A stretch of 64,000 nucleotides of DNA from Chitinophagaceae bacterium (GCA_040404005.1 JBBAJO010000017.1:5245-69244), one strand, 5' to 3'; shown: positions 1 to 64,000, counted from the first letter of the stretch. A program made the numbers and translations. Notes: generated by a model from the letters alone, not told the origin.

Positions 1-149
1 GATCCACCACCCAGGCCCGCCCCGTTGAGCAGGGAAACAAAGCTGGACTGGGCAGCCACCGATCCGATGCCAACAGCCAGGAGCGACCAGAATCCCAGTA
101 CTTTTTTCAGGGACCCACCGGATTCCACCGACGAAAGTGATTCATTCAA
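1..149 (-). CDS. APC-family amino acid permease, N-terminal part (runs off window edge)
   Basis: Manual translation of the minus strand from TTG at 149: LNESLSSVESGGSLKKVLGFWSLLAVGIGSVAAQSSFVSLLNGAGLGGG, resembling the LKK.LG...L...GIG TM1 pattern of APC permeases. Not in the ORF track. Confidence 0.7.
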   Translation of the reverse strand, partial: MNESLSSVESGGSLKKVLGFWSLLAVGIGSVAAQSSFVSLLNGAGLGGG

Positions 150-458
150 ATGTGTTCGGTTTGAGTCTGCAAAAGATAGTCATAAAATGGCAGCAAATGT
201 GCAGTATCCGAAAAGCTTTTAAACGCTATATCAGTATACTGCTGGCGCTGATAAAGATCCACAGTCTGCAACCTGATATTTCGCTTTTCCCCACAGCCCG
301 CGCCGGCATTTGAATGCGCATGGGGAATGATCCAATGCTCCATGCCATTGCGCAACTTGGAAAAAACCATCATACCCGGGCCTCTACGCTATATTTTTTT
401 GTGTTTATTCACACGATTTATTTGGACCTCTTTCGTACATTTCCATAAATAGAATTTC

Positions 459-1742
459 GTGCTACGATTCATACCTGTATTATTGATTTTTTCTGCATTT
501 TCATGCAAGCAGGAAGCCGGCATTACAACTGGTTTTACGCTTACCGATGCAGACACGGTTTTGTTCAATTCATTTGTTGACTGTAATATGGCCGAGGCAT
601 GGATCGGAGATACGTTTCGGATTTTCCCGGGTAAGTATGGTGAGGATACAGTATGGGGGGCAGCTCGGGAACTTCAGTTCGCCGATGGTAAAAATGCTCC
701 GCAGGCTTTTGCCTCGGATTCATCAGGTTTTCGCCGGCCGCAGCTTCCTGCCATTGCTGCTATAGGGGAACAAGGGCTGCACGGTGCAGTATGGTTTGAA
801 ACGGTGTATCAGCACGCCGCCGATCCTTCAGGTAAAACCCTTTATGCCGTTTATCACAACGAGAATTATCCTCAGAACTTGCCATACGATTCGTCTACGG
901 GCCAGGGGTATGTGAATCATTTATGGCCGCAGGGTTTACAAGGCCCCAGTTCTCCTGCTGCTGTTTCGAGAATAGGCATCATGAAGTCTACCAACGGAGG
1001 CCATAGCTGGGAGAATAAGGGATTATTCCTTGAAGATCTCCAATCGAGAATGATTTTGAAACCCTATAATGCCTCCAATACATTTGCCGGCGGCGTGGGT
1101 GATCCTTCAGCTGTTCGTTCAGGTGATTATCTCTATTTGTTTTACGGAGAATACAGTTATCCGGAGGTCTATGATTCTTCCGCCTACAGCAAAGACAAAG
1201 AATGGAGCGGGCAGTGCATCAGTGTGGCACGAATTGCCTTAAAGGATATTGATCATCCCCAGGGTAAGGCCTTGCGCTGGAATGGACATGCTTTTTCTGC
1301 GGCCTGGAATGGTGCGGGAAAACCTATTGCTTCTTTACAGATTCCAATTAGCGGGGGCGGCGGCCCCGCATCTTCACCTGAAGGAGGATTTCACTGGGGA
1401 CCCTCTGTAAGTTGGAACGAATATCTTCAATGCTGGGTGATGTTGATGGGCAAGGTTACCGGTTCCTCGTGGGCAGGAAGCAGCATCTTTATATCATTCA
1501 ACATAAATAAAGATCTGGGTAAGGGGAATGCTTCGCAACAGTGGAGTAAACCCGCTTTACTGCTCGACAGACCCGGATTCTTTCTTTGGTATCCCTCCTT
1601 ACAGCCCTTAGATACACCAGACGATGTCAAGGAAAAACATACCTCTATGCGTCTCGGAAAACGGGCGAGATTATATGTGAAATACATTAAACCGGATCGA
1701 AGCATTTATGCTTCGGCACATCTGATCGAGTTCTCCAAATAG
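459..1742 (+). CDS. Lipoprotein, putative beta-propeller glycosidase-like hypothetical protein
   Basis: Lipobox FSAFSC; Asp-box-like STNGGHSW; GGVGDPS, WGPSV and WYPSL blade-like motifs. Confidence 0.6.
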   Translation: MLRFIPVLLIFSAFSCKQEAGITTGFTLTDADTVLFNSFVDCNMAEAWIGDTFRIFPGKYGEDTVWGAARELQFADGKNAPQAFASDSSGFRRPQLPAIAAIGEQGLHGAVWFETVYQHAADPSGKTLYAVYHNENYPQNLPYDSSTGQGYVNHLWPQGLQGPSSPAAVSRIGIMKSTNGGHSWENKGLFLEDLQSRMILKPYNASNTFAGGVGDPSAVRSGDYLYLFYGEYSYPEVYDSSAYSKDKEWSGQCISVARIALKDIDHPQGKALRWNGHAFSAAWNGAGKPIASLQIPISGGGGPASSPEGGFHWGPSVSWNEYLQCWVMLMGKVTGSSWAGSSIFISFNINKDLGKGNASQQWSKPALLLDRPGFFLWYPSLQPLDTPDDVKEKHTSMRLGKRARLYVKYIKPDRSIYASAHLIEFSK

Positions 1743-1829
1743 TATCCCATAGTTTTCTTTTGGTATGCGCTATGTTCATTTGTTTCGATTCTCATCTTTT
1801 CCCTATCATTACATTTTAAAGCTCTGATT

Positions 1830-3386
1830 ATGCGTTTTTATAAAATTATCGCCACTGCGTATGTTACGGTGCAGGTATTTACTACTCCCGTTTTGGCCCA
1901 GCAGGACCCTTTGGTTGCTGCTATTGTCAAGGAAGCAATCGAAAACTCGCAGCTCAAGCGAATGAGCCACGAGCTCATGGATGGTGTTGGCCCCCGCCTC
2001 GTGGGTTCAACGAAAATGGTGCAAGCCAGTGACTGGGCCATTACTCAGTACAAACAGTATGGCATCGAAGCCAGGCGCGAGAACTATGGCACCTGGCGGG
2101 GCTGGGATCGCGGCATTACCCATGTTGACATGGTTAGCCCCTGGATCAAATCCCTGGAGGCAACACAGCTTGCCTTTTCACCTTCAACCCAAAGACCCGT
2201 AAAGGCAAGTACCATTATCCTGCCCGATGTAGCCGATTCCATGGCATTCCAGCAATGGCTGCCCAATGTCAAGGGCAAGTTCGTGCTGGTGTCTATGCCC
2301 CAGCCAACGGGGAGGCCCGACTATAACTGGAAAGAGTTCGCTACTAAAGCATCTATGGAAGCGATGCAGAAGGAAAGACAAACGGCTACCGAAGCATGGC
2401 GGAAACGCATCAGCAAAACAGGATATAACAACCGACAACTCGCACTGGCCCTCGAGAAAGCAGGAGCTGCAGGTATCGTTGGAAGCAACTGGAGCCAGGG
2501 TTTTGGTGTCAACAAGATCTTCGACGCCTCAACAAAAAAGATCCCAACCATTGACGTGATGCTCGAGGATTATGGATTGCTATACCGACTCACTGAATCG
2601 GGCAAGGCCCCGGTGATCAACGTGCTCGCACAATCTAAAGAACTGGGTGAAGTGCCTACGTTCAACACCCTAGCTGAGATCAAGGGTACGGAGAAAGCAA
2701 ATGAGTATGTGATGCTGTCTGCGCATTTTGACTCATGGGACGGCGCAACCGGCGCAACAGATAATGGTACAGGTACGATGGTGATGATGGAAGCCATGCG
2801 CATCCTCAAGAAAGTGTATCCTAATCCTAAACGCACCATCCTCGTAGGCCATTGGGGCAGTGAGGAGCAAGGGCTTAATGGTTCGCGCGCTTTTGTGGAG
2901 GATCACCCCGAAATAGTAAGCAACCTGCAGGCGCTATTTAACCAGGATAATGGTACAGGCAGGGTGGTGAGCATGAGCGGGTCAGGATATGCCAATGCGA
3001 AAGATTATTTGGGACGATGGCTTGCCGCTGTGCCTGGAGAATACAAGGATTCGATCAAGACCAGTTTCCCCGGATCACCCGCTGGAGGCGGTTCCGATCA
3101 TGCCTCTTTTATAGCGGCAAACGCGCCCGGCTTTTCACTCGGCGCGCTGAACTGGTCGTACTTCAACTATACCTGGCATACAAATAGGGATACGTACGAC
3201 AAAATCGTATTTGATGACCTGCGAAATAACGCGATCCTGACGGCTATCCTGGTCTACATGGCTTGTGAGGATCCGCAGCGGACCACCACGGAAAGAGCAG
3301 TGCTGCCCACCAATGGCAACCAGCAAACGGGTCCGCGCTGGCCCGCTCAGGTGAAAGCAAAACGCAGGGGTGGTTATGATAACTGA
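1830..3386 (+). CDS. M28-family metallopeptidase (carboxypeptidase Q-like), secreted
   Basis: Signal peptide; SAHFDSWD, GATDNGTG, GSEEQGL, SDH and WHT zinc-ligand motifs. Confidence 0.9.
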   Translation: MRFYKIIATAYVTVQVFTTPVLAQQDPLVAAIVKEAIENSQLKRMSHELMDGVGPRLVGSTKMVQASDWAITQYKQYGIEARRENYGTWRGWDRGITHVDMVSPWIKSLEATQLAFSPSTQRPVKASTIILPDVADSMAFQQWLPNVKGKFVLVSMPQPTGRPDYNWKEFATKASMEAMQKERQTATEAWRKRISKTGYNNRQLALALEKAGAAGIVGSNWSQGFGVNKIFDASTKKIPTIDVMLEDYGLLYRLTESGKAPVINVLAQSKELGEVPTFNTLAEIKGTEKANEYVMLSAHFDSWDGATGATDNGTGTMVMMEAMRILKKVYPNPKRTILVGHWGSEEQGLNGSRAFVEDHPEIVSNLQALFNQDNGTGRVVSMSGSGYANAKDYLGRWLAAVPGEYKDSIKTSFPGSPAGGGSDHASFIAANAPGFSLGALNWSYFNYTWHTNRDTYDKIVFDDLRNNAILTAILVYMACEDPQRTTTERAVLPTNGNQQTGPRWPAQVKAKRRGGYDN

Positions 3387-3388
3387 CG

Positions 3389-3757
3389 TTGTGTATTTCC
3401 CATTTTCTGTTTTATAAGCCCCTTATCCTGAATTCTCTTTTTGAAGTGTTTGCAGAAGAAAGTTCAAAGCAGGTGGGGGGTGTAGTCAACAAGACAAAAT
3501 CTGCCATCCAAAGTTATAGGGTAGGGCTGCTGCTTGAAGCGTTAATAATCGCCATACCCTACTCAATAAGATTCAGATCAATTATTCCCATCATCACGGT
3601 TTTACTTGGCGCAGCCCTTTGGGATGTGTCTGGGATGTTTCTCGCCATTCCCTTCGTTGGGATATTGAAAATTGTTTTCGACCGAATTCCAGACCTTAAG
3701 CCCTGGGGGAAACTGCTGGGAGATACCGTACCTACACACCATAAAGGGGAATTATGA
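3389..3757 (+). pseudogene. AI-2E family transporter remnant (C-terminal part with internal deletions)
   Basis: Ends GAALWDVSGMFLAIPFVGILKIVFDRIPDLKPWGKLLG, typical of Bacteroidota AI-2E C-termini; only 122 codons against about 350-370 expected, and central TM helices are missing. Confidence 0.75.
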
Positions 3758-3783
3758 AGTTTGGGAAGAAAGGATGGTACCAC

Positions 3784-4293
3784 TTAAACTGACATCTTAT
3801 AAACGATGTTTACTCGCGGTTCTTCACCGTAGTAGGCAACAGTTTCTTGGCCGATTCGCAGGGCTCCCATTTTCTCCATGGCCTTTTGCGACCTGATATT
3901 GTTGGCGCCTACATGAAAGATCACATCGTCTACAAATTGAAATGCATATTGAAGCATCAGTGACTTTGTGCTTTGATTAAAGGGTTTCCCCCAGCAGTCC
4001 CTTGAAAAGAAAGTGTAGCCGATTTTTACTTCTTTTTTTTCTGGTACGTGATCATAGAAACGTGTACAACCGATGGCATTCCCTGTGCTATCCTTGATCA
4101 GGAATGCACCTGCTGACTCTATTGCCCCTTGGAAATAAGTTTGAAATACATCCCGCTTGTACCGATCGGGATTGGGATGCTGCTCCCAGACCAGCGGATC
4201 TTTCGCTACGGCATAGAGCTCCTCAAAATCAGTTTCTGTAAGTGGTGTTAACTCAACCCATTCATTTTTGAGATCTATTGGTTGCCAGTTCAT
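3784..4293 (-). CDS. GNAT N-acetyltransferase (RimJ/RimL-like)
   Basis: VELTPLTETDFEELY, EVKIGYTFF and NIRSQKAMEKMGA motifs. Confidence 0.9.
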   Translation of the reverse strand: MNWQPIDLKNEWVELTPLTETDFEELYAVAKDPLVWEQHPNPDRYKRDVFQTYFQGAIESAGAFLIKDSTGNAIGCTRFYDHVPEKKEVKIGYTFFSRDCWGKPFNQSTKSLMLQYAFQFVDDVIFHVGANNIRSQKAMEKMGALRIGQETVAYYGEEPRVNIVYKMSV

Positions 4294-4365
4294 ATACCGA
4301 AATTAGACAATAGTGAGGGGAACTGTAGCGCTTATTGACCCTGGATTGCCAGACCTGAAACAGCA

Positions 4366-4608
4366 TTACTCCATGGTAATCGTTGCATGTAAGGAGAGCT
4401 TTTGGCCCCTTTGGAGTAGTTGGTTCTTAAGCTCATGCATCTGTTCTTGCAGGTACTTGATCTTCGATTCACGATATTTGATGTCTTCTTCGCTGCTGTG
4501 ATGCGCAATGGCATTTTCGTGAAACCGGATCTTTACCCTGATCATTTCTCCCACGATATTCAATGAATCTTTAGCGCTGAATTCTCCTTGTATAAGCTGT
4601 ATGTCCAT
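4366..4608 (-). CDS. Hypothetical 80-aa protein directly downstream of icd
   Basis: Clean ATG ORF 12 nt after the icd stop on the same strand; helical, coiled-coil-like composition. Confidence 0.75.
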   Translation of the reverse strand: MDIQLIQGEFSAKDSLNIVGEMIRVKIRFHENAIAHHSSEEDIKYRESKIKYLQEQMHELKNQLLQRGQKLSLHATITME

Positions 4609-4620
4609 ATTTCGTATTTG

Positions 4621-6057
4621 TTATTGTCCCTGGCCGAGTGAAAACTTTGCGATGCCATCGAAATGGTAAAGGTTTTCTGTTTTGATCGCGTCAACATCGT
4701 TTAGCATTGCATTTTGTAAAAGCTGTATCACTTCTTCTTTTTTGATCGTCTTCCCTTCTCTTTGCTTGAACCTGCATCTCCAGTGGTCCGTGCAGAATGT
4801 TTCACTGAAGCCATCGGGCCATACCTTGATGCCCCTGTTGGTGACCATGGTTAACGCCATTTCATTCGTCTCCATTTTCTTTACCAGGTTTGCCAGGGTG
4901 GATGGATCTTCGCCGGCCCAGTGTACGAAAATATCTACCCCCACCAGTTCTTTTTTTGCGGGCTGTTTTCTCTGGTATTTCGGTAACTGCATTTTAGAAC
5001 TGCCTGCATAGGATACGGTTGCAAGCATGGTGGGTTTTTGTCCTATATTTTCTATAACTGCTTGGGCAAACTCTTTGGTGCCAACTTTCTTTTTGCTTGA
5101 AATCTCTTTAAAGATGTCGTACGTATGAATTCCATCTTCCAGGGTTTTCAGCCAGGCATTCTGCACTTTCTCAGCAATATCTGTTTGACCTATATGATTG
5201 AGCATCATCACGGCGCCCTGCAGCAGGCCTGAAGGGTTAGCCAGGTTTTGACCCGCCCTTCTTGGTGCCGATCCGTGGATGGCTTCAAACATCGCGCATT
5301 CTTCTCCAATATTGGCCGACCCCGCAAGGCCTACTGATCCCGTGATCTGGGCTGCTACGTCGCTTAATACATCGCCGTAAAGATTGGGCATTACAATAAC
5401 ATCGAATGCTTCAGGGGTATCGGCCATTTTTGCCGCACCGATATCTATGATCCAGTGTTCATTTTCGATCTCCGGGTATTCACGCGCGATCTCATCGAAG
5501 ACCTGGTGAAAGAGACCATCCGTCTGTTTCATGATGTTATCCTTGGTAAAGCAGGTGACTTTTTTCCGCTTCTGCTGTTTTGCATATTCAAAGGCATACC
5601 GGACTATTTTCTCACATCCGGGTCGGCTGATCAGCTTCAGGCACTGCACCACTTCATCTGTTTGCTGATGTTCAATTCCAGCATATAGATCCTCTTCATT
5701 CTCGCGGATGATGACGATGTCCATGATGGGATGTTTGGTGGTTACGTAGGGATGAAAGCTTCTGCAGGGCCTCACGTTTGAGTATAAACCCAGGAATTTC
5801 CTGGTGGTGACATTCAGACTTTTATAACCGCCGCCCTGTGGGGTGGTAATGGGAGCTTTCAGGAAAACTTTGTTTTTACGGATGATATCCCACGAGCTGC
5901 TGGCGATGCCTGCGGTGTTGCCTGCCAAATACACTTTTTCTCCAACCTCTATTTCTTCTATCTCTATTTTAGCGCCTGCTGCCAGGATAATATCGAGTGT
6001 GGCGTCCATGATCTCTGGTCCGATGCCGTCTCCCTTCGCAACTGTAATTCTTGTCAT
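4621..6057 (-). CDS. icd: NADP-dependent isocitrate dehydrogenase (about 480-aa Rickettsia/Bacteroidota type)
   Basis: GDGIGPEI, KAPITTPQGGGYKSLNV, KDNIMK, PNLYGDVLSD and EAIHGSAP motifs with a C-terminal extension. Confidence 0.95.
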   Translation of the reverse strand: MTRITVAKGDGIGPEIMDATLDIILAAGAKIEIEEIEVGEKVYLAGNTAGIASSSWDIIRKNKVFLKAPITTPQGGGYKSLNVTTRKFLGLYSNVRPCRSFHPYVTTKHPIMDIVIIRENEEDLYAGIEHQQTDEVVQCLKLISRPGCEKIVRYAFEYAKQQKRKKVTCFTKDNIMKQTDGLFHQVFDEIAREYPEIENEHWIIDIGAAKMADTPEAFDVIVMPNLYGDVLSDVAAQITGSVGLAGSANIGEECAMFEAIHGSAPRRAGQNLANPSGLLQGAVMMLNHIGQTDIAEKVQNAWLKTLEDGIHTYDIFKEISSKKKVGTKEFAQAVIENIGQKPTMLATVSYAGSSKMQLPKYQRKQPAKKELVGVDIFVHWAGEDPSTLANLVKKMETNEMALTMVTNRGIKVWPDGFSETFCTDHWRCRFKQREGKTIKKEEVIQLLQNAMLNDVDAIKTENLYHFDGIAKFSLGQGQ

Positions 6058-6134
6058 CTATATGGTTTGTGGGTTTGTAATTCGAAATTGAGCAGAATCA
6101 TTCAATATATTTCATTTATATTCATTATGTTAAT

Positions 6135-6151
6135 CATAAAAAACATTTATG
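6135..6151. promoter_or_regulatory. LysR-type T-N11-A box (CATAAA-N5-TTTATG) overlapping the LTTR start codon
   Basis: cataaaaaacatttatg has perfect 6-bp inverted arms with T6137-N11-A6149, in the divergent icd/LTTR intergenic region. Confidence 0.65.
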
Positions 6152-7072
6152 TATTATACCCTTAACCAGCTCAAGATCTTTCTGAAGATCGTGGAGACGG
6201 AAAGCATCACCAAAGCATCCGAAGAGTTGCGGCTCACGCAGCCTGCTGTTTCCATTCAGCTAAAGAACTTGCAGGATCAGTTCGATGTTCCCCTGACAGA
6301 AGTAATTGGGCGTAAGATCCATATCACTGATTTTGGAAAGGAGATAGCGGTAATGGCCGCTAAGATACTTGCACAGGTGAACGAGATCAATGTCAAGACG
6401 ATGGCTTACAAGGGGCTGTTGGCAGGGAAGCTTAAAATATCTGTAGTATCTACCGGTAAATATGTGATACCTTATTTTCTCGTTGATTTCATGCGTGCCA
6501 ATCCAGGCGTAGAGTTGGCTATTGACGTAACGAACAAACTCAAGGTGTTGGAGAGCCTGGAGCATAATGAGGTAGATCTTGCCCTTGTGTCTATTTTGCC
6601 CCTGCACCCGCAGGTAGAGAAAATGGACCTTCTTCAAAACAAATTGTATTTCGTAGGTAATATGGAAAGAAAATTCCATCGGGGCGAGACGTTTAAGGAC
6701 CTCATTCAGAGCGTTCCGATGATATACCGGGAGTCGGGATCGGGAACACGACAAGTAATGGAGCGATATATTGAGAAGAATAAATTCACGATTTCCAAGA
6801 AAATGGAACTGACTTCGAATGAAGCCGTAAAGCAAGCCTTGGTGGCGGGGCTTGGTTATTCGGTGATGCCGTTGATCGGAATCAAGAATGAGCTTTTCAA
6901 TAAGGAATTGCAGATCATTCCTGCAAAGGGACTGCCCATAAAAACCACCTGGAGTCTGATCTGGTTAAAAGGTAAAAGACACTCGCCGGTCAGTATGGCT
7001 TTCCTGAATTACATCAAAGTGCATAAGTCTCAGATCGTTCAGGAGAAGTTCAGCTGGTATGAGCAGTTTTAG
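6149..7072 (+). CDS. LysR-family regulator, CbbR/CmpR/NdhR-like
   Basis: HTH SITKASEELRLTQPAVSIQLK; GKLKISVVSTGKY, RESGSGTR and SNEAVKQALVAGLG are typical of the CbbR/CmpR subgroup. Confidence 0.9.
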   Translation: MYYTLNQLKIFLKIVETESITKASEELRLTQPAVSIQLKNLQDQFDVPLTEVIGRKIHITDFGKEIAVMAAKILAQVNEINVKTMAYKGLLAGKLKISVVSTGKYVIPYFLVDFMRANPGVELAIDVTNKLKVLESLEHNEVDLALVSILPLHPQVEKMDLLQNKLYFVGNMERKFHRGETFKDLIQSVPMIYRESGSGTRQVMERYIEKNKFTISKKMELTSNEAVKQALVAGLGYSVMPLIGIKNELFNKELQIIPAKGLPIKTTWSLIWLKGKRHSPVSMAFLNYIKVHKSQIVQEKFSWYEQF

Positions 7073-7093
7073 AAAGGGCAGCCCGATTTCATC

Positions 7094-9523
7094 TTACTGA
7101 AAAGAACTTCCCGTAAACTTATACGTCCTCCCCGCCTTGGTGGTCATGCTTCCGGTACTGCCTTTGTAGCTCAGCTTGAGGTTGCTGCCGACCAGTGATT
7201 TTACTTCGCAGTTGACCAGCGCGCCATCTTTCCATGAAATATTCACTTCAAAACCACCTCGAGCTTTTAAACCTTTGATCTCGCCGGTAGACCAGGCCTT
7301 CGGAATAGCGGGCAACAACTGCAGCACATTTGCGCCATCTTCCTCCACATGGCTCTGCAAAAGCATTTCTGCAATGCCCGCTGTGCCTCCGAAATTTCCG
7401 TCGATTTGAAAGGGCGGATGACCGCAGAAAAGATTTTGATAGGAACCCCCTGCATTAGACATGTTGATGCCATAATTATCGATGGGCCTCAACAGATTTT
7501 TCAACAGGCTATAAGCGCGTTCTCCATCTTTCAGCCTTGCCCAAAAATTGATCTTCCAGGCCAATGACCATCCTGTTCCGATATCCGTTCTGGCATCCAG
7601 ACTTTTCCTGGCTGCCATCGCAAGTTCGGGCGTTTTACCCGGGTCGATGGAGTTTCCGGGATACAACATGTAGAGATGCGACACGTGCCGATGGGTAGGT
7701 TCGGTTTCTTCATAGGGTTCCCGCCACTCCATCAGTCGCCCATCCGGACCGATCTGCGTCAGCGCCAGTTCTTTGTTCACGGCCCGTATCCTGTCTATCA
7801 CTTCGTCTTTTTTCTGAAGCATGTGCGCGGCATTCAGCACATTGTCGAACAGCTCCTTGATCACCTGCTGGTCGTGCGACGGTCCCATGGTGATCTGCGC
7901 CACCGAACCATCCGGCGCTTTGAAGGAGTTTTCCGGGGAGGCAGCGGGGCCAGACACCCATTTGCCGGAGCTGGGGTCTTTCACAAGCCAGTCCAGATAG
8001 AAGCGCGCCGATTCCAACATGATCGGGTATACCCTTTCAAGATATTTTTGATCGGGGTTGAATTTGAAATGCTCCCAAAGATGTTGGCAGAGCCAGGCAC
8101 CTGCGCCCAGGTGCATACCCCAACTCGGGTGTTCGCCGGGAGCGGTGAATCCCCACACGTTGGTGATGGGATGAATGGCCCAGCCATTTGCCCTGTATTG
8201 AACAGCGGCTGTTTTCTTTCCGGGTTCAACCAGGGATTCAACCAGTTCGGTCAGCGGCCCATGGCATTCGGGCAGGTTGGTGATATCTGCCGGCCAGTAA
8301 TTCATTTGAATATTGATATCCGTATGATAGTCGCCGTTCCATGGCGTCTGGATGGTATTTGCCCAGAGGCCTTGCAGATTTGCCGGTAATGTTCCTTCGC
8401 GCGATGAGGCGATCAGCAGATAGCGTCCAAATTGAAAATACAATTCCTGTAAATGCAGATCGTCGGCCTGCCGTTGATTGGCCAATCGGCGATCTGTGGG
8501 AATGGTATCTGATGTGATCCTTGATACATTCAGGCTAACCTTATCCAACAGCGATTGATGGTCGCGCACATGTCGACGCAGCAGGTTATCGTAGGTATAG
8601 GAAGATGCTTTTTCGAGTTGAGTCGCTGATGTTTTAATAGGATCGTCGCCCTTGTAAGTCGGGTAGTCCAGTTTGTAATCCGTGGCGGCGGTCAGGATGA
8701 GCGTGACCGCGTCTGCGTTCCTGACGGATATGCTGCTGTCTGATATATTGGTAGTGCCTCCTTTATTGATCGCCTTGAGTTGTACTGCGTATGCCATCCC
8801 ATCTCCGCCTTTGCCATCTTTCAAACGACCATGCATGAGCAGTGTGCCTTGGGAAGCTTTGGTGGAAAATCTTTCCGGACGGTTCAACATCGCATGAAAA
8901 CTGATCGATCCTTTTTTGTTGGCGCTGATGTTGATTACGACGGCCCTATCTGGATAGCTGGCAAATATTTCCCGCTTGAACTGGATGCCATCCTGCGTGT
9001 AGGTGATGGTTACAACGCCGCGTTGAAGATCAAGCTCGCGACGGTAGGCAGTGTAGGTTGATTTGCGATCTGTTCCCAACCATAGGTCGCCCAGGGTCTG
9101 GTAGGTGCCATAAGGAACGTCGGCTCCGTTTCCATGTCCAGATCCCGGGCCTTTGCACACCTGGGTTTTCATAGTCAGTTCCGTAGCTTCTTTATACTTT
9201 CCTTCAAACAGCAATTTCCGGATCTCCGCAAGCGCAGCAAATGCTTCGGGATTATTTTCATCATTCGGGCTGCCGGACCAAAGTGACTTTTCGTTGAGTT
9301 GGATCCTTTCCTTATTAACGTCGCCGAAGATCATCGCTCCCAAAAAACCATTGCCTATGGGGTGTGCCTTCAGCCATTCGGGATTGTTCTCCCAGCCATT
9401 GGTTTTGTCGTACACCGATGCATCTGCAGGGCGATCATACCAAATCTTTAACGGAACGGATGGTTGCGCGTGAACAGGGAGCGTTACGATGAACATGAGG
9501 ATGGCCGACACGAACTTTTTCAT
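7094..9523 (-). CDS. Glycoside hydrolase family 95 (alpha-L-fucosidase-like)
   Basis: Signal peptide; [32 protein letters not shown] and FQIDGNFG motifs. Confidence 0.95.
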
Positions 9524-9924
9524 GGCCTTAAATTATGTGAAATTTTACAGATGCTGGGTGCGGGAGTCTGGGTCGAAGCTATAAGCGCCGGTGGCCGATC
9601 AAACGATTCATTCAGCGGTGATGCTGATTGATGGTACGGTGTCGCCCAAGTATCTGACCCGCGATGGCTGGTATAAGTTCTATATCAGCCGAACTGACCA
9701 GATCGGTCTCAACAGCTCCACAGAGATCATTTTGTTTATGCGTTCGGATAATGCAGTGTTTCAAAACACGGGTAAGGTCATCATTAGGATAAGATAGCGC
9801 AGTATTGTTGAAGCAGATTGGAACAGGGGCTGTCATAAATACAACAAATGAGAATCTCTTACTCGCTTTGGCTACGAAATCGAAAAATTGCCCGTATATT
9901 CAAGAGCTTCACAAAATTCTATAT

Positions 9925-10104
9925 ATGTTAAAAAAATTTACACCTGCAGACTTACTGATGCTTGGAGCTGCATTTCTATCTTTAATTTTTTCAGAGATCT
10001 CATGGTTCAAAGGGGATAGAGAGGCAGCCATTTTTATTGGCCTTTGGGTTCCCTCCATTTTAGGTTTTGCCATTCTTATCAAATTAATAACTAATCAAAA
10101 ATGA
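9925..10104 (+). CDS. Small two-TM membrane protein (59 aa)
   Basis: ATG at 9925 within track ORF 9805..10104: MLKKFTPADLLMLGAAFLSLIFSEISWFKGDREAAIFIGLWVPSILGFAILIKLITNQK. Confidence 0.7.
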   Translation: MLKKFTPADLLMLGAAFLSLIFSEISWFKGDREAAIFIGLWVPSILGFAILIKLITNQK

Positions 10105-10196
10105 CTGAACTCATCCCATATTTTGCAGGCCTGATCACGCTATTGTTTTCTGCTGGAATAGTATTGGCTTTGAGGCAGTTCAGATCAAATAAGTAG
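10101..10196 (+). CDS. Small single-TM protein (31 aa), below the ORF-track cutoff
   Basis: ATGA start/stop overlap with the previous gene; MTELIPYFAGLITLLFSAGIVLALRQFRSNK* has one hydrophobic helix and a basic tail. Confidence 0.6.
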   Translation: MTELIPYFAGLITLLFSAGIVLALRQFRSNK

Positions 10197-10215
10197 GTGG
10201 ATAACCTGGGTCTCG

Positions 10216-11091
10216 ATGAATACTATATTACAAACTGCCGGTAACTACTTTGATTCACTTTTTCATGAAAAGAATGTTCGTAAAGTTGAATTAGCCATAC
10301 TCCGTACCGCGGTTTTTGCTTTCTTGTTCCACCTGGCGATCATCTTCCTTGGCAACAATTTTACTTATTTTAAGCATTTCGAGCATAGTTATCTAAAGGC
10401 GATATACACCCCCTTTAGCTTCATATTACTTTATGAAGTTTTTTTATTGGTAATTATCATTCCTAAGTCTATTTCGGAGTTCATTGGGAAACAATTTGAA
10501 GTTATCACATTGATCACACTTCGAAGTTTTTTTCATGATATTGCCGATTTTGATACAAAGCATTCTCTTGATATCAGCAGCCCTGAGTTTGTCAGTTTGT
10601 TGTACGACCTCGGTGCGGCATTAGTCATGTTGGGTTTCACTATCTTATACTACAAGATCTATCAGAATAATCGCAAGTTGGAAGTTCCGGGGGAGCTCAA
10701 TGATTTTATCAGTATAAAAAAGATAGTCTCATTGTGTATGATTCTGATATTGTTAGTGCTCAGTGTCAGCAGCTTATATCATTGGAGTGCTGAAGTATTC
10801 AGCGCAATAAAACTTGATCGCGATTTCCCAAATCCAAATACTGTTTTTTATACCGACTTTTTCTCCATTATGATTTTTGTGGATGTTTTTCTGCTTCTCA
10901 TCTCGTTTATTTATCACTTTTCTTTTTTCACCATTTTCAGAAATGCCAGTTTCATCATAACAACCATCCTGATCAGAATATCATTGACCGTTGAAAAGCC
11001 AACCAATTATGTTGTAGTATTACTTGGTTTTTTGTTTTCAATACTGTCATTTTATCTCTATAGTTTGAGAAAGGTCTCAAAGGATGCGTGA
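10216..11091 (+). CDS. Multi-pass membrane protein of unknown function (291 aa)
   Basis: About 7-8 hydrophobic segments; conserved-looking YTPFSFILLYEV and KQFEVITLITLR; AT-rich. Confidence 0.8.
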   Translation: MNTILQTAGNYFDSLFHEKNVRKVELAILRTAVFAFLFHLAIIFLGNNFTYFKHFEHSYLKAIYTPFSFILLYEVFLLVIIIPKSISEFIGKQFEVITLITLRSFFHDIADFDTKHSLDISSPEFVSLLYDLGAALVMLGFTILYYKIYQNNRKLEVPGELNDFISIKKIVSLCMILILLVLSVSSLYHWSAEVFSAIKLDRDFPNPNTVFYTDFFSIMIFVDVFLLLISFIYHFSFFTIFRNASFIITTILIRISLTVEKPTNYVVVLLGFLFSILSFYLYSLRKVSKDA

Positions 11092-11302
11092 GCTGTTTAA
11101 TGCGATCTCTTTTAGGATAATCCTGCAGCACGTCGGAAGCACATCGATCGCTGAGCTTCATACCAAGCCGATATTGGATACATGTATCATTCTTGAAGAG
11201 AAGCGTTGTCTTGAAGGAGTATCAGCATGGTTTGAGAACTATATCTGCCAGTTGTTCACGAGCTTCCCACTTTTCCGCTTGCCTTCGCCTGATCAACTTT
11301 AG
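11084..11302 (+). pseudogene. GrpB-like nucleotidyltransferase fragment
   Basis: QHVGSTSIAELHTKPILD resembles the GrpB HIGSTS..GL.AKPIID motif; only 72 codons. Confidence 0.6.
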
Positions 11303-11478
11303 AACCGGCGATGCAGCCCGACTTATCTTTCTTTTGGTGATCGTGTACGTGACCAGGCTGTCGCTGTCTTTTTTGTCGAGCCTTTTGGAGGTGTAAAACT
11401 GAAGAAGTCGCATGTCTATTGCTGGGTACAAAGATTCATTGTCAGTAGCAAAGCGGTGACGAGACATAAGGGTTTCAT
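11222..11478 (-). pseudogene. Relic of a secreted Bacteroidota hypothetical protein
   Basis: From ATG 11478: MKPLCLVTALLLTMNLCTQQ*TCDFFSFTPPKG, then a frameshift into KKDSDSLVTYTIT. Signal-peptide-like start, in-frame TAG and frameshift. Confidence 0.5.
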
Positions 11479-11605
11479 ATATATCCGTTGTTGGATATAA
11501 ACCTATGTTGATATCAGGTGTCGATGAATCCCTTGAAAGGGGAATTTGCCTGTCGATGCGGAGGGTGAAAGGCTATGTGTTGGGGGAAATAAAATAAATA
11601 GATAA

Positions 11606-11640
11606 ATATTTATTGGTAATCAATAAATATACTACATTTG
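11606..11640 (+). promoter_or_regulatory. Perfect 10-bp inverted repeat (ATATTTATTG-N5-CAATAAATAT) next to a Bacteroidota -7 box TACATTTG
   Basis: Arms at 11606-11615 and 11621-11630; TAnnTTTG match at 11633-11640, 25 nt before the DUF2975 ATG. Confidence 0.7.
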
Positions 11641-11665
11641 CCTATCACTTTAAATACATCGTATT

Positions 11666-12214
11666 ATGTCAACTAAAACTGATTATGCCTTCAAATTGCT
11701 TCATGTAGTGTCGTGGATCATCTTCATTGGTCTATGCATAGAAGCCGGAGGTTTTGTATTCAACGCCTTCATCGCGCTATTTGTTACTCCTGAAGGCGCG
11801 AGTAAATTTTGGGTGCAGGTAGATCTTTGGGCATTATTACAACATAACCAAGTTCATTTTGTACAGATCGCAGTTTTAATGGTTATTGTATCCATCCTGA
11901 AGGCACTGATGTTTTACATTATTGTGGATATTCTTGGCAATAAGAAACTGGACCTGTCCAGCCCCTTCAATAAAATAGTTGGTCCTCCTGTATTCAATAT
12001 TGCATACCTGGCCCTGGGTATCGGATTGTTATCTTATTGGGGTATGAAACTTACCCATTGGTTAGTGAGTCAGGGTGTACAGATGCCCGACATACAACAT
12101 CTCAAGTTTGGGGGATCCGATGTATGGCTATTCATGGGAGTTACCCTGTTAGTGGTTGCCAAAATTTTCCAGAAAGGAATTGAGTTGCAGTCTGATAACG
12201 AATTAACCGTATAA
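11666..12214 (+). CDS. DUF2975 family membrane protein
   Basis: Four TM segments; C-terminal IFQKGIELQSDNELTV; paired with a YozG-like HTH gene. Confidence 0.9.
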   Translation: MSTKTDYAFKLLHVVSWIIFIGLCIEAGGFVFNAFIALFVTPEGASKFWVQVDLWALLQHNQVHFVQIAVLMVIVSILKALMFYIIVDILGNKKLDLSSPFNKIVGPPVFNIAYLALGIGLLSYWGMKLTHWLVSQGVQMPDIQHLKFGGSDVWLFMGVTLLVVAKIFQKGIELQSDNELTV

Positions 12215-12217
12215 GCT

Positions 12218-12430
12218 ATGCCAATTGTTGTGAATTTAGATGTAATGATGGCCAGACGGAAAATATCATTAAATGAGCTGTCCGCCAGGGTGGGCCTCAC
12301 TTTAGCAAACCTCTCCATCCTTAAAACAGGGAAGGCAAAAGCCATCCGATTTAGTACTTTGGACGCCATTTGTAAAGCACTGGATTGTCAGCCTGCCGAT
12401 ATTTTGGAGTATGTCAGTGATGAGAAATAG
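12218..12430 (+). CDS. XRE/Cro-like HTH regulator (YozG-like)
   Basis: MPIVVNLDVMMARRK...LANLSILKTGKAKAIRFSTLDAICKALDCQPADILEY. Confidence 0.95.
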   Translation: MPIVVNLDVMMARRKISLNELSARVGLTLANLSILKTGKAKAIRFSTLDAICKALDCQPADILEYVSDEK

Positions 12431-12489
12431 TTTTTTTTCTCATGCACTCCGAATGTTTCGAAATGTTGGATAGATTGATGGGATAAAAA

Positions 12490-14160
12490 ATGTTTTGGAT
12501 GATGAAATATGTTGTTCTCGCAGTGTTGATATTGATCGATCAGGTTTGTTTTGCTCAGCGTGTTGGTACTTATGATATTGTGATATACGGGGGTACTTCG
12601 GCCGGGATAAGCGCAGCCATCCAATCGTCGAGGATGGGGAAGACCGTGGTGTTGATCGAACCTACCAAACGGATCTGTGGATTGACCACGGGTGGGTTGG
12701 GCCAGACTGACATCGGGAACAAGCAAGCCATTGGCGGGATTGCACGCGAGTTCTATCAACAGGTAAAGATTTATTATCAGGAGCCAGAAAACTGGACATG
12801 GCAGAAACCGTCTGAATACCGGGATGGTGGCCAGACCCAAACTGGACCAGGCGAAGATGCCATGTGGACTTTCGAGCCCTCTGCTGCATTAAAGATCTTT
12901 CACCGGATGATCAAGCGGGAGAAGAATATTACACTCGTTTACAGCCAGCGGCTTAACAGGAAGGATGGGGTTAAGAAAAAGAAGGGGGTGATTTCTTCCA
13001 TTACGATGGAAAGCGGTGAGATGTATATGGGCAAGGCATTTATTGATGCTACTTACGAAGGTGACCTGATGGCAACGGCAGGTGTCAGCTACACACTAGG
13101 CAGGGAATCGAACGAGCAGTATGGTGAGACACTTAACGGGGTGCACACCTTTGATACCGCCCGCACGATGACCAACAGGCCGGCAAGAAATTCCATCAAC
13201 CACAACTTTGTACGCGGCGTTGATCCCTATCGGGAGAAAGGGAACCCGGCCAGCGGGCTCTTACCTTTCATCGATCCAAAAGGCCCGGGCGATGAAGGTT
13301 CTGCCAGTAAAGCCTTGCAGGCATATTGTTTCCGGATGTGCTTAACGAACCATCCTGAGAATCGCATACCGTTTGAGAAACCGGCATCATACAATGAGCT
13401 GGAGTATGAGCTGCTGTTGAGGAATTACGAAGCCGGGGAAAAAGGCTTTCCGTGGATCAACTCTGATATGCCCAATCGAAAAACCGACACCAATAACCGA
13501 CTGGGCTTCTCTACTGATTTCATTGGGCAGAATTATGATTATCCGGAGGCAACATACTCAGAAAGGGATGCGATCGCTGAACGTCATCGCAACTACCAGA
13601 AAGGGTTAATGTGGACGCTGGCCTACCACCCACGTATGCCGGAACATATCCGGAATGAGGTATCGAAATGGGGCATGTCGAAAGACGAGTTCACTGAAGG
13701 GCAGGGCTGGCAGGAGCAATTGTATGTGCGTGAAGCGCGCCGGATGGTAGGTAGTACCGTAATGACCCAGTATCATTGTGAAGGTTTGACCGTTGTGCAG
13801 GACCCCGTGGGTTTAGCTGCCTATGGAATGGACTCGCACCATATTCAGCGATATGTAACTAAAGAAGGATTTGTAAAAAATGAAGGGAATGTTGAGGCCT
13901 ATGTTAAGGGGCCTTACCCGATCAGTTACGGAGCCATCGTACCCAAAGAAAAAGAATGTAAAAATCTGCTGGTACCGGTTTGCTTAAGTGCTACACATAT
14001 TGCGTTTGGCTCTATTCGTATGGAGCCGGTCTTTATGGTATTGGGACAGTCGGCAGCCATCGCGGCATCCATGGCCATCGACAAGAATATTGCCGTTCAA
14101 AAACTCAATTATGAGGAGTTGCAGAAAGCCCTGGTTGGATATCAGCAACGGATGAAGTAA
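12490..14160 (+). CDS. Secreted FAD-dependent oxidoreductase (FAD_oxidored type)
   Basis: [11 protein letters not shown] dinucleotide-binding fold, [32 protein letters not shown]; the true start may be 12499 or 12502. Confidence 0.85.
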
Positions 14161-14234
14161 GATCAGATCAGGTATCAGTTTTGAAAATATTCATTTTGTC
14201 CTAAACAAAGAGAACATACAGGCGTTTTATAGAC

Positions 14235-15026
14235 ATGAGATCTGGAATTGAGGCTTTACAACATGAAATTAGAGCAGAACGGGACTTGCTTCTCCAACAC
14301 CCGATTTACCAAAGCATACGGAATCTGGAAGGTTTGCAGAAGTTCACAGGCTTACACGTGTTTGCCGTCTGGGACTTCATGAGCCTGCTGAAATCGCTGC
14401 AGATTGGCTTGACTTCCGTGTCTATCCCCTGGCGGCCGGTAGGGGCTGCTGAAACACGCTACCTGATCAATGAGATCGTGCTGGGCGAGGAGTCCGATGT
14501 GGACGAATACGGCCGCAGGATCAGCCATTTCGAACTCTATGTGAGAGCCATGGAGCAGATGGGGGCCAGTACTGCCGGTATACATGCTTTGCTGCAAGAT
14601 CTTGAAAGTTCGGGGGATGTTATCGCCGTGATAGAAAAAGCGAACATACATCCAAACATCAAAGCCTTCCTGAGTTACACATTTGAGATCGTATTGTATG
14701 CTCCCCTTCATGTAAAGGCGGCTGTATTCACTTTTGGCCGAGAGGATCTCATTCCGTCCATGTTCATGAGGCTGTTGGAACAATTGTATGTTGAAACACC
14801 CGGGAAGGTGTCTACGTTCAAATACTACGTGGAGCGCCATATTGAGGTGGACGGCGATCATCACAGCAAACTGGCCATAGATATGGTGTCAGAACTATGT
14901 GGTGATGACGAAAGCAAATGGACGGAGGCGGCTTCTGCTGCAAAGAAGGCTCTGCAGATGAGATACCTGTTGTGGGACAGCTTTCCCCTGAAGGCCATAC
15001 CAGCAGACCTTACCATGAGGGAATGA
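14235..15026 (+). CDS. DUF3050 family heme-oxygenase-like (HDO) protein
   Basis: HVFAVWDFMSLLK, NEIVLGEESD, SHFELY, FTFGREDLIP and RHIEVDGDHH motifs. Confidence 0.9.
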   Translation: MRSGIEALQHEIRAERDLLLQHPIYQSIRNLEGLQKFTGLHVFAVWDFMSLLKSLQIGLTSVSIPWRPVGAAETRYLINEIVLGEESDVDEYGRRISHFELYVRAMEQMGASTAGIHALLQDLESSGDVIAVIEKANIHPNIKAFLSYTFEIVLYAPLHVKAAVFTFGREDLIPSMFMRLLEQLYVETPGKVSTFKYYVERHIEVDGDHHSKLAIDMVSELCGDDESKWTEAASAAKKALQMRYLLWDSFPLKAIPADLTMRE

Positions 15027-15036
15027 TAATGGAAGA

Positions 15037-15561
15037 CTAAGAAGCAATTTGCCGCTTCATCATCATATCGATCTGTTCATCATCGCCCAACATAAAAACG
15101 TGCTTATCAAATTCAACGAACCCGTTTTTCTTATAGAAATTGATCGCCCTTGTGTTTTCTTCCCACACGCCTAACCAAACGTAATCGGCATTTTTTTCGG
15201 TAGCCACCTGGATCGCTTTGTCGTACAACCGTTGGCCTACATGCCTGCCCTGGAATTCCTTTAAAACATAGATCCGTTCAATTTCAACAGCTTTACTGTC
15301 TTTCAGTTCAGTTTGTGACTCGCCAAAATTCAGTTTTAAATATCCGATTAGATTCTCATCCGATAACGCGAAATAAAATACGGAATGCGGATCGTTTAAT
15401 TCAGTAGTCAGCTTTTCCATCGAGAGGCCTTCGTTGAGATATTTTGCCATATTCTCGGCAGTATTGCCTTCGCGGAAAGTCTCATAAAATGTTTGTTTGC
15501 TGATTTTCTGTAAATCATCAATATCTGTAATGGTTGCTTCTCTAATGCCGATCCTGGTCAT
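15037..15561 (-). CDS. GNAT N-acetyltransferase (PaiA-like)
   Basis: GYLKLNFGESQTE, EIERIYVLKEFQGRHVG and WLGVWEENTRAINFY motifs. Confidence 0.9.
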   Translation of the reverse strand: MTRIGIREATITDIDDLQKISKQTFYETFREGNTAENMAKYLNEGLSMEKLTTELNDPHSVFYFALSDENLIGYLKLNFGESQTELKDSKAVEIERIYVLKEFQGRHVGQRLYDKAIQVATEKNADYVWLGVWEENTRAINFYKKNGFVEFDKHVFMLGDDEQIDMMMKRQIAS

Positions 15562-15849
15562 CCTGCAAAGCTATATCAAAGTGAGAATACCTGATATTCG
15601 TTTGGGCTCAAGTCATAATGCAAGAGGCCTACCGGGGCGATATATCCTTTCTGCATAGGTTCCTGTCTCGGTACTTACGGTTAACCCTATAGCGCTGACA
15701 GATCTAATCCTCATGGTTCGGATCCCAGTATGTCGGGGCAAAAAGCAGCCCTCCGCCCAACAATCAGAAAGAATCATTCGGGGGATTTAAAAGATCGGTA
15801 AGGAGCTGTCTGATATAAATCTTGCATTAGAAATATTTTGCCTATTCGT

Positions 15850-18800
15850 TTATTTAAACTCCGGCAACCTGCCCGGCGTATAGGGTGCCTTTAGCTTATC
15901 TAATGCTGCTTCCAGTTTCTGTATCTCCTCACCAATGGATTTTACTTCCTGGTAAACAGGGCGGAATTTCTTTTCCACCAGATCATAATCATCCTGGTAC
16001 GCCGCAGGATCGGCGGACGTCGATGACCACAGCGCTCCTGTAATTCTTCCAAGTCGTTGATTGATGGAAGGAACCGTTTCAAACTCACGGCCGGATTTAG
16101 TACGATCACCATTGATGGCTGTACCGGCTGCATCCAAGCGCTTCTCTATGGAAATAAATTGTTGAGAAAGTTCAAGGGGGATCGATCCGGTCTTTTGAAG
16201 AGCGGCTTTCAGGTAGTTCAATTTGTTCACCTGTTCACGCCGGTACTCCTCCGTACCGGAAACCACACGCCGCAATTCAGCCACCTTCGCGGTGAGCGCA
16301 CCCATGGCTTTTTTATCCCCTGTCTGGATACTACCCGCAGCAAGTGGAACTGCTTTAAAGGCAACTGGCTCTGAGAGTGTACTATATATCCCATCTTCAA
16401 ATTTATCCAGGCTGACTTTGTAGTTCCCGGGTAATGCCATGTGGCCGAGATCGGGCGAACTGAATGCAAATGATTCGTCGAAGCTGGCAAAACTGACCGG
16501 GCCCGTAGATTCATGCCTGAAATCCCAGGTGATCCTGTTCATACCTTTTTTAGCGGGTGCTTTGATTCGTCTTACCACCGCGCCAGTTTCATCTGTAATG
16601 GTGAATAGCAAATGAGGCTCTGGCTGCGCATCTTCCAACTTCAGCGAATCGAACGATGGGTAATAGACGGGCTGCTTGTTCTTGGTCAACTCCACTTCTT
16701 TCTCTTTTCGTTTTTCTTTGATCGTTTTAATATCGTTCTTCAAATAGTAGGTAAATGTTGCGCCAACAGGCGGGTTCGGCGTGGTATAGAAACTCTCGCC
16801 CTGAAATCCTTTTCCCCGGACACCTAATGTCATTGATGGAATAAACATGAGCGCGTCTTTTACCGGATAGATCACGGCTTCTTTTTGCAGGTCTTCCACT
16901 TTCATATTCCTGAGTGGCGTATAATCGTCCAAAACATAAAATCCCCGTCCGAACGTGGCCAGTACCAAGTCGTTCTCTCTTTTTTGAATCTCCAGATCCC
17001 TTACGGCAATGGTGGGGAGATCGCCTTTTAGTTGTATCCAATTGATACCGCCGTTGATGGTAGTGAACAGTCCGAATTCAGTGCCCACAAATAATAAATT
17101 TTTATTGACATGATCTTCCGCTACGGTATATACCGATCCTCTTTCTGGAAGGTTATTTTGTAATGCCGTCCAGGTTTTACCCGCGTCACTGCTTTTGTAG
17201 AAGTAAGGTTTGAAGTCGCCATAACGATGTTGGTTGAATACCACGTAGACGGTGTTCTTATCATGCTGAGAAGCAAGTAACTGGTATACGTAGGCGTTAG
17301 TAGGAACGCCGGCGGGATTTGTCATAGTGGTCCATGATGTTCCTCCATTCGTAGTTACATGAAGGGCGCCATCGTCTGTTCCAGCATATAACAGTTGCTG
17401 ATCCAACGGTGATTCGCTCAACGTAGTAATATTGCCATAAATATCAGTAGAACCGTTTTTCGCAACCGCATCTACACTCCATACCCTGCCCATCACTTCC
17501 ATCTTGTTCCTGTCGAGCTGCTTGCTCAGGTCAGGACTGATCACTTTCCAGTTATTCCCCCTGTCGTCTGACCGGAATACTTTATTGGCGGCGTGATAGA
17601 TCCGTTTGTTATCGAAGCGGGAAATGACCAGGGGTGCATCCCAGTTCCACCTGTAGGCGGGCTCATCATCCCGCTCCTGGGCTTTTATAGACAACATCTC
17701 GCCCGTTTTACGGTCGTACCGCACCAATCCGCCATATTGTGATTGGGCATAGATGATGTTGGGATCCGATTGATCCACCTGGGTTTCAAAACCATCACCG
17801 AGACTGGTGAAATACCAGTCAGAGTTCATAATTCCATTGGCACTTATAGTTCTCGAGGGACCTCCAATGGAGAAATTATCTTGCGTGCCACCGTGAATAT
17901 GGTAAAATGGAGAAGCATTATCGGTAGCTACTTTATAGAATTGTGTAACGGGAAGGTTGGGTTTGAATATCCAGTTGTTTCCTGCATCAAAAGATTCATA
18001 TAGTCCGCCATCGCATCCCACCAGGAAATGGTCCGTATTGGCGGGATCTATCCAGATCACGTGATTGTCTATGTGTTTGCTTTTCTCACCGAGGATTTGG
18101 AAAGTTTTGCCGCCATTGTTACTTACCTGCAGATAGGTGTCCATGGCAAAGATCTTATTGACGTCTTTCGGATCGCAGAACAGTCGTTGGTAATAGTTAC
18201 CCGAAGTTGACACTGAGCTCTGCTTCTGCCAGCTCTGGCCGCGGTCCAGCGACACGAAGGTTCCCCCTCCTTCTCGGGCTTCGATCATGGCATAGAGCAC
18301 ATCCGGATTTACAGGAGAGATGGAGATGGTTATTCTGCCCACATCGCCGGAAGGCAAACCGCTGGTCAGTTTTGTCCAGGTTTGACCAAAATCTGTGCTT
18401 TTATATAACGCTGACTCGGGGCCTCCGCCGATATAAGTAAATACTTTCCGTTGCCGTTGGTGGGCAGTGGCATAAAGGGTCCTGGAATTGCGGGGATCCA
18501 TATGGATCTCTGAAAATCCGGTATGTTCGCTCACATAAAGGACGTTGTTCCAGGTTTTCCCGCCGTCAGTGGTTTTATAGATCCCCCGCTCTCCGCCTGA
18601 GCTCCACAAGGGCCCATAGGCTGCCACGTAAACCACATCCCCGTCCGTGGGATCAATCACCAGGCTGCCAATATGTTCAGACTGCTTAAGGCCCATATTT
18701 TTCCAGCTTTTGCCTCCATCTTCCGACTTGTACAGGCCATCTCCATAGGCCACACTACGTTGGTTATTGCCTTCGCCTGTGCCCACCCAAACTACATTGG

Positions 18801-19143
18801 GATTGGTGGGGTCCAGTGCCACACAACCGATGGAATACGAACCCTGGGCATCAAAAACAGGTGTAAACGTCGTTCCGGCGTTAGTGGTTTTCCAGACGCC
18901 TCCTGATGCCACGGCGACATAATATTCGCTGGGGTTTGACGGGTTAACGGCAAGGTCTGCCACCCTGCCGGATGTGATAGCAGGACCGATGCTTCGCAGT
19001 TTCAACGCATTGAGCGTAGCCGAGTTTAAAGGATAAGCAGGTTGTGCAGGTTGTTTTGATTCCTTTGGCTTCTTTTGCGCAATGGAGAACAGCGAGATGG
19101 TCAGGAAGATGGCCGAAGCCAGAACCTTTACTTGAATTGTCAT
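15850..19143 (-). CDS. BNR/VPS10 (sortilin-like) repeat protein, secreted, 1097 aa
   Basis: Signal peptide; LRSIGPAITSGRV; many Asp-boxes (TTNAGTTF, SEDGGKSW, TTDGGKTW, STDFGQTW, SDDRGNNW, SSDAGKTW). Confidence 0.9.
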   Translation of the reverse strand: MTIQVKVLASAIFLTISLFSIAQKKPKESKQPAQPAYPLNSATLNALKLRSIGPAITSGRVADLAVNPSNPSEYYVAVASGGVWKTTNAGTTFTPVFDAQGSYSIGCVALDPTNPNVVWVGTGEGNNQRSVAYGDGLYKSEDGGKSWKNMGLKQSEHIGSLVIDPTDGDVVYVAAYGPLWSSGGERGIYKTTDGGKTWNNVLYVSEHTGFSEIHMDPRNSRTLYATAHQRQRKVFTYIGGGPESALYKSTDFGQTWTKLTSGLPSGDVGRITISISPVNPDVLYAMIEAREGGGTFVSLDRGQSWQKQSSVSTSGNYYQRLFCDPKDVNKIFAMDTYLQVSNNGGKTFQILGEKSKHIDNHVIWIDPANTDHFLVGCDGGLYESFDAGNNWIFKPNLPVTQFYKVATDNASPFYHIHGGTQDNFSIGGPSRTISANGIMNSDWYFTSLGDGFETQVDQSDPNIIYAQSQYGGLVRYDRKTGEMLSIKAQERDDEPAYRWNWDAPLVISRFDNKRIYHAANKVFRSDDRGNNWKVISPDLSKQLDRNKMEVMGRVWSVDAVAKNGSTDIYGNITTLSESPLDQQLLYAGTDDGALHVTTNGGTSWTTMTNPAGVPTNAYVYQLLASQHDKNTVYVVFNQHRYGDFKPYFYKSSDAGKTWTALQNNLPERGSVYTVAEDHVNKNLLFVGTEFGLFTTINGGINWIQLKGDLPTIAVRDLEIQKRENDLVLATFGRGFYVLDDYTPLRNMKVEDLQKEAVIYPVKDALMFIPSMTLGVRGKGFQGESFYTTPNPPVGATFTYYLKNDIKTIKEKRKEKEVELTKNKQPVYYPSFDSLKLEDAQPEPHLLFTITDETGAVVRRIKAPAKKGMNRITWDFRHESTGPVSFASFDESFAFSSPDLGHMALPGNYKVSLDKFEDGIYSTLSEPVAFKAVPLAAGSIQTGDKKAMGALTAKVAELRRVVSGTEEYRREQVNKLNYLKAALQKTGSIPLELSQQFISIEKRLDAAGTAINGDRTKSGREFETVPSINQRLGRITGALWSSTSADPAAYQDDYDLVEKKFRPVYQEVKSIGEEIQKLEAALDKLKAPYTPGRLPEFK

Positions 19144-19259
19144 AATCAGAAAGATTGGTCCTTCTAAATTATGGCATTTGACAATGGGATCGACTTGCCG
19201 CTACCACTAACCTCTCTTGTAAATGATCTTCCCTTCATTAATGGTTTGTTGCACTTTGA

Positions 19260-19862
19260 TCAGCGCCTAATACGCCACCTTCCCGGCTTATCCTGTTGAC
19301 AGCACTCCAAAGCATGAAGAATAAGGGGTGCCAAATCAAAATCCGTGTGGTTGGCGGGGCGCAGCCCTGCATCAATAGCATCACGCATGGGACTCAGGTA
19401 AGAGGCCTGTTTCAGACCGCGTTTTTGCTTATGGGCCGTGGCAAAATAGAAAGTATATTCAGTATAGAAGGAAGGATCTTGTATTTTACAAATTTCGCAA
19501 TATGATCCTTCCGCGTTCAACAACTTTCCATTGGGCATGGCGTTCTCATCGTAGCCATAAGCCTGAATGAGCTCACCGGGTTGCACATTTTTACCTTTGG
19601 CGAATTTTTGTAAGGAAGCGATGATGCCGGCAACATCTGAATCCGGTCCGGCAGGGGGCGCATAACAATTGGCCTGGTTAGCCACGGTCAGGGAGCTGTT
19701 ATCATGGCTATGGCCATCCAGGAATGCCGGCAAAAGGATTTTTCTCTGGAGATCAATCATTTCTGTGTTGTCGCCGGCAAGTTTTCGAGCCTCGTCCAAA
19801 TTACCCACGAAGATGAACTTTCCATCTTTATACGCTACTGATTCAGCATAAGTAGCGGAATC
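19260..19862 (-). pseudogene. Amidohydrolase_3 (YtcJ-like) remnant with a large internal deletion
   Basis: In-frame AESVAYKDGKFIFVG and LLPAFLDGHSH (metal HxH) joined almost directly to the C-terminal SPMRDAIDAGLRPANHTD; about 200 codons against about 550 expected. Confidence 0.75.
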
Positions 19863-20063
19863 TCTTGCCGTCTAAAAGTTACGATCAGTGAAAAGAGCAG
19901 CAAGGAGCTGAATGAAATAATGTAAATAATCTCGGTGCTCGAAAAATCCATTGGTTAGAAGGTTTGAGTTGGATGTTTTGCCTTCAATATACAGGAACTT
20001 CTTTCGAGACCAAAATTCGTCTTCATCGCATTCTTGTGAGCGTGCGTGGACACCATTGAGGTG

Positions 20064-21587
20064 CTAACCAATTGTACTGAAGTTTTTTGCATGACCATCT
20101 ACATGACCATCTAATTGTTTCAGAAATCGTTCTGCATGGGTAAGATGAGCTTGCTGCTTTTCGGGTAACATCTTATCATAGGTATTCACCAGCATGCCCA
20201 GGCGCGGATTTTTTAGGAAGAAGTTTCGATGTACATGCATAAACCGCCAGAATAGTCCATCCCATACCTTTTGCCAATCTCCCTTTTCATAGTCACTCAT
20301 CTTCATCAAGTAGTTACTCCCGCTGATATAGGGCTTCGTGGTCATCAGGCCTCCGTCTGCAAATTGGGTCATCCCATAAACATTGGGCACCATGACCCAG
20401 TCGTACGCATCCACAAACATTTCCATAAACCATCGGTATACTTCATCGGGGTCAAATTCACAAAGCTGCATAAAATTGCCCAGCACCATCAGGCGCTCGA
20501 TATGGTGACAATACCCGGTTTTTAAGATCTTCTTAATGGTTGAGTCGATAGGCGGGATACCTGTTTCGCCAGTCCAAAAACTGGGCGGGATCTTCCGTGT
20601 AAATCCCCAGTAATTTCTTGTTCGTTGAATGGCTCCTTCTCTCTCGTAGACAATCCGTATAAATTCCCGCCAACCCATGATCTGCCTGATAAAGCCTTCC
20701 ACAGAATTCAGTGGGATGTTGAATTTGTTTGCCGTGGTCAATGCAGCATCAATGATCTGTTTTGGTGCCAGTAACCCTACATTCAGCATGGGACTCAATA
20801 CGGAATGGTGCAATACATTTTCTTTAACCACAATGGCATCTTCATAAATGCCGAATTTTTCGAAACGGGATTCTAAAAAATCATTCAGCCATTTTTCGGC
20901 ATCAGCGAATGTGGTAACAAAAAAATGTGGCGGCTCAGTATTTCCATAGTTATCAGCAAAATGTTTTTGAACATAATGTTTTGCCTCGGCGACAAATTTG
21001 TTTTCGGAAGGGAACTCAAGTACGGGCGCTTTTTCTTTTTTAGGGAATTTTTCCCTGTTGTCTGCATCGAAGGTCCATTTGCCGCCGACAGGTTTTCCGT
21101 CTTCTTCCAACAAGATCTTTCGGGACTTTCGTTGCCAGGTATAGAAATCCGTTTGAAAATAGGTTTTCTTTTTGCTGAAGTAGTCGTCTACGCCTTGCAG
21201 GGTGTTTAGGAAATTGGGGCTATCATATATATGCAGTGAAATGTTATGTTCGTGGCAAGCCTTTTGTATCCTTTTGAGTAACCAATCATCTACGGGGTCA
21301 ACCATATGAACGTCAGAAATACCTTCTTTTGCTAATGCCGACACCAGTATCCGGCAGTCATTTTCAGGTGCAATGGCTTCAATATAGTTTACGGTGTAAT
21401 GTTTTTCCTGTAGCCAGTATTCATAGTATTTCATGCTGGCCCGGTGCAAGACCAATTTCTGCTGATGGAAATTGTACTGCCTGAAGTACAGCCATTCTTC
21501 AATCAGGCAGATCGTTCGATTTTTTTCTAACGCCGGATGGTTTTCAAACAACTGGTTAGGGAAAATGATAGCTACAGCTCTAGACAT
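20064..21587 (-). CDS. Cryptochrome/photolyase, bacterial (6-4) photolyase-related (COG3046-type), lacking Fe-S cysteines
   Basis: IIFPNQLF, HQQKLVLHRASM, LHHSVLSPMLNVGLL, EGFIRQIMGWREF, GYCHHIERLM and DAYDWVMVPNV motifs; ATG at 21587 preferred. Confidence 0.9.
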   Translation of the reverse strand: MSRAVAIIFPNQLFENHPALEKNRTICLIEEWLYFRQYNFHQQKLVLHRASMKYYEYWLQEKHYTVNYIEAIAPENDCRILVSALAKEGISDVHMVDPVDDWLLKRIQKACHEHNISLHIYDSPNFLNTLQGVDDYFSKKKTYFQTDFYTWQRKSRKILLEEDGKPVGGKWTFDADNREKFPKKEKAPVLEFPSENKFVAEAKHYVQKHFADNYGNTEPPHFFVTTFADAEKWLNDFLESRFEKFGIYEDAIVVKENVLHHSVLSPMLNVGLLAPKQIIDAALTTANKFNIPLNSVEGFIRQIMGWREFIRIVYEREGAIQRTRNYWGFTRKIPPSFWTGETGIPPIDSTIKKILKTGYCHHIERLMVLGNFMQLCEFDPDEVYRWFMEMFVDAYDWVMVPNVYGMTQFADGGLMTTKPYISGSNYLMKMSDYEKGDWQKVWDGLFWRFMHVHRNFFLKNPRLGMLVNTYDKMLPEKQQAHLTHAERFLKQLDGHVDGHAKNFSTIG

Positions 21588-21732
21588 TCTGGACAAACAA
21601 CAAACAGGGGTAGAAGTTTACTTTCAGGCAAGTGGTCATTGATCGCTTACTTTCTTTTCCGGGCTCTATTTTATTGATCGGACGATGACTTTTAGCAGAT
21701 ATGGTTAATTTGCAGCACTTCAAAGTTTGAGT

Positions 21733-24567
21733 ATGAGAAAATTGCTGTTTTTGTTTGCGGTCATGGTATCCGTTATCCAGGTTTTGGGTCAGGCTAAAAT
21801 GGTTCAGAAAGTGACCAGGAAAGGATCGGAAGTGATCATTCCTTTCGAAAAGTACATCCTACCTAACGGGCTGACCCTGGTGGTGCATGAGGACCATAGC
21901 GACCCCATCGTCCACGTGGACGTTACCTATCATGTAGGAAGTGCAAGGGAGGAGATCGGGAAAAGTGGCTTTGCCCATTTTTTTGAGCACATGATGTTTC
22001 AAGGTTCTGATAATGTTCCCAAGGGCGACCATTTTAAGGTGATCACGGATGCCGGCGGCACATTGAACGGAAGTACAAACCGGGACAGGACCAACTATTA
22101 CCAGACCATTCCCGGCAACCAACTTGAGAAGATCCTTTGGCTGGAGGCCGATCGGATGGGCTTTCTGCTGGACGCCGTGACACAGGAAAAGTTTGAGAAC
22201 CAGCGCAGCACGGTGAAGAATGAAAGGGGCCAGAATTATGATAATCGTCCCTACGGCCTTGTTTCCCAGTTTTCGTCTCAAAACCTTTACCCCTACGGTC
22301 ACCCATACAGCTGGCTGACGATAGGCTATGTAGAAGACCTGAACAGGGTGAACGTGCAGGACCTGAAGAATTTTTTCCTCCGGTGGTACGGTCCCAATAA
22401 CGCAACCCTGACGGTAGGTGGCGACGTTGAAACAGCTGAGGTGGTGAAACTCGTAGAGAGATATTTCGGCGTCATTCCGAAAGGTCCGGCTGTGGAGAAA
22501 ACAGTATTGCCGCCAGTGAAGCTGGACAAGAACCGCAATGTATCTTATGTAGATAATTTTGCTCGGGCACCGCTGCTGGTTAAGGTGTTTCCTGCCGTAG
22601 CTGAGTATCATCCCGACGTACCGGCGCTAAGTTGCCTGGGCCAGGTACTGGGTCAGGGCAGAACGTCGGTGTTCTATCAGGAAATGGTCAAGCCCCAACT
22701 GGTGCTACAGGCGAATGCATTTAGCCAGTCGTCCGAACTTTCAGGTGAATTTTCCTTTCAGGTCACACCATTTCCCGGAAAATCTCTTGCCTATGCCGAT
22801 TCACTGGTGACCTTGGCGTTGCAGGCGTTTGAGCGCCGCGGCGTAACGGATGAGGATATCGCAAAATTCAGGGGCGCTATTGAGTCGCAGTACATCAACA
22901 GGCTACAAAGTGTGTCGGGTAAAGTATCTCAGCTTGCTGCCTTTCAAGCCTTCAGGGGCAACCCAGATATGGTGGGCACTTTGCTCAAAGGATACCTGGC
23001 AGTCACCAGGGAGGACGTGATGCGGGTGTACAACACGTATATCCGGAACAAGCCCTCCGTTACGGTGAGCGTGTTGACAAAAGGCGGGGAGAAGCTGATT
23101 GCGGCGGCAGATGATTATAAGCCCGATCCTTCAGCATACAAGGCGCCTTCCTACGGCTACGAGGGGTTGACATATAGCAAACCGAAGGAGGCCTTCGACC
23201 GCAGCAAGGTTCCGGGTAACGGGCCTAATCCCGTAGTAGCTGTTCCTGCACATTGGAAGAAAGATCTTGGAAATGGCATAAAAGCCATTGGTGCGCAGAA
23301 TACCGAAGTGCCTACGGTAACCCTTTCGATCAGCATACCCGGTGGCCATCTTACCCAAAGCAATGATACCTCGAGGCTGGGGCTGGCAGGCATGGCTGCT
23401 GCGATGTTGAACGAGGACACGAAGAGCTACACCGTTGAGGAATTGAGCCTGGAACTCCAGAAACTGGGATCGAGCATTTCTGTTAGTTCCGAACTTGATG
23501 GTGTTGTGTTTCAGATGCAGTCGCTCAAGAAAAACCTCGACAAAACCCTTGCCTTGCTGGAAGAACGGATGCTGAATCCAAAGTTCACGCCTGAGGCATT
23601 CAGTCGCCTCCAGAAACAATCACTGGAAGGTTTCAAGACAAGGAAAGCACAGCCTGCATCTGTGGCCAGTACGGTTTGGAATAAGATCATGTATGGCGAC
23701 AATATCATGGGTATGCCAACAACGGGAACCGAAAGTACCGTTCGTAATCTCAAACTCGCAGATGTGCAGTGGTATTACGATAACTGGATGACCTCGCAGG
23801 GTAGTAAAGTAGTGGTGGTAGGGGATGTTACCCAGGCAGAGATAGAACCCAAGCTGGCTTTCCTGAAAAAGCTTCCGAATAAAAACATCACTATGCCGGT
23901 GCCCGGTGCAGCCGCGGCTGCAAGTAAAGCAAAGATCTATGTTGTGGATGTTCCAAAGGCAACGCAGACTGAATTCAGGGTGGGCTATGTAACAGGACTG
24001 AAATATGATGCTACCGGGGAGTTCTATAAAGCGGGTCTGATGAACTACCCGTTGGGAGCATCGTTTAACAGCATCATCAACTATAACCTTCGTGAAACGA
24101 AGGGCTGGACCTATGGGGCTCGCAGCAGTTTCAGCGGCGATGAATACTCTGGTGAATTTCTGTTCAGTGCAGGCATCAGGGCGAATGCAACAGACAGCGC
24201 GCTCGGCGAGTTGTTGAACGACATGAAGAATTATGCCGCAAACGGGGTGAAACAGGAAGACCTCAATTTTACGAGGAATGCAATAGGACAGCGCGACGCA
24301 TTGCAATATGAGACCGGCGTGCAGAAAGCAGGATTCATCAGGAGGATCCTCAGGTACGATCTGCCTTCAAACTATGTCCAAACGCAAAACAGGATCTTGA
24401 GCAGCATCACCAAGCAAGAGATCGATGCCCTGGCGAAGAAGTGGATAAAGATCGAGAACATGCAGATCCTGCTGGTAGGCGATAAGGCCGTCATTCTGCC
24501 GGGACTGCTGAAATTCGGGTATGAGATCGTTGAGCTCGACGCCGATGGTAAATTGAAGAAATCATAA
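21733..24567 (+). CDS. M16 (pitrilysin-like) zinc protease, secreted, two-module
   Basis: HFFEH (HxxEH), NGSTNRDRTNYY and LRETKGWTYG motifs; signal peptide. Confidence 0.95.
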   Translation: MRKLLFLFAVMVSVIQVLGQAKMVQKVTRKGSEVIIPFEKYILPNGLTLVVHEDHSDPIVHVDVTYHVGSAREEIGKSGFAHFFEHMMFQGSDNVPKGDHFKVITDAGGTLNGSTNRDRTNYYQTIPGNQLEKILWLEADRMGFLLDAVTQEKFENQRSTVKNERGQNYDNRPYGLVSQFSSQNLYPYGHPYSWLTIGYVEDLNRVNVQDLKNFFLRWYGPNNATLTVGGDVETAEVVKLVERYFGVIPKGPAVEKTVLPPVKLDKNRNVSYVDNFARAPLLVKVFPAVAEYHPDVPALSCLGQVLGQGRTSVFYQEMVKPQLVLQANAFSQSSELSGEFSFQVTPFPGKSLAYADSLVTLALQAFERRGVTDEDIAKFRGAIESQYINRLQSVSGKVSQLAAFQAFRGNPDMVGTLLKGYLAVTREDVMRVYNTYIRNKPSVTVSVLTKGGEKLIAAADDYKPDPSAYKAPSYGYEGLTYSKPKEAFDRSKVPGNGPNPVVAVPAHWKKDLGNGIKAIGAQNTEVPTVTLSISIPGGHLTQSNDTSRLGLAGMAAAMLNEDTKSYTVEELSLELQKLGSSISVSSELDGVVFQMQSLKKNLDKTLALLEERMLNPKFTPEAFSRLQKQSLEGFKTRKAQPASVASTVWNKIMYGDNIMGMPTTGTESTVRNLKLADVQWYYDNWMTSQGSKVVVVGDVTQAEIEPKLAFLKKLPNKNITMPVPGAAAAASKAKIYVVDVPKATQTEFRVGYVTGLKYDATGEFYKAGLMNYPLGASFNSIINYNLRETKGWTYGARSSFSGDEYSGEFLFSAGIRANATDSALGELLNDMKNYAANGVKQEDLNFTRNAIGQRDALQYETGVQKAGFIRRILRYDLPSNYVQTQNRILSSITKQEIDALAKKWIKIENMQILLVGDKAVILPGLLKFGYEIVELDADGKLKKS

Positions 24568-24590
24568 GGCATTTAAAAAAAGAAAGTTGA

Positions 24591-24619
24591 AAAGAGCGGC
24601 TGACCAGGCCGCTTTTTTA
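24591..24619 (+). terminator. Rho-independent terminator after the M16 protease gene
   Basis: agcggc-tgaccag-gccgct followed by a T-run. Confidence 0.8.
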
Positions 24620-24679
24620 TTTATCGGCTATCGATTTGCTGTTATTGGGTCGATACGAGTTTGAGATAAGTGGGGGCAT

Positions 24680-24709
24680 AAAAAAGGGTTACACCTTCGT
24701 ATAACCCTT
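24680..24709 (-). terminator. Rho-independent terminator for the convergent 101-aa gene
   Basis: Minus strand: aagggtta-N10-taaccctt followed by a T-run. Confidence 0.7.
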
Positions 24710-24728
24710 CAACTAGTTTAGATGGGTC

Positions 24729-25034
24729 TTAAGCCTTTTTTACTTTCTTAACAGTTACTACGTCACCTTCGAGTGATCCTTTAATGGTGACTTTCTGACC
24801 GATGAACTCCGCAACTTTAGCAGGATCACTGATCTTGTACATTTTGTCACCAACAACCAGTACGGTGGCTTTACCACCAGCAATGCATTTCTTGGCGCAT
24901 TCGGCATGTGCTTCATTGGCTGACTTAACGCCGCAATGATCGTCACTGATGATGCCTGTCCAGGTGCCTTTTTCAGTGGCATAGCTCATCATGACAAAAA
25001 ACATCATAACGAGGGCGAATAGATACTTTTTCAT
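24729..25034 (-). CDS. Small secreted Cys/His-containing hypothetical protein (OB-fold-like)
   Basis: Signal peptide; WTGIISDDHCG...HAECAKKC; GQKVTIKGSLEGDVVTV. Confidence 0.8.
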   Translation of the reverse strand: MKKYLFALVMMFFVMMSYATEKGTWTGIISDDHCGVKSANEAHAECAKKCIAGGKATVLVVGDKMYKISDPAKVAEFIGQKVTIKGSLEGDVVTVKKVKKA

Positions 25035-25071
25035 GTTTTATACTTTAAGGAAATGTACGAAAAAAGGTCCT

Positions 25072-25668
25072 TTATTCAATTAAATTCAATTTTTCGTAAA
25101 AGTACTCCCGGGTAAGTTCCCTGACCTCGCCGGGCAATAATTGTCCGAGCTCCAGATCATCGATCGAAATTCGGACCAGTCGGATGCATTTATGACGGAC
25201 GGAAGCCACCATTTTTCTTACCTGGTGGAACTTTCCCTCCTGTAAACTGATTTTAAGCCAGGAATAGGGGATGTTTTTATGTAGTGGGATATCGGGGTCT
25301 TGCAGGTATGCTGGTTTTTCCGCCAGTTCTACCTGGCAAGGGCTTGTTAGAAAACTGCCTCCAAGGGCTGCGCTGATGGAGACCCCGCTGGCGAGTTTTT
25401 CTATTGTTTCCTGACTAACGTGATATTTTACCTGCACCAGGTATGTTCGGTTATGGGGTTTCTTTCCCTGGAAAAGCAGGCGCGTGATTTTTTTGTCGGT
25501 GGTTAATAATAACAAGCCCTCTGATTTATTGTCCAGTCGTCCGATCGCATGGGTTCCTTCCGGGAAGTCAAAATTGATCGCCCCGAGTAGCCGAACATCA
25601 TGCGTACTTACAAACTGTGACACCATGTCTACAGGCTTATGCAGCATAAAATAGCGGTCTCCCAACAT
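25072..25668 (-). CDS. RNA pseudouridine synthase (RluE/RsuA family)
   Basis: GRLDNKSEGLLLLT catalytic Asp motif; EGKFHQVRKM. Confidence 0.9.
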   Translation of the reverse strand: MLGDRYFMLHKPVDMVSQFVSTHDVRLLGAINFDFPEGTHAIGRLDNKSEGLLLLTTDKKITRLLFQGKKPHNRTYLVQVKYHVSQETIEKLASGVSISAALGGSFLTSPCQVELAEKPAYLQDPDIPLHKNIPYSWLKISLQEGKFHQVRKMVASVRHKCIRLVRISIDDLELGQLLPGEVRELTREYFYEKLNLIE

Positions 25669-25693
25669 AGGCGCAATTTAGCTAATATTGCAA

Positions 25694-26008
25694 ATGCAAC
25701 AGGCCTCGAAAGATCCCTTACATGGGAAAACACTGGAGATGATCGTGACTGAACTGGTTACCTTTCTCGGCTGGGAGGCGCTGGGTCAGCATATTCCCAT
25801 TAACTGTTTTACCATCAACCCCAGTGTTCGATCCAGCCTTACATTTCTTCGAAAAACACCCTGGGCGAGAAAAAAAGTGGAAGACCTCTACGTACGTATG
25901 ATTTCATACGATGCATTGGTGACCGGAACACCCTCTCCTGTCAGTGCGGCCTCCTCGCATCGGAACGATTTCACCAGGCAGAGCCTCAGGTCACCTGAAA
26001 CTTCGTAA
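25694..26008 (+). CDS. VF530/DUF2132 family DNA-binding protein
   Basis: [12 protein letters not shown]...INCF...[24 protein letters not shown]. Confidence 0.9.
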
Positions 26009-26119
26009 TGAATGATTGGAGTGAAGTGCAGCGTCCTGGCGTATTGCCTTCTGCAGCTTTTGTTATACGGGGGATATCGACAAAAAGGAGAACATTAGCA
26101 GAAGCTAAGGGAAATTCTC

Positions 26120-26350
26120 TTAGAGGTTGTTTGTACTTTTCACGCCGCGGAACTTTTTATACAGGTGATCGATCTGTATGATGAAAAAGATGAACCAAAG
26201 TATGATTCTGACGAAACTCCGGAACTTATTTTCGTTCGGCTGCATAAACTCCCAGACGATCCCGCCGATCAGGGCCAACGCTAAAACGATCCGTGCTGCG
26301 ATGTTTAATTTTTCCCTAAGTGGTAATGTTGGTCTTTCTACGTTAGGCAT
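26120..26350 (-). CDS. Small two-TM hypothetical protein
   Basis: ATG at 26350 (MPNVERPT...) within track ORF 26120..26437; two hydrophobic helices. Confidence 0.5.
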   Translation of the reverse strand: MPNVERPTLPLREKLNIAARIVLALALIGGIVWEFMQPNENKFRSFVRIILWFIFFIIQIDHLYKKFRGVKSTNNL

Positions 26351-26402
26351 GTTCAGATTAGTAAAGTTTTTGTAGGAATATATCGAGTCTTCAGCCGAGA
26401 AA

Positions 26403-26439
26403 CAATTCGCCAATTCGTAAATCCGCCAATTCGCCAATT
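26403..26439. repeat. Degenerate octamer tandem repeat (about 4.6 units)
   Basis: Minus strand: aattggcg aattggcg gatttacg aattggcg aattg, directly at the MazG-like stop. Confidence 0.8.
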
Positions 26440-26704
26440 ATTTATTGGGAAGTTTTCTCTTATTGTTGAGATAGCTTTCTACGGCATCTTCCATATCCAC
26501 CTCCATCAGGTTGGCCAGGGTCATCAACCACATCAGTACATCTGCAAATTCTTCTTTTGCATTTTCTTTATCGCCGCTGGCGATGGCAGACGACAGTTCG
26601 CCTACTTCCTCATGGAACCATAATGCTGTGTGAAAGATGCCTCTTTCGTTATCTGTTTTAAAATATCTTTCTTTTACCAGGGCCTGTAGGGCTGAGATCT
26701 CCAT
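26438..26704 (-). CDS. Single-domain MazG-like nucleotide pyrophosphohydrolase
   Basis: EEVGEL and EEFADV EXXE motifs; 88 aa. Confidence 0.9.
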   Translation of the reverse strand: MEISALQALVKERYFKTDNERGIFHTALWFHEEVGELSSAIASGDKENAKEEFADVLMWLMTLANLMEVDMEDAVESYLNNKRKLPNK

Positions 26705-26715
26705 GGTCAGGTGAT

Positions 26716-27903
26716 TTATTGGTGATTGGGTTCAGTAACCGAAACTGATTTTGATCCGCTGTATAATTCGTATTCGAAGAGCCGGCAGTCGATGGTGCTG
26801 GTATAAAATTCAATGCGCCGTTTCGGCTTAAGACCTACCTTCTTCCCCAATTCTAAATTCCCCGTGAACACATAGCCCGTATAACCACCGCATTTTTGTT
26901 TCATAAAATCCCCAATGCGCTTATAGGTTTCTTCCAGTTTTCCTTCATCGCCCAAGCGCTCTCCGTATTCCGGATTGACATAAAAGATGCCGGGCACGTC
27001 CGGCGGTATTTCTGTATCTGCAAAGTCGCAGACTTGAAAGTCGATGAGGTTGACCACGCCCGCAGCAATGGCGTTCTTTGTCGAGTTTTCTACTGCCCTA
27101 CGACTGTAATCACTCGCGATAATGCGCAGCCCGGGAACATCAGTGATCTGATCCTCCAACAGGGCATCTTCGCGTTGATAGACCGCATCGTCGTATCCCT
27201 GCAGATGCATGAATGCGTAATTGGTTCGGAATAGTCCGGGGCGACGATTGGTGGCGATCATGGCAGCTTCAATGGCAACGGTACCTGAGCCGCACATGGG
27301 GTTGACGAACGGTGATTTTCGGTCCCAGCGGGATGCCAGGATAGTTGCTGCTGCAAGCGCTTCCAGCATCGGTGCCTGACCAGGAATTTTGCGATAGCCG
27401 TGCCTGCCCAGGGAGTCGCCAGTGGAATCAATAAAGACCTCTGCATGTTCATTCTTCCAAAACAGATGGATCACTGCGCCCGTCAGTGCCGAACCTGTTG
27501 AAGGCCTGCTGCCTCTTTTATCCCGCAACCTGTCCACGATCGCATCTTTAACCCTTAGGTTGGCGAACATGCTGTTGTTGATCGTGGGATTATTTACATT
27601 ACTGGTGATGGAAAAATAACTGTCTTCCGGAAGAATATTTTCCCATGGATAATCAATGAGATTTTTATAGATATCGTCTGCATTTTCCGCCTCGAATTGC
27701 CTGAGACTAAATAGTACCTGACTCGCGCAACGAAGGTTCAGGTTGAGTTTGATGCAGTCGTTCAACGTACCAGTCAGACGAACACCGGTAACAAATGTTT
27801 CTTCCGGTTCAAATCCAATTTCTTTGATATCCTGTTCTACATAAGGGGCAAGTCGTTTTGGACAGGTGACAATAATGACTCCTTTATCAGTAAATAGACT
27901 CAT
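26716..27903 (-). CDS. THUMP-domain class I SAM-dependent RNA methyltransferase (RlmL-like)
   Basis: LRVKDAIVD, SLGRHGYR, NPMCGSGT and VNPEYGERL motifs. Confidence 0.9.
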   Translation of the reverse strand: MSLFTDKGVIIVTCPKRLAPYVEQDIKEIGFEPEETFVTGVRLTGTLNDCIKLNLNLRCASQVLFSLRQFEAENADDIYKNLIDYPWENILPEDSYFSITSNVNNPTINNSMFANLRVKDAIVDRLRDKRGSRPSTGSALTGAVIHLFWKNEHAEVFIDSTGDSLGRHGYRKIPGQAPMLEALAAATILASRWDRKSPFVNPMCGSGTVAIEAAMIATNRRPGLFRTNYAFMHLQGYDDAVYQREDALLEDQITDVPGLRIIASDYSRRAVENSTKNAIAAGVVNLIDFQVCDFADTEIPPDVPGIFYVNPEYGERLGDEGKLEETYKRIGDFMKQKCGGYTGYVFTGNLELGKKVGLKPKRRIEFYTSTIDCRLFEYELYSGSKSVSVTEPNHQ

Positions 27904-27967
27904 AGTAGCCCTAAAGGTAAAATATTACTGGTTGGACATTGGCTTTATCTGTCAGGAAAAGAGCAAT

Positions 27968-27995
27968 AAAAAACCCAGCCGTGTACAACTGGGTT
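27968..27995 (-). terminator. Rho-independent terminator after the S9 peptidase gene
   Basis: Minus strand: aacccag-N10-ctgggtt followed by a T-run, about 22 nt after the stop. Confidence 0.7.
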
Positions 27996-28017
27996 GAAAG
28001 ACAATGTAAGTATTCAC

Positions 28018-29988
28018 TTATTTCAGGTACTTATTATACCAATCGATATGTTTCTTATAACGATGAACAATATAGCTGGGAACACGCACACCATGATGCT
28101 GATTGGGATAGATCACAAGCTCCGTAGGTATCCCCGTTGATTTGAAGGCCTGGTACATTTGTTCTGCTCCAATAACCGGCACGTTAAAATCGTCTTGACT
28201 GGCCATGAATAAAGTAGGCGTTTTGATTTGTTCAACCTTGTAGAAAGGGTAAGAAAGGTCCATCCATTTTTTAGGATTTTTCCATGGCGCACCCAGCTCC
28301 TCTTCATACTGGGTGATATACTGGTCTGACCCATACATAGAAAGTTGTAAGGAGCTTCCGGCTCCACTAACCGCGGCCTTGAAACGGGTATCAGTGGCAA
28401 TGGTATAATTGGTGAGGATGCCGCCATAGCTCCAGCCTCCTATGCCCAGTTTGGTGGAGTCGGCAACCCCCATTTTGATCAGTTGATCGGCCAGTCCAAT
28501 AATATCTTTCACTTCTTTATTTCCCCAATCGGCATAGATCGCCTTGGTATATTCGCTGCCTCTTCCGCTGCTGCCCCTGTAATTCACTGCAGCTACGGCA
28601 AAGCCTGCTCCTGCGAGAACCTGCCTGCCCATATCGAAAGCGTATTCATCCTGTGCTACCGGTCCCCCGTGTATGAAGAGTACGAGCGGTAATTTTTTTG
28701 CCGTGCTATCCGGTAAATACAGGATGCCGGACACCCGATTCTTATCAGATGCCAGCCCTTCAAATCCTTTTACAAAAACGGGTTTCAATGGGGCGAGGAA
28801 TTCATCTGAAATGCGCGTGACCCTGGTGAATCCATTATTGGTTTTGATATAGATCTCATTGGGCGTGTTGTTATCGGAATACAGGGCAACCATCTGGCCC
28901 TTGCCATTGATTTCGATGGATGAGTATGATCCTGATTCTGTGGTGAGGTTACGATGGGTTTTTCCGGCCACATCAAACTCCACGATGTTTTGCTTTCTGT
29001 CGTCTTCCACCAATGCGTAAATAAATTTGCCATCGTGCGACCAGGCCGGGCTGGAAATGGACCGATCTATGGCTGCAGAAAGATTGTTGCTCTTTTTCGC
29101 TGCGATATCATAGAGGAAAAGTTGTTCCGTTTCGTACATGCTGAAATTTCCTTCCCCGGTGGATTGATTGAACAGGAGCTGTTTCCCGTCAGGGCTGAAC
29201 TTGGGACCACTGTTCGGGCCTTTGAATGTGGTCACCTGCTGGGACTGTTTTGTTGCCAGATCCATCAGGAAGATGTCACTGTTGTTATTTCGGTCCGGAT
29301 CTTCAGAAGTGTTACTGACATAGGCTACCATCTTGCCATCAAAACTAACGGCGGAGTTGGTTTGGGATTTATTTCCTTTGGTCAGCGTATCCACTTTTTT
29401 CGTTTTGACATCGAAAACATACAGATGTGTTTGCCGGTTATCCAGATAACCATCGCTGTCATCTTTAAAATGGAAACGGTTGATCTCAAAGGGTTTTCTG
29501 ATCTTGGTTTTGGCGGTATCGGCAGTATTCGGATCTCTGATCTCCATGAGGATCTTTGATCCATCGTTGAACCATTTATAAGAAGAAATTTCGCCCTTCA
29601 GGCTGGTGAGCTGCATGGGTTCGCCGCCTTTCCTGTTCATGAGAAAAATTTGTGAGCCTTCGTTCTCAACCTTTCCCTTAGACAGGAAGGAGATGTATTT
29701 ATTATCGGGGCTCCACGCCGGGGCACCTGCCGATTTCTCATCGGTGAGCTGAACCGTGTCATTCCCTGAAGTACTGATCATATAGAGCTTGCTTTCATAC
29801 TTATCTTTGGCTGAGTCCGCTTTAGATACCTGGTACATGATCCAGTTGCCGTCGGGCGATAGTTTTGGATTAGACAGGGCTTTCATTCGATATATGTCTT
29901 CCGGTTTGATCAGCCTTTTCGCAACATTTTGGGCAAATAGCATTGAACAAAGGAAGATGGCAGGAAAGAGTGTTGCTAATTTTCTCAT
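28018..29988 (-). CDS. S9 family serine peptidase with PD40/TolB-like propeller, secreted
   Basis: Start set to ATG 29988 (MRKLATLFPAIFLCSMLFAQ signal peptide); IHGGP, GGWSYGG nucleophile elbow, DDFNVP, HHG. Confidence 0.92.
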   Translation of the reverse strand: MRKLATLFPAIFLCSMLFAQNVAKRLIKPEDIYRMKALSNPKLSPDGNWIMYQVSKADSAKDKYESKLYMISTSGNDTVQLTDEKSAGAPAWSPDNKYISFLSKGKVENEGSQIFLMNRKGGEPMQLTSLKGEISSYKWFNDGSKILMEIRDPNTADTAKTKIRKPFEINRFHFKDDSDGYLDNRQTHLYVFDVKTKKVDTLTKGNKSQTNSAVSFDGKMVAYVSNTSEDPDRNNNSDIFLMDLATKQSQQVTTFKGPNSGPKFSPDGKQLLFNQSTGEGNFSMYETEQLFLYDIAAKKSNNLSAAIDRSISSPAWSHDGKFIYALVEDDRKQNIVEFDVAGKTHRNLTTESGSYSSIEINGKGQMVALYSDNNTPNEIYIKTNNGFTRVTRISDEFLAPLKPVFVKGFEGLASDKNRVSGILYLPDSTAKKLPLVLFIHGGPVAQDEYAFDMGRQVLAGAGFAVAAVNYRGSSGRGSEYTKAIYADWGNKEVKDIIGLADQLIKMGVADSTKLGIGGWSYGGILTNYTIATDTRFKAAVSGAGSSLQLSMYGSDQYITQYEEELGAPWKNPKKWMDLSYPFYKVEQIKTPTLFMASQDDFNVPVIGAEQMYQAFKSTGIPTELVIYPNQHHGVRVPSYIVHRYKKHIDWYNKYLK

Positions 29989-30085
29989 AGTTATGAAGAT
30001 AGAGCTTTGGGCACAAAAATGGTGCTGATGGTATCTATCCGCCATAAATTTCGACCGAATTCGTTTTTGGTTTTTATATTCAATC

Positions 30086-31240
30086 ATGCCGTTGAGAATA
30101 CTTCCGGGAATAGATACATGGCTTGCGAGAAAATCCCTGTCAGCCAAAACCCGGATAGGTTTGGTCACCAATGACGCCGCGCTAACGGCAACAGGGCTGC
30201 AAAGCAGGATCGCCCTGCTCAAAACAGGGTTCAACCTGGTGACCATATTTTCTCCCGAACACGGGATCCGGGTAAAAGGGGAAGATGGCGTTCTGCAGAG
30301 GCACGGTACCGATAGCTTGACGGGTCTTCCTGTGACCAGTTTGTACAGTGAGAAGATGGCGCCGTCTGAAGACGACTTGAAGCAACTCGATGCGGTACTG
30401 TTCGATATACCCGACATTGGTTGTCGTTTCTATACCTACTTGTGGACCATGACCTATGTGATGGAGGCATGCGCAACATTCAATAAGCCATTTATTGTGT
30501 TGGACCGCCCCAATCCGATAGGGGCGTTGCTGGAACATGCGGAGGGTCCGATGCTGGACGAGGTGAATTGTTCCTCATTCATCGGAAGATGGGATATTCC
30601 ATTGAAACATGCCTGTACCTTGGGTGAGCTCGCTTTGTTTTTTGCCGCTACAAGATTTCCGAAACTGGAGATCGAAGTGATCAGGGTGGACAACTACCAC
30701 CGTCACCAAACCGCAATGCAGCATTTCAAGTTTGTCCCCACTTCGCCCGCCATCCAGAACATCAATGCCGCCATGCTCTATCCCGGTTCAGGACTCTGGG
30801 AGGGTATCATGGTCAATGAGGGTAGGGGAACCGACAAACCTTTTGAACAGCTGGGCGCCCCGTGGATCAGCAATGAGGAACTTTGTGAGGTGTTGACTTA
30901 TCGGGTTACTGGCGTTGAGCTCAACCGTGTACAATTTATACCTCGGTCCGGTGTATATGAGGGCGAATGCTGTGAGGGGATATCGTTTCAGGTTCGGGAC
31001 CCGTACAAATTTAAAGCAGTTCAATTTGGACTGACCCTGCTGGCGGCTATTTTCGAGTTATATCCAGAAGTTTCAGAAAGACTGTATAAGACCCACGCTA
31101 ATCCTTCCGGGGTGCGACATATGGACATGTTGCTGGGTCAACCGGATGTATTGCGGCAACTAAGGAAGCACAACGCGGTTGATATAAGGGTTGCAGAAAG
31201 TTGGTATACGATGATGACATCTTTCTTGCTGTACAAATAA
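30086..31240 (+). CDS. DUF1343 / NamZ-like exo-beta-N-acetylmuramidase
   Basis: FSPEHGI, DIPDIGCRFYTY, LDRPNP and PTSPAI motifs; no obvious signal peptide. Confidence 0.88.
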   Translation: MPLRILPGIDTWLARKSLSAKTRIGLVTNDAALTATGLQSRIALLKTGFNLVTIFSPEHGIRVKGEDGVLQRHGTDSLTGLPVTSLYSEKMAPSEDDLKQLDAVLFDIPDIGCRFYTYLWTMTYVMEACATFNKPFIVLDRPNPIGALLEHAEGPMLDEVNCSSFIGRWDIPLKHACTLGELALFFAATRFPKLEIEVIRVDNYHRHQTAMQHFKFVPTSPAIQNINAAMLYPGSGLWEGIMVNEGRGTDKPFEQLGAPWISNEELCEVLTYRVTGVELNRVQFIPRSGVYEGECCEGISFQVRDPYKFKAVQFGLTLLAAIFELYPEVSERLYKTHANPSGVRHMDMLLGQPDVLRQLRKHNAVDIRVAESWYTMMTSFLLYK

Positions 31241-31316
31241 AATGACAATATTCTGGCATTGAAAACTTGCACGTTTCCCTTCTAATGCTATTCTTTGCAA
31301 CAGAATGATTAATAAT

Positions 31317-31997
31317 ATGAAAAGGATTCTTCTCCTTGTTGTTTCGATCGGGTTTATGAATACAGCATTTTCGCAGAGACTGGCAGACACTGCTTTATTA
31401 TCAATGAACCGGGAACAGCAGGGAGTATATTTTTTCTCGAAAGCAAGAAAACAAAATACTACCGGCTGGATCATGTTAGGATCAGGATTTGCAGGACTTG
31501 TTGCTGGCACGTCGGTGGCCCTCAATTCCTGGGGATCAAGCAGTAACAGCAGTGAAACAGCTGGTGTAATCATTGTTGCCGTATCAGCCGTAGCCATGAT
31601 CGGTAGTGTAGTCTCTTTCATAAATGCGGCAAATAGTAAGGGGAAAGGGGAGATGTTGTTGCGAAAACCTGCAAGGGCGGAGGGGCCGGAAGTGGAAAAG
31701 GACCTCGGTATGATGTACCTTAGGAAACACAAGACCTTGCGTCTTGTTGGATGGTCATTGGTGGGGACGGGTTTGATCACAAGTTTGATCGCTGGCCAAC
31801 AATACAACTCCGAGGCGCTTGGAACGGTTAGCTGGCTGGCATCGGTTGCCAGCATACCTGTTTTTATTGCGTCTTCGAGAAATAAGGGCCGTGCAACAGT
31901 GTTACTCAATACCCAGAAAATTCCTTTCAGTTATTTGTCATCTCCCATACCGCTGACTTCGGTGGGGGTAGGTATCACACTCGGCTCCACAAGATAG
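31317..31997 (+). CDS. Secreted or membrane hypothetical protein with two repeated hydrophobic helical-hairpin units
   Basis: Signal peptide; unit 1 YFFSKARKQNTTGW...ANSKGKGEMLL; unit 2 YLRKHKTLRLVGW...SRNKGRATVLL. Confidence 0.75.
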   Translation: MKRILLLVVSIGFMNTAFSQRLADTALLSMNREQQGVYFFSKARKQNTTGWIMLGSGFAGLVAGTSVALNSWGSSSNSSETAGVIIVAVSAVAMIGSVVSFINAANSKGKGEMLLRKPARAEGPEVEKDLGMMYLRKHKTLRLVGWSLVGTGLITSLIAGQQYNSEALGTVSWLASVASIPVFIASSRNKGRATVLLNTQKIPFSYLSSPIPLTSVGVGITLGSTR

Positions 31998-32064
31998 AGA
32001 TCAGAATTTTCAGGCGCGTCTATATTGACACACCGCTGGTGAACGATGCAGAGCAGGTCATTTA

Positions 32065-32946
32065 TCATGCGATGATATCCTCCACATTGTGCCTGATGTT
32101 CTCTGCGATTTTCTGCATGGGCAGATCATTGCTGTCGAGCCCAAATGGATCTTCTATTTCTTCAGCAATTAATTCCAGGCTGGCCAATACGTAGAACATA
32201 AATACAGTGACTGGAATGGTAAACAGACCCATGGTAATGGCGAAACCAAAGGGCATGGTGATCACATAGAAGAAAATAAATTTTTTAATGAATGTGCTGT
32301 AGCTATAAGGAATGGGGGTGTTTTTGATTCGTTCGCAAGCACCACAAATATCAGTCAACGATTGCCATTCATTGTTCATCATCAGCAGCTGAACGTCGCT
32401 GATCTGTTTATGCTGATGCAGCTGATGCAATTCCTTAAACATGCTATCGGCAAGTTTATTGGGCAAGTGACGATGGTCATTAAGCCCTGGAAGTTCGGGA
32501 TGTGGTTCTTCATCCAATTCAAATTTTGTAGCTTCTTTCAGTAAATGTCGTTTTAGGGCTAATGCATAAAGGGGGATCGACTGCCTGAAGAAACCCCTCG
32601 AATGATGGTTGTCCGGGGCCAGCAACACATTCAGTTTGATAGCAAAATTTCTGCTGTTATTGACCAGTGAACCCCATAGTTTACGGCCCTCCCACCAACG
32701 TTCATAGGCAGTGTTGGTTCGGAACACCAGTAACATGGAAATGGCAAACCCCAGCAGGGAATGCATGATGCTGATGTTCTTTGCATGGGCGTTTTCTCCT
32801 AGCTGGAGATATACGGTTTCAAGGTAAACGATGCCCCAGGAGAACAAGCCAATAATGATCAACGCGGGAAGCAAAGTCCGAAATGTATCGGCTTTATGAA
32901 AGCGGAAAATGGAGAGGATCCAGTTTTTCGGATTATACAGAACCAT
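32065..32946 (-). CDS. Bestrophin-family ion channel (YneE-like)
   Basis: LLVFRTNTAYERWWEGR, ERIKNTPIPYSY and EEIEDPFG motifs. Confidence 0.95.
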   Translation of the reverse strand: MVLYNPKNWILSIFRFHKADTFRTLLPALIIIGLFSWGIVYLETVYLQLGENAHAKNISIMHSLLGFAISMLLVFRTNTAYERWWEGRKLWGSLVNNSRNFAIKLNVLLAPDNHHSRGFFRQSIPLYALALKRHLLKEATKFELDEEPHPELPGLNDHRHLPNKLADSMFKELHQLHQHKQISDVQLLMMNNEWQSLTDICGACERIKNTPIPYSYSTFIKKFIFFYVITMPFGFAITMGLFTIPVTVFMFYVLASLELIAEEIEDPFGLDSNDLPMQKIAENIRHNVEDIIA

Positions 32947-32980
32947 ATATCAATTTAAATGTGATGTCTAAAAGCCTTTT

Positions 32981-33958
32981 TTATTCGCCCAGTACAAATT
33001 TTTCCATCAATTGAAAAGACAAAACAGCTTCATCTGCCGTACAGGGATTTTCCCCTTTCCCAAGAAAATATTGAACCACCTTCTCGATCATGGGTTGCTG
33101 AATATGTTCTGGATGTACGAAGTTAATATCTTCCGTTGCGCTCCCTTTCTGAACATGAACGGTATTGCCAAACATGGGAAAGGAGAAATTACCCTTTGAA
33201 CCAATCACCTCACAAAGATCTTCTTTTAATTCTTCTGCAACCGTGAAACACCATATTCCGTTAAACAAGATCCCATTTTCAAAATGTATCAGGCCACTCA
33301 CGATATCCCTTGCTTTGTAAAGTCCTGCCTGGTTCGTACTCATGCCCTTACTTTCCGCGATGGCTCCGAAAAAATGAACCATCAGGTCGAGCTGATGCGG
33401 CGCGAGATCGTAAAAAAGGCCTCCTAATCCCCCAACGGCAGGATCTACCCGCCAGTTGGTTTCGGGACTGGCAATGAGGGTCGACTGATCAGGCTGTAAC
33501 ATGCTTAGCCTTACTATTCTGATATCACCCACTGCCCCCGCATGGATCAATTCCTTGATCTTAACAAACATAGGCACAGCTCTTCGGTAATGGGCAACGG
33601 TCAGTGCTACTCCTGTAGATGCCGCTGCATCAGCCATGCGGATACATGAAGCCAGATCGGTTGACATCGGTTTTTCTACATATACCGGCTTGCCGGCCTG
33701 AAGCGCCGAGAGCACGTATCTTTCGTGTGAATCAGGCGGTGTTGCTACATAAATCGCATTTACATTAGGGTCGTTGATCAACTCATTGGCATCCGCATAC
33801 CACATGGGCACGTGATGCCGCGCTGCATAGTCTTTTGCCTTCTCTGCATCCCTGCGCATGACTGCCGCCAATGAAGAGCCCGGCACTTTATTAAAGGCGG
33901 GACCGCTTTTGACTTCCGTAACATTCCCGCAACCAATGATGCCCCAACTGATTCCCAT
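32981..33958 (-). CDS. Gfo/Idh/MocA oxidoreductase
   Basis: WGIIGCG, VYVEKPM and GGLFYDLAPHQLD motifs. Confidence 0.92.
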   Translation of the reverse strand: MGISWGIIGCGNVTEVKSGPAFNKVPGSSLAAVMRRDAEKAKDYAARHHVPMWYADANELINDPNVNAIYVATPPDSHERYVLSALQAGKPVYVEKPMSTDLASCIRMADAAASTGVALTVAHYRRAVPMFVKIKELIHAGAVGDIRIVRLSMLQPDQSTLIASPETNWRVDPAVGGLGGLFYDLAPHQLDLMVHFFGAIAESKGMSTNQAGLYKARDIVSGLIHFENGILFNGIWCFTVAEELKEDLCEVIGSKGNFSFPMFGNTVHVQKGSATEDINFVHPEHIQQPMIEKVVQYFLGKGENPCTADEAVLSFQLMEKFVLGE

Positions 33959-34000
33959 CGATGTTGTTTTGTAATGACTTGTTTTATTCTGATCCGGCCC

Positions 34001-35065
34001 TTACTGGTTAAGATGTTTGTCTTTCAACTCTTTCAAAATCGAAACACCCGCATTGTCTGCCATGCTGTTTTTGCTAAAGGCGTTTATGGCAACAAAAACC
34101 GCTTTGTTATTGATTTTGTCGAAACCACAAAATGTCGAAAACCCGTAAGTGCCACCGTTATGCCAAACGATCGGAGGCTGGCCGTTGACTTCTAATACGT
34201 GCCAGGCTTTAGCTACTTTCAATCGATCATTAATGATGGCGGTGGGGGTGATGAGGTTTAGGATATAGATTTCGTTGCTATGTGCCAGCATCTGCTGCAG
34301 ATAGGTCATGATGTCCCGGGCATTGGATTTAATTTCGCCTGCTGCACCAAGGCCATTCATGGTCCAATATTCAGCCGGCACATTATTGAAATATCCAACA
34401 CTGACAGGGGAGCCTGGAGCCGCAGTCAGCCCGGTCTTAGGAAGATCCCAGGGTCCTGTGATATAGTTTTTAAGCAGCGCTTCGTAGGATTTTCCGGAGA
34501 TCCGTTCTGCCAATACACCGGCGATGGTAATACCAAGGTTCGAGTAGTTTGCTTTCTTGGGCGTGTCTGGAGTGGCTTTTGTCAGGTAACTGAACAGGCC
34601 GTTCAGATCATATCCCGCATAGGGTTGCAAGAATGATTTAGGGTTACCCATGTTAGTAGGCAGTCTCGGAAAGCCCGACGTATGATTTAACAGTTGGATG
34701 AATTGAATATCCGCCACCTTAGGATTTGTGCGAACACTGTCGGGAAGATATCTTCCAATAGCTTCCGTATCTGCGATTTTTTTCTCCCTCAATACTGCAG
34801 ACAAGATAAAAGCCGTGAAGGTTTTGGTGATACTCCCAATTTCCAATTGCACGGTAGAATCGAACAACAGCTTAGTGTCCACATTAGCGTAGCCTGCCGT
34901 CAGATAAGTAGTTCTGCCCCCGTCATAAATTCCGATAATGATTCCGGGCACCGCTTTGGCCTCTACCAGGCTGTCTATTCTTTTCTGCAGCGATTGCTTA
35001 AAGCTCTGGCCGAAACCGATATTCCCCAGTAAAATCAGCAATAGACTAAGGGTGGTATATTTCAT
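34001..35065 (-). CDS. Serine hydrolase (beta-lactamase class C-like), secreted
   Basis: SITK (SxxK), YSN and HNGG motifs; start set at MKYTTLSLLL (35065). Confidence 0.88.
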   Translation of the reverse strand: MKYTTLSLLLILLGNIGFGQSFKQSLQKRIDSLVEAKAVPGIIIGIYDGGRTTYLTAGYANVDTKLLFDSTVQLEIGSITKTFTAFILSAVLREKKIADTEAIGRYLPDSVRTNPKVADIQFIQLLNHTSGFPRLPTNMGNPKSFLQPYAGYDLNGLFSYLTKATPDTPKKANYSNLGITIAGVLAERISGKSYEALLKNYITGPWDLPKTGLTAAPGSPVSVGYFNNVPAEYWTMNGLGAAGEIKSNARDIMTYLQQMLAHSNEIYILNLITPTAIINDRLKVAKAWHVLEVNGQPPIVWHNGGTYGFSTFCGFDKINNKAVFVAINAFSKNSMADNAGVSILKELKDKHLNQ

Positions 35066-35193
35066 AGATGTTGTTTTAGACACCTTCATGTGATGCCCAA
35101 TGTTACACGGTTTGTTTTAGCCCGCCCTAGGTTGCGCATAGTTTTTAGTCCACCTTCATACGTTTCCCCGTGGCATATCAATACTGTCTGATC

Positions 35194-38100
35194 CTACTTC
35201 AACGTTGCCAGATAGCTCACCACATCGCGGATCTCTTTTCTGGAGATCATCAGATGCATAGCTGGCATACTGGAAGGTGAATTGATCCTGTTGGCTACGT
35301 CCGATTTCCTCACGAGGGTGTCCGCTTTATCGCCCACTTTGATCACATATCCATCTTTCTTTTCCTGCTGCAGTATGCCATTCAGTTTTTGCCCGTTCTT
35401 CAGATCCAGGGTGACGAAACCATATCCCGGCGCAATCCTCGCACTGGGTTCGATCAGGGCCTCCAACAATTGCTCACGGGAAAGCTTGTTGGCTATTCCA
35501 TTCAATCTCGGTCCTATATTTCCACCATAGTCGTCGATCGCATGACAACGCACGCACTGGGCCGATGAGTTGTTCCAAAAGATCCGGTTGCCCTTTTTGG
35601 GATCTCCTCCCATTAAGGCACTTGCATATACAGCTTTCAATGAATCGGCTGCAGAGGCAGCGCTGAGTTTCCGATATCGATCGCGAAGTGCGGTTGCTCC
35701 AGATGAATCGATGGCATCAGACAATTCCAGCTGTACTTCTTTTGGAAGTTTACCCGTTTCAAATTGATCAAGTAACTGTACAAATATTTTTTCAGTATTC
35801 GCGAGTGGCAATTTGCCAAGGCTGGTGATCGCGGCCTGCTTTTCCTCGGGTGTCCTCGTTTTAATCACATCAGTCAGCAGGGTTACTTTCAGGTTGTTCG
35901 ACAACTGCAGAGTGTTGAGCAGGTCCAGACCCACTACACGCACCGTTTTTTCTTTATCTGCCAGTGCAGTGGTGATGACCGCATCCATGTGATTTCCACT
36001 GAGTTTTGACAATGCTTTCACCGCTTCGATCCTCACCTCAGCAGCAGGATCTTTTTTTAATTGTGCCATGAGCGGCTCTGTGGCTGCGCCGATCTTTAGT
36101 TTACCTAATGCCCTGGCCACGTGGACCCTGAGTGTAGTGTCTTTATGAGATAACAAATTTATAAGGAGGCCGGTTGCATTTTGTTGAACTGGTTCCAGTG
36201 GCCTGCTCACCTCTCCCCGGAAACGGCCATCTACCCGATCCAATACCGAAGGTTTTGCCCAGGTACTTATGGCATCGATGGCTTCATTTCGCATTTCCAC
36301 CGGCGCTTCTTCAAAGCTGATATAGTTCATTAGGTTTTGCAGATTTTCATTGCTACCCACCCTGAGGTTAGCATTGATCGCCCTTCTGATCAGGGGTTCA
36401 TTGCAGAAGCGGTGATCGTTCAGCGCATTGGCCAGATCAGGCAAGGCTTCCTTGATCGAAAGATCATCGTTAATGGCCCTGGCTGTTTCCGTCACGATAA
36501 ATTCATCGGCATCTTTCAAAAAAATCCTGATGCCCGGATCTTGCATCCGCCTCAATGCCACTACCGCTGCAATGCGTACTGCCTTTGAGGGGTTGGTAGA
36601 TAAAGCGATCAAGGGAGCCGACTGGCCTATTCGGGCAAGTGCAAGACTACCCGCGTGGCGCAGGTAATTGTCAACATCATTATTAGCGGCAAGCATCTCA
36701 ATGATGGCGTTAATTGCGGGGGCATAGGCGATCCTTCCCAATGCTTCGGCTGCAAAGAAACGTGCCCTACTGTATTCATCTTTCAACAATGGCAACAATG
36801 CGGCGCCTGCATCTTTATATCGAACATCACCTATCCATTTTGCCGACTGGGCGCGAATCTCAGGATCTCCATCTTTCAAATAAGGTACCAGCAATGCGGC
36901 ATATTTCATGTCTTTCCGGGCAAACTGACTGATGCCCCAGATGGCGTGCACCCTTGCCAGCTGCTGCGTTTTACTCGCGAGTACTGCTTTGAATATGTCT
37001 ACGCCCTTATCCCCACGAGTGGCTAGTTCAAACTGCGCCTTCTGTCTGACGCGCATATCTGCATGCTTCAGCAAATCTTTCAGCGCATCATTTTTATAGG
37101 TTTTGATATCGGCCTTGATGTGCATTTCGGTATTCTTCCTGACGGCCATATCGGGATTGGCTACATCCAGTTTCCAGATTCGGCCATAGTCTTTTGTGTC
37201 CCAGCCTGAGATCCAGTCGCCCATATACATGGCACCATCTGGTCCGAAATCAATTCCGGTGGCCAGGATACCGCCCACCAGCAGTTTAGATTCTACAAAG
37301 TCGAACGATGCGCCTTTGGGTTTCAACTTGAAGGAATGGATCCCTGAGCCCGCGGGGTTTCCCACAAACTCCCCAACAAAAAAAGAATTTTTGTATTCGG
37401 GTCCGAGTGCGGTGCCGGGATTATACAGGAATCCAGTTGGGCCGTTCACGAAATTTTTTATGGTAGGAAGGATGTATGCGGCCTGGCCTTCCCAGCGGGG
37501 GACGAACATTTTTTCATCCATCCAAACTTTGTATCTATTGTTTTCCGGATCGCGGTATTTACCGAACTGCCAGTTCGTTCTCCAGCCTATATCAGCGCCG
37601 TTCACTACATACACGATGCGCTCACTTTCTCCGGGATGATCACCGTCATTGTCTTCACTGATCAGGTTACCATATTCATCAAATGCAAATTCGTGCGTGT
37701 TCCGGTTGCCATAGGAAAATACTTCGAAGTCGCTCCCATCAGGATTTGAACGTACGATCACGCCGCTGTTGGGATGCTCCCATTTCTTTCCATCTGGTCC
37801 CGTACCATTGAAGCCAATGTCACCGATCTGCCAGTAGATCTTTCCTTCCGGGCCAACTTCTGCGCCCGACATACCATGCCCGGAGAATCCAACGCGGACG
37901 CCGTAGCCATGGGAGATCGAAGTCTTCGACGCCGCGGTCCCGATCACATTCTCTTTTATCCGCCACATGTCGGGCCCAATGGCTACAAACAGGTCGTCGC
38001 CATGTTTCAACACACCGCCGGCTGCATCGGTCACCTCATCATTAAAGTCTTCTACTACGAGTTGGGATTTATCTGCAATGCCATCACCATTCACGTCTTC

Positions 38101-38586
38101 CACGCGGTAAACATGTTCTTTTTCAACGGTCATATCGCGCCAGTCGTGCGAGCTGTCACCATTCACATCCCTCAGCCATTCATTCTTATCGCTGTTTTCA
38201 GGCGCCAGTGCCTTACGCAGGAAGGCTCTTTTCTCTTCAATAGACGAGAGTTGGATCATTTGAATCTCCCAGTCCTGGTGACTGCGGATGTCGAACTCAG
38301 AATTTTTCTGCCTGTTCGTCCGCGTATAGTAGATCCTGCCCTGATCGTCGATATCGATGGCAACCGGATCTGCAACAAGGGAATCCATGCCCCAAAGCTT
38401 AAGGGTAAGGCCTTCTGCCAGTTTAGGCGTAACACCGGATTCTATGGTTTTAGCCAGCGATGCCGTTAGGGCGGTGTCCATAAGCTTTATCCTGGGGTCT
38501 TCAGCAATCAGGTTTGTTTTTGTATTGCAGGCAGCAAACAGGGAAGCCGCAAGGATCAGTACCGGAACAATATTACGTTCAGTCAT
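35194..38586 (-). CDS. PVC-type dehydrogenase-like beta-propeller / HEAT-repeat / c-type cytochrome lipoprotein
   Basis: Lipobox LFAAC; GNRNTHE and FDEYGNL propeller motifs; HEAT repeats; CVRCH heme motif and SSMP axial Met near the C-terminus. Confidence 0.88.
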   Translation of the reverse strand: MTERNIVPVLILAASLFAACNTKTNLIAEDPRIKLMDTALTASLAKTIESGVTPKLAEGLTLKLWGMDSLVADPVAIDIDDQGRIYYTRTNRQKNSEFDIRSHQDWEIQMIQLSSIEEKRAFLRKALAPENSDKNEWLRDVNGDSSHDWRDMTVEKEHVYRVEDVNGDGIADKSQLVVEDFNDEVTDAAGGVLKHGDDLFVAIGPDMWRIKENVIGTAASKTSISHGYGVRVGFSGHGMSGAEVGPEGKIYWQIGDIGFNGTGPDGKKWEHPNSGVIVRSNPDGSDFEVFSYGNRNTHEFAFDEYGNLISEDNDGDHPGESERIVYVVNGADIGWRTNWQFGKYRDPENNRYKVWMDEKMFVPRWEGQAAYILPTIKNFVNGPTGFLYNPGTALGPEYKNSFFVGEFVGNPAGSGIHSFKLKPKGASFDFVESKLLVGGILATGIDFGPDGAMYMGDWISGWDTKDYGRIWKLDVANPDMAVRKNTEMHIKADIKTYKNDALKDLLKHADMRVRQKAQFELATRGDKGVDIFKAVLASKTQQLARVHAIWGISQFARKDMKYAALLVPYLKDGDPEIRAQSAKWIGDVRYKDAGAALLPLLKDEYSRARFFAAEALGRIAYAPAINAIIEMLAANNDVDNYLRHAGSLALARIGQSAPLIALSTNPSKAVRIAAVVALRRMQDPGIRIFLKDADEFIVTETARAINDDLSIKEALPDLANALNDHRFCNEPLIRRAINANLRVGSNENLQNLMNYISFEEAPVEMRNEAIDAISTWAKPSVLDRVDGRFRGEVSRPLEPVQQNATGLLINLLSHKDTTLRVHVARALGKLKIGAATEPLMAQLKKDPAAEVRIEAVKALSKLSGNHMDAVITTALADKEKTVRVVGLDLLNTLQLSNNLKVTLLTDVIKTRTPEEKQAAITSLGKLPLANTEKIFVQLLDQFETGKLPKEVQLELSDAIDSSGATALRDRYRKLSAASAADSLKAVYASALMGGDPKKGNRIFWNNSSAQCVRCHAIDDYGGNIGPRLNGIANKLSREQLLEALIEPSARIAPGYGFVTLDLKNGQKLNGILQQEKKDGYVIKVGDKADTLVRKSDVANRINSPSSMPAMHLMISRKEIRDVVSYLATLK

Positions 38587-38721
38587 TAAAGGCAGTTTGC
38601 TTTAAAGATAATAAGTAGATGCATGTGCCGGTGCAACCGGGCTAAAATCGGGGGAACAGGAGCAGGGTTTATATTGGGTCGATGGGTGGGTTTAATATGA
38701 TAAGATGAGGAAAGGGCCGGG

Positions 38722-39867
38722 TTATTTTAGAACGATGTGATCATACAGGGTGTTCGCCGTTTGTTTGATCAGGTTGATGAATCCATCAGTATAACCGGAG
38801 TAGGAGCCGTTGGTGATGATCACGATGCCGAATTTTTCTTTCCGGTTGAAGTACATCGCACTGTTGAGTCCGTAAGCTGAGCCGGTGTGGCCAGTCATGG
38901 TTTTGCCTGGAATGAGTTTATCGGTTTTGTCGATGGCTAATCCATAGTTTTCCTTCTCGTTGGCGGTCAGCATGGTCTGCATTTCGCGTGCGCTTTTTTT
39001 CGACATGATCTTTTTACCGTTGGATTTGCCAAGCTGCATATGCATGACCATATATTTCGCCAGATCAGGTGCGGAGATTTTCATCCCGCCTGTAGGAGAA
39101 AAAATGGGTGCGCTGTAGCCCATGATGTAATTGGCGATCTCTTCACTTCGCGGCGCGTATGCCCCGGCGGAGGCGACGAATTTTGCTGAATCAACCCGGT
39201 ATTCATAAATGGTGGCGAATCGAGATCTGTCCAGCGAATCCACGCAATAGCCGCCATAGAGACCCAGGGGATCGAGGATATGATGTTTCACGTATTGATC
39301 AAACCGTTCACCGGATACCTTTTCGACGATGGTGCCAATGATATTATAATTCAGGTTGCAGTATTTGAAATCTTTATCGGGACCATAATCACTATAACAA
39401 TTCGCCCAGTTGGGGTTCTTTGCGGGGTTGATGACATCCAGGCTGAAATATCCCTGGCTGTCGTTCAACGAAGAGCGGTGCGACATTACATTTCGCAGGG
39501 TGATCACGGTTTCGGGGTATTTTGGATTTCTGACCGTGAAGCCGAGATGGGTGCTTACATCATCATCGAGCGATAGCTTCTTTGCTTCAACCAGTTGCAT
39601 GATGGACGTAGCCGAAAAGGATTTTGAAATGGAAGCGATCCGGAACAGGCAATCGTTTGTAAGCGGGGTGTTGAGGGCGATATCTTTCTGGCCAAAGGAT
39701 TGGGCATAGACGATCTTGTCTTTCTTCACTACCGCAACGGAGACACCCACAACGGGGTACTGTTTGATAATCTCCTGAATGCCTGCTTCCGCTTTTTCGG
39801 CTTGTCCAAACACATCAACCGTGAACAGTAGCACAAAAAGAACAAGGGCAAGAGAATTGGATCTCAT
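38722..39867 (-). CDS. Serine hydrolase (beta-lactamase-related), secreted
   Basis: SISK, YCN and HTGS motifs; signal peptide. Confidence 0.9.
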   Translation of the reverse strand: MRSNSLALVLFVLLFTVDVFGQAEKAEAGIQEIIKQYPVVGVSVAVVKKDKIVYAQSFGQKDIALNTPLTNDCLFRIASISKSFSATSIMQLVEAKKLSLDDDVSTHLGFTVRNPKYPETVITLRNVMSHRSSLNDSQGYFSLDVINPAKNPNWANCYSDYGPDKDFKYCNLNYNIIGTIVEKVSGERFDQYVKHHILDPLGLYGGYCVDSLDRSRFATIYEYRVDSAKFVASAGAYAPRSEEIANYIMGYSAPIFSPTGGMKISAPDLAKYMVMHMQLGKSNGKKIMSKKSAREMQTMLTANEKENYGLAIDKTDKLIPGKTMTGHTGSAYGLNSAMYFNRKEKFGIVIITNGSYSGYTDGFINLIKQTANTLYDHIVLK

Positions 39868-39999
39868 GTATACATTTTTTGAGAAGGGTTGAAGCTATTT
39901 CATTATGATTGAAATCACAAATTGTTAATTTCGGCGTCCTTATCGTAACTTATGCAACCCGGGTAGTACCGGCGGCAAATAACCCCAACAACAACTTTC

Positions 40000-40581
40000 A
40001 TGAAAAAGACATGGTACTGCTTGTTAATCATCCTCCCAATGGTTTCGGCATTGAGTGCCCAAACTACGCAGGATATTAGTTCCGGAGCTGCGCGTACCAT
40101 ATTTGATTTGCTCCGAATCATTCCCGGGGTGGAAGTAACGCCGAATATGGGTGGTAAAAGTCAGCAACAGGTGTATGTGAGGGATACCAGGAACATGAAG
40201 GGGAAAGTGGGGGCGTTGATCGTTGTAAATGGAGTGATTTATGATGGCGACATCACCATGATCAATCCCATTGATGTTGTGAGTATATCATTATTGAAAG
40301 AAGAAGCCGCATCTGCAGTATATGGCTCGAGGGGATTTGGCGGGGTGATCCAGATCACGACCAAAGACGGGAAAGGGGTAGAGCCCGTTTCAGTGAACCG
40401 TTATGAGAAATCGGCCTACCAGTATTTTATCAGCAAGGGGACCGAATTGAAGATCATCGGGCTTGATGGTAAAACCATTGCTACGGGGGTGATCTCAAAA
40501 GAAACGGACAGCACGGTAATGGTAAGGAAGAAGATCATTCACAAGAAGACCATACAGAATGTAGAAATGGTGATGAATTGA
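40000..40581 (+). CDS. Stand-alone TonB-receptor plug-domain protein (no beta-barrel)
   Basis: DLLRIIPGV...INPIDVVSISLLKEEAASAVYGSRGFGGVIQITTK plug signature; ends at 193 aa after a short beta-rich tail. Confidence 0.85.
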   Translation: MKKTWYCLLIILPMVSALSAQTTQDISSGAARTIFDLLRIIPGVEVTPNMGGKSQQQVYVRDTRNMKGKVGALIVVNGVIYDGDITMINPIDVVSISLLKEEAASAVYGSRGFGGVIQITTKDGKGVEPVSVNRYEKSAYQYFISKGTELKIIGLDGKTIATGVISKETDSTVMVRKKIIHKKTIQNVEMVMN

Positions 40582-40670
40582 TTGTGCGCCGGGTATGAAA
40601 AATACCGATCTGTGATATCATACAAACAGATAAATTTTCAGATCATATACATAATAATCAAAAAGAGTCT

Positions 40671-41774
40671 ATGCCAGTCCGTCGTGATTTTATCAAGCAT
40701 GTAAGCGCAGCCAGTAGTTTGATCGTTTTATCGTCGCTCACAAAAAGCGCCTCCGCAAAAAAGTTGATGGCGCCGAGAATCCGTTTTTCTGTGATCAATA
40801 TCAATCATGGCCACATCTATGGGATGGTCAATGCCGTGATCAAAGGCGGTGGGGAGTTGGTGGCGGTGTATGCCAAGGAGCCGGATCTGCTGGCGGCATT
40901 TACAAAAGCATTTCCGCAGGCGAAAGTGGCTTCGAGTGCAAAGGAGATATTGGAAGACAAGTCCATACAGGTGATCATGAGCTCGGGCATTGCCAGTGAG
41001 CGCGCGCCGTTGGGTATTGAGGTGATGAAGCATGGGAAAGACTATCTCGTGGATAAACCTGGCATCACTACGTTAGAGCAACTGGCGGAAGTCAGGAAAG
41101 TTCAGAAGGCCACAAAACGCATTTACTCTATTTTATTCAGTGAGCGATTTGAGAATAGGGCTACGGTCAAGGCTGGGGACTTGGTACGCGCGGGAGCTAT
41201 CGGCAAGGTGGTACAAACGATCGGACTGGGTCCGCACCGCATGAATGTGAAGTCGCGGCCCGAGTGGTTCTTTGATAAGGACAAGTTTGGGGGTATCATC
41301 ACAGATATTGGATCACATCAGTTTGATCAGTTCCTTCATTTCACTGGCTCCACGTCTGCTGAGATCGTGGCATCACAGATCGGTAATATCAACCATCCCA
41401 TGTATCCTAAGTTTGAAGACTTCGGGGATGTGATGATCAAAGGGAATGGGGGTACGGGTTATATTCGGGTCGACTGGTTTACGCCGGATGGGTTGAAGAC
41501 CTGGGGTGATGGGAGGTTGACGATACTTGGCACCGAAGGATTTATTGAGATCAGAAAGAACATCGACATTGCGCGAAACGATAAGGGCAATCATTTATAC
41601 ATGGCCAACAATAAAGAAACGACCTACCTCGATTGCAGCAATGAGGAGCTGCCATTTGGAAGGCAGTTTGTGGATGATGTGGTGAACAGAACCGAGACGG
41701 CGATGACCCAGGCACATTGTTTCCTTGCCATGGAACTGGCGCTCAAGGCCCAGAAATTCGCTAACAAGATTTAA
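40671..41774 (+). CDS. Tat-exported Gfo/Idh/MocA oxidoreductase
   Basis: RRDFIK twin-arginine signal; LVDKPG; GGIITDIGSHQFDQF. Confidence 0.9.
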   Translation: MPVRRDFIKHVSAASSLIVLSSLTKSASAKKLMAPRIRFSVININHGHIYGMVNAVIKGGGELVAVYAKEPDLLAAFTKAFPQAKVASSAKEILEDKSIQVIMSSGIASERAPLGIEVMKHGKDYLVDKPGITTLEQLAEVRKVQKATKRIYSILFSERFENRATVKAGDLVRAGAIGKVVQTIGLGPHRMNVKSRPEWFFDKDKFGGIITDIGSHQFDQFLHFTGSTSAEIVASQIGNINHPMYPKFEDFGDVMIKGNGGTGYIRVDWFTPDGLKTWGDGRLTILGTEGFIEIRKNIDIARNDKGNHLYMANNKETTYLDCSNEELPFGRQFVDDVVNRTETAMTQAHCFLAMELALKAQKFANKI

Positions 41775-41791
41775 GCACGTATTTTTATTTC

Positions 41792-44155
41792 ATGAGAAAA
41801 CTGATTCTGTCCGCAGGATTTGCATTGTTGTTTTTAGCATCAACGTCACAGGTTTCATTCACTGCGGGGGAGTTGAAGCTGGGTCTCGATAAACAAGGGT
41901 TGGTTACGGAAATACTCAGTAGCGTAACAGGCAAAAATTATTTATCTACAGACACGGTTGCGCCATTGCTGACGGTTGTGAGTGCCGGTAAAAGATACCA
42001 GCCCAACCAGATGATTGTTGATAAGGGCCGGGGAAAGCTGACGCTAATGTATAAACTGGCGGGCGTGACGGTGGAATTACTGGTGACCAACAAGCAAACC
42101 CATTTGGTACTGGAGGTGGTAAAGGCCCAGCCTGCCAATAAAGTAGAAGCGGTCATATGGGGGCCGTACCCAAACACGATCAGTAAAATCATCGGCGAGA
42201 TCATCGGGGTTGTTCGGGATGCAGATGTTGCGCTGGGGATACAGGTATTGAATATCAAAACACTGGGTGGTGATTATCCAAACAGCGAAGGAAGCACCTG
42301 GAGCCGCGGGATCGCAGCGGTATCGAAAAGCTGGGGCAGCAGTATACAGGCCTATTCCATGAATAGGGAGCTCAACAGGACCGTAGATGCGTGGGGTGGG
42401 CAGCAAGTGAATATGCCGGTAAAGCCATTGAAAGGCGAATCGGTAGTTGGTAGTAAGATCGCTATGTTCTCCTGCCGGGAACCAGAAACATTAGATAGGC
42501 TGGAGCGCATTGAGTTGGATGAGAAGCTTCCCCATCCTACGGTCAAGGGCGTATGGATCAAGAAGTCGCCCATTTATGGAAGATCATATCTTATTTCATC
42601 ATTCACAGAGAACGATATTGATGAGATGATCGGGTATGTAAATAGAGCAGGACTTATTTCTTTATATCATGAAGGACCGTTTAAGAGTTGGGGTCATTAT
42701 ATCCTGGACTCGCTTCAATTCCCCAATGGCAGAGCGGGGTTAAAGAACTGTGTGGACAAGGCCCATGCAGCGGGATTGTTCCTGGGCATGCACACGCTCA
42801 CGAATTTCATCAACACCAATGATCCCTATGTGTCGCCCTTGCCGGATAGCAGGCTGAGTGTGACGGGCTCGTCGGCGCTGGTGAAGGCGGTCGATGCCAA
42901 CCAGAAAGAAATTGAAGTAGTGCTGCCTGCATATTTTGCCAACGAGAACGGGAATAGCCTTCACACAGTTAAGATCGGCATAGAGTTGATCCGCTATAAA
43001 TCTGTTACTTCATCGGCACCATATAAATTGCTCGATTGTCAGCGTGGCGCATTTGGCACAACGCCTGCGTCGCATCGGGCTGGCGAACAAGTGGGAAAGC
43101 TTTTTGATCATCCCTATAATGTATTCTTTCCCGATCTCGAGATGCAAAGGGAGATCGCGAAAAACATTGCAGACCTCATGAACGAAACCGGTGTGGACCA
43201 CTTGGATTTGGATGGGCACGAGGGTGCCCTTGCATCAGGACAGGGCGATTGGGCCATTGAGCTCATGGCAAAAGATGTATACGATCAGGTAAAGCACGAG
43301 TTTCTGATCGGCACCAGTTTGAGCAAAACCTTCTATTGGCATATCGGCAGTTATTATAATTGGGGCGAGCCCTGGTATGGGGGGTTCAAGGAGAGTATGC
43401 AGCAGTACCGGATCGATAACCAGGGATTGTTTGACCGCAATTATATGCCCCATATGCTGGGGTGGTATTTGCTGGCAGAGAATACCACGATGCCTGAAAT
43501 GGAGTGGATGTTGTCGAGAGCCGCAGGCTACGATGCGGGGTTCGCGATGGTAGCGAGGCCGGAGGCGCTGAGGAAGAATACGCTCTCGGGTTCGTTGTTG
43601 GATGCCATCAGGGAATGGGAGGCAGCGCGGCATGCAAAAGCATTTTCGGCGTCGCAGCGGGAGGCCCTGAAGAACCCGAAAAACGAGTTTCACTTAGAGA
43701 AGATCGCTGATGGGAAATGGAACCTGCATACCTATGCCATTTCGCCGGTTTTTTTGAGGGAGAAATTTGAGCGCCAGCCGGGCGAGCCTACGTATACCAC
43801 CTGGAATTATCAACAGACGTGGCGGGAACAGCCACTGCAGTTCAGGATGAATATCGTTGGCACAGATGGAGGCTCCGTAAAAAATATTAAGATCCAGATC
43901 GATCGGTATAAAGAAATGCTATTGCCTTTTGAATTGAAATCAGGGGAAAGCCTGGTATCCGACGGAACAGAGATCATCCGATTGTATGATAAGAACGGGA
44001 AGCCAAAACGGACCTTCAAGTTAGATGGGGTACCGCCCGTACTTGGTCAGGGTGCCCACAACATCATCATTGATTCTCAGTTCGACGGCGACGCTGTTAT
44101 AGAAGTACAATTCAAAGGCTTGAATACTGTAGATCAGGTTGCGGCAAAAAAATAA
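41792..44155 (+). CDS. Secreted hypothetical protein, possible clan GH-D-like TIM-barrel glycosidase
   Basis: Signal peptide; QFPNGRAGLKNCVDKAHAAGLFLGMH and ETGVDHLDLDG resemble GH27/GH36 barrel strands. Confidence 0.55.
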   Translation: MRKLILSAGFALLFLASTSQVSFTAGELKLGLDKQGLVTEILSSVTGKNYLSTDTVAPLLTVVSAGKRYQPNQMIVDKGRGKLTLMYKLAGVTVELLVTNKQTHLVLEVVKAQPANKVEAVIWGPYPNTISKIIGEIIGVVRDADVALGIQVLNIKTLGGDYPNSEGSTWSRGIAAVSKSWGSSIQAYSMNRELNRTVDAWGGQQVNMPVKPLKGESVVGSKIAMFSCREPETLDRLERIELDEKLPHPTVKGVWIKKSPIYGRSYLISSFTENDIDEMIGYVNRAGLISLYHEGPFKSWGHYILDSLQFPNGRAGLKNCVDKAHAAGLFLGMHTLTNFINTNDPYVSPLPDSRLSVTGSSALVKAVDANQKEIEVVLPAYFANENGNSLHTVKIGIELIRYKSVTSSAPYKLLDCQRGAFGTTPASHRAGEQVGKLFDHPYNVFFPDLEMQREIAKNIADLMNETGVDHLDLDGHEGALASGQGDWAIELMAKDVYDQVKHEFLIGTSLSKTFYWHIGSYYNWGEPWYGGFKESMQQYRIDNQGLFDRNYMPHMLGWYLLAENTTMPEMEWMLSRAAGYDAGFAMVARPEALRKNTLSGSLLDAIREWEAARHAKAFSASQREALKNPKNEFHLEKIADGKWNLHTYAISPVFLREKFERQPGEPTYTTWNYQQTWREQPLQFRMNIVGTDGGSVKNIKIQIDRYKEMLLPFELKSGESLVSDGTEIIRLYDKNGKPKRTFKLDGVPPVLGQGAHNIIIDSQFDGDAVIEVQFKGLNTVDQVAAKK

Positions 44156-44225
44156 TTTAGCTGAAGGGCGGGAAAATAGTGGCCGGGCATTTCGGGGTGG
44201 CGCAGAAATTCGTTTGCCTTCCCTG

Positions 44226-44738
44226 CTATTGGCCGAAGACCATCTCAGTTGTAGAGACACCGGCCCCCGTTAGCTCTACTATGAAAAGGTTTCGGTATTC
44301 GTTATCCTTGATTTCGCTGATGGTTGTTTTACCTCCGAATGCTTTCACCAGTTCCAGAACGGTATTGGAATGGCCCACAATTAAAACTGATTTTGCACGA
44401 TACTCCTTACTTATTTTGCCAACCAGGGCTGCAGGGTCTGCCGGATCGTACAAGATAACATCACTGCCAATTCGCTTTGCCAGTGGCTCTCCTGTTTTTC
44501 TGGTTCTGATATAATTGGTACTGAAAATGGCACTGATTCCTTTCTCCGCCAATAGCTTATCCAGGTCATACGATCTTTGTAAGCCTTCTGTACTCAGGGC
44601 AGGATCTTTGGTATTGGGATCTGTCAGGTTTTTTTCAGCATGCCGGACGATATACACGGTAGTTTGTTGGGCGTTTGTGGCGATCACAACAAACAGGCAG
44701 AGTATGATCAGGGAGATAATTTTCGGTAGTGGCCGCAT
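44226..44738 (-). CDS. Histidine phosphatase (phosphoglycerate mutase/SixA-like), secreted
   Basis: VRHAEK, RTRKT and VGHSN motifs; start set at ATG 44738. Confidence 0.9.
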   Translation of the reverse strand: MRPLPKIISLIILCLFVVIATNAQQTTVYIVRHAEKNLTDPNTKDPALSTEGLQRSYDLDKLLAEKGISAIFSTNYIRTRKTGEPLAKRIGSDVILYDPADPAALVGKISKEYRAKSVLIVGHSNTVLELVKAFGGKTTISEIKDNEYRNLFIVELTGAGVSTTEMVFGQ

Positions 44739-44823
44739 AGAGATTTGAATGGATGATCTTCTGCAAGATATATGAATGAAAGAAAAGTGGATGTAATATA
44801 TTGTAGCGTAACTAATTTTATCA

Positions 44824-45813
44824 ATGCAGAAGTTTCGAAGTTTATTTTTATTCCTCCTCATCGGTATTGCATCGACGGCGTTTTCGCAAACTAAAAAACC
44901 TTCCGGCTACAGCGGCAATCCTTTGTTCCCGGGTTGGTATGCAGATCCGGAGGCCATTATCTTCGGGAAAGAATACTGGATCTACCCCACTTTTTCGGCT
45001 CCCTATGAGAAGCAGGTTTTTCTCGATGCGTTTTCATCTTCCAATCTCATCACATGGAAAAAGCATGAACGGATCATTGATACCAGCGTGGTGACATGGG
45101 CGAAGAAAGCGATGTGGGCGCCATCCATCATACAAAAAGGCGATCAATACTTTTTATTTTTTGCCGCCAACGATATCCAGAGCAATAATGAGTACGGTGG
45201 CATAGGTGTAGCTGTTTCTTCGTCGCCGGGAGGTCCCTATAAAGATTATCTCGGTAAGCCTTTGATCGATCAATTTCACAACGGTGCACAACCCATCGAT
45301 CAGTTTGTTTTCCGTGATGATGATGGGCAGGTCTATATGTATTATGGCGGGTGGCGGCATTGCAACCTCGCAAAACTGAATGATCAGTTGAATGGCTTTG
45401 TTGCGTTTGCAGATGGCACCCAATTTCGCGAGATCACCCCGGAGGGATATGTAGAAGGGCCGTTTGTGTTTAAGCGCAACGGGAAATATTATTTCATGTG
45501 GTCGGAAGGCGGTTGGACAGGCCCTGATTACAGCGTGGCATATGCCATTGCTGACCATCCTGCCGGGCCGTTCAAACGTATTGGAAAGATTCTGCAGCAG
45601 GATCCTGCGATTGCGACAGGCGCAGGGCATCATTCAGTGATTTCGATTCCCGGTAAAGACAAATTCTTCATCGTGTATCATCGTCGGCCGCTCAGTGAGA
45701 AAGATGGGAATTCCAGGGAGACCTGTATCGATGAAATGAAGTTTGATGATGGGGGTCGTATTCTTCCGGTCAAGATCACGAGAGAGGGTGTAAAGAAAAC
45801 GGTTCTCAATTGA
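44824..45813 (+). CDS. Glycoside hydrolase family 43
   Basis: WYADPEA, WAPS, IDQFVFRDDDG, VEGP and GHHS motifs; signal peptide. Confidence 0.93.
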   Translation: MQKFRSLFLFLLIGIASTAFSQTKKPSGYSGNPLFPGWYADPEAIIFGKEYWIYPTFSAPYEKQVFLDAFSSSNLITWKKHERIIDTSVVTWAKKAMWAPSIIQKGDQYFLFFAANDIQSNNEYGGIGVAVSSSPGGPYKDYLGKPLIDQFHNGAQPIDQFVFRDDDGQVYMYYGGWRHCNLAKLNDQLNGFVAFADGTQFREITPEGYVEGPFVFKRNGKYYFMWSEGGWTGPDYSVAYAIADHPAGPFKRIGKILQQDPAIATGAGHHSVISIPGKDKFFIVYHRRPLSEKDGNSRETCIDEMKFDDGGRILPVKITREGVKKTVLN

Positions 45814-46825
45814 TATTGGCCAACTCTTTTACTTTTGCCCAGATGCCATCGTCAACAGGGATGCCCAGCTCCATATTTTCATGACGCGTCCGCAGTGATT
45901 GTTCGCCCGGATAGAAGATCTCGCCATTTTCTTTTGCAGGCACAGAGCCTTTGATTTGGTCGACCGTGCCATTCAATGCCTGGTCAATAAATTCCTGGCT
46001 GTTGATCTTTAGTGGATTGATGGCGATAAACACCTGACAGCAACTTCCGCAGCTGCCTTTATCAAATTTATCTACGCCTGCTGTGGTGAGACCGCCTGAG
46101 AGCAAGCTCGACAAAACATCCAGGAGCACCGCAAATCCGGAGCCTTTCCAGTATCCCATCGGTAAGATCCTTCTCGTTTCTTCAATGGCACCGGGATCGT
46201 CGGTCAACTGACCTTGCCCGTCGAATCCACCCGGGTAGGGTAATGTCTGATCCTTTAGGCGGGTCACTTGCAGTTTCCCGTAGGAGTACTGCGACATCGC
46301 CATGTCGAGTACGATATGTCCGTTTTTACGCGGGACCGCCATAATAAAGGGGTTATTGCCTATGCCTTGTGATTTTGCGCCCCAGGCCGGCATGCATGAC
46401 TCTGTGTTCGTCCAGCAGATGCCGATATATCCCTTCTCAGCGGCGAGCCATCCATAAGCACCCCCACGCATCCAGTGCGTGGTGTTGTTTAGGCTCACGA
46501 GACCCAGGCCGTTTTTTTCTGCGATCTCCGTAGCCCGGTTCATGGCAAACAGGGCATTGGTAATGCCTGGGCCCAGGTGGCCGTTATAGATCTCCATCGC
46601 GCCCAGGTTCAGATCCAGCGTTGGCTCTGCGTGTACATTTACCCAGCCCTTATGAATGTAATCAACAAATCTTTCCACCCGATTCAGTCCATGCGAATAC
46701 ACACCGTCGCGGCTGGATTCGGTGTGGACCCTGGCACAGGTCTCTGCTTTTTCCTCCGGCATTCCGGCCAGCAAAAAAGCTTGTTTCACGATAGCTTTCA
46801 TTTCCTCGAAAGATATTCTGGTCAT
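45806..46825 (-). CDS. yiaK: 3-dehydro-L-gulonate 2-dehydrogenase (2,3-diketo-L-gulonate reductase)
   Basis: GVYSHGLNR, NTTHWMRGGAYG, LDMAMSQYSYGK and GYWKGSG motifs; start set at MTRISF (46825). Confidence 0.9.
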   Translation of the reverse strand: MTRISFEEMKAIVKQAFLLAGMPEEKAETCARVHTESSRDGVYSHGLNRVERFVDYIHKGWVNVHAEPTLDLNLGAMEIYNGHLGPGITNALFAMNRATEIAEKNGLGLVSLNNTTHWMRGGAYGWLAAEKGYIGICWTNTESCMPAWGAKSQGIGNNPFIMAVPRKNGHIVLDMAMSQYSYGKLQVTRLKDQTLPYPGGFDGQGQLTDDPGAIEETRRILPMGYWKGSGFAVLLDVLSSLLSGGLTTAGVDKFDKGSCGSCCQVFIAINPLKINSQEFIDQALNGTVDQIKGSVPAKENGEIFYPGEQSLRTRHENMELGIPVDDGIWAKVKELANIN

Positions 46826-46917
46826 TACGTAAATGATTTGATCATTAATGATAACGAAGTTTTGGTTCAATCGTAGCGGAAAACGATATCTAATCTTGCA
46901 TGCTGTCCGTGTTTCTT

Positions 46918-46925
46918 TACATTTG
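46918..46925 (+). promoter_or_regulatory. Bacteroidota sigma-ABfr -7 promoter element (TACATTTG)
   Basis: Exact TAnnTTTG match 25 nt upstream of the cyanophycinase ATG. Confidence 0.6.
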
Positions 46926-46950
46926 AGAAAGATCCTGTTAATTCAACCGT

Positions 46951-47796
46951 ATGGGCAGATTCATTTTTCTTCTTCTGGCGACCATTGGTTTTTCCATGTT
47001 CGCTCAGAGTCAGGGGAGTATCGATTCAAAGGGCAAGCTGATCATTATTGGAGGTGGCGAAATTCCTGACACCATCTTTACACTCTTCGCGCAGGCATGT
47101 GGCGGGAAAGACCAGCCGGTGATTGTGATACCAACGGCAACGGAGGATGAAGCGTGGATCAAGGCCGGGGAGCATTTGAAGAAGTTTTCCGACCGGGGTT
47201 TTACCAATCTGTTCACGATCCATACGCGTGAGAAGGCTAAAGCGGATGATGCTGCTTACCTGCAAGCCATGCGTTCAGCCAAAGGCGTATTTTTTGGCGG
47301 GGGCGACCAGGATCTGCTTTCAAAGGCATACGAAGGCACTGTATTGCACAGGGCCATGTTCGATTTGTTGGAACGGGGCGGCGTGATCATGGGAACTTCC
47401 GCAGGAGCTACCATCATGGGATCTGTGCTCATTGGCGGGGATCATCGGGCCACTCCGCAGAAGCCACAAAGTTTCCCAAAGGGCTTATCGTTTATGGATC
47501 GTACAGCGATTGATCAGCATGTGCTTGCCCGCAACCGACAGTTTGACCTGTTACCGGTTTTGGAAAGGGATACTACATTGTTCGGTATGGCGATAGATGA
47601 ATCCACTGCCGCCATAGTAGAAAAAGGGGTTATTCGGGCAGTGGGGAAATCTTATGTGTTGATCTATGATCGCTGGCACTGGCAGCAGCAGACCAAAGAG
47701 CTGGGAAGGGTTTATGTTCCCTTTCGCATGATGTCATCCGGCGGCTCCTACAACCTTGGTAAACATGAGATGCTGCGGAGGCCGCCAGCGGAATGA
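46951..47796 (+). CDS. Cyanophycinase-like S51 peptidase with signal peptide
   Basis: LIIIGGG, FFGGGDQ, GTSAGA, IDQHVLARNR and IDESTA motifs. Confidence 0.88.
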   Translation: MGRFIFLLLATIGFSMFAQSQGSIDSKGKLIIIGGGEIPDTIFTLFAQACGGKDQPVIVIPTATEDEAWIKAGEHLKKFSDRGFTNLFTIHTREKAKADDAAYLQAMRSAKGVFFGGGDQDLLSKAYEGTVLHRAMFDLLERGGVIMGTSAGATIMGSVLIGGDHRATPQKPQSFPKGLSFMDRTAIDQHVLARNRQFDLLPVLERDTTLFGMAIDESTAAIVEKGVIRAVGKSYVLIYDRWHWQQQTKELGRVYVPFRMMSSGGSYNLGKHEMLRRPPAE

Positions 47797-47798
47797 TC

Positions 47799-48884
47799 TT
47801 ATTTTTTCTTCTTCAGCGTTTCATTGATCGTGTCGAGCAGACCGCCGTTGGGAATATCATGCCCAAGATGCCAGAACATAATGCCACCGAGTTTGTGCTT
47901 CATGACATATTTTGTTTTTAAGGCAACGGAACGCTTGTCGTCAAATGTGGCATAGAGTTTTTCAGCCGCATTGTAGGCGTAGGGAGCTTGTGCAACACTG
48001 TCCCAATACATGGCATAATTCTGTAAACGGGTAGGAAAAGAATCGAAGCCAAAGGACCCTTTAAATTTCCCGGGCTGGTAAAGGCCGTTGTTTGTATTTT
48101 CAACGCCTTCCCATACGCGTGAATAGAAAGCAGCGCCCACGATCAGTTTGCGGGGATCAACACCGTTCTTCAGCAGCCACTGTACACAATTATCTGTAGA
48201 TTGCTTTTGTGTTGGGGTGCTGTAAAGTGGTGTGTGGTGTCCGGTTACTTTCGCATATCCGCCTACCAGGTCATACGTCATCAGGTTCACATAATTCAGC
48301 ATAGGCATAACCGAGGCCCAGTCAACGGACTCCTCGAGAAATCTGTCGAAGCCCCCGGCGGCGAAAGTAACGGTCGCCTTTTTACCCAAAACGGTTCTTA
48401 ATTCTTTCACGAGGTCTGTGAAGTTTTGCTTATCCTCGGGCCTGAACTTGTGCCCGGGAAATCCGGAGATGGTAGGGTATTCCCAGTCGAGGTCAATACC
48501 ATCTGCACCGAAGAAATCGGTCAGCGATTTCACTGACTGCGCAAATTCCTTTCTGCCGGTTTCTGTATTGAACACATCGGAGCAGGGCTCACAACCACCC
48601 CAGCCACCGAGGGAGAGCAATACTTTGAGTTTTTTATTCTGTTTTTTCATGGCCACCATCTTCTGAATCAACAGCGTGTCTCTTGAACCCCTGAGATGAA
48701 GCGCATTTCCTTTCAGGCGACCGAAGCAATAGATGATGTGGGTGAACTTCTTAGCGTCAAAGGAATCCAGGGCTTGTAAGCCGCCGGAGTAGTAAGCGAT
48801 GACTGCTTTTTTCTGGGCTGATACGTTGTTGATGAAGGATAAACAAAACAGGGCGATGGCTAACATCAGAAATATTCGTCTCAT
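47799..48884 (-). CDS. Glycoside hydrolase family 18 (chitinase-like, catalytic domain only)
   Basis: SLGGWGG, DGIDLDWEYP (DxDxE), MTYDL and GGIMFW motifs. Confidence 0.95.
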   Translation of the reverse strand: MRRIFLMLAIALFCLSFINNVSAQKKAVIAYYSGGLQALDSFDAKKFTHIIYCFGRLKGNALHLRGSRDTLLIQKMVAMKKQNKKLKVLLSLGGWGGCEPCSDVFNTETGRKEFAQSVKSLTDFFGADGIDLDWEYPTISGFPGHKFRPEDKQNFTDLVKELRTVLGKKATVTFAAGGFDRFLEESVDWASVMPMLNYVNLMTYDLVGGYAKVTGHHTPLYSTPTQKQSTDNCVQWLLKNGVDPRKLIVGAAFYSRVWEGVENTNNGLYQPGKFKGSFGFDSFPTRLQNYAMYWDSVAQAPYAYNAAEKLYATFDDKRSVALKTKYVMKHKLGGIMFWHLGHDIPNGGLLDTINETLKKKK

Positions 48885-49000
48885 AGTAATGGCTTGACTT
48901 CAAATCTACAAAATATTAAACTTTAAATTTATTTAATGGGCGTGGGAGAATAATTCAGGGCAGTAAAATATCTGATTGCTTTAGATGATCAGTTATCAAA

Positions 49001-50023
49001 CTAACTGTTCTTTTTAACATAGTCCGGCAGCTTGGACGCATTCGGTCCGATGTAATGAAATTCCTCCGCCCATTCCAGGCCATATTTTTTGCCAGTTTCT
49101 TTGTCGGATGGAACACCTCGCAGGTATTGTGAATCGGCATCCAGCATTATGTGTTTTACGTAGTTGAAATCAGCAGTGGTATCATCGTTTCCCAGTATAG
49201 GCAGTTTCTTACCCTGGGCAGCCAGACTTTTTCTTAAAGCTGATCCTGCGTGCCCGCCGGGACCCTGGCTGGTGATCACCACATTGCTTTCTACTTTCTT
49301 GTTGATGAAGCGGCTTGTGTCCACCACCCTGTTTACGATCTGCGGGCCTCGTGCGAAATAGTATTTCTCTTTTACCGAGTGGGGCTTTACTACTTCAAGC
49401 TGCTCGGGATAATCGTGGCTTCCAGCCTGCCAGCATGCCGCTTCCACTGCTTTTGCCGTCACGTAATGATCCGGATTTTCTTCATACTGGCTCCAGGGGT
49501 CATAGCAGATCACGGTATCAACTTTCAACAATCTGAACAGGAAGATCAATCTGCCTTTGATCTCCTGGATGTTGTATTCTTCCATCCGGTGGTTCCGGTA
49601 TCCGAGGTTGTACACTTTTTTTAAACCCAGGGCTGCCGAAGTGGCATCGTTAGAGAGCTCATTGTTCAGCACCTGTTCGCCTACGTTCTTGCCAGCGCCG
49701 GTGGCATCGTCGTTCGATGTTCGGATCATATAGCCTGTGTACCCTTCGGCAATTAGTTTTGCTACGGTACCGCCCGCGAAGATGGCAATGTCGTCGCAAT
49801 GAGGTTGGATGGCGGCGAATACTTTGCCTGCATGCGGTTTGCCTTCCGTATATTTTTCAATGACGATGTTGCCCTGCTCGGGAGTGGGTCTTTCCATACT
49901 GTTTCCAGCGCTTGCCTCCTTATCTTCCGCTTGGACATTGCCGGGAATGACCATCGAGGCGCCGACAGCAGGAATGATTGTGCTCGCCTTGATACCGGCG
50001 TTGATGAAATTTCTTCTTTTCAT
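49001..50023 (-). CDS. Tat-exported PIG-L/LmbE family deacetylase
   Basis: RRNFI twin-arginine signal; QPHCDD (HxDD) and NPDH motifs. Confidence 0.9.
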   Translation of the reverse strand: MKRRNFINAGIKASTIIPAVGASMVIPGNVQAEDKEASAGNSMERPTPEQGNIVIEKYTEGKPHAGKVFAAIQPHCDDIAIFAGGTVAKLIAEGYTGYMIRTSNDDATGAGKNVGEQVLNNELSNDATSAALGLKKVYNLGYRNHRMEEYNIQEIKGRLIFLFRLLKVDTVICYDPWSQYEENPDHYVTAKAVEAACWQAGSHDYPEQLEVVKPHSVKEKYYFARGPQIVNRVVDTSRFINKKVESNVVITSQGPGGHAGSALRKSLAAQGKKLPILGNDDTTADFNYVKHIMLDADSQYLRGVPSDKETGKKYGLEWAEEFHYIGPNASKLPDYVKKNS

Positions 50024-50082
50024 CCTTTAAAGTACTGATTGCCTGGCAACACGTAAAGATTTAGGGAAAAAATCCGCCTTCT

Positions 50083-50487
50083 TTATCGTTGGGGCGCAGG
50101 GAAAAAAGATTGATTGGATTTCCCGGCCCACCAGGCCCAGAGGATGAGCAAGGGATGAATGATCAATAGCCTGATCCAGCCGATCATCGGGGTAATGGCG
50201 AGTCCCCCCAATTGAAAGTTTCCTTTTTGGATAAAGTAAATATGCGCGGGTATAAAAGCAAGCAACATTAGTATGATTGCCCAACTGGCCCACTGCCTTG
50301 TTTTAACCGGGATCAGTAACAAGGCCAGTCCTATTTCAATGCATCCGGAAGCGAGGTTGATGAAGCCCGACCAATCGGACAGATAGGGTGGGATGATGGC
50401 ATCGTAGAAAGAAGGATTGGCAAAATGATTATATCCTGCGAAGAGGTAAAATATGATCAGCAGGATTAGCAATATTTTGTTGCGCAT
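50083..50487 (-). CDS. DoxX-like membrane protein
   Basis: AGYNHF...IIPPYL...SGCIEIGL...FIPAHIY. Confidence 0.85.
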   Translation of the reverse strand: MRNKILLILLIIFYLFAGYNHFANPSFYDAIIPPYLSDWSGFINLASGCIEIGLALLLIPVKTRQWASWAIILMLLAFIPAHIYFIQKGNFQLGGLAITPMIGWIRLLIIHPLLILWAWWAGKSNQSFFPAPQR

Positions 50488-50740
50488 ACTTGATGAATAG
50501 CTATTTAAGCCACTTTAATTCACTTTTTCTTACTTTTCCCAGAAGAAAGTTTTTTTACTTCCGCATTATCAGTTGACTACAAAAGGTAGCCAACTGATTA
50601 ATTGCCCACCACAATTTTTGTTTCCATCGACAATCGTATGCTTTGTTAAGTGGTGGTAAGATAAGTTTTTAATGTGGAATCGTTATTCTGGGGGTTGTTG
50701 ATAATCTGTCGGTCGTCATCATGTTGTTCCCCCTGCAATC

Positions 50741-51829
50741 TTAGTAACCCAAAATCGGCTTCAGCTTTCCCCATAGCTCATTATCAAAGCTGGAAACGGC
50801 GAGTTGCACATTTCCGGCGGAGTCACCCATTCGGATGACAACAATGTTCTGGGAGGGGACCACATATATCTTCTGGTCGTTTTTCCCCAATGCCGCGTAC
50901 ATATCGCTTGGCGCCGCGGGGACCATGAAACCATTGAATATGATCTGAATGGTAGGCATCATATGGGATGCTTTTCCATTTAACCAAGTGAGGTAACCAT
51001 AGGAAAGATTAAGTGTCTGCGATGAGTTGACCTGTTTGTTGAAGTAAGCGGTATCGCCGAGGATAGGCGTCTGGTCCCATATCCCCTTATTGAGCATGAG
51101 CAAACCAAAACGGGCCATACTTCTGGCATTGCTGTAATAGACGTTATTGTAGCTGCCCGTCCTGAACCAGGCTCCATTCATACCGATTCGGTTCCTGATC
51201 TTTTCCTGGAAGTAGGCATTGAAAGTTTTGCCTGATGCATTCTCGACAACTTTGTCCAGCAGCGTATAAGGAGCATTATGATAGGCCCAGCGGGCGCCTG
51301 CATCGGCTTTGTATTGAAGACAGGGCTGAAGCGTGCAATCATCGTCACCTAATCCATCGTCCAAACCGGTAGTCATGGTTAGCTGATGTTTTACCGTGAT
51401 CATATTTTCTTTGGCCAGGGGCGCGGAGGTCCAGCCTGTTCCCAGGTATTGAGACGTTCTGTTTTCTATGTTTAAAATACCTTCCTTGTTGGCAATACCT
51501 ACCAGCATAGCCGTAACGGTCTTTCCTGCAGAGGCCCAATACCAGTTACTGTCAGCCTTGAAACTTCCATAATATTTCTCAATCACGATCCGGCCGTTCT
51601 TCAAGATGATGAAGGCTTTCGTGTTTTTCGACTGGAGATAGGTTTCGAGTTCAGAGAGCGAACTGGCAGACCATCCAAGAGAAGCAGGTGTAGTGGTTTC
51701 CCAAACCGTTCCTGCTAGGGGCGGGAAATACAAAGCCGCGGGGGTAACAGCGATTGGGGGAGTTTCATTCTTTTCGCACGACGATAATGCGATCAGCACC
51801 AGCGATAATATGACCAAACGGTTTTTCAT
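50741..51829 (-). CDS. Serine hydrolase lipoprotein (beta-lactamase-related)
   Basis: Lipobox LSSC; WASAGK (SxxK), YHN and ALGK motifs. Confidence 0.88.
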   Translation of the reverse strand: MKNRLVILSLVLIALSSCEKNETPPIAVTPAALYFPPLAGTVWETTTPASLGWSASSLSELETYLQSKNTKAFIILKNGRIVIEKYYGSFKADSNWYWASAGKTVTAMLVGIANKEGILNIENRTSQYLGTGWTSAPLAKENMITVKHQLTMTTGLDDGLGDDDCTLQPCLQYKADAGARWAYHNAPYTLLDKVVENASGKTFNAYFQEKIRNRIGMNGAWFRTGSYNNVYYSNARSMARFGLLMLNKGIWDQTPILGDTAYFNKQVNSSQTLNLSYGYLTWLNGKASHMMPTIQIIFNGFMVPAAPSDMYAALGKNDQKIYVVPSQNIVVIRMGDSAGNVQLAVSSFDNELWGKLKPILGY

Positions 51830-51974
51830 AGGCTCTTTTATGTTCTCTTTGACGATGACGCCGTTAAAAAGTTTAATGCCTTATTAACAACTCCTTGCTG
51901 GATATAATATTGTTTGGCTACGGAAGGAATGGTATTTTTCTTTCGTAGCTTGATCATCATTCAATCCCAAGAAC

Positions 51975-53081
51975 ATGAAACGGAATGCTTTATTGCTCAT
52001 CTTAAGTCTGTTATTGATATCGTTCCAATACCTTAGGGCGCAACAAGCAAGGGAATATTTGCATATACAGCCGAAACCAGCCGCCATTCACGGCCGTGGC
52101 TGGAATACGGATTTACAGGAAGATTTTGACCGGCTTCCCGCCAAGGCTGAAGCGGTTGTCCGAAAAGATGTATGGAACCTTTCCAAGCATGGAGCCGGAC
52201 TCAGCATCAAATTTACATCCACAGCAGATGAGATCGTTGTAAGATACACCGTGTCTGGAAATAAAGAGATGCCTCATATGCCCGCCACTGGCGTATCCGG
52301 CGTTGACCTGTATGGAAAAACCCCAAGCGGCCCATGGGTTTGGGCCGGCGCAAAATATAGTTTTGGCGACACCATCGTGTACCGCTACACTGATCTTAAC
52401 CACGACCCTAATCGCGAATATACCCTCTATCTTCCCCTATACAATCATGTGAAATGGATGGAGATCAGTTATCCGAAGGGTAAGACGTTCGCCATCTTGG
52501 AGCCTTTAAAACAGAAACCTATTGTGGTGTATGGCACATCGATCGCCCAGGGTGGATGCGCGTCGCGACCGGGTCTGGGTTGGACAAATATTCTCGGCCG
52601 AAAAATAGGTATGCCGGTGATCAATCTGGCTTTCTCGGGAAATGGAAGACTCGAGAAAGAAGTCCTGGAGCTGATCGCAGAGATCGATGCAGAGATGTTT
52701 GTGCTCGACTGTCTGCCTAATCTGTCGGCCCCCGAGTATATGCAGGGAGAATTGAAATCGAGGTTGGTCTACGCAATAACTTTCCTACAGTCAAAAAGGC
52801 CGGGCGTTCCCATCTTGCTGAATGAGCATGCGGGATACACCAACGAATACACGAATGATGCAAGGAAGCAGGTTTATGTAGAAGCCAATAAAGTACTCGG
52901 CCAGGTATATGACTCTTTGGAGTCTGCAGGAATTAAGAATATGTACAGGCAGACTAAAGAGGAAGTTGGACAGGGCATCGAGTCAACCGTAGATGGATCT
53001 CATCCGAACGACATTGGCATGATGCAGATCGCAGAAGCGTACGATAAGAAGATCAGGACTATCTTGAAGCAGGGACGATGA
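51975..53081 (+). CDS. SGNH/GDSL hydrolase with N-terminal domain
   Basis: YGTSIAQG, NLAFSGNG and DGSHP motifs. Confidence 0.9.
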   Translation: MKRNALLLILSLLLISFQYLRAQQAREYLHIQPKPAAIHGRGWNTDLQEDFDRLPAKAEAVVRKDVWNLSKHGAGLSIKFTSTADEIVVRYTVSGNKEMPHMPATGVSGVDLYGKTPSGPWVWAGAKYSFGDTIVYRYTDLNHDPNREYTLYLPLYNHVKWMEISYPKGKTFAILEPLKQKPIVVYGTSIAQGGCASRPGLGWTNILGRKIGMPVINLAFSGNGRLEKEVLELIAEIDAEMFVLDCLPNLSAPEYMQGELKSRLVYAITFLQSKRPGVPILLNEHAGYTNEYTNDARKQVYVEANKVLGQVYDSLESAGIKNMYRQTKEEVGQGIESTVDGSHPNDIGMMQIAEAYDKKIRTILKQGR

Positions 53082-53210
53082 TCGCTCTGGAAAAGAAAAA
53101 GTGATCATCATCATGTGTATCTGGCTTTTGGTGTTAAAATTTAGAGATAGGCTATAAGCTAAAATTTTTAATGTCGGGTATCGGGTATCTTTACAACTAA
53201 TTGAATAAAT

Positions 53211-53744
53211 ATGAAAAGCAAGTGTATAGCCCTATTTTCTGCCATGGTTTTTTTTGTTTCTGCTTTCGGCCAAACCAATTCAAAGGATAAGAAGATCGTT
53301 GAGGACAGTAAGAATGCAAAAGCTGATTTCATATCAACGGATGGCTTGATGAAGAGCCTTTTTGAGACTGCCCATGCCTACGTCATATTCCCAAATGTAG
53401 GTAAAGGCGGATTGGGCGTAGGTGGTGCTCTCGGAAATGGAGCGGTGTATGAAAAAGGTAAACTGATCGGGATGGCCAAGTTGACGCAGTTGAACATTGG
53501 ATTCCAGGCTGGAGGGCAGTCTTACCGGGAAGTTATTTTCTTTGAGACCGAAGAAGTATTGAAGAACTTCAAAGAAGACAAAGTTCAGCTCTCGGCCCAG
53601 GCATCTGCGGTTATTGCGGATCAGGGCGCAGCAGCCAACGCTAAATACAAGAATGGTGTGATGGTTTTTACCCACGTGAAGGGAGGCCTGATGTACGAAG
53701 CATCAGTAGGCGGTCAGAAGTTTAATTTCAGAGAGCTCGAATAA
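53211..53744 (+). CDS. SYLF/Ysc84 lipid-binding domain protein, secreted
   Basis: FPNVGKGGLGVGG, GFQAGGQ and GGLMYEASVGGQKF motifs. Confidence 0.9.
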   Translation: MKSKCIALFSAMVFFVSAFGQTNSKDKKIVEDSKNAKADFISTDGLMKSLFETAHAYVIFPNVGKGGLGVGGALGNGAVYEKGKLIGMAKLTQLNIGFQAGGQSYREVIFFETEEVLKNFKEDKVQLSAQASAVIADQGAAANAKYKNGVMVFTHVKGGLMYEASVGGQKFNFRELE

Positions 53745-53749
53745 ATTCA

Positions 53750-55195
53750 TTGCCCATGCGGATGACTTCTTTATTAATCCTCCTGATGCTTGCAGGCCAA
53801 AGCTTCACGGAGAAACCTGGCCCAGCAGCCCAGCCCAATGTGATCCTGATTTTTCTGGACGATATGGGCAATGGCGATCTGGGTGTTACCGGCGCGTTGG
53901 ACTATCAAACGCCGAATATTGACCGGATGGCCAATGAAGGCGTCCGCTTTACCAACTTTGTCACCGCGCAGGCAGTGTGCAGTGCGTCAAGAACAGGCTT
54001 ACTCACTGGTTGTTATCCTAACCGCCTCGGTATCTCGGGTGCGCTTTTTCCGACAGACAGTATTGGCATCAATCCTGCGGAAACAACCATGGCGGAAATG
54101 TTGAAGCAAAAAGGTTACGCTACTTCGGCTATCGGTAAATGGCATTTAGGTCATCATAAAATGTTCTTGCCCCTGCAACATGGATTTGATGAATATTTTG
54201 GCATACCGTATTCGAACGATATGTGGCCAGTGATGTTCGATGGCACCCCGGCGCCCGAAACCCATCGCAAATTCAAGCTTCCCGTATTGCCGTTGATAAA
54301 GGGCAATGAAAAATTTGCGGAAATTAAAACCCTGGATGATCAGGCTACGCTGACAAAAAGATATACGGAAGAAGCGGTATCGTTTATCAAAAGGAATTCC
54401 AAGAAGCCATTTTTTCTGTACATGCCTCACTCCATGCCCCATGTCCCCATTGCGGCATCTGCACAATTTAAGGGGAAGAGTAAGCAAGGTATGTTTGGTG
54501 ATGTGATGATGGAGATCGACTGGTCCGTTGGAGAGATTATCCGAACGCTGAAAGAGCAGGGTATCGACAAAAATACCATCGTGATCTTTACCAGCGATAA
54601 CGGCCCCTGGTTGAACTTTGGGAATCATGCGGGCTCTTCCAGTGGCTTTCGTGAGGGCAAAGGCACGGTTTGGGAAGGTGGTTTGAGGGTGCCCTGCATC
54701 GTTAGGTGGAAGGGCAGTTTGCAGGAAGGAGTTGTTTGTAATAAGCTGAGTTCCACCATTGATCTTATGCCCACTATAGCAGCCATTACGGGGACCAGAT
54801 TGCCTGCCCATAACATAGATGGCGTAAACCTGTTGCCTTTGCTGGAAGGTAAAGATGTCACTCCCCGCCGCGAGTTCTACTATTACTATGGTAAAAATGG
54901 ATTGAGGGCCGTGCGGTTAGATGATTGGAAGCTGATGCTGCCGCATAATGGACAAAGTTATGAGAACCAATTGCCGGGTAATGATGGTTTCCCTGGAGAA
55001 ACCAAAATTGTTCCCGTGGCCCTGGCGCTTTATGATTTGCGCCGAGATCCCGGCGAGCGTTACGATGTGAAAGACAAATACCCGGAGATCGTTGCTACGC
55101 TCCAGAAATTGGCTACTCAAGCCAGGGAAGACCTTGGAGATGACATCACGCAGGTGGTTGGAAAGAACGTCAGACCTGTGGGCAGAATGAATTAG
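53750..55195 (+). CDS. Sulfatase (S1, Cys-type)
   Basis: PNVILIFLDD, CSASR (CxAxR variant), GKWHLG, PHVP and FTSDNG motifs. Confidence 0.93.
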   Translation: MPMRMTSLLILLMLAGQSFTEKPGPAAQPNVILIFLDDMGNGDLGVTGALDYQTPNIDRMANEGVRFTNFVTAQAVCSASRTGLLTGCYPNRLGISGALFPTDSIGINPAETTMAEMLKQKGYATSAIGKWHLGHHKMFLPLQHGFDEYFGIPYSNDMWPVMFDGTPAPETHRKFKLPVLPLIKGNEKFAEIKTLDDQATLTKRYTEEAVSFIKRNSKKPFFLYMPHSMPHVPIAASAQFKGKSKQGMFGDVMMEIDWSVGEIIRTLKEQGIDKNTIVIFTSDNGPWLNFGNHAGSSSGFREGKGTVWEGGLRVPCIVRWKGSLQEGVVCNKLSSTIDLMPTIAAITGTRLPAHNIDGVNLLPLLEGKDVTPRREFYYYYGKNGLRAVRLDDWKLMLPHNGQSYENQLPGNDGFPGETKIVPVALALYDLRRDPGERYDVKDKYPEIVATLQKLATQAREDLGDDITQVVGKNVRPVGRMN

Positions 55196-55224
55196 GCGGG
55201 TAGTGGTACAGAAAGTGCTGGCGA

Positions 55225-55545
55225 ATGCAACTAAAAAAAGTAACGGTGAAAAAAGTATTATTGATTTTCCTCTATCAATTGGGTATTTTCCTATCATACA
55301 CTATAGTACTTTCACTAAAGTTTGTTTATGATGAATGGCCTAATCCGATAGGCAACGGATTGCAGACGTGGATCTGCTGGCTTGTCCATATTACAGTAGT
55401 GATATTTTTGATTTATTATCGCAGGCACCAGTTTACCAAGTCGGAAGTTTTGATTCGTGTTGTGGCTCTGATAACCCCGATAATTTTATACATGGTATTC
55501 AGTAAACCAATTGATGAACTCTTGTGGGAATGGAGAGCAGACTAG
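55225..55545 (+). CDS. Small membrane hypothetical protein (AT-rich)
   Basis: Three hydrophobic segments; the start is uncertain. Confidence 0.5.
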   Translation: MQLKKVTVKKVLLIFLYQLGIFLSYTIVLSLKFVYDEWPNPIGNGLQTWICWLVHITVVIFLIYYRRHQFTKSEVLIRVVALITPIILYMVFSKPIDELLWEWRAD

Positions 55546-55564
55546 TTTTTTAAATCTGATAAAT

Positions 55565-55873
55565 ATGAAGATTGTTGATTTTTTTAGTAAATGTTGCTTT
55601 ACCGGTATAGTATGCCTTTTTATCAGTATACCGCTCTTTAGCCAGATTAAGGTAAAAGGAGCAGGAAATGAATCATTCCGACCTGCCTTAAATAATTTTA
55701 TTCCATACAAGTTCGTCTATAAGGACAGGCTTCTTGATCTATAATTAAATAATAACGATCTTGCAAATGCGAGAAAAACAGCTCAGCTGATAGTTACCTT
55801 GCTAGTGAAAAAAGATAATCAGGCTGTTAGAAATGTTAAAGACAAAGCCAAAGCAATATTGAATATAAAGTAA
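55565..55873 (+). pseudogene. Disrupted ORF, possibly a deleted O-antigen-ligase-like/TPR-tail gene
   Basis: The frame continues through TAA at 55742-55744: ...DRLLDL*LNNNDLANARKTAQLIVTLLVKKDNQAVRNVKDKAKAILNIK. The family guess is from recall only. Confidence 0.4.
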
Positions 55874-56016
55874 GCATGTATTTATAACTGTATGTATTCC
55901 CCTGAATGCCCAACTCCACTTTGCCAGCTATCCTTGGTGAGCTGAAAGCGTAAGTGAATGGGCAAAGATAATTTTTGTACTTGGCGATGCGGAAGTTTAA
56001 TGCGAAACAACCGCGG

Positions 56017-56115
56017 CTACGCCAGCGTTTCATCCACCAGATTAAGAGTAGACTCATAATTTTTCTTCACCGCTTCACTCATCGCCATTTCACAGGTTTT
56101 GGTGGATGAATTGTA
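56017..56115 (-). repeat. Stranded diverged copy of the last 32 codons plus stop of the Dld-type gene (partner 60062..60160)
   Basis: Translates YNSSTKTCEMAMSEAVKKNYESTLNLVDETLA* against YYSSTKTCEMAMSEAVKKNYESILYLVDESLA*; 81/99 nt identical by manual alignment. Confidence 0.95.
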
Positions 56116-56540
56116 CAACGTTTCCCCCTGTGTGTGCTTATGGGAACTGTCGCGTCTTTTCTAAACTAAAAATGTATTTCGTTAAACGAATTGGTTCCTT
56201 TATTAAGTCTTTAGTAAGATCCGGGGTTTAATCATATTTTTTCTTTACGTGTCTGGTGGAGTATTATGTATTCGAGTTTTGCCCTTGAATGGCCTTGATG
56301 ATATGTTTACGGGGGAAAGACGACGATATTATGTGAAAAAACGCTGATTCGTTGTGGAAAACACCAGAGGGGATCCCCATCGTATTATGATCTTTGATTT
56401 TGAAGGGGATGGACAGATCCCACTTCATTAACACTTCTACCAGCATGGTATGGAGATGCCTATTCTTTCTGAGTGACTAAATAGTCGTTAGGGCAAACAA
56501 TTCATGTTAAAAATAATATTTAGCTAATCATTCATCCACT

Positions 56541-56783
56541 ATGATAACCGTCATCAGACGCATAGATAAAATGAACTATCTGATTCGCAGTAAGAGAACT
56601 GGAACTCCCATTCAATTTGCCGAAAAACTTGAGATATCCGAAAGCACTTTGTATCAGCATTTGAACGACCTGCGGGAACTTGGAGCGCCGATAGCCTATG
56701 ATAAGTTTCGGCAAACCTACTACTACGAAACTTGCGGCGAAATCAAAATCCATTTCGAAAAAGTACATGACAAGAATATATAG
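56541..56783 (+). CDS. Small winged-HTH protein (Bacteroidota TGTP-type, resembling the HTH module of WYL regulators but with no WYL domain)
   Basis: RTGTPIQFAEKLEISESTLYQHLNDLRELGAPIAYDKFRQTYYY. Confidence 0.88.
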   Translation: MITVIRRIDKMNYLIRSKRTGTPIQFAEKLEISESTLYQHLNDLRELGAPIAYDKFRQTYYYETCGEIKIHFEKVHDKNI

Positions 56784-56950
56784 TATATCATACTATCCGT
56801 TTTCAGATATAAAGTACAAAAGCTGTTAGATATTCGTCTACAATATTGGAAGCTGTGATTTGCCATTGGCTGATGTTATAATGCCAATCCCAAGCTACAT
56901 CTAACCCAATATTATAGGCAGTTATTTAATCTTGCTTTACACTTCCTCGA

Positions 56951-57457
56951 TTATTTTATTTGTTCAAGTTTATCTCTATAACTTTCAGGTATACTTGCGA
57001 TATCGATTATCTGCAATGTTGGAACATGAGAAGTTGGCAATGTATTTTTTACTAGAATTTCATTTATAATCGGATCTGATATTTTCCACATTGCACCAGT
57101 TGCTGGATCAATTATCAACATGCCAAGTAAACCTCCAATGAGTAAATTTCCCCAATACCAACCATCAATTTTGAAATTAATAGGTACTATTTTTTCTTCG
57201 TAACCTGCAGCAGAAATTCTCACTCTATATTCCGCTCTTGTGAAAAATCCCGCACCTGCTTTTAATTCTACAGTCGCGGGGCTGGAGCCTTTATATATTT
57301 CATTTCCTTTTTTATTTGTAATACTGATGCTTGCGCCTTTTGGTTCTGTCCTAACATTCACATGATAAGTAGATCGACTAACAATAGAGGCACAACCCGA
57401 AAGAATGACGGCAAGAAAAAGAGTTAGTCCTGAGGTTTTGAAAATATATTTTATCAT
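56951..57457 (-). CDS. PEGA-like lipoprotein
   Basis: Lipobox LSGCASI; VRTEPKGASISI; glycine-rich GNLLIGGLLGMLIIDPATGAMW. Confidence 0.85.
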   Translation of the reverse strand: MIKYIFKTSGLTLFLAVILSGCASIVSRSTYHVNVRTEPKGASISITNKKGNEIYKGSSPATVELKAGAGFFTRAEYRVRISAAGYEEKIVPINFKIDGWYWGNLLIGGLLGMLIIDPATGAMWKISDPIINEILVKNTLPTSHVPTLQIIDIASIPESYRDKLEQIK

Positions 57458-57575
57458 TTTACCGGATTTATAATGAATAAAATAACTGTTTTTCTTTAGA
57501 AATCACTGATGTCTATGATATTTTAACAGATTGGCGATTTAGTTTCATACAAGTTGTAGTATCGCTGCATAGGGT

Positions 57576-58280
57576 TCAGGGTTTCTTTTTAATCCTTTTG
57601 TCGGCAACCGGTTTACCGAAGGGTATGGCGATATGTCCGAGGAAGGCCAGGTTCTCTAAGCCTATGCCATAAGTGTATGCGGTATTGACCATGAGTCCCA
57701 GTTTGAGGTTCTTGTTGATCTGCCAATGATGGGCCACGGTGAGCGGAATGGCCCAGTCCTCGAAATAAGACCAGTAAGGCTGGGCACTCATATAGGTAAT
57801 GGTAGTTGGGTTGGCCGGATCATCTGTGAAATAGAACGGAAAGTTGCTTTTTTGAATCTGCACCTGAAAACCTGACCCGAAGGACCATGACCCGTTTTTC
57901 CCGCTGGGGAAGCTACGGTAATAATTCATGGTGAAGTGCCAGCGCCTCGTTACCCGTTTGAGGTCCATCCATACGGCCAGGGGATCATTACCGATTCCCA
58001 AAGGCATTCTCCATTGGGCATTCTGAAAGTAAAGGGAGACCGCGGATCTGGCGTTGAAGTGGTAATTGAGTTCAATGCGGTCTATTTTTCCCGGATGCAC
58101 CGTTTTGCCCGGCTTTGTGGGGTAGCCGGGGGGAGGGGGGGCTATTGTATAGAAAAGATCGAGGAAAAGCCCGCTTCCTACGGAAGCTTCCCACCTGGAG
58201 GTGGGAAGCCTTGTAGATTTTTCCTGTGCCATTGACAGGGAAGCTTGGAACAGGAGCAGCATTAGGAGGATTACACGCAT
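57576..58280 (-). CDS. Putative outer-membrane beta-barrel hypothetical protein
   Basis: Signal peptide; alternating aromatic/hydrophobic beta-strand pattern throughout. Confidence 0.6.
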   Translation of the reverse strand: MRVILLMLLLFQASLSMAQEKSTRLPTSRWEASVGSGLFLDLFYTIAPPPPGYPTKPGKTVHPGKIDRIELNYHFNARSAVSLYFQNAQWRMPLGIGNDPLAVWMDLKRVTRRWHFTMNYYRSFPSGKNGSWSFGSGFQVQIQKSNFPFYFTDDPANPTTITYMSAQPYWSYFEDWAIPLTVAHHWQINKNLKLGLMVNTAYTYGIGLENLAFLGHIAIPFGKPVADKRIKKKP

Positions 58281-58339
58281 AGTAACTGTTTGAAAGCGAA
58301 ATATAGGAACAGGATGCTCCGTTATGTTTTTTAACTTAT

Positions 58340-59821
58340 CTAATCAATGACTAAGCTAACCATAACCGCATTCTTTCCATAGGGTCGGAAACCATTTAAT
58401 AATGACGGATCCATCCCATTGGTAGGTACGCGCAGACCAGCCCAAACCGCATTGCTGCCGATGACCCCATAATGCTCGATGCGGGAGTCGGCTGTTCCTT
58501 CCAACAGAACCTTAACCAGGGGGGCAACTCCAGCGCTGGCCAGTGAAGATAAGGTAGACCTGGTGGCAGAGTCCCCAACCAGTCCTACAGCTGCAGTCAG
58601 CAGGTTGGACCATTCAGCGGCGTTTCTGCTGAACATATTTGGCTTATCATACTCATAGAGAAACATCATCTTGTCGGGCTGCCCAGGGCACCAGGGGCCA
58701 ACGCTGATTCCAATACTAACATACTCATTCTTACTATCTTGCATCCTCCTCACCTTATTGCGCTTGATTCTCACGTAGCCCCAAGCCTGCGCCTTTCTAT
58801 CTATCTGGATGATCGGATTGGATTGCGGGTTCTGATTGGGTATGGTAACATCTGAAATGTCACGGGATACAGCTACTCCAAATTCTATCCTGTTCTCAAA
58901 GATGCCGTAAGCGTTGTTCAGCAATGTCCAGCGGCCGTCCTTCACATACAGGGTTGACAAACATGGGGACGGGTTCGGATCAGCTACCTGATTCTGCAGA
59001 ACGATCGAGTTGTATTGTTCATCGGTAAGGGTAACCCTGTAATTCTCCGTTTCAATTGGTATGTTCCCATTACTGAAATCATCGAGTGTCAATCCGTCAT
59101 CATATGTAAGGATATAGGTAGGATGCTCGTACGCATATTCATCATTTACGATGACGTCAGGGAGTAAGTTTCCGGATGCGTCGTACGACTTTCCATAATT
59201 CCATTCATCTGTCGTCAGCGGGTGATAGCTTACGGCATATCCCATATCTGACTGTGAGGGCCAATTCTCGGAGTATGGGAAATAGATCATATAAGGTATC
59301 CCATCAGGGCTGCTATTGTAAACACTGCTGGTTCCTGATGAACCGATTGAAGAATTGTTGATTACAGTTTTTATATCATAGTAAGCTGCAACTTGATCCA
59401 AGTTTGTGAAAGCGTTGTTGCTGTACTTACTACTATTTGGATACCTGCCACTGATGAAGGTTCCTACGAAAGCATCCCGAAAACGTATAAGAAAATCGGG
59501 CTTAACTCCTGCCAGCGTAATGTTTCTGGCATTGAATATTTCCTTGAAACTCAGATCTTCATCTGTGCCAGATTTAGCGAGTTTTGCAGCAATGAAGCCG
59601 TTAAACTCCTTTCTGAGTTGAGGGTTTGAGGAGAAGAGGCCTTGTAATACCCAGGAGGCACGCTCAAATTTGTCAACTGTTTCTTTCTCTTTTGAATTAA
59701 GTGTTTTTAGGGGGCTTGAATCCATCGACTCCGTCATTGACTTGCTCTGGTCTTTTTTACATGATGAAAATACCAATAGCATGAAGAAAAACAGCGTACT
59801 AAATGTAGTAGGGAATTTCAT
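58340..59821 (-). CDS. Large lipoprotein of unknown function (493 aa)
   Basis: Lipobox FSSCKKD; IYFPYSENW and VNDEYAYEHP motifs; late hydrophobic/amphipathic segment LLTAAVGLVG...AGVAPLVKVLL. Confidence 0.8.
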   Translation of the reverse strand: MKFPTTFSTLFFFMLLVFSSCKKDQSKSMTESMDSSPLKTLNSKEKETVDKFERASWVLQGLFSSNPQLRKEFNGFIAAKLAKSGTDEDLSFKEIFNARNITLAGVKPDFLIRFRDAFVGTFISGRYPNSSKYSNNAFTNLDQVAAYYDIKTVINNSSIGSSGTSSVYNSSPDGIPYMIYFPYSENWPSQSDMGYAVSYHPLTTDEWNYGKSYDASGNLLPDVIVNDEYAYEHPTYILTYDDGLTLDDFSNGNIPIETENYRVTLTDEQYNSIVLQNQVADPNPSPCLSTLYVKDGRWTLLNNAYGIFENRIEFGVAVSRDISDVTIPNQNPQSNPIIQIDRKAQAWGYVRIKRNKVRRMQDSKNEYVSIGISVGPWCPGQPDKMMFLYEYDKPNMFSRNAAEWSNLLTAAVGLVGDSATRSTLSSLASAGVAPLVKVLLEGTADSRIEHYGVIGSNAVWAGLRVPTNGMDPSLLNGFRPYGKNAVMVSLVID

Positions 59822-59857
59822 AAATAATTTTTTGTTTAGCTAAATGTACCTTCCGCT

Positions 59858-59876
59858 ACTCCGACAGGATTGGAGT
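59858..59876. promoter_or_regulatory. Palindrome ACTCC-N9-GGAGT, candidate operator upstream of the lipoprotein cassette
   Basis: actccgacaggattggagt, 37-55 nt upstream of the ATG at 59821 (minus strand). Confidence 0.45.
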
Positions 59877-60061
59877 GAAGTATTCTATTCTAAAGAATCG
59901 ATGTTAAAATACTCTCACGCGCTTAACTAATCAGCGAATAAGTCATTATGGAGATCAACAAAATCGGGTGGATAAAATATATATTCACGGCAAAGTATTC
60001 AATAAGAATAAGGTGAATTCTATACCTTGAGATGCTTAAGCTTAATGTGAAACCTGTAGGG

Positions 60062-62887
60062 CTAGGCCAAACTCTCATCAACCAGGTATAATATAGACTC
60101 ATAATTTTTCTTCACGGCCTCACTCATCGCCATCTCGCAGGTTTTGGTGGAGGAATAGTAGCCGTCGTACGTTTTTTGCTGGACTTCTACAGCTTCCGGA
60201 AGAGTAGCTGATGCCGTAAGTTCGGGAATCAGAAACCCTCGATCTCCCGCCATTCCACAGCAGCCTGCACTAAAGGGTACAGTCACCTCTGCCGCAAAGT
60301 GTTTTGCAACCCGAACAAATTTATCTTCGGTGTTCATTTTCTGTAAAGAACAAACAGGATGCACTACGATATTTTTCTGCCTCTTCAAAGTTGATGCTTT
60401 TGGCACTACCATGTCGTTCAGGAAATCTACGCTGTCCAAAATAGTCAGTTGGTCAAATTTACCTTTTCGCACATCATCAAGCGCGGGACGAACATGATGA
60501 AGGGTATAAGCGCAGGAACTAACGTCAATGACTACGGGTAGTTTTCCTTCATCGCTGCTTTCCCATAGCTGGTCAATGATCTTATTTGCCGTGTAGTTTG
60601 CCGCTGCGCCATAACCTTTTGACGAATAGATCTGGCTGCAGCAACTGCCTTCTGCATTTTTTAAAACATTGACGCCGATGCCGGTTTTTTTACAGATACT
60701 CAGAAAGGTCTCCATCAGATTTTTTTCTTTCCCCTCATAGACGCCCAGCGTTCTGCTGATACAGGATGGGAAGTAAACGATGGCTGCATCTTTCGCAGTC
60801 CGTTGATCATTGATGGAACCCAGGTCAGGAGGATAAAGTAGTTGTTCGCTCCAAAGCGGCATTTCCGGGAAGAATTTCCTGGCGAACCCGGTGAAGCCCC
60901 GCATAAAATTCTTGCCAAACAGTTTATTGAACGTAATCCCTGTTTTCAAAGCTGTTCTGGCCAGTCGCTCCACGGTCCGGAAATTTTTTGCGACCGACAA
61001 CGCGATCTTGTTGGCGAATGGCGAATGGTTCTCCCTCCTCAACCGTTTCACCAAATCACCGGTATTGATGTCCACCGGACAAGCTGTAGCGCATAATCCA
61101 TCTACGGCGCAGGTATCGAGTACATCATACTGATACTGTTTCAGCAGGAGTTCATAATCGGACTTGTTCCCAGCCAGTTCAAGGCTTTTCAATACCCTTC
61201 GGATCACTATCCTCCGGCGCGGCGTGGTGGTGATATCCCTGCTCGGACATTTGTGTTCGCAGTATCCGCATTCTATGCAACGGTCCACTTCCTCTTCAAC
61301 GGGAGGAAGTTCTTTCAGATTTTTGATATGGGCTTCGCGATCATCGTTAATGATGACGCCTGGGTTCAGGAGGCCTTCAGGGTCTATCAGCTGTTTGATC
61401 GATTTGATGATCTCATAGGCTTCGCCACCCCATTCGGTTTCCACAAAAGGCGCCATATTCCTACCGGTACCGTGTTCTGCTTTCAGTGCGCCCTGGTATT
61501 TGTCCACCACCATCGTCACCACTTCCCGCATAAACTCGTCGTACCGCCGGACTTCAGCATCGGTATTGAAAGATTGCGTGACCACAAAATGGATATTACC
61601 ATCTTTAGCATGGCCAAAGATGATGGCATTATCGTAATGATATTTCTTGAAAAGATCCTGCAGGTCGAGGATAGCATCGCCCAGTTTTTCGATCGGGAAG
61701 GCGATGTCTTCTAAAATCACCGTGGTTCCACTCGCCCTCACGGCACCTACTGCAGGGAAGAGACCTTTTCTCACTTTCCAAAGGAAGTCCTGCTCCTTGG
61801 GGTCGGTGGTGAATATTGGCGCGTTGATCAGCGATAGATCAGCAGACGATGACAGGAAGTTATTGACCCTTTCATCTAACATCGCATGACTGTCTTCCTG
61901 AAACTCGATCAGCAATGCGGCTGCGCCCTCTGGTAATGTTTTTACAATGGTTGGCATGCCGGGCATGTTTTCTACTGAACTAAGGGAGGCCCTATCCATT
62001 AATTCTACCATAAGGGCGCCTGCGATGGTTAGGGGGATGATCGCCTGGCATGCATCATAGATGGTTGGGAAGTATAGTAAGGCAGTGGATTTATATGGGT
62101 AATCAGGTACTGTTTTGAGCACGGCTTCCGAGATGAAAGCCAGTGTTCCTTCCGCTCCGATCAGCAGGTGCGCCAGGATATCCAGCGGATGTTGATGGTC
62201 GATGAATGCATTGAGCGAATAGCCCACCGTGTTCTTGGTGAGGTATTTTTTTCGGATCAGGGTGTGTAAAGAAGGATTTGCGGCAATGCGGTCCCGGATA
62301 GCTGCAAGGCCCAGGAACAGTTTTCCGCATTCGATTTCAAAAAGTTCGTAATCCGCAGGATCTTCCGTAGTGAAGATATTGCCATCGGGCAGCATGAACC
62401 GGATGTATTTGGTAGTATGATAGGAGTTCAGCGCTACGCCGCAACACATGCCACTGGCATTGTTAGAGAGGATGCCGCCCATCATGGCTGCGCTGATGCT
62501 GGAGGGATCGGGCCCGATCTTTCGCTGGTGTTTTTTTAAGTAGGTGTTGACCATGGCGCCGGTGATGCCCGGCTGCACACGCACCAAAAGGCCGTTCTCT
62601 TCGATCCTGATCTTGTTCCAAAACTGGCTAAGGTCCACCAGAATGCCGTCTGTAATGGCCTGTCCCGATAAGCTCGTTCCGCCGGTGCGGAAAACAAGCG
62701 GAATACGATGCTGCTGAGAGAATTTGAACAGCGCGACGATCTCCGCTTCGCTGATCGGTTGAACGATGGCTTTGGGAAGCAGGTAATAAAAGCCAGCATC
62801 GGAGGCGAACGACACCAGGTCAATAAAGCGATTTTTTATCCTGGTCTCAGGGAGGATCTTCAGCAATTCTTCTTTCAAAGCCGTCAT
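60062..62887 (-). CDS. FAD-binding / 4Fe-4S / CCG-domain oxidoreductase (Dld-II-type D-lactate dehydrogenase)
   Basis: FRTGGTSLSGQA, HAKDGNIHF, AEHGTGRNM, CIECGYCEHKCP, CAVDGLCATACP and CCGMAGDRG motifs. Confidence 0.92.
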   Translation of the reverse strand: MTALKEELLKILPETRIKNRFIDLVSFASDAGFYYLLPKAIVQPISEAEIVALFKFSQQHRIPLVFRTGGTSLSGQAITDGILVDLSQFWNKIRIEENGLLVRVQPGITGAMVNTYLKKHQRKIGPDPSSISAAMMGGILSNNASGMCCGVALNSYHTTKYIRFMLPDGNIFTTEDPADYELFEIECGKLFLGLAAIRDRIAANPSLHTLIRKKYLTKNTVGYSLNAFIDHQHPLDILAHLLIGAEGTLAFISEAVLKTVPDYPYKSTALLYFPTIYDACQAIIPLTIAGALMVELMDRASLSSVENMPGMPTIVKTLPEGAAALLIEFQEDSHAMLDERVNNFLSSSADLSLINAPIFTTDPKEQDFLWKVRKGLFPAVGAVRASGTTVILEDIAFPIEKLGDAILDLQDLFKKYHYDNAIIFGHAKDGNIHFVVTQSFNTDAEVRRYDEFMREVVTMVVDKYQGALKAEHGTGRNMAPFVETEWGGEAYEIIKSIKQLIDPEGLLNPGVIINDDREAHIKNLKELPPVEEEVDRCIECGYCEHKCPSRDITTTPRRRIVIRRVLKSLELAGNKSDYELLLKQYQYDVLDTCAVDGLCATACPVDINTGDLVKRLRRENHSPFANKIALSVAKNFRTVERLARTALKTGITFNKLFGKNFMRGFTGFARKFFPEMPLWSEQLLYPPDLGSINDQRTAKDAAIVYFPSCISRTLGVYEGKEKNLMETFLSICKKTGIGVNVLKNAEGSCCSQIYSSKGYGAAANYTANKIIDQLWESSDEGKLPVVIDVSSCAYTLHHVRPALDDVRKGKFDQLTILDSVDFLNDMVVPKASTLKRQKNIVVHPVCSLQKMNTEDKFVRVAKHFAAEVTVPFSAGCCGMAGDRGFLIPELTASATLPEAVEVQQKTYDGYYSSTKTCEMAMSEAVKKNYESILYLVDESLA

Positions 62888-63058
62888 GGGCTATGAAGTT
62901 CCGGAACTTCGGCCATATTTTCTGTGTGATTGGGATATTTTGATTCGATTAGCTGAAAAAAATTAACAACTAACTGATTTTGTCATTCGTACTCAAGCAT
63001 TGAAAAGTTTATACATTGTGGTGCGCTTTCATTCACTTTTTCTGACGCATAAACGCCA

Positions 63059-63850
63059 TTGATGAGATTTACGCTATTTGTTGTTTCTATCCTCGCCTGT
63101 ATGTCGGTCTATGGCCAGGCATTGAATTCATTGCCTAAGTCGTACTACGCCAACTACGCCAAAAAGCCTCCGGTGATCGACGGCAAAATTGGCAAGCGGG
63201 AATGGAAATCCGTTCCCTGGTCCGATAATTATGTGGACATCGAAGGAGATCAAAAGCCATTGCCCCGGTTTGCAACCAGGATGAAGATGTTATGGGATGA
63301 CGACTCTCTCTATATTCTGGCGGATATGGAAGAGCCGCAACTTTGGGCAACATTGACCGATTACGATGCGATCATTTTCCAGGATCATGATTTTGAGATC
63401 TTTATCGATCCCGATGATGATGGCAATGATTACATCGAGATCGAGATCAATGCCCTTGGAACCGTAATGGATCTGCATATGGGAAAGTCGTATAGCAGAG
63501 GCGGCCCCATGGATATGGCCTGGAACACCGTTGGGATGAGAAGCGCAGTTGGCCTTAACGGCACATTGAATAAGAACGATGATATCGATAAGGGCTGGGT
63601 GGTTGAGTTTGCCATCCCTTTTTCATCCATGAGTAAAGGGGAGAAGAAATACAAACCCACGCCCGAGAAACCATGGCGGATCAATTTTTCCCGTGTGGAA
63701 TGGCAGCTGGAAAACGATGGTACCAGCTACAGCAAAAAGATCGGCGCTAATGGAAAACCATTGCCGGAAAACAACTGGGTCTGGACTCCCCAGGGCGCGA
63801 TCAATATGCATATTCCGGAGAAGTGGGGATACCTGCATTTCATAAAATGA
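63059..63850 (+). CDS. Carbohydrate-binding family 9-like (CBM9/DOMON) protein, secreted
   Basis: PPVIDG, KMLWDDDSLY, DHDFEIFIDP, EIEINALGT and WRINFSRV motifs. Confidence 0.9.
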   Translation: MMRFTLFVVSILACMSVYGQALNSLPKSYYANYAKKPPVIDGKIGKREWKSVPWSDNYVDIEGDQKPLPRFATRMKMLWDDDSLYILADMEEPQLWATLTDYDAIIFQDHDFEIFIDPDDDGNDYIEIEINALGTVMDLHMGKSYSRGGPMDMAWNTVGMRSAVGLNGTLNKNDDIDKGWVVEFAIPFSSMSKGEKKYKPTPEKPWRINFSRVEWQLENDGTSYSKKIGANGKPLPENNWVWTPQGAINMHIPEKWGYLHFIK

Positions 63851-63872
63851 GCAGAGCTCATTTTATGAAATG

Positions 63873-63916
63873 CATTGGCTAATTGGCTGATTAACTCATT
63901 GACTAATTAGCTAATT
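63873..63916. repeat. Degenerate octamer tandem repeat (about 5.5 units)
   Basis: cattggct aattggct gattaact cattgact aattagct aatt, 22 nt after the CBM9 stop. Confidence 0.75.
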
Positions 63917-63962
63917 CTTCACATCAATCCCTTTCATTCATTCGAAAGTTCTTACCGAGAGG

Positions 63963-64000
63963 TATAGTACTCCCCTAAATTCAGACCACGAGGTTAGTTA
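63963..64000 (+). mobile_element. Possible IS3-family terminal inverted repeat at the window edge
   Basis: TATAGTACTCCCCTAAATTCAGACCACGAGGTTAG resembles, from recall, IS3/IS911-like ends; it starts TA rather than TG, and no transposase is visible. Confidence 0.3.

Follow-up and report, generated by a model that had tools for sequence, protein, structure and literature searches.

A displaced dld gene end within a strain-variable gene patch of a Chitinophagaceae bacterium

RESULTS

The dld gene and its duplicated end

The window analyzed here, a 64,000-nucleotide stretch of a Chitinophagaceae assembly, carries a dld gene (positions 60062 to 62887, minus strand) whose product is a 941-amino-acid FAD/Fe-S oxidoreductase according to Pfam and NCBIfam. 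In this architecture, GlcD-like FAD domains are fused to a GlcF/GlpC-like 4Fe-4S and CCG part, and D-lactate dehydrogenase is the name that the sources give to the product. Because the alignments to the GlpC and GlcF profiles reach the last residues, the conserved domain includes the final 33 amino acids. A CBM9-domain gene (63059 to 63850, plus strand) is the conserved left-hand neighbor of dld in the clade; beyond it, outside the island, two relatives (L046 and L062) carry an IS3-family element. A sulfatase gene identified by Pfam (53750 to 55195, plus strand), convergent with dld, forms the conserved right-hand anchor of a variable region. The dld gene is a mosaic with respect to the L037 lineage, with 93 to 99% identity over nucleotides (nt) 750 to 2250, 67 to 83% over nt 2251 to 2826, and breakpoints near nt 750, 1650, and 2250, which shows homologous crossovers within the gene.

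The end of dld is present twice in the same orientation. BLAST, a repeat search, and alignment identified a 151-nt direct repeat between window positions 55965 to 56115 (copy A) and 60010 to 60160 (copy B; G000:C17 65254 to 65404 in BLAST coordinates) at 76 to 78% identity (repeat D1, 76% ungapped in the repeat search; 78% with an E value of 3.9e-26 in BLAST), and whole-genome BLAST found these two copies as the only ones in the 3.37-Mb genome. The repeat unit comprises the last 33 codons of dld, stop included, and 52 nt of 3′ flank. Over the 99 coding nucleotides (56017 to 56115 in copy A and 60062 to 60160 in copy B, both minus strand), there are 18 mismatches; 10 codons differ only synonymously, 4 change the amino acid (N/Y, T/I, N/Y, and T/S), and both copies terminate with TAG. 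These counts reproduce exactly those of an earlier sequence-only reading and confirm the repeat it had described. That reading placed the end of similarity at the stop codon, whereas the alignment continues 52 nt further with 34 of the 52 positions identical, so the repeat unit is a gene end together with its native 3′ flank. Behind copy B, this flank (F′, 60010 to 60061, minus strand) is truncated and diverged, and its homology to the flank of copy A ends at 60010. A 22-nt stretch is identical in both copies (60094 to 60115, minus strand, and 56049 to 56070); the identical core is 34 nt long in L037.

Copy B is the functional end of dld, comprising its working last 32 codons and stop in frame, and copy A is a frame-dead fragment, the displaced former last 32 codons and stop. 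The peptides of the two ends are 88% identical. The copy B peptide matches the consensus of functional relatives and is identical to that of L040; its nucleotide sequence is identical to that of L062 as far as the 22-nt core. Upstream, the similarity of copy A stops sharply at 56115/56116, and stop codons immediately before it close the frame. An assembly chimera was rejected because both copies are found, similarly ordered, on single contigs from other samples and assemblies (L045, L046, and L049 at 98.7 to 99.4% and L047 at 99.99%); an additional contig (L043) covers the side from dld to the neighboring gene p493.

Genes between and beyond the two copies

Adjoining the working dld end is a three-gene accessory operon on the minus strand. 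Its first gene, p493 (58340 to 59821), encodes a predicted lipoprotein (LVFSSC lipobox) with no match in Pfam, NCBIfam, PADLOC, or PDB and is present in 1 of 301 genomes of the order. It is followed by p234 (57576 to 58280), a secreted protein with a signal peptide and no assigned family, and by a 168-amino-acid PEGA-domain lipoprotein (56951 to 57457; Pfam PF08308, E value of 7.5e-5; LSGC lipobox). Homologous operons occur in unrelated contexts, and p234 accompanies p493 homologs in L057, L058, and L060. The joint between F′ and p493 recurs in L063, in which dld is 85% identical and p493 is 97% identical.

Between the operon and copy A lies a gene for a stand-alone HTH_11 regulator of 80 amino acids (56541 to 56783, plus strand; Pfam PF08279), separated from copy A by a spacer (56116 to 56540). 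The first ~185 nt of the spacer are ~80% conserved in three lineages, and it contains a palindrome, TTCGTTAAACGAA, at 56178 to 56190. The spacer yielded no Rfam match and no covariation support for an RNA.

On its other side, copy A is still joined to the native downstream flank of a dld gene (F and x, 55685 to 56016, minus strand). Copy A with F-x is collinear with the functional dld end and downstream sequence of L040 and L041 (87.9% over 428 nt), and via L046 the collinearity with L040 runs on through the genes Wzy_C and p212 (96% over 2229 nt). The window lacks 2,019 bp that are present in L046 and L048, comprising Wzy_C and the C-terminal part of p212, and the deletion joint (55685 to 55698) shows AATTT microhomology. 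The adjacent segment S1 (55197 to 55681, plus strand) holds the small membrane-protein gene orf106 (55225 to 55545) and the stump of p212. S1 is 96% identical to its counterpart in L037, where it sits on the opposite side of the HTH gene, and this identity holds between lineages whose flanks are only 82 to 88% identical.

Lineages and alleles at the locus

The junction between the spacer and copy A (…GAAACGTTG joined to TACAAT…) lies at codon 909 and falls on the same base in the window, L037, and L051. The HTH proteins of these three lineages are 100%, 88%, and 71% identical, and the HTH gene lies beside the dld-end fragment in all of them. What follows copy A differs: F-x-S1 in the window, the sulfatase gene directly in L037, and HipA_C with p68 in L051. 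L037 has the HTH gene and copy A and lacks the lipoprotein genes; the HTH gene moves with copy A, not with the lipoprotein genes. Since the junction is common to three lineages, the displacement is old and was not made by the 3.9-kb unit of HTH and lipoprotein genes that had been proposed as the entering cassette. Microhomology at this junction amounts to ~6 nt at best (AAACGT), and the match is uncertain.

Copy A and copy B stem from different alleles, in line with the sequence-only reading. Copy A and its flank differ from the functional ends of L040 and L037 by 11+7 and 14+6 mismatches (coding plus flank), compared with 18+18 from copy B, and a recent tandem, segmental, or other in-genome duplication was rejected on this ground. 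The fragment in L037 (rA) and its flank are collinear with the functional end of L062, which abuts the sulfatase gene. The dld-end fragments of the window and L037 lie at positions that a working dld end occupies elsewhere.

Three alleles with sharp boundaries occur in one population with 99% identical flanks. In the empty allele (L062), dld directly adjoins the sulfatase gene and the two stop codons overlap; in L042 the two genes are 92 nt apart. The window allele is also found in L045 and L047, and a longer allele in L046 and L048 retains Wzy_C and p212, adding 2 kb. An empty site thus exists in this population, as anticipated, in a different form: a dld with the 56017-type end joined to the DNA left of 56017 was looked for and not found, and L062 joins dld directly to the sulfatase gene. 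It is not a simple excision product of the window allele; the 820 bp left of copy A are missing as well, and its dld changes to a tail of a third type at the 3′ edge of the 22-nt identical stretch. None of six cluster members showed the predicted excision product, in which a dld with an A-type tail would continue into F-x. Scars of this kind are not a general feature of dld 3′ ends: a dld-end fragment was found in only 1 of 73 dld-bearing species genomes of the family.

The pattern of substitutions indicates that copy A is decaying. All four replacements between the two copies lie on copy A, and the A copies carry 4, 5, and 3 replacements compared with 0 to 1 in functional ends. Changes between rA and the L051 fragment are spread near evenly over the codon positions (6, 5, and 7), in contrast to those between functional ends (1, 0, and 15; 0, 0, and 5). 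The mostly synonymous differences between copies A and B had been taken as a sign that both evolved as functional ends; given these counts, they do not establish present or recent selection on both copies. The open 33-codon frame and stop are retained in all three lineages, and copy A with the adjacent spacer is 78 to 86% conserved, compared with 49 to 71% at the four-fold sites of the sulfatase gene and 72 to 85% at the third codon positions of the HTH gene. We attribute the higher conservation to a younger age of the module, possibly with gene conversion; weak selection is possible.

Classes of mobile DNA considered

No tyrosine recombinase was found on the 69-kb contig, no recombinase or transposase domain was detected by Pfam in the open reading frames (ORFs) of the 52- to 64-kb interval, and no tRNA was found nearby. 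Matches to PF00589 lie only on other contigs (seven tyrosine-recombinase genes elsewhere in the genome), and PF00665 had no match in the assembly. Recombinases were likewise absent in or beside the insert in the carriers L037, L045, L046 (inside the island), and L051. The earlier remark that no integrase is present thus holds, and its absence favors the second of the two options given with it, a recombination-driven exchange.

A site-specific integrative element found little support: no integrase lies in or adjoining the insert, the right-hand neighbor of copy A and the gene contents vary among the window, L037, and L051, and the 22-nt identical stretch is embedded in a 78% repeat. A transposon or insertion sequence-bounded composite was rejected, with no transposase domain and only short AT-rich inverted repeats, as was a polymorphic toxin or orphan immunity array (rhs, CDI, or T6SS), given that both ends encode the same conserved CCG-domain oxidoreductase tail. 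Two features of C-terminal displacement are present: a start-less 3′ fragment follows, in like orientation, an intact gene whose 3′ end is of a different allele, and it keeps the DNA that natively follows the gene (copy A with F-x-Wzy_C-p212 as in L040; rA joined to the sulfatase gene as in L062). So is the feature of a flexible genomic island, namely, different gene content at one locus between flanks that are 99% identical.

DISCUSSION

The gap between dld and the sulfatase gene is a strain-variable patch reshuffled by ordinary recombination, a familiar footprint rather than a new mobile element. We favor, with a probability of roughly 0.6, a history in which a single, old illegitimate join anchored by homology preceded repeated rounds of homologous recombination. 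An ancestor of at least three lineages would have taken up DNA carrying its own dld 3′ end and downstream genes. One side of the join would have been homologous, within dld, and the other illegitimate; there, the HTH gene with its upstream spacer, at the far end of the incoming DNA, was presumably fused to the resident dld at codon 909. The last 33 codons of the resident gene would thereby have shifted downstream and since decayed, while the enzyme remained complete through the imported end, in agreement with the proposal that copy A is the displaced former end and copy B its supplied replacement. The mechanism may be homology-facilitated illegitimate recombination, and a Campbell-type single crossover would yield the same product. 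The same process is known for other genes (PMC5361080 and PMC3240628).

Dld, the sulfatase gene, and the two copies of the dld end probably anchored later homologous recombination between strains. By this means, the p493-p234-PEGA operon may have been brought in behind the working dld end, and the block F-x-Wzy_C-p212-orf106, which normally follows dld in other strains, may have become attached to copy A; the window strain would then have lost part of this block. We observe directly the junction common to three lineages, the collinear stretches, the three alleles, and the mosaic structure; that the first join was illegitimate, and in what order the later events came, we infer. No single step connects the sampled alleles; as L062 has a third tail type, an unsampled intermediate is assumed, and extra events are required to place the F-to-orf106 block on one side of the HTH gene in L037 and on the other in the window.

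The same data can be read as the relic, or a trans-mobilized satellite, of a site-specific integrative element with an att site in the dld 3′ end, which brought a replacement end, in the manner of prophages e14 and 21 at icd, and left copies A and B as attR and attL. Direct repeats with an identical core flank the insert, L062 switches sequence type exactly at the core edge, three lineages share a conserved HTH end of the insert, and the genome has seven tyrosine-recombinase genes elsewhere. We nonetheless consider it improbable, as none of the carriers examined has a recombinase in or next to the insert, both the contents and the right-hand neighbor vary by carrier, the "element" of L037 would be made up of what is chromosomal DNA in the window, the repeats are just 76 to 78% identical and include native 3′ flank, and the scar was found in only 1 of 73 dld-bearing genomes of the family. 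Slightly less doubtful is an integrase-free unit that is still mobile, a circular or linear copy with a dld-end homolog entering and leaving by RecA-dependent single crossover (Campbell type) at either dld-end copy, so that the repeats would be functioning docking sites and not just a scar. It would account for the finding of one downstream block behind copy B in L037 and behind copy A in the window, for the resemblance of L062 to a B-by-A deletion product, and for the recurrent F′-p493 joint in L063, whose cassette is far more conserved than dld. Repeats of 99 to 151 nt at 78% identity are a poor RecA substrate, however, the expected excision product of the window allele is missing from the six cluster members, and rare events over a long time explain the pattern equally.

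It is quite unlikely that a whole second dld, tandem or xenologous, once lay adjacent and that deletion of its first 908 codons left copy A. Some relatives do have two full dld homologs (G012 and G453), and the outcome could not be told apart from the layout seen now, but no carrier keeps more than 33 codons, the junction falls on the same base in three lineages, and two events would be required where one suffices. It seems very improbable that copy A is kept for a function, whether as a 33-codon mini-ORF starting at TTG or within a transcript that is complementary to the end of the dld mRNA. The frame and stop kept in three lineages, the TTG and purine-rich tract conserved just upstream (AGGAGG in L051), and the conservation above sulfatase four-fold sites would fit such a role; against it, replacements strike conserved residues (T→A, E→V, and S→W), changes between A copies are even over codon positions, the conservation equals that of third positions in the neighboring HTH gene, and neither an RNA family match nor covariation was found.

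Under the favored history of an old join and later recombination, the locus offers a population-resolved example of a housekeeping-type gene end replaced without an integrase, in which the left-over dld fragment records, and perhaps assists, later gene exchange. There is a slim chance that the duplicated dld end is a working integrase-free docking system, in which the DNA following the dld allele of any neighboring strain can be captured at either copy. If so, copies B and A would each be followed by a cassette slot, the two slots lying side by side with the conserved HTH gene and spacer as a fixed divider, and the freshwater Chitinophagaceae population would swap surface-protein, Wzy, and toxin-antitoxin genes there. 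A lesson for annotation is that a short in-frame duplicate of a gene end marks an old recombination joint and a small accessory patch; unless relatives are compared, it should be taken neither for an att site nor for proof of selection on both copies. The value lies in the aggregate pattern of such scars rather than in the single dld locus.

Prophage e14 and phage 21 integrate into icd of Escherichia coli and leave the icdC pseudogene; their insert supplies a diverged replacement of the last icd codons, the original end becomes a dead fragment on the far side, and the copies differ mostly synonymously. The dld locus resembles this arrangement in its replacement end, its dead original on the far side, and its mostly synonymous differences. 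The phages encode an integrase and excise precisely, whereas no integrase was found at dld, and boundaries and contents vary by carrier. Insertion with long target duplication, said to have been described by Nobusato and colleagues in Gene in 2000, reportedly places accessory genes between direct repeats of roughly 100 to 500 bp with no transposase or integrase, the repeats being near-identical copies of one target. At dld, accessory genes are likewise bracketed by direct repeats with neither enzyme, but the repeats share 78% identity and derive from different alleles.

Homologous recombination in the flanks reportedly swaps flexible genomic islands that lie between syntenic core genes (López-Pérez et al. 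2014, PMC4033161). The dld-sulfatase locus is similar in having different or no genes in co-occurring strains, with 99% identical flanks and a mosaic flanking gene, and differs in its very small size (0 to 7 kb) and in its internal gene-end duplicate, which serves as a second anchor. Orphan 3′ ends produced by C-terminal displacement are known from rhs, CDI, and T6SS effector loci and have been attributed to homology-facilitated illegitimate recombination (Kirchberger et al. 2017, PMC5361080, citing Jackson et al. 2009 and de Vries and Wackernagel 2002). At dld, as in those loci, the gene keeps a constant 5′ part and receives a new 3′ end, along with downstream genes, from incoming DNA, the start-less old end has moved downstream with its own downstream DNA, and no dedicated recombinase is involved, with ordinary homologous replacement also occurring at the same locus. 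Unlike those loci, dld encodes a metabolic oxidoreductase rather than a polymorphic toxin and has one displaced end rather than an array, and since both ends encode the same function, no new activity was gained. The scar at dld is of an ordinary and already familiar type.

Organization of the dld locus

The dld gene (60062-62887, minus strand) encodes a 941-aa protein in which GlcD-like FAD domains are fused to a GlcF/GlpC-like Fe-S and CCG part. Pfam and NCBIfam family profiles extend to the C-terminal residues of the protein, which makes the last 33 codons part of the fold. A second copy of these codons (copy A, 56017-56115) lies in the same orientation as the working end (copy B, 60062-60160), and whole-genome BLAST finds dld-end sequence at exactly two places in the genome. 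The mismatch tally of the sequence-only reading was confirmed (18 of 99 nt, ten synonymous codons, and four replacements), but its statement that similarity ends at the stop codon was wrong: the match continues 52 nt into the 3′ flank. The resulting 151-nt match (55965-56115 against 60010-60160; 78%, E value of 3.9e-26) was also recovered as a direct repeat by the repeat search. Similarity breaks off sharply 5′ of codon 909, upstream of which the frame of copy A is shut by stops. Between the copies lie the genes of a lipoprotein (p493), a secreted protein (p234), and a PEGA-domain lipoprotein and, on the opposite strand to these, that of an 80-aa HTH_11 protein (56541-56783, plus strand). The layout with both copies was reproduced on independent contigs from other samples (L045, L046, and L049 at 98.7 to 99.4%; L047 at 99.99%), which excludes an assembly error, including the chimera considered earlier, as far as assemblies can show.

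Searches of NCBIfam, PADLOC, and PDB sequences gave no match for any of the three proteins of the lipoprotein operon; within the order, 1 of 301 genomes has p493. The proposal that the cassette always adjoins dld was rejected because its operon has homologues in unrelated surroundings that contain no fragment of dld. In a more distant lineage (L051; HTH protein 71% identical), the order is sulfatase, p68, HipA_C, dld-end fragment, and HTH, with the HipA_C kinase gene and its 68-aa partner thus between the fragment and the sulfatase gene. L051 (3813-5046) and L061 (15-2943), both Logan contigs of run SRR27216459, share an exact 30-nt overlap, and the join places a p478-p218-PEGA operon downstream of and codirectional with the HTH gene, the opposite orientation to that in the window; the first 14 to 23 nt of L061 resemble an Illumina adapter. 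AT-rich inverted repeats of 16 to 17 nt flank the window's operon (56774-56789 and 59971-59986, also 57439-57455; 88 to 94% complementary), and they could be tied to this difference in orientation or be due to chance in AT-rich DNA.

Alleles in relatives

A comparison with 41 species-representative genomes, in which the downstream regions of four orthologues were inspected, was uninformative and was dropped, as the dld orthologues were 53 to 65% identical and synteny was absent. Contigs encoding closer dld proteins from a large protein collection (99, 89, 87, and 85% identity) were decisive, and L046/L048 and L051 were reached by a contig search with the window's HTH protein. A cluster member of the window's dld protein (P0174), with the C terminus …EALG versus …ESLA, led to contig L062. 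None of six dld cluster members carries an A-type C terminus, and the spacer motif had no match in the genome-collection scan. A metagenome scan for the 22-nt core identical in copies A and B, over a set without close relatives, matched only L063.

In the direction of dld, the window reads dld, F′ (60010-60061, a truncated and diverged version of the native 3′ flank F), p493, p234, PEGA, HTH, copy A, F, x (the DNA after F; F plus x, 55685-56016), S1 (55197-55681), and sulfatase. The order in L037-L039 is dld, F, S1 with orf106, 222 nt, HTH, an A-type copy (rA), and sulfatase; L040/L041 reads dld, F, x, Wzy_C, and p212, and L042 has dld and sulfatase convergent and 92 nt apart. L062 is an empty allele from the same sample of origin as L046, in which the dld and sulfatase genes converge, their stops overlapping, with no intervening sequence. 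Both of its flanks are 99% identical to those of the window, and the island boundaries are sharp, with zero SNPs within 200 nt on either side. Strain variants of the same population with an identical HTH protein (L046/L048) keep 2,019 bp between x and S1 that code for the remainder of a 212-aa protein (p212) together with Wzy_C, an O-antigen ligase/polymerase-like protein of 585 aa; in the window, a deletion joint with AATTT microhomology (55685-55698) leaves a 77-aa stump ORF (55511-55744). G+C content is 0.34 to 0.41 over 55000-57600 (S1, x, F, copy A, HTH, and PEGA) versus 0.45 to 0.52 in dld and the sulfatase gene and farther out.

A second variable spot lies on the other side of dld, where L046 holds an IS3-family element (15489-16243; HTH_Tnp_1 and rve) and L062 holds rve fragments with several small ORFs (8274-8854); the genome assembly itself has no rve match. 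In L063, an insertion of about 2.2 kb separates dld from the CBM9 gene, and the source contig of the window ends 17 nt past the window end (64000), just after the CBM9 gene.

Position and decay of copy A

The junction of the spacer (56116-56540, between copy A and the HTH gene) with codon 909, …GGAAACGTTG followed directly by TACAAT…, is common to the window, L037, and L051, and in L037 it is present with all three lipoprotein-operon genes absent. Such a distribution indicates that the junction arose once, before the three lineages split, and that the acquisition of today's 3.9-kb cassette did not create it; framing the locus as a mobile 3.9-kb cassette fails on the L037 arrangement. Copy A, F, x, Wzy_C, and p212 of the window and L046 are collinear with the DNA after the functional dld of L040, at 88% between the window and L040 over A-F-x and at 96% between L046 and L040 over 2,229 nt, compared with only 79% for the dld bodies. 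Likewise, rA and the sulfatase gene of L037 are collinear with the functional end and sulfatase gene of L062, apart from one 22-nt indel. Copy A thus occupies the position of the working dld end in other genomes. The core idea of the sequence-only reading holds: an imported dld end displaced an old one.

Relative to the consensus, the working ends of six genomes have 0 to 1 changes, and the A copies have 4, 5, and 3 replacements. Differences among working ends fall nearly all at third codon positions (1, 0, 15 and 0, 0, 5), while the two A copies of L037 and L051 differ about equally often at all three positions (6, 5, 7), a pattern indicating that copy A is decaying. These counts do not uphold the claim that synonymous bias shows both copies to be under selection; the bias between copies A and B reflects how two functional alleles diverged ahead of the displacement, together with ongoing constraint on copy B. 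Copy A and the adjoining spacer are 78 to 86% conserved, versus 49 to 71% at four-fold sites of the sulfatase gene, a level comparable to HTH third positions (72 to 85%). This match suggests that the HTH and copy A module postdates the species split and was itself exchanged, although the conservation possibly reflects weak constraint or gene conversion.

Mosaicism and searches for mobility and RNA signals

Mosaicism extends into dld, where the identity of the window to L037 is 76 to 86% over nt 1 to 750, 93 to 99% over nt 750 to 2250, and 67 to 83% over the last 575 nt (nt 2251 to 2826); between L037 and L040, values of 97 to 99% are reached only at about nt 1650 and then persist through the rest of the gene. 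Import of the divergent 575 nt with the cassette was ruled out, as the empty allele has the same 575 nt. The window and L037 share 96% identity over the 485-bp S1, which contains the 106-aa membrane-protein gene orf106 (55225-55545, plus strand), with flanking genes at 82 to 88%; S1 lies in the dld-to-HTH interval in L037 and the copy A-to-sulfatase interval in the window. It is single-copy in the genome and was rejected as a repeat element. The F′-p493 joint recurs in L063 (p493 97% and dld 85% identical), whose p493 homologue (612-2029) is split into two overlapping frames, possibly through a frameshift or sequencing error.

The absence of an integrase was borne out: Pfam found no recombinase or transposase domains among the ORFs of 52 to 64 kb, and all seven tyrosine-recombinase matches in the genome are on other contigs. 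No tRNA or tmRNA was found at the region, and the repeat search yielded no meaningful terminal inverted repeats. The sequence-only reading had also suggested checking whether dld 3′ ends carry variable cassettes across Bacteroidota; dld is present in 73 of 401 genomes of the family, and the extra end fragment is in 1 of these 73, the window's own genome, so dld is not a general integration site. A bold but unlikely reading is that both copies of the gene end serve as live, integrase-free docking sites at which cassettes are exchanged.

RNA explanations of the locus were rejected, since Rfam (54.9 to 60.3 kb) and the tRNA and tmRNA searches were empty and covariation was absent from the spacer and copy A on either strand. 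Promoter and terminator scans gave matches not above those in shuffled sequence. The noncoding spacer upstream of the HTH gene (56116-56470) contains blocks conserved across three lineages, including a palindrome, TTCGTTAAACGAA (56178-56190), that is a candidate operator. A hairpin at about 56405-56425, also among these blocks, has two compensatory GC-to-AU changes in L051; the spacer lacks Rfam matches and overall covariation.

Proposed origin and comparison with known systems

We propose that the displacement goes back to a single ancient event of homology-facilitated illegitimate recombination, and a Campbell-type single crossover would give the same product. One side of the incoming DNA would have paired with dld, and its opposite end would have undergone illegitimate joining at codon 909; the incoming DNA would have supplied a working end and downstream DNA terminating in the HTH gene, displacing the resident last 33 codons. 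The sulfatase gene still adjoins this resident end in L037, as it adjoins the whole dld in L042 and L062. Later steps are all compatible with homologous recombination. The segment after the working end may have been swapped (F-S1 in L037; F′ with the p493 operon in the window and L063), and recombination inside copy A could have added a dld end-F-x-Wzy_C-p212-orf106 block that came from a different strain. In the window, copy A combines an A-type 5′ junction with an L040/L037-type flank. The window strain underwent the 2-kb deletion at the microhomology, and L062 lacks the island either through loss or through never having acquired it. The L062 tail is copy B-like up to the 22-nt core and then of a type resembling rA, as expected if copy B recombined with an A copy abutting the sulfatase gene. 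We infer the order of events, as this presumed progenitor of L062 is not among the sampled alleles.

The displaced-end footprint at dld is of a kind already known. Both e14 and phage 21 integrate into icd, and the dld locus resembles these cases but differs from them in lacking an integrase and a fixed boundary. At the population level, it behaves like a miniature flexible genomic island (PMC4033161). [quoted passage not shown]
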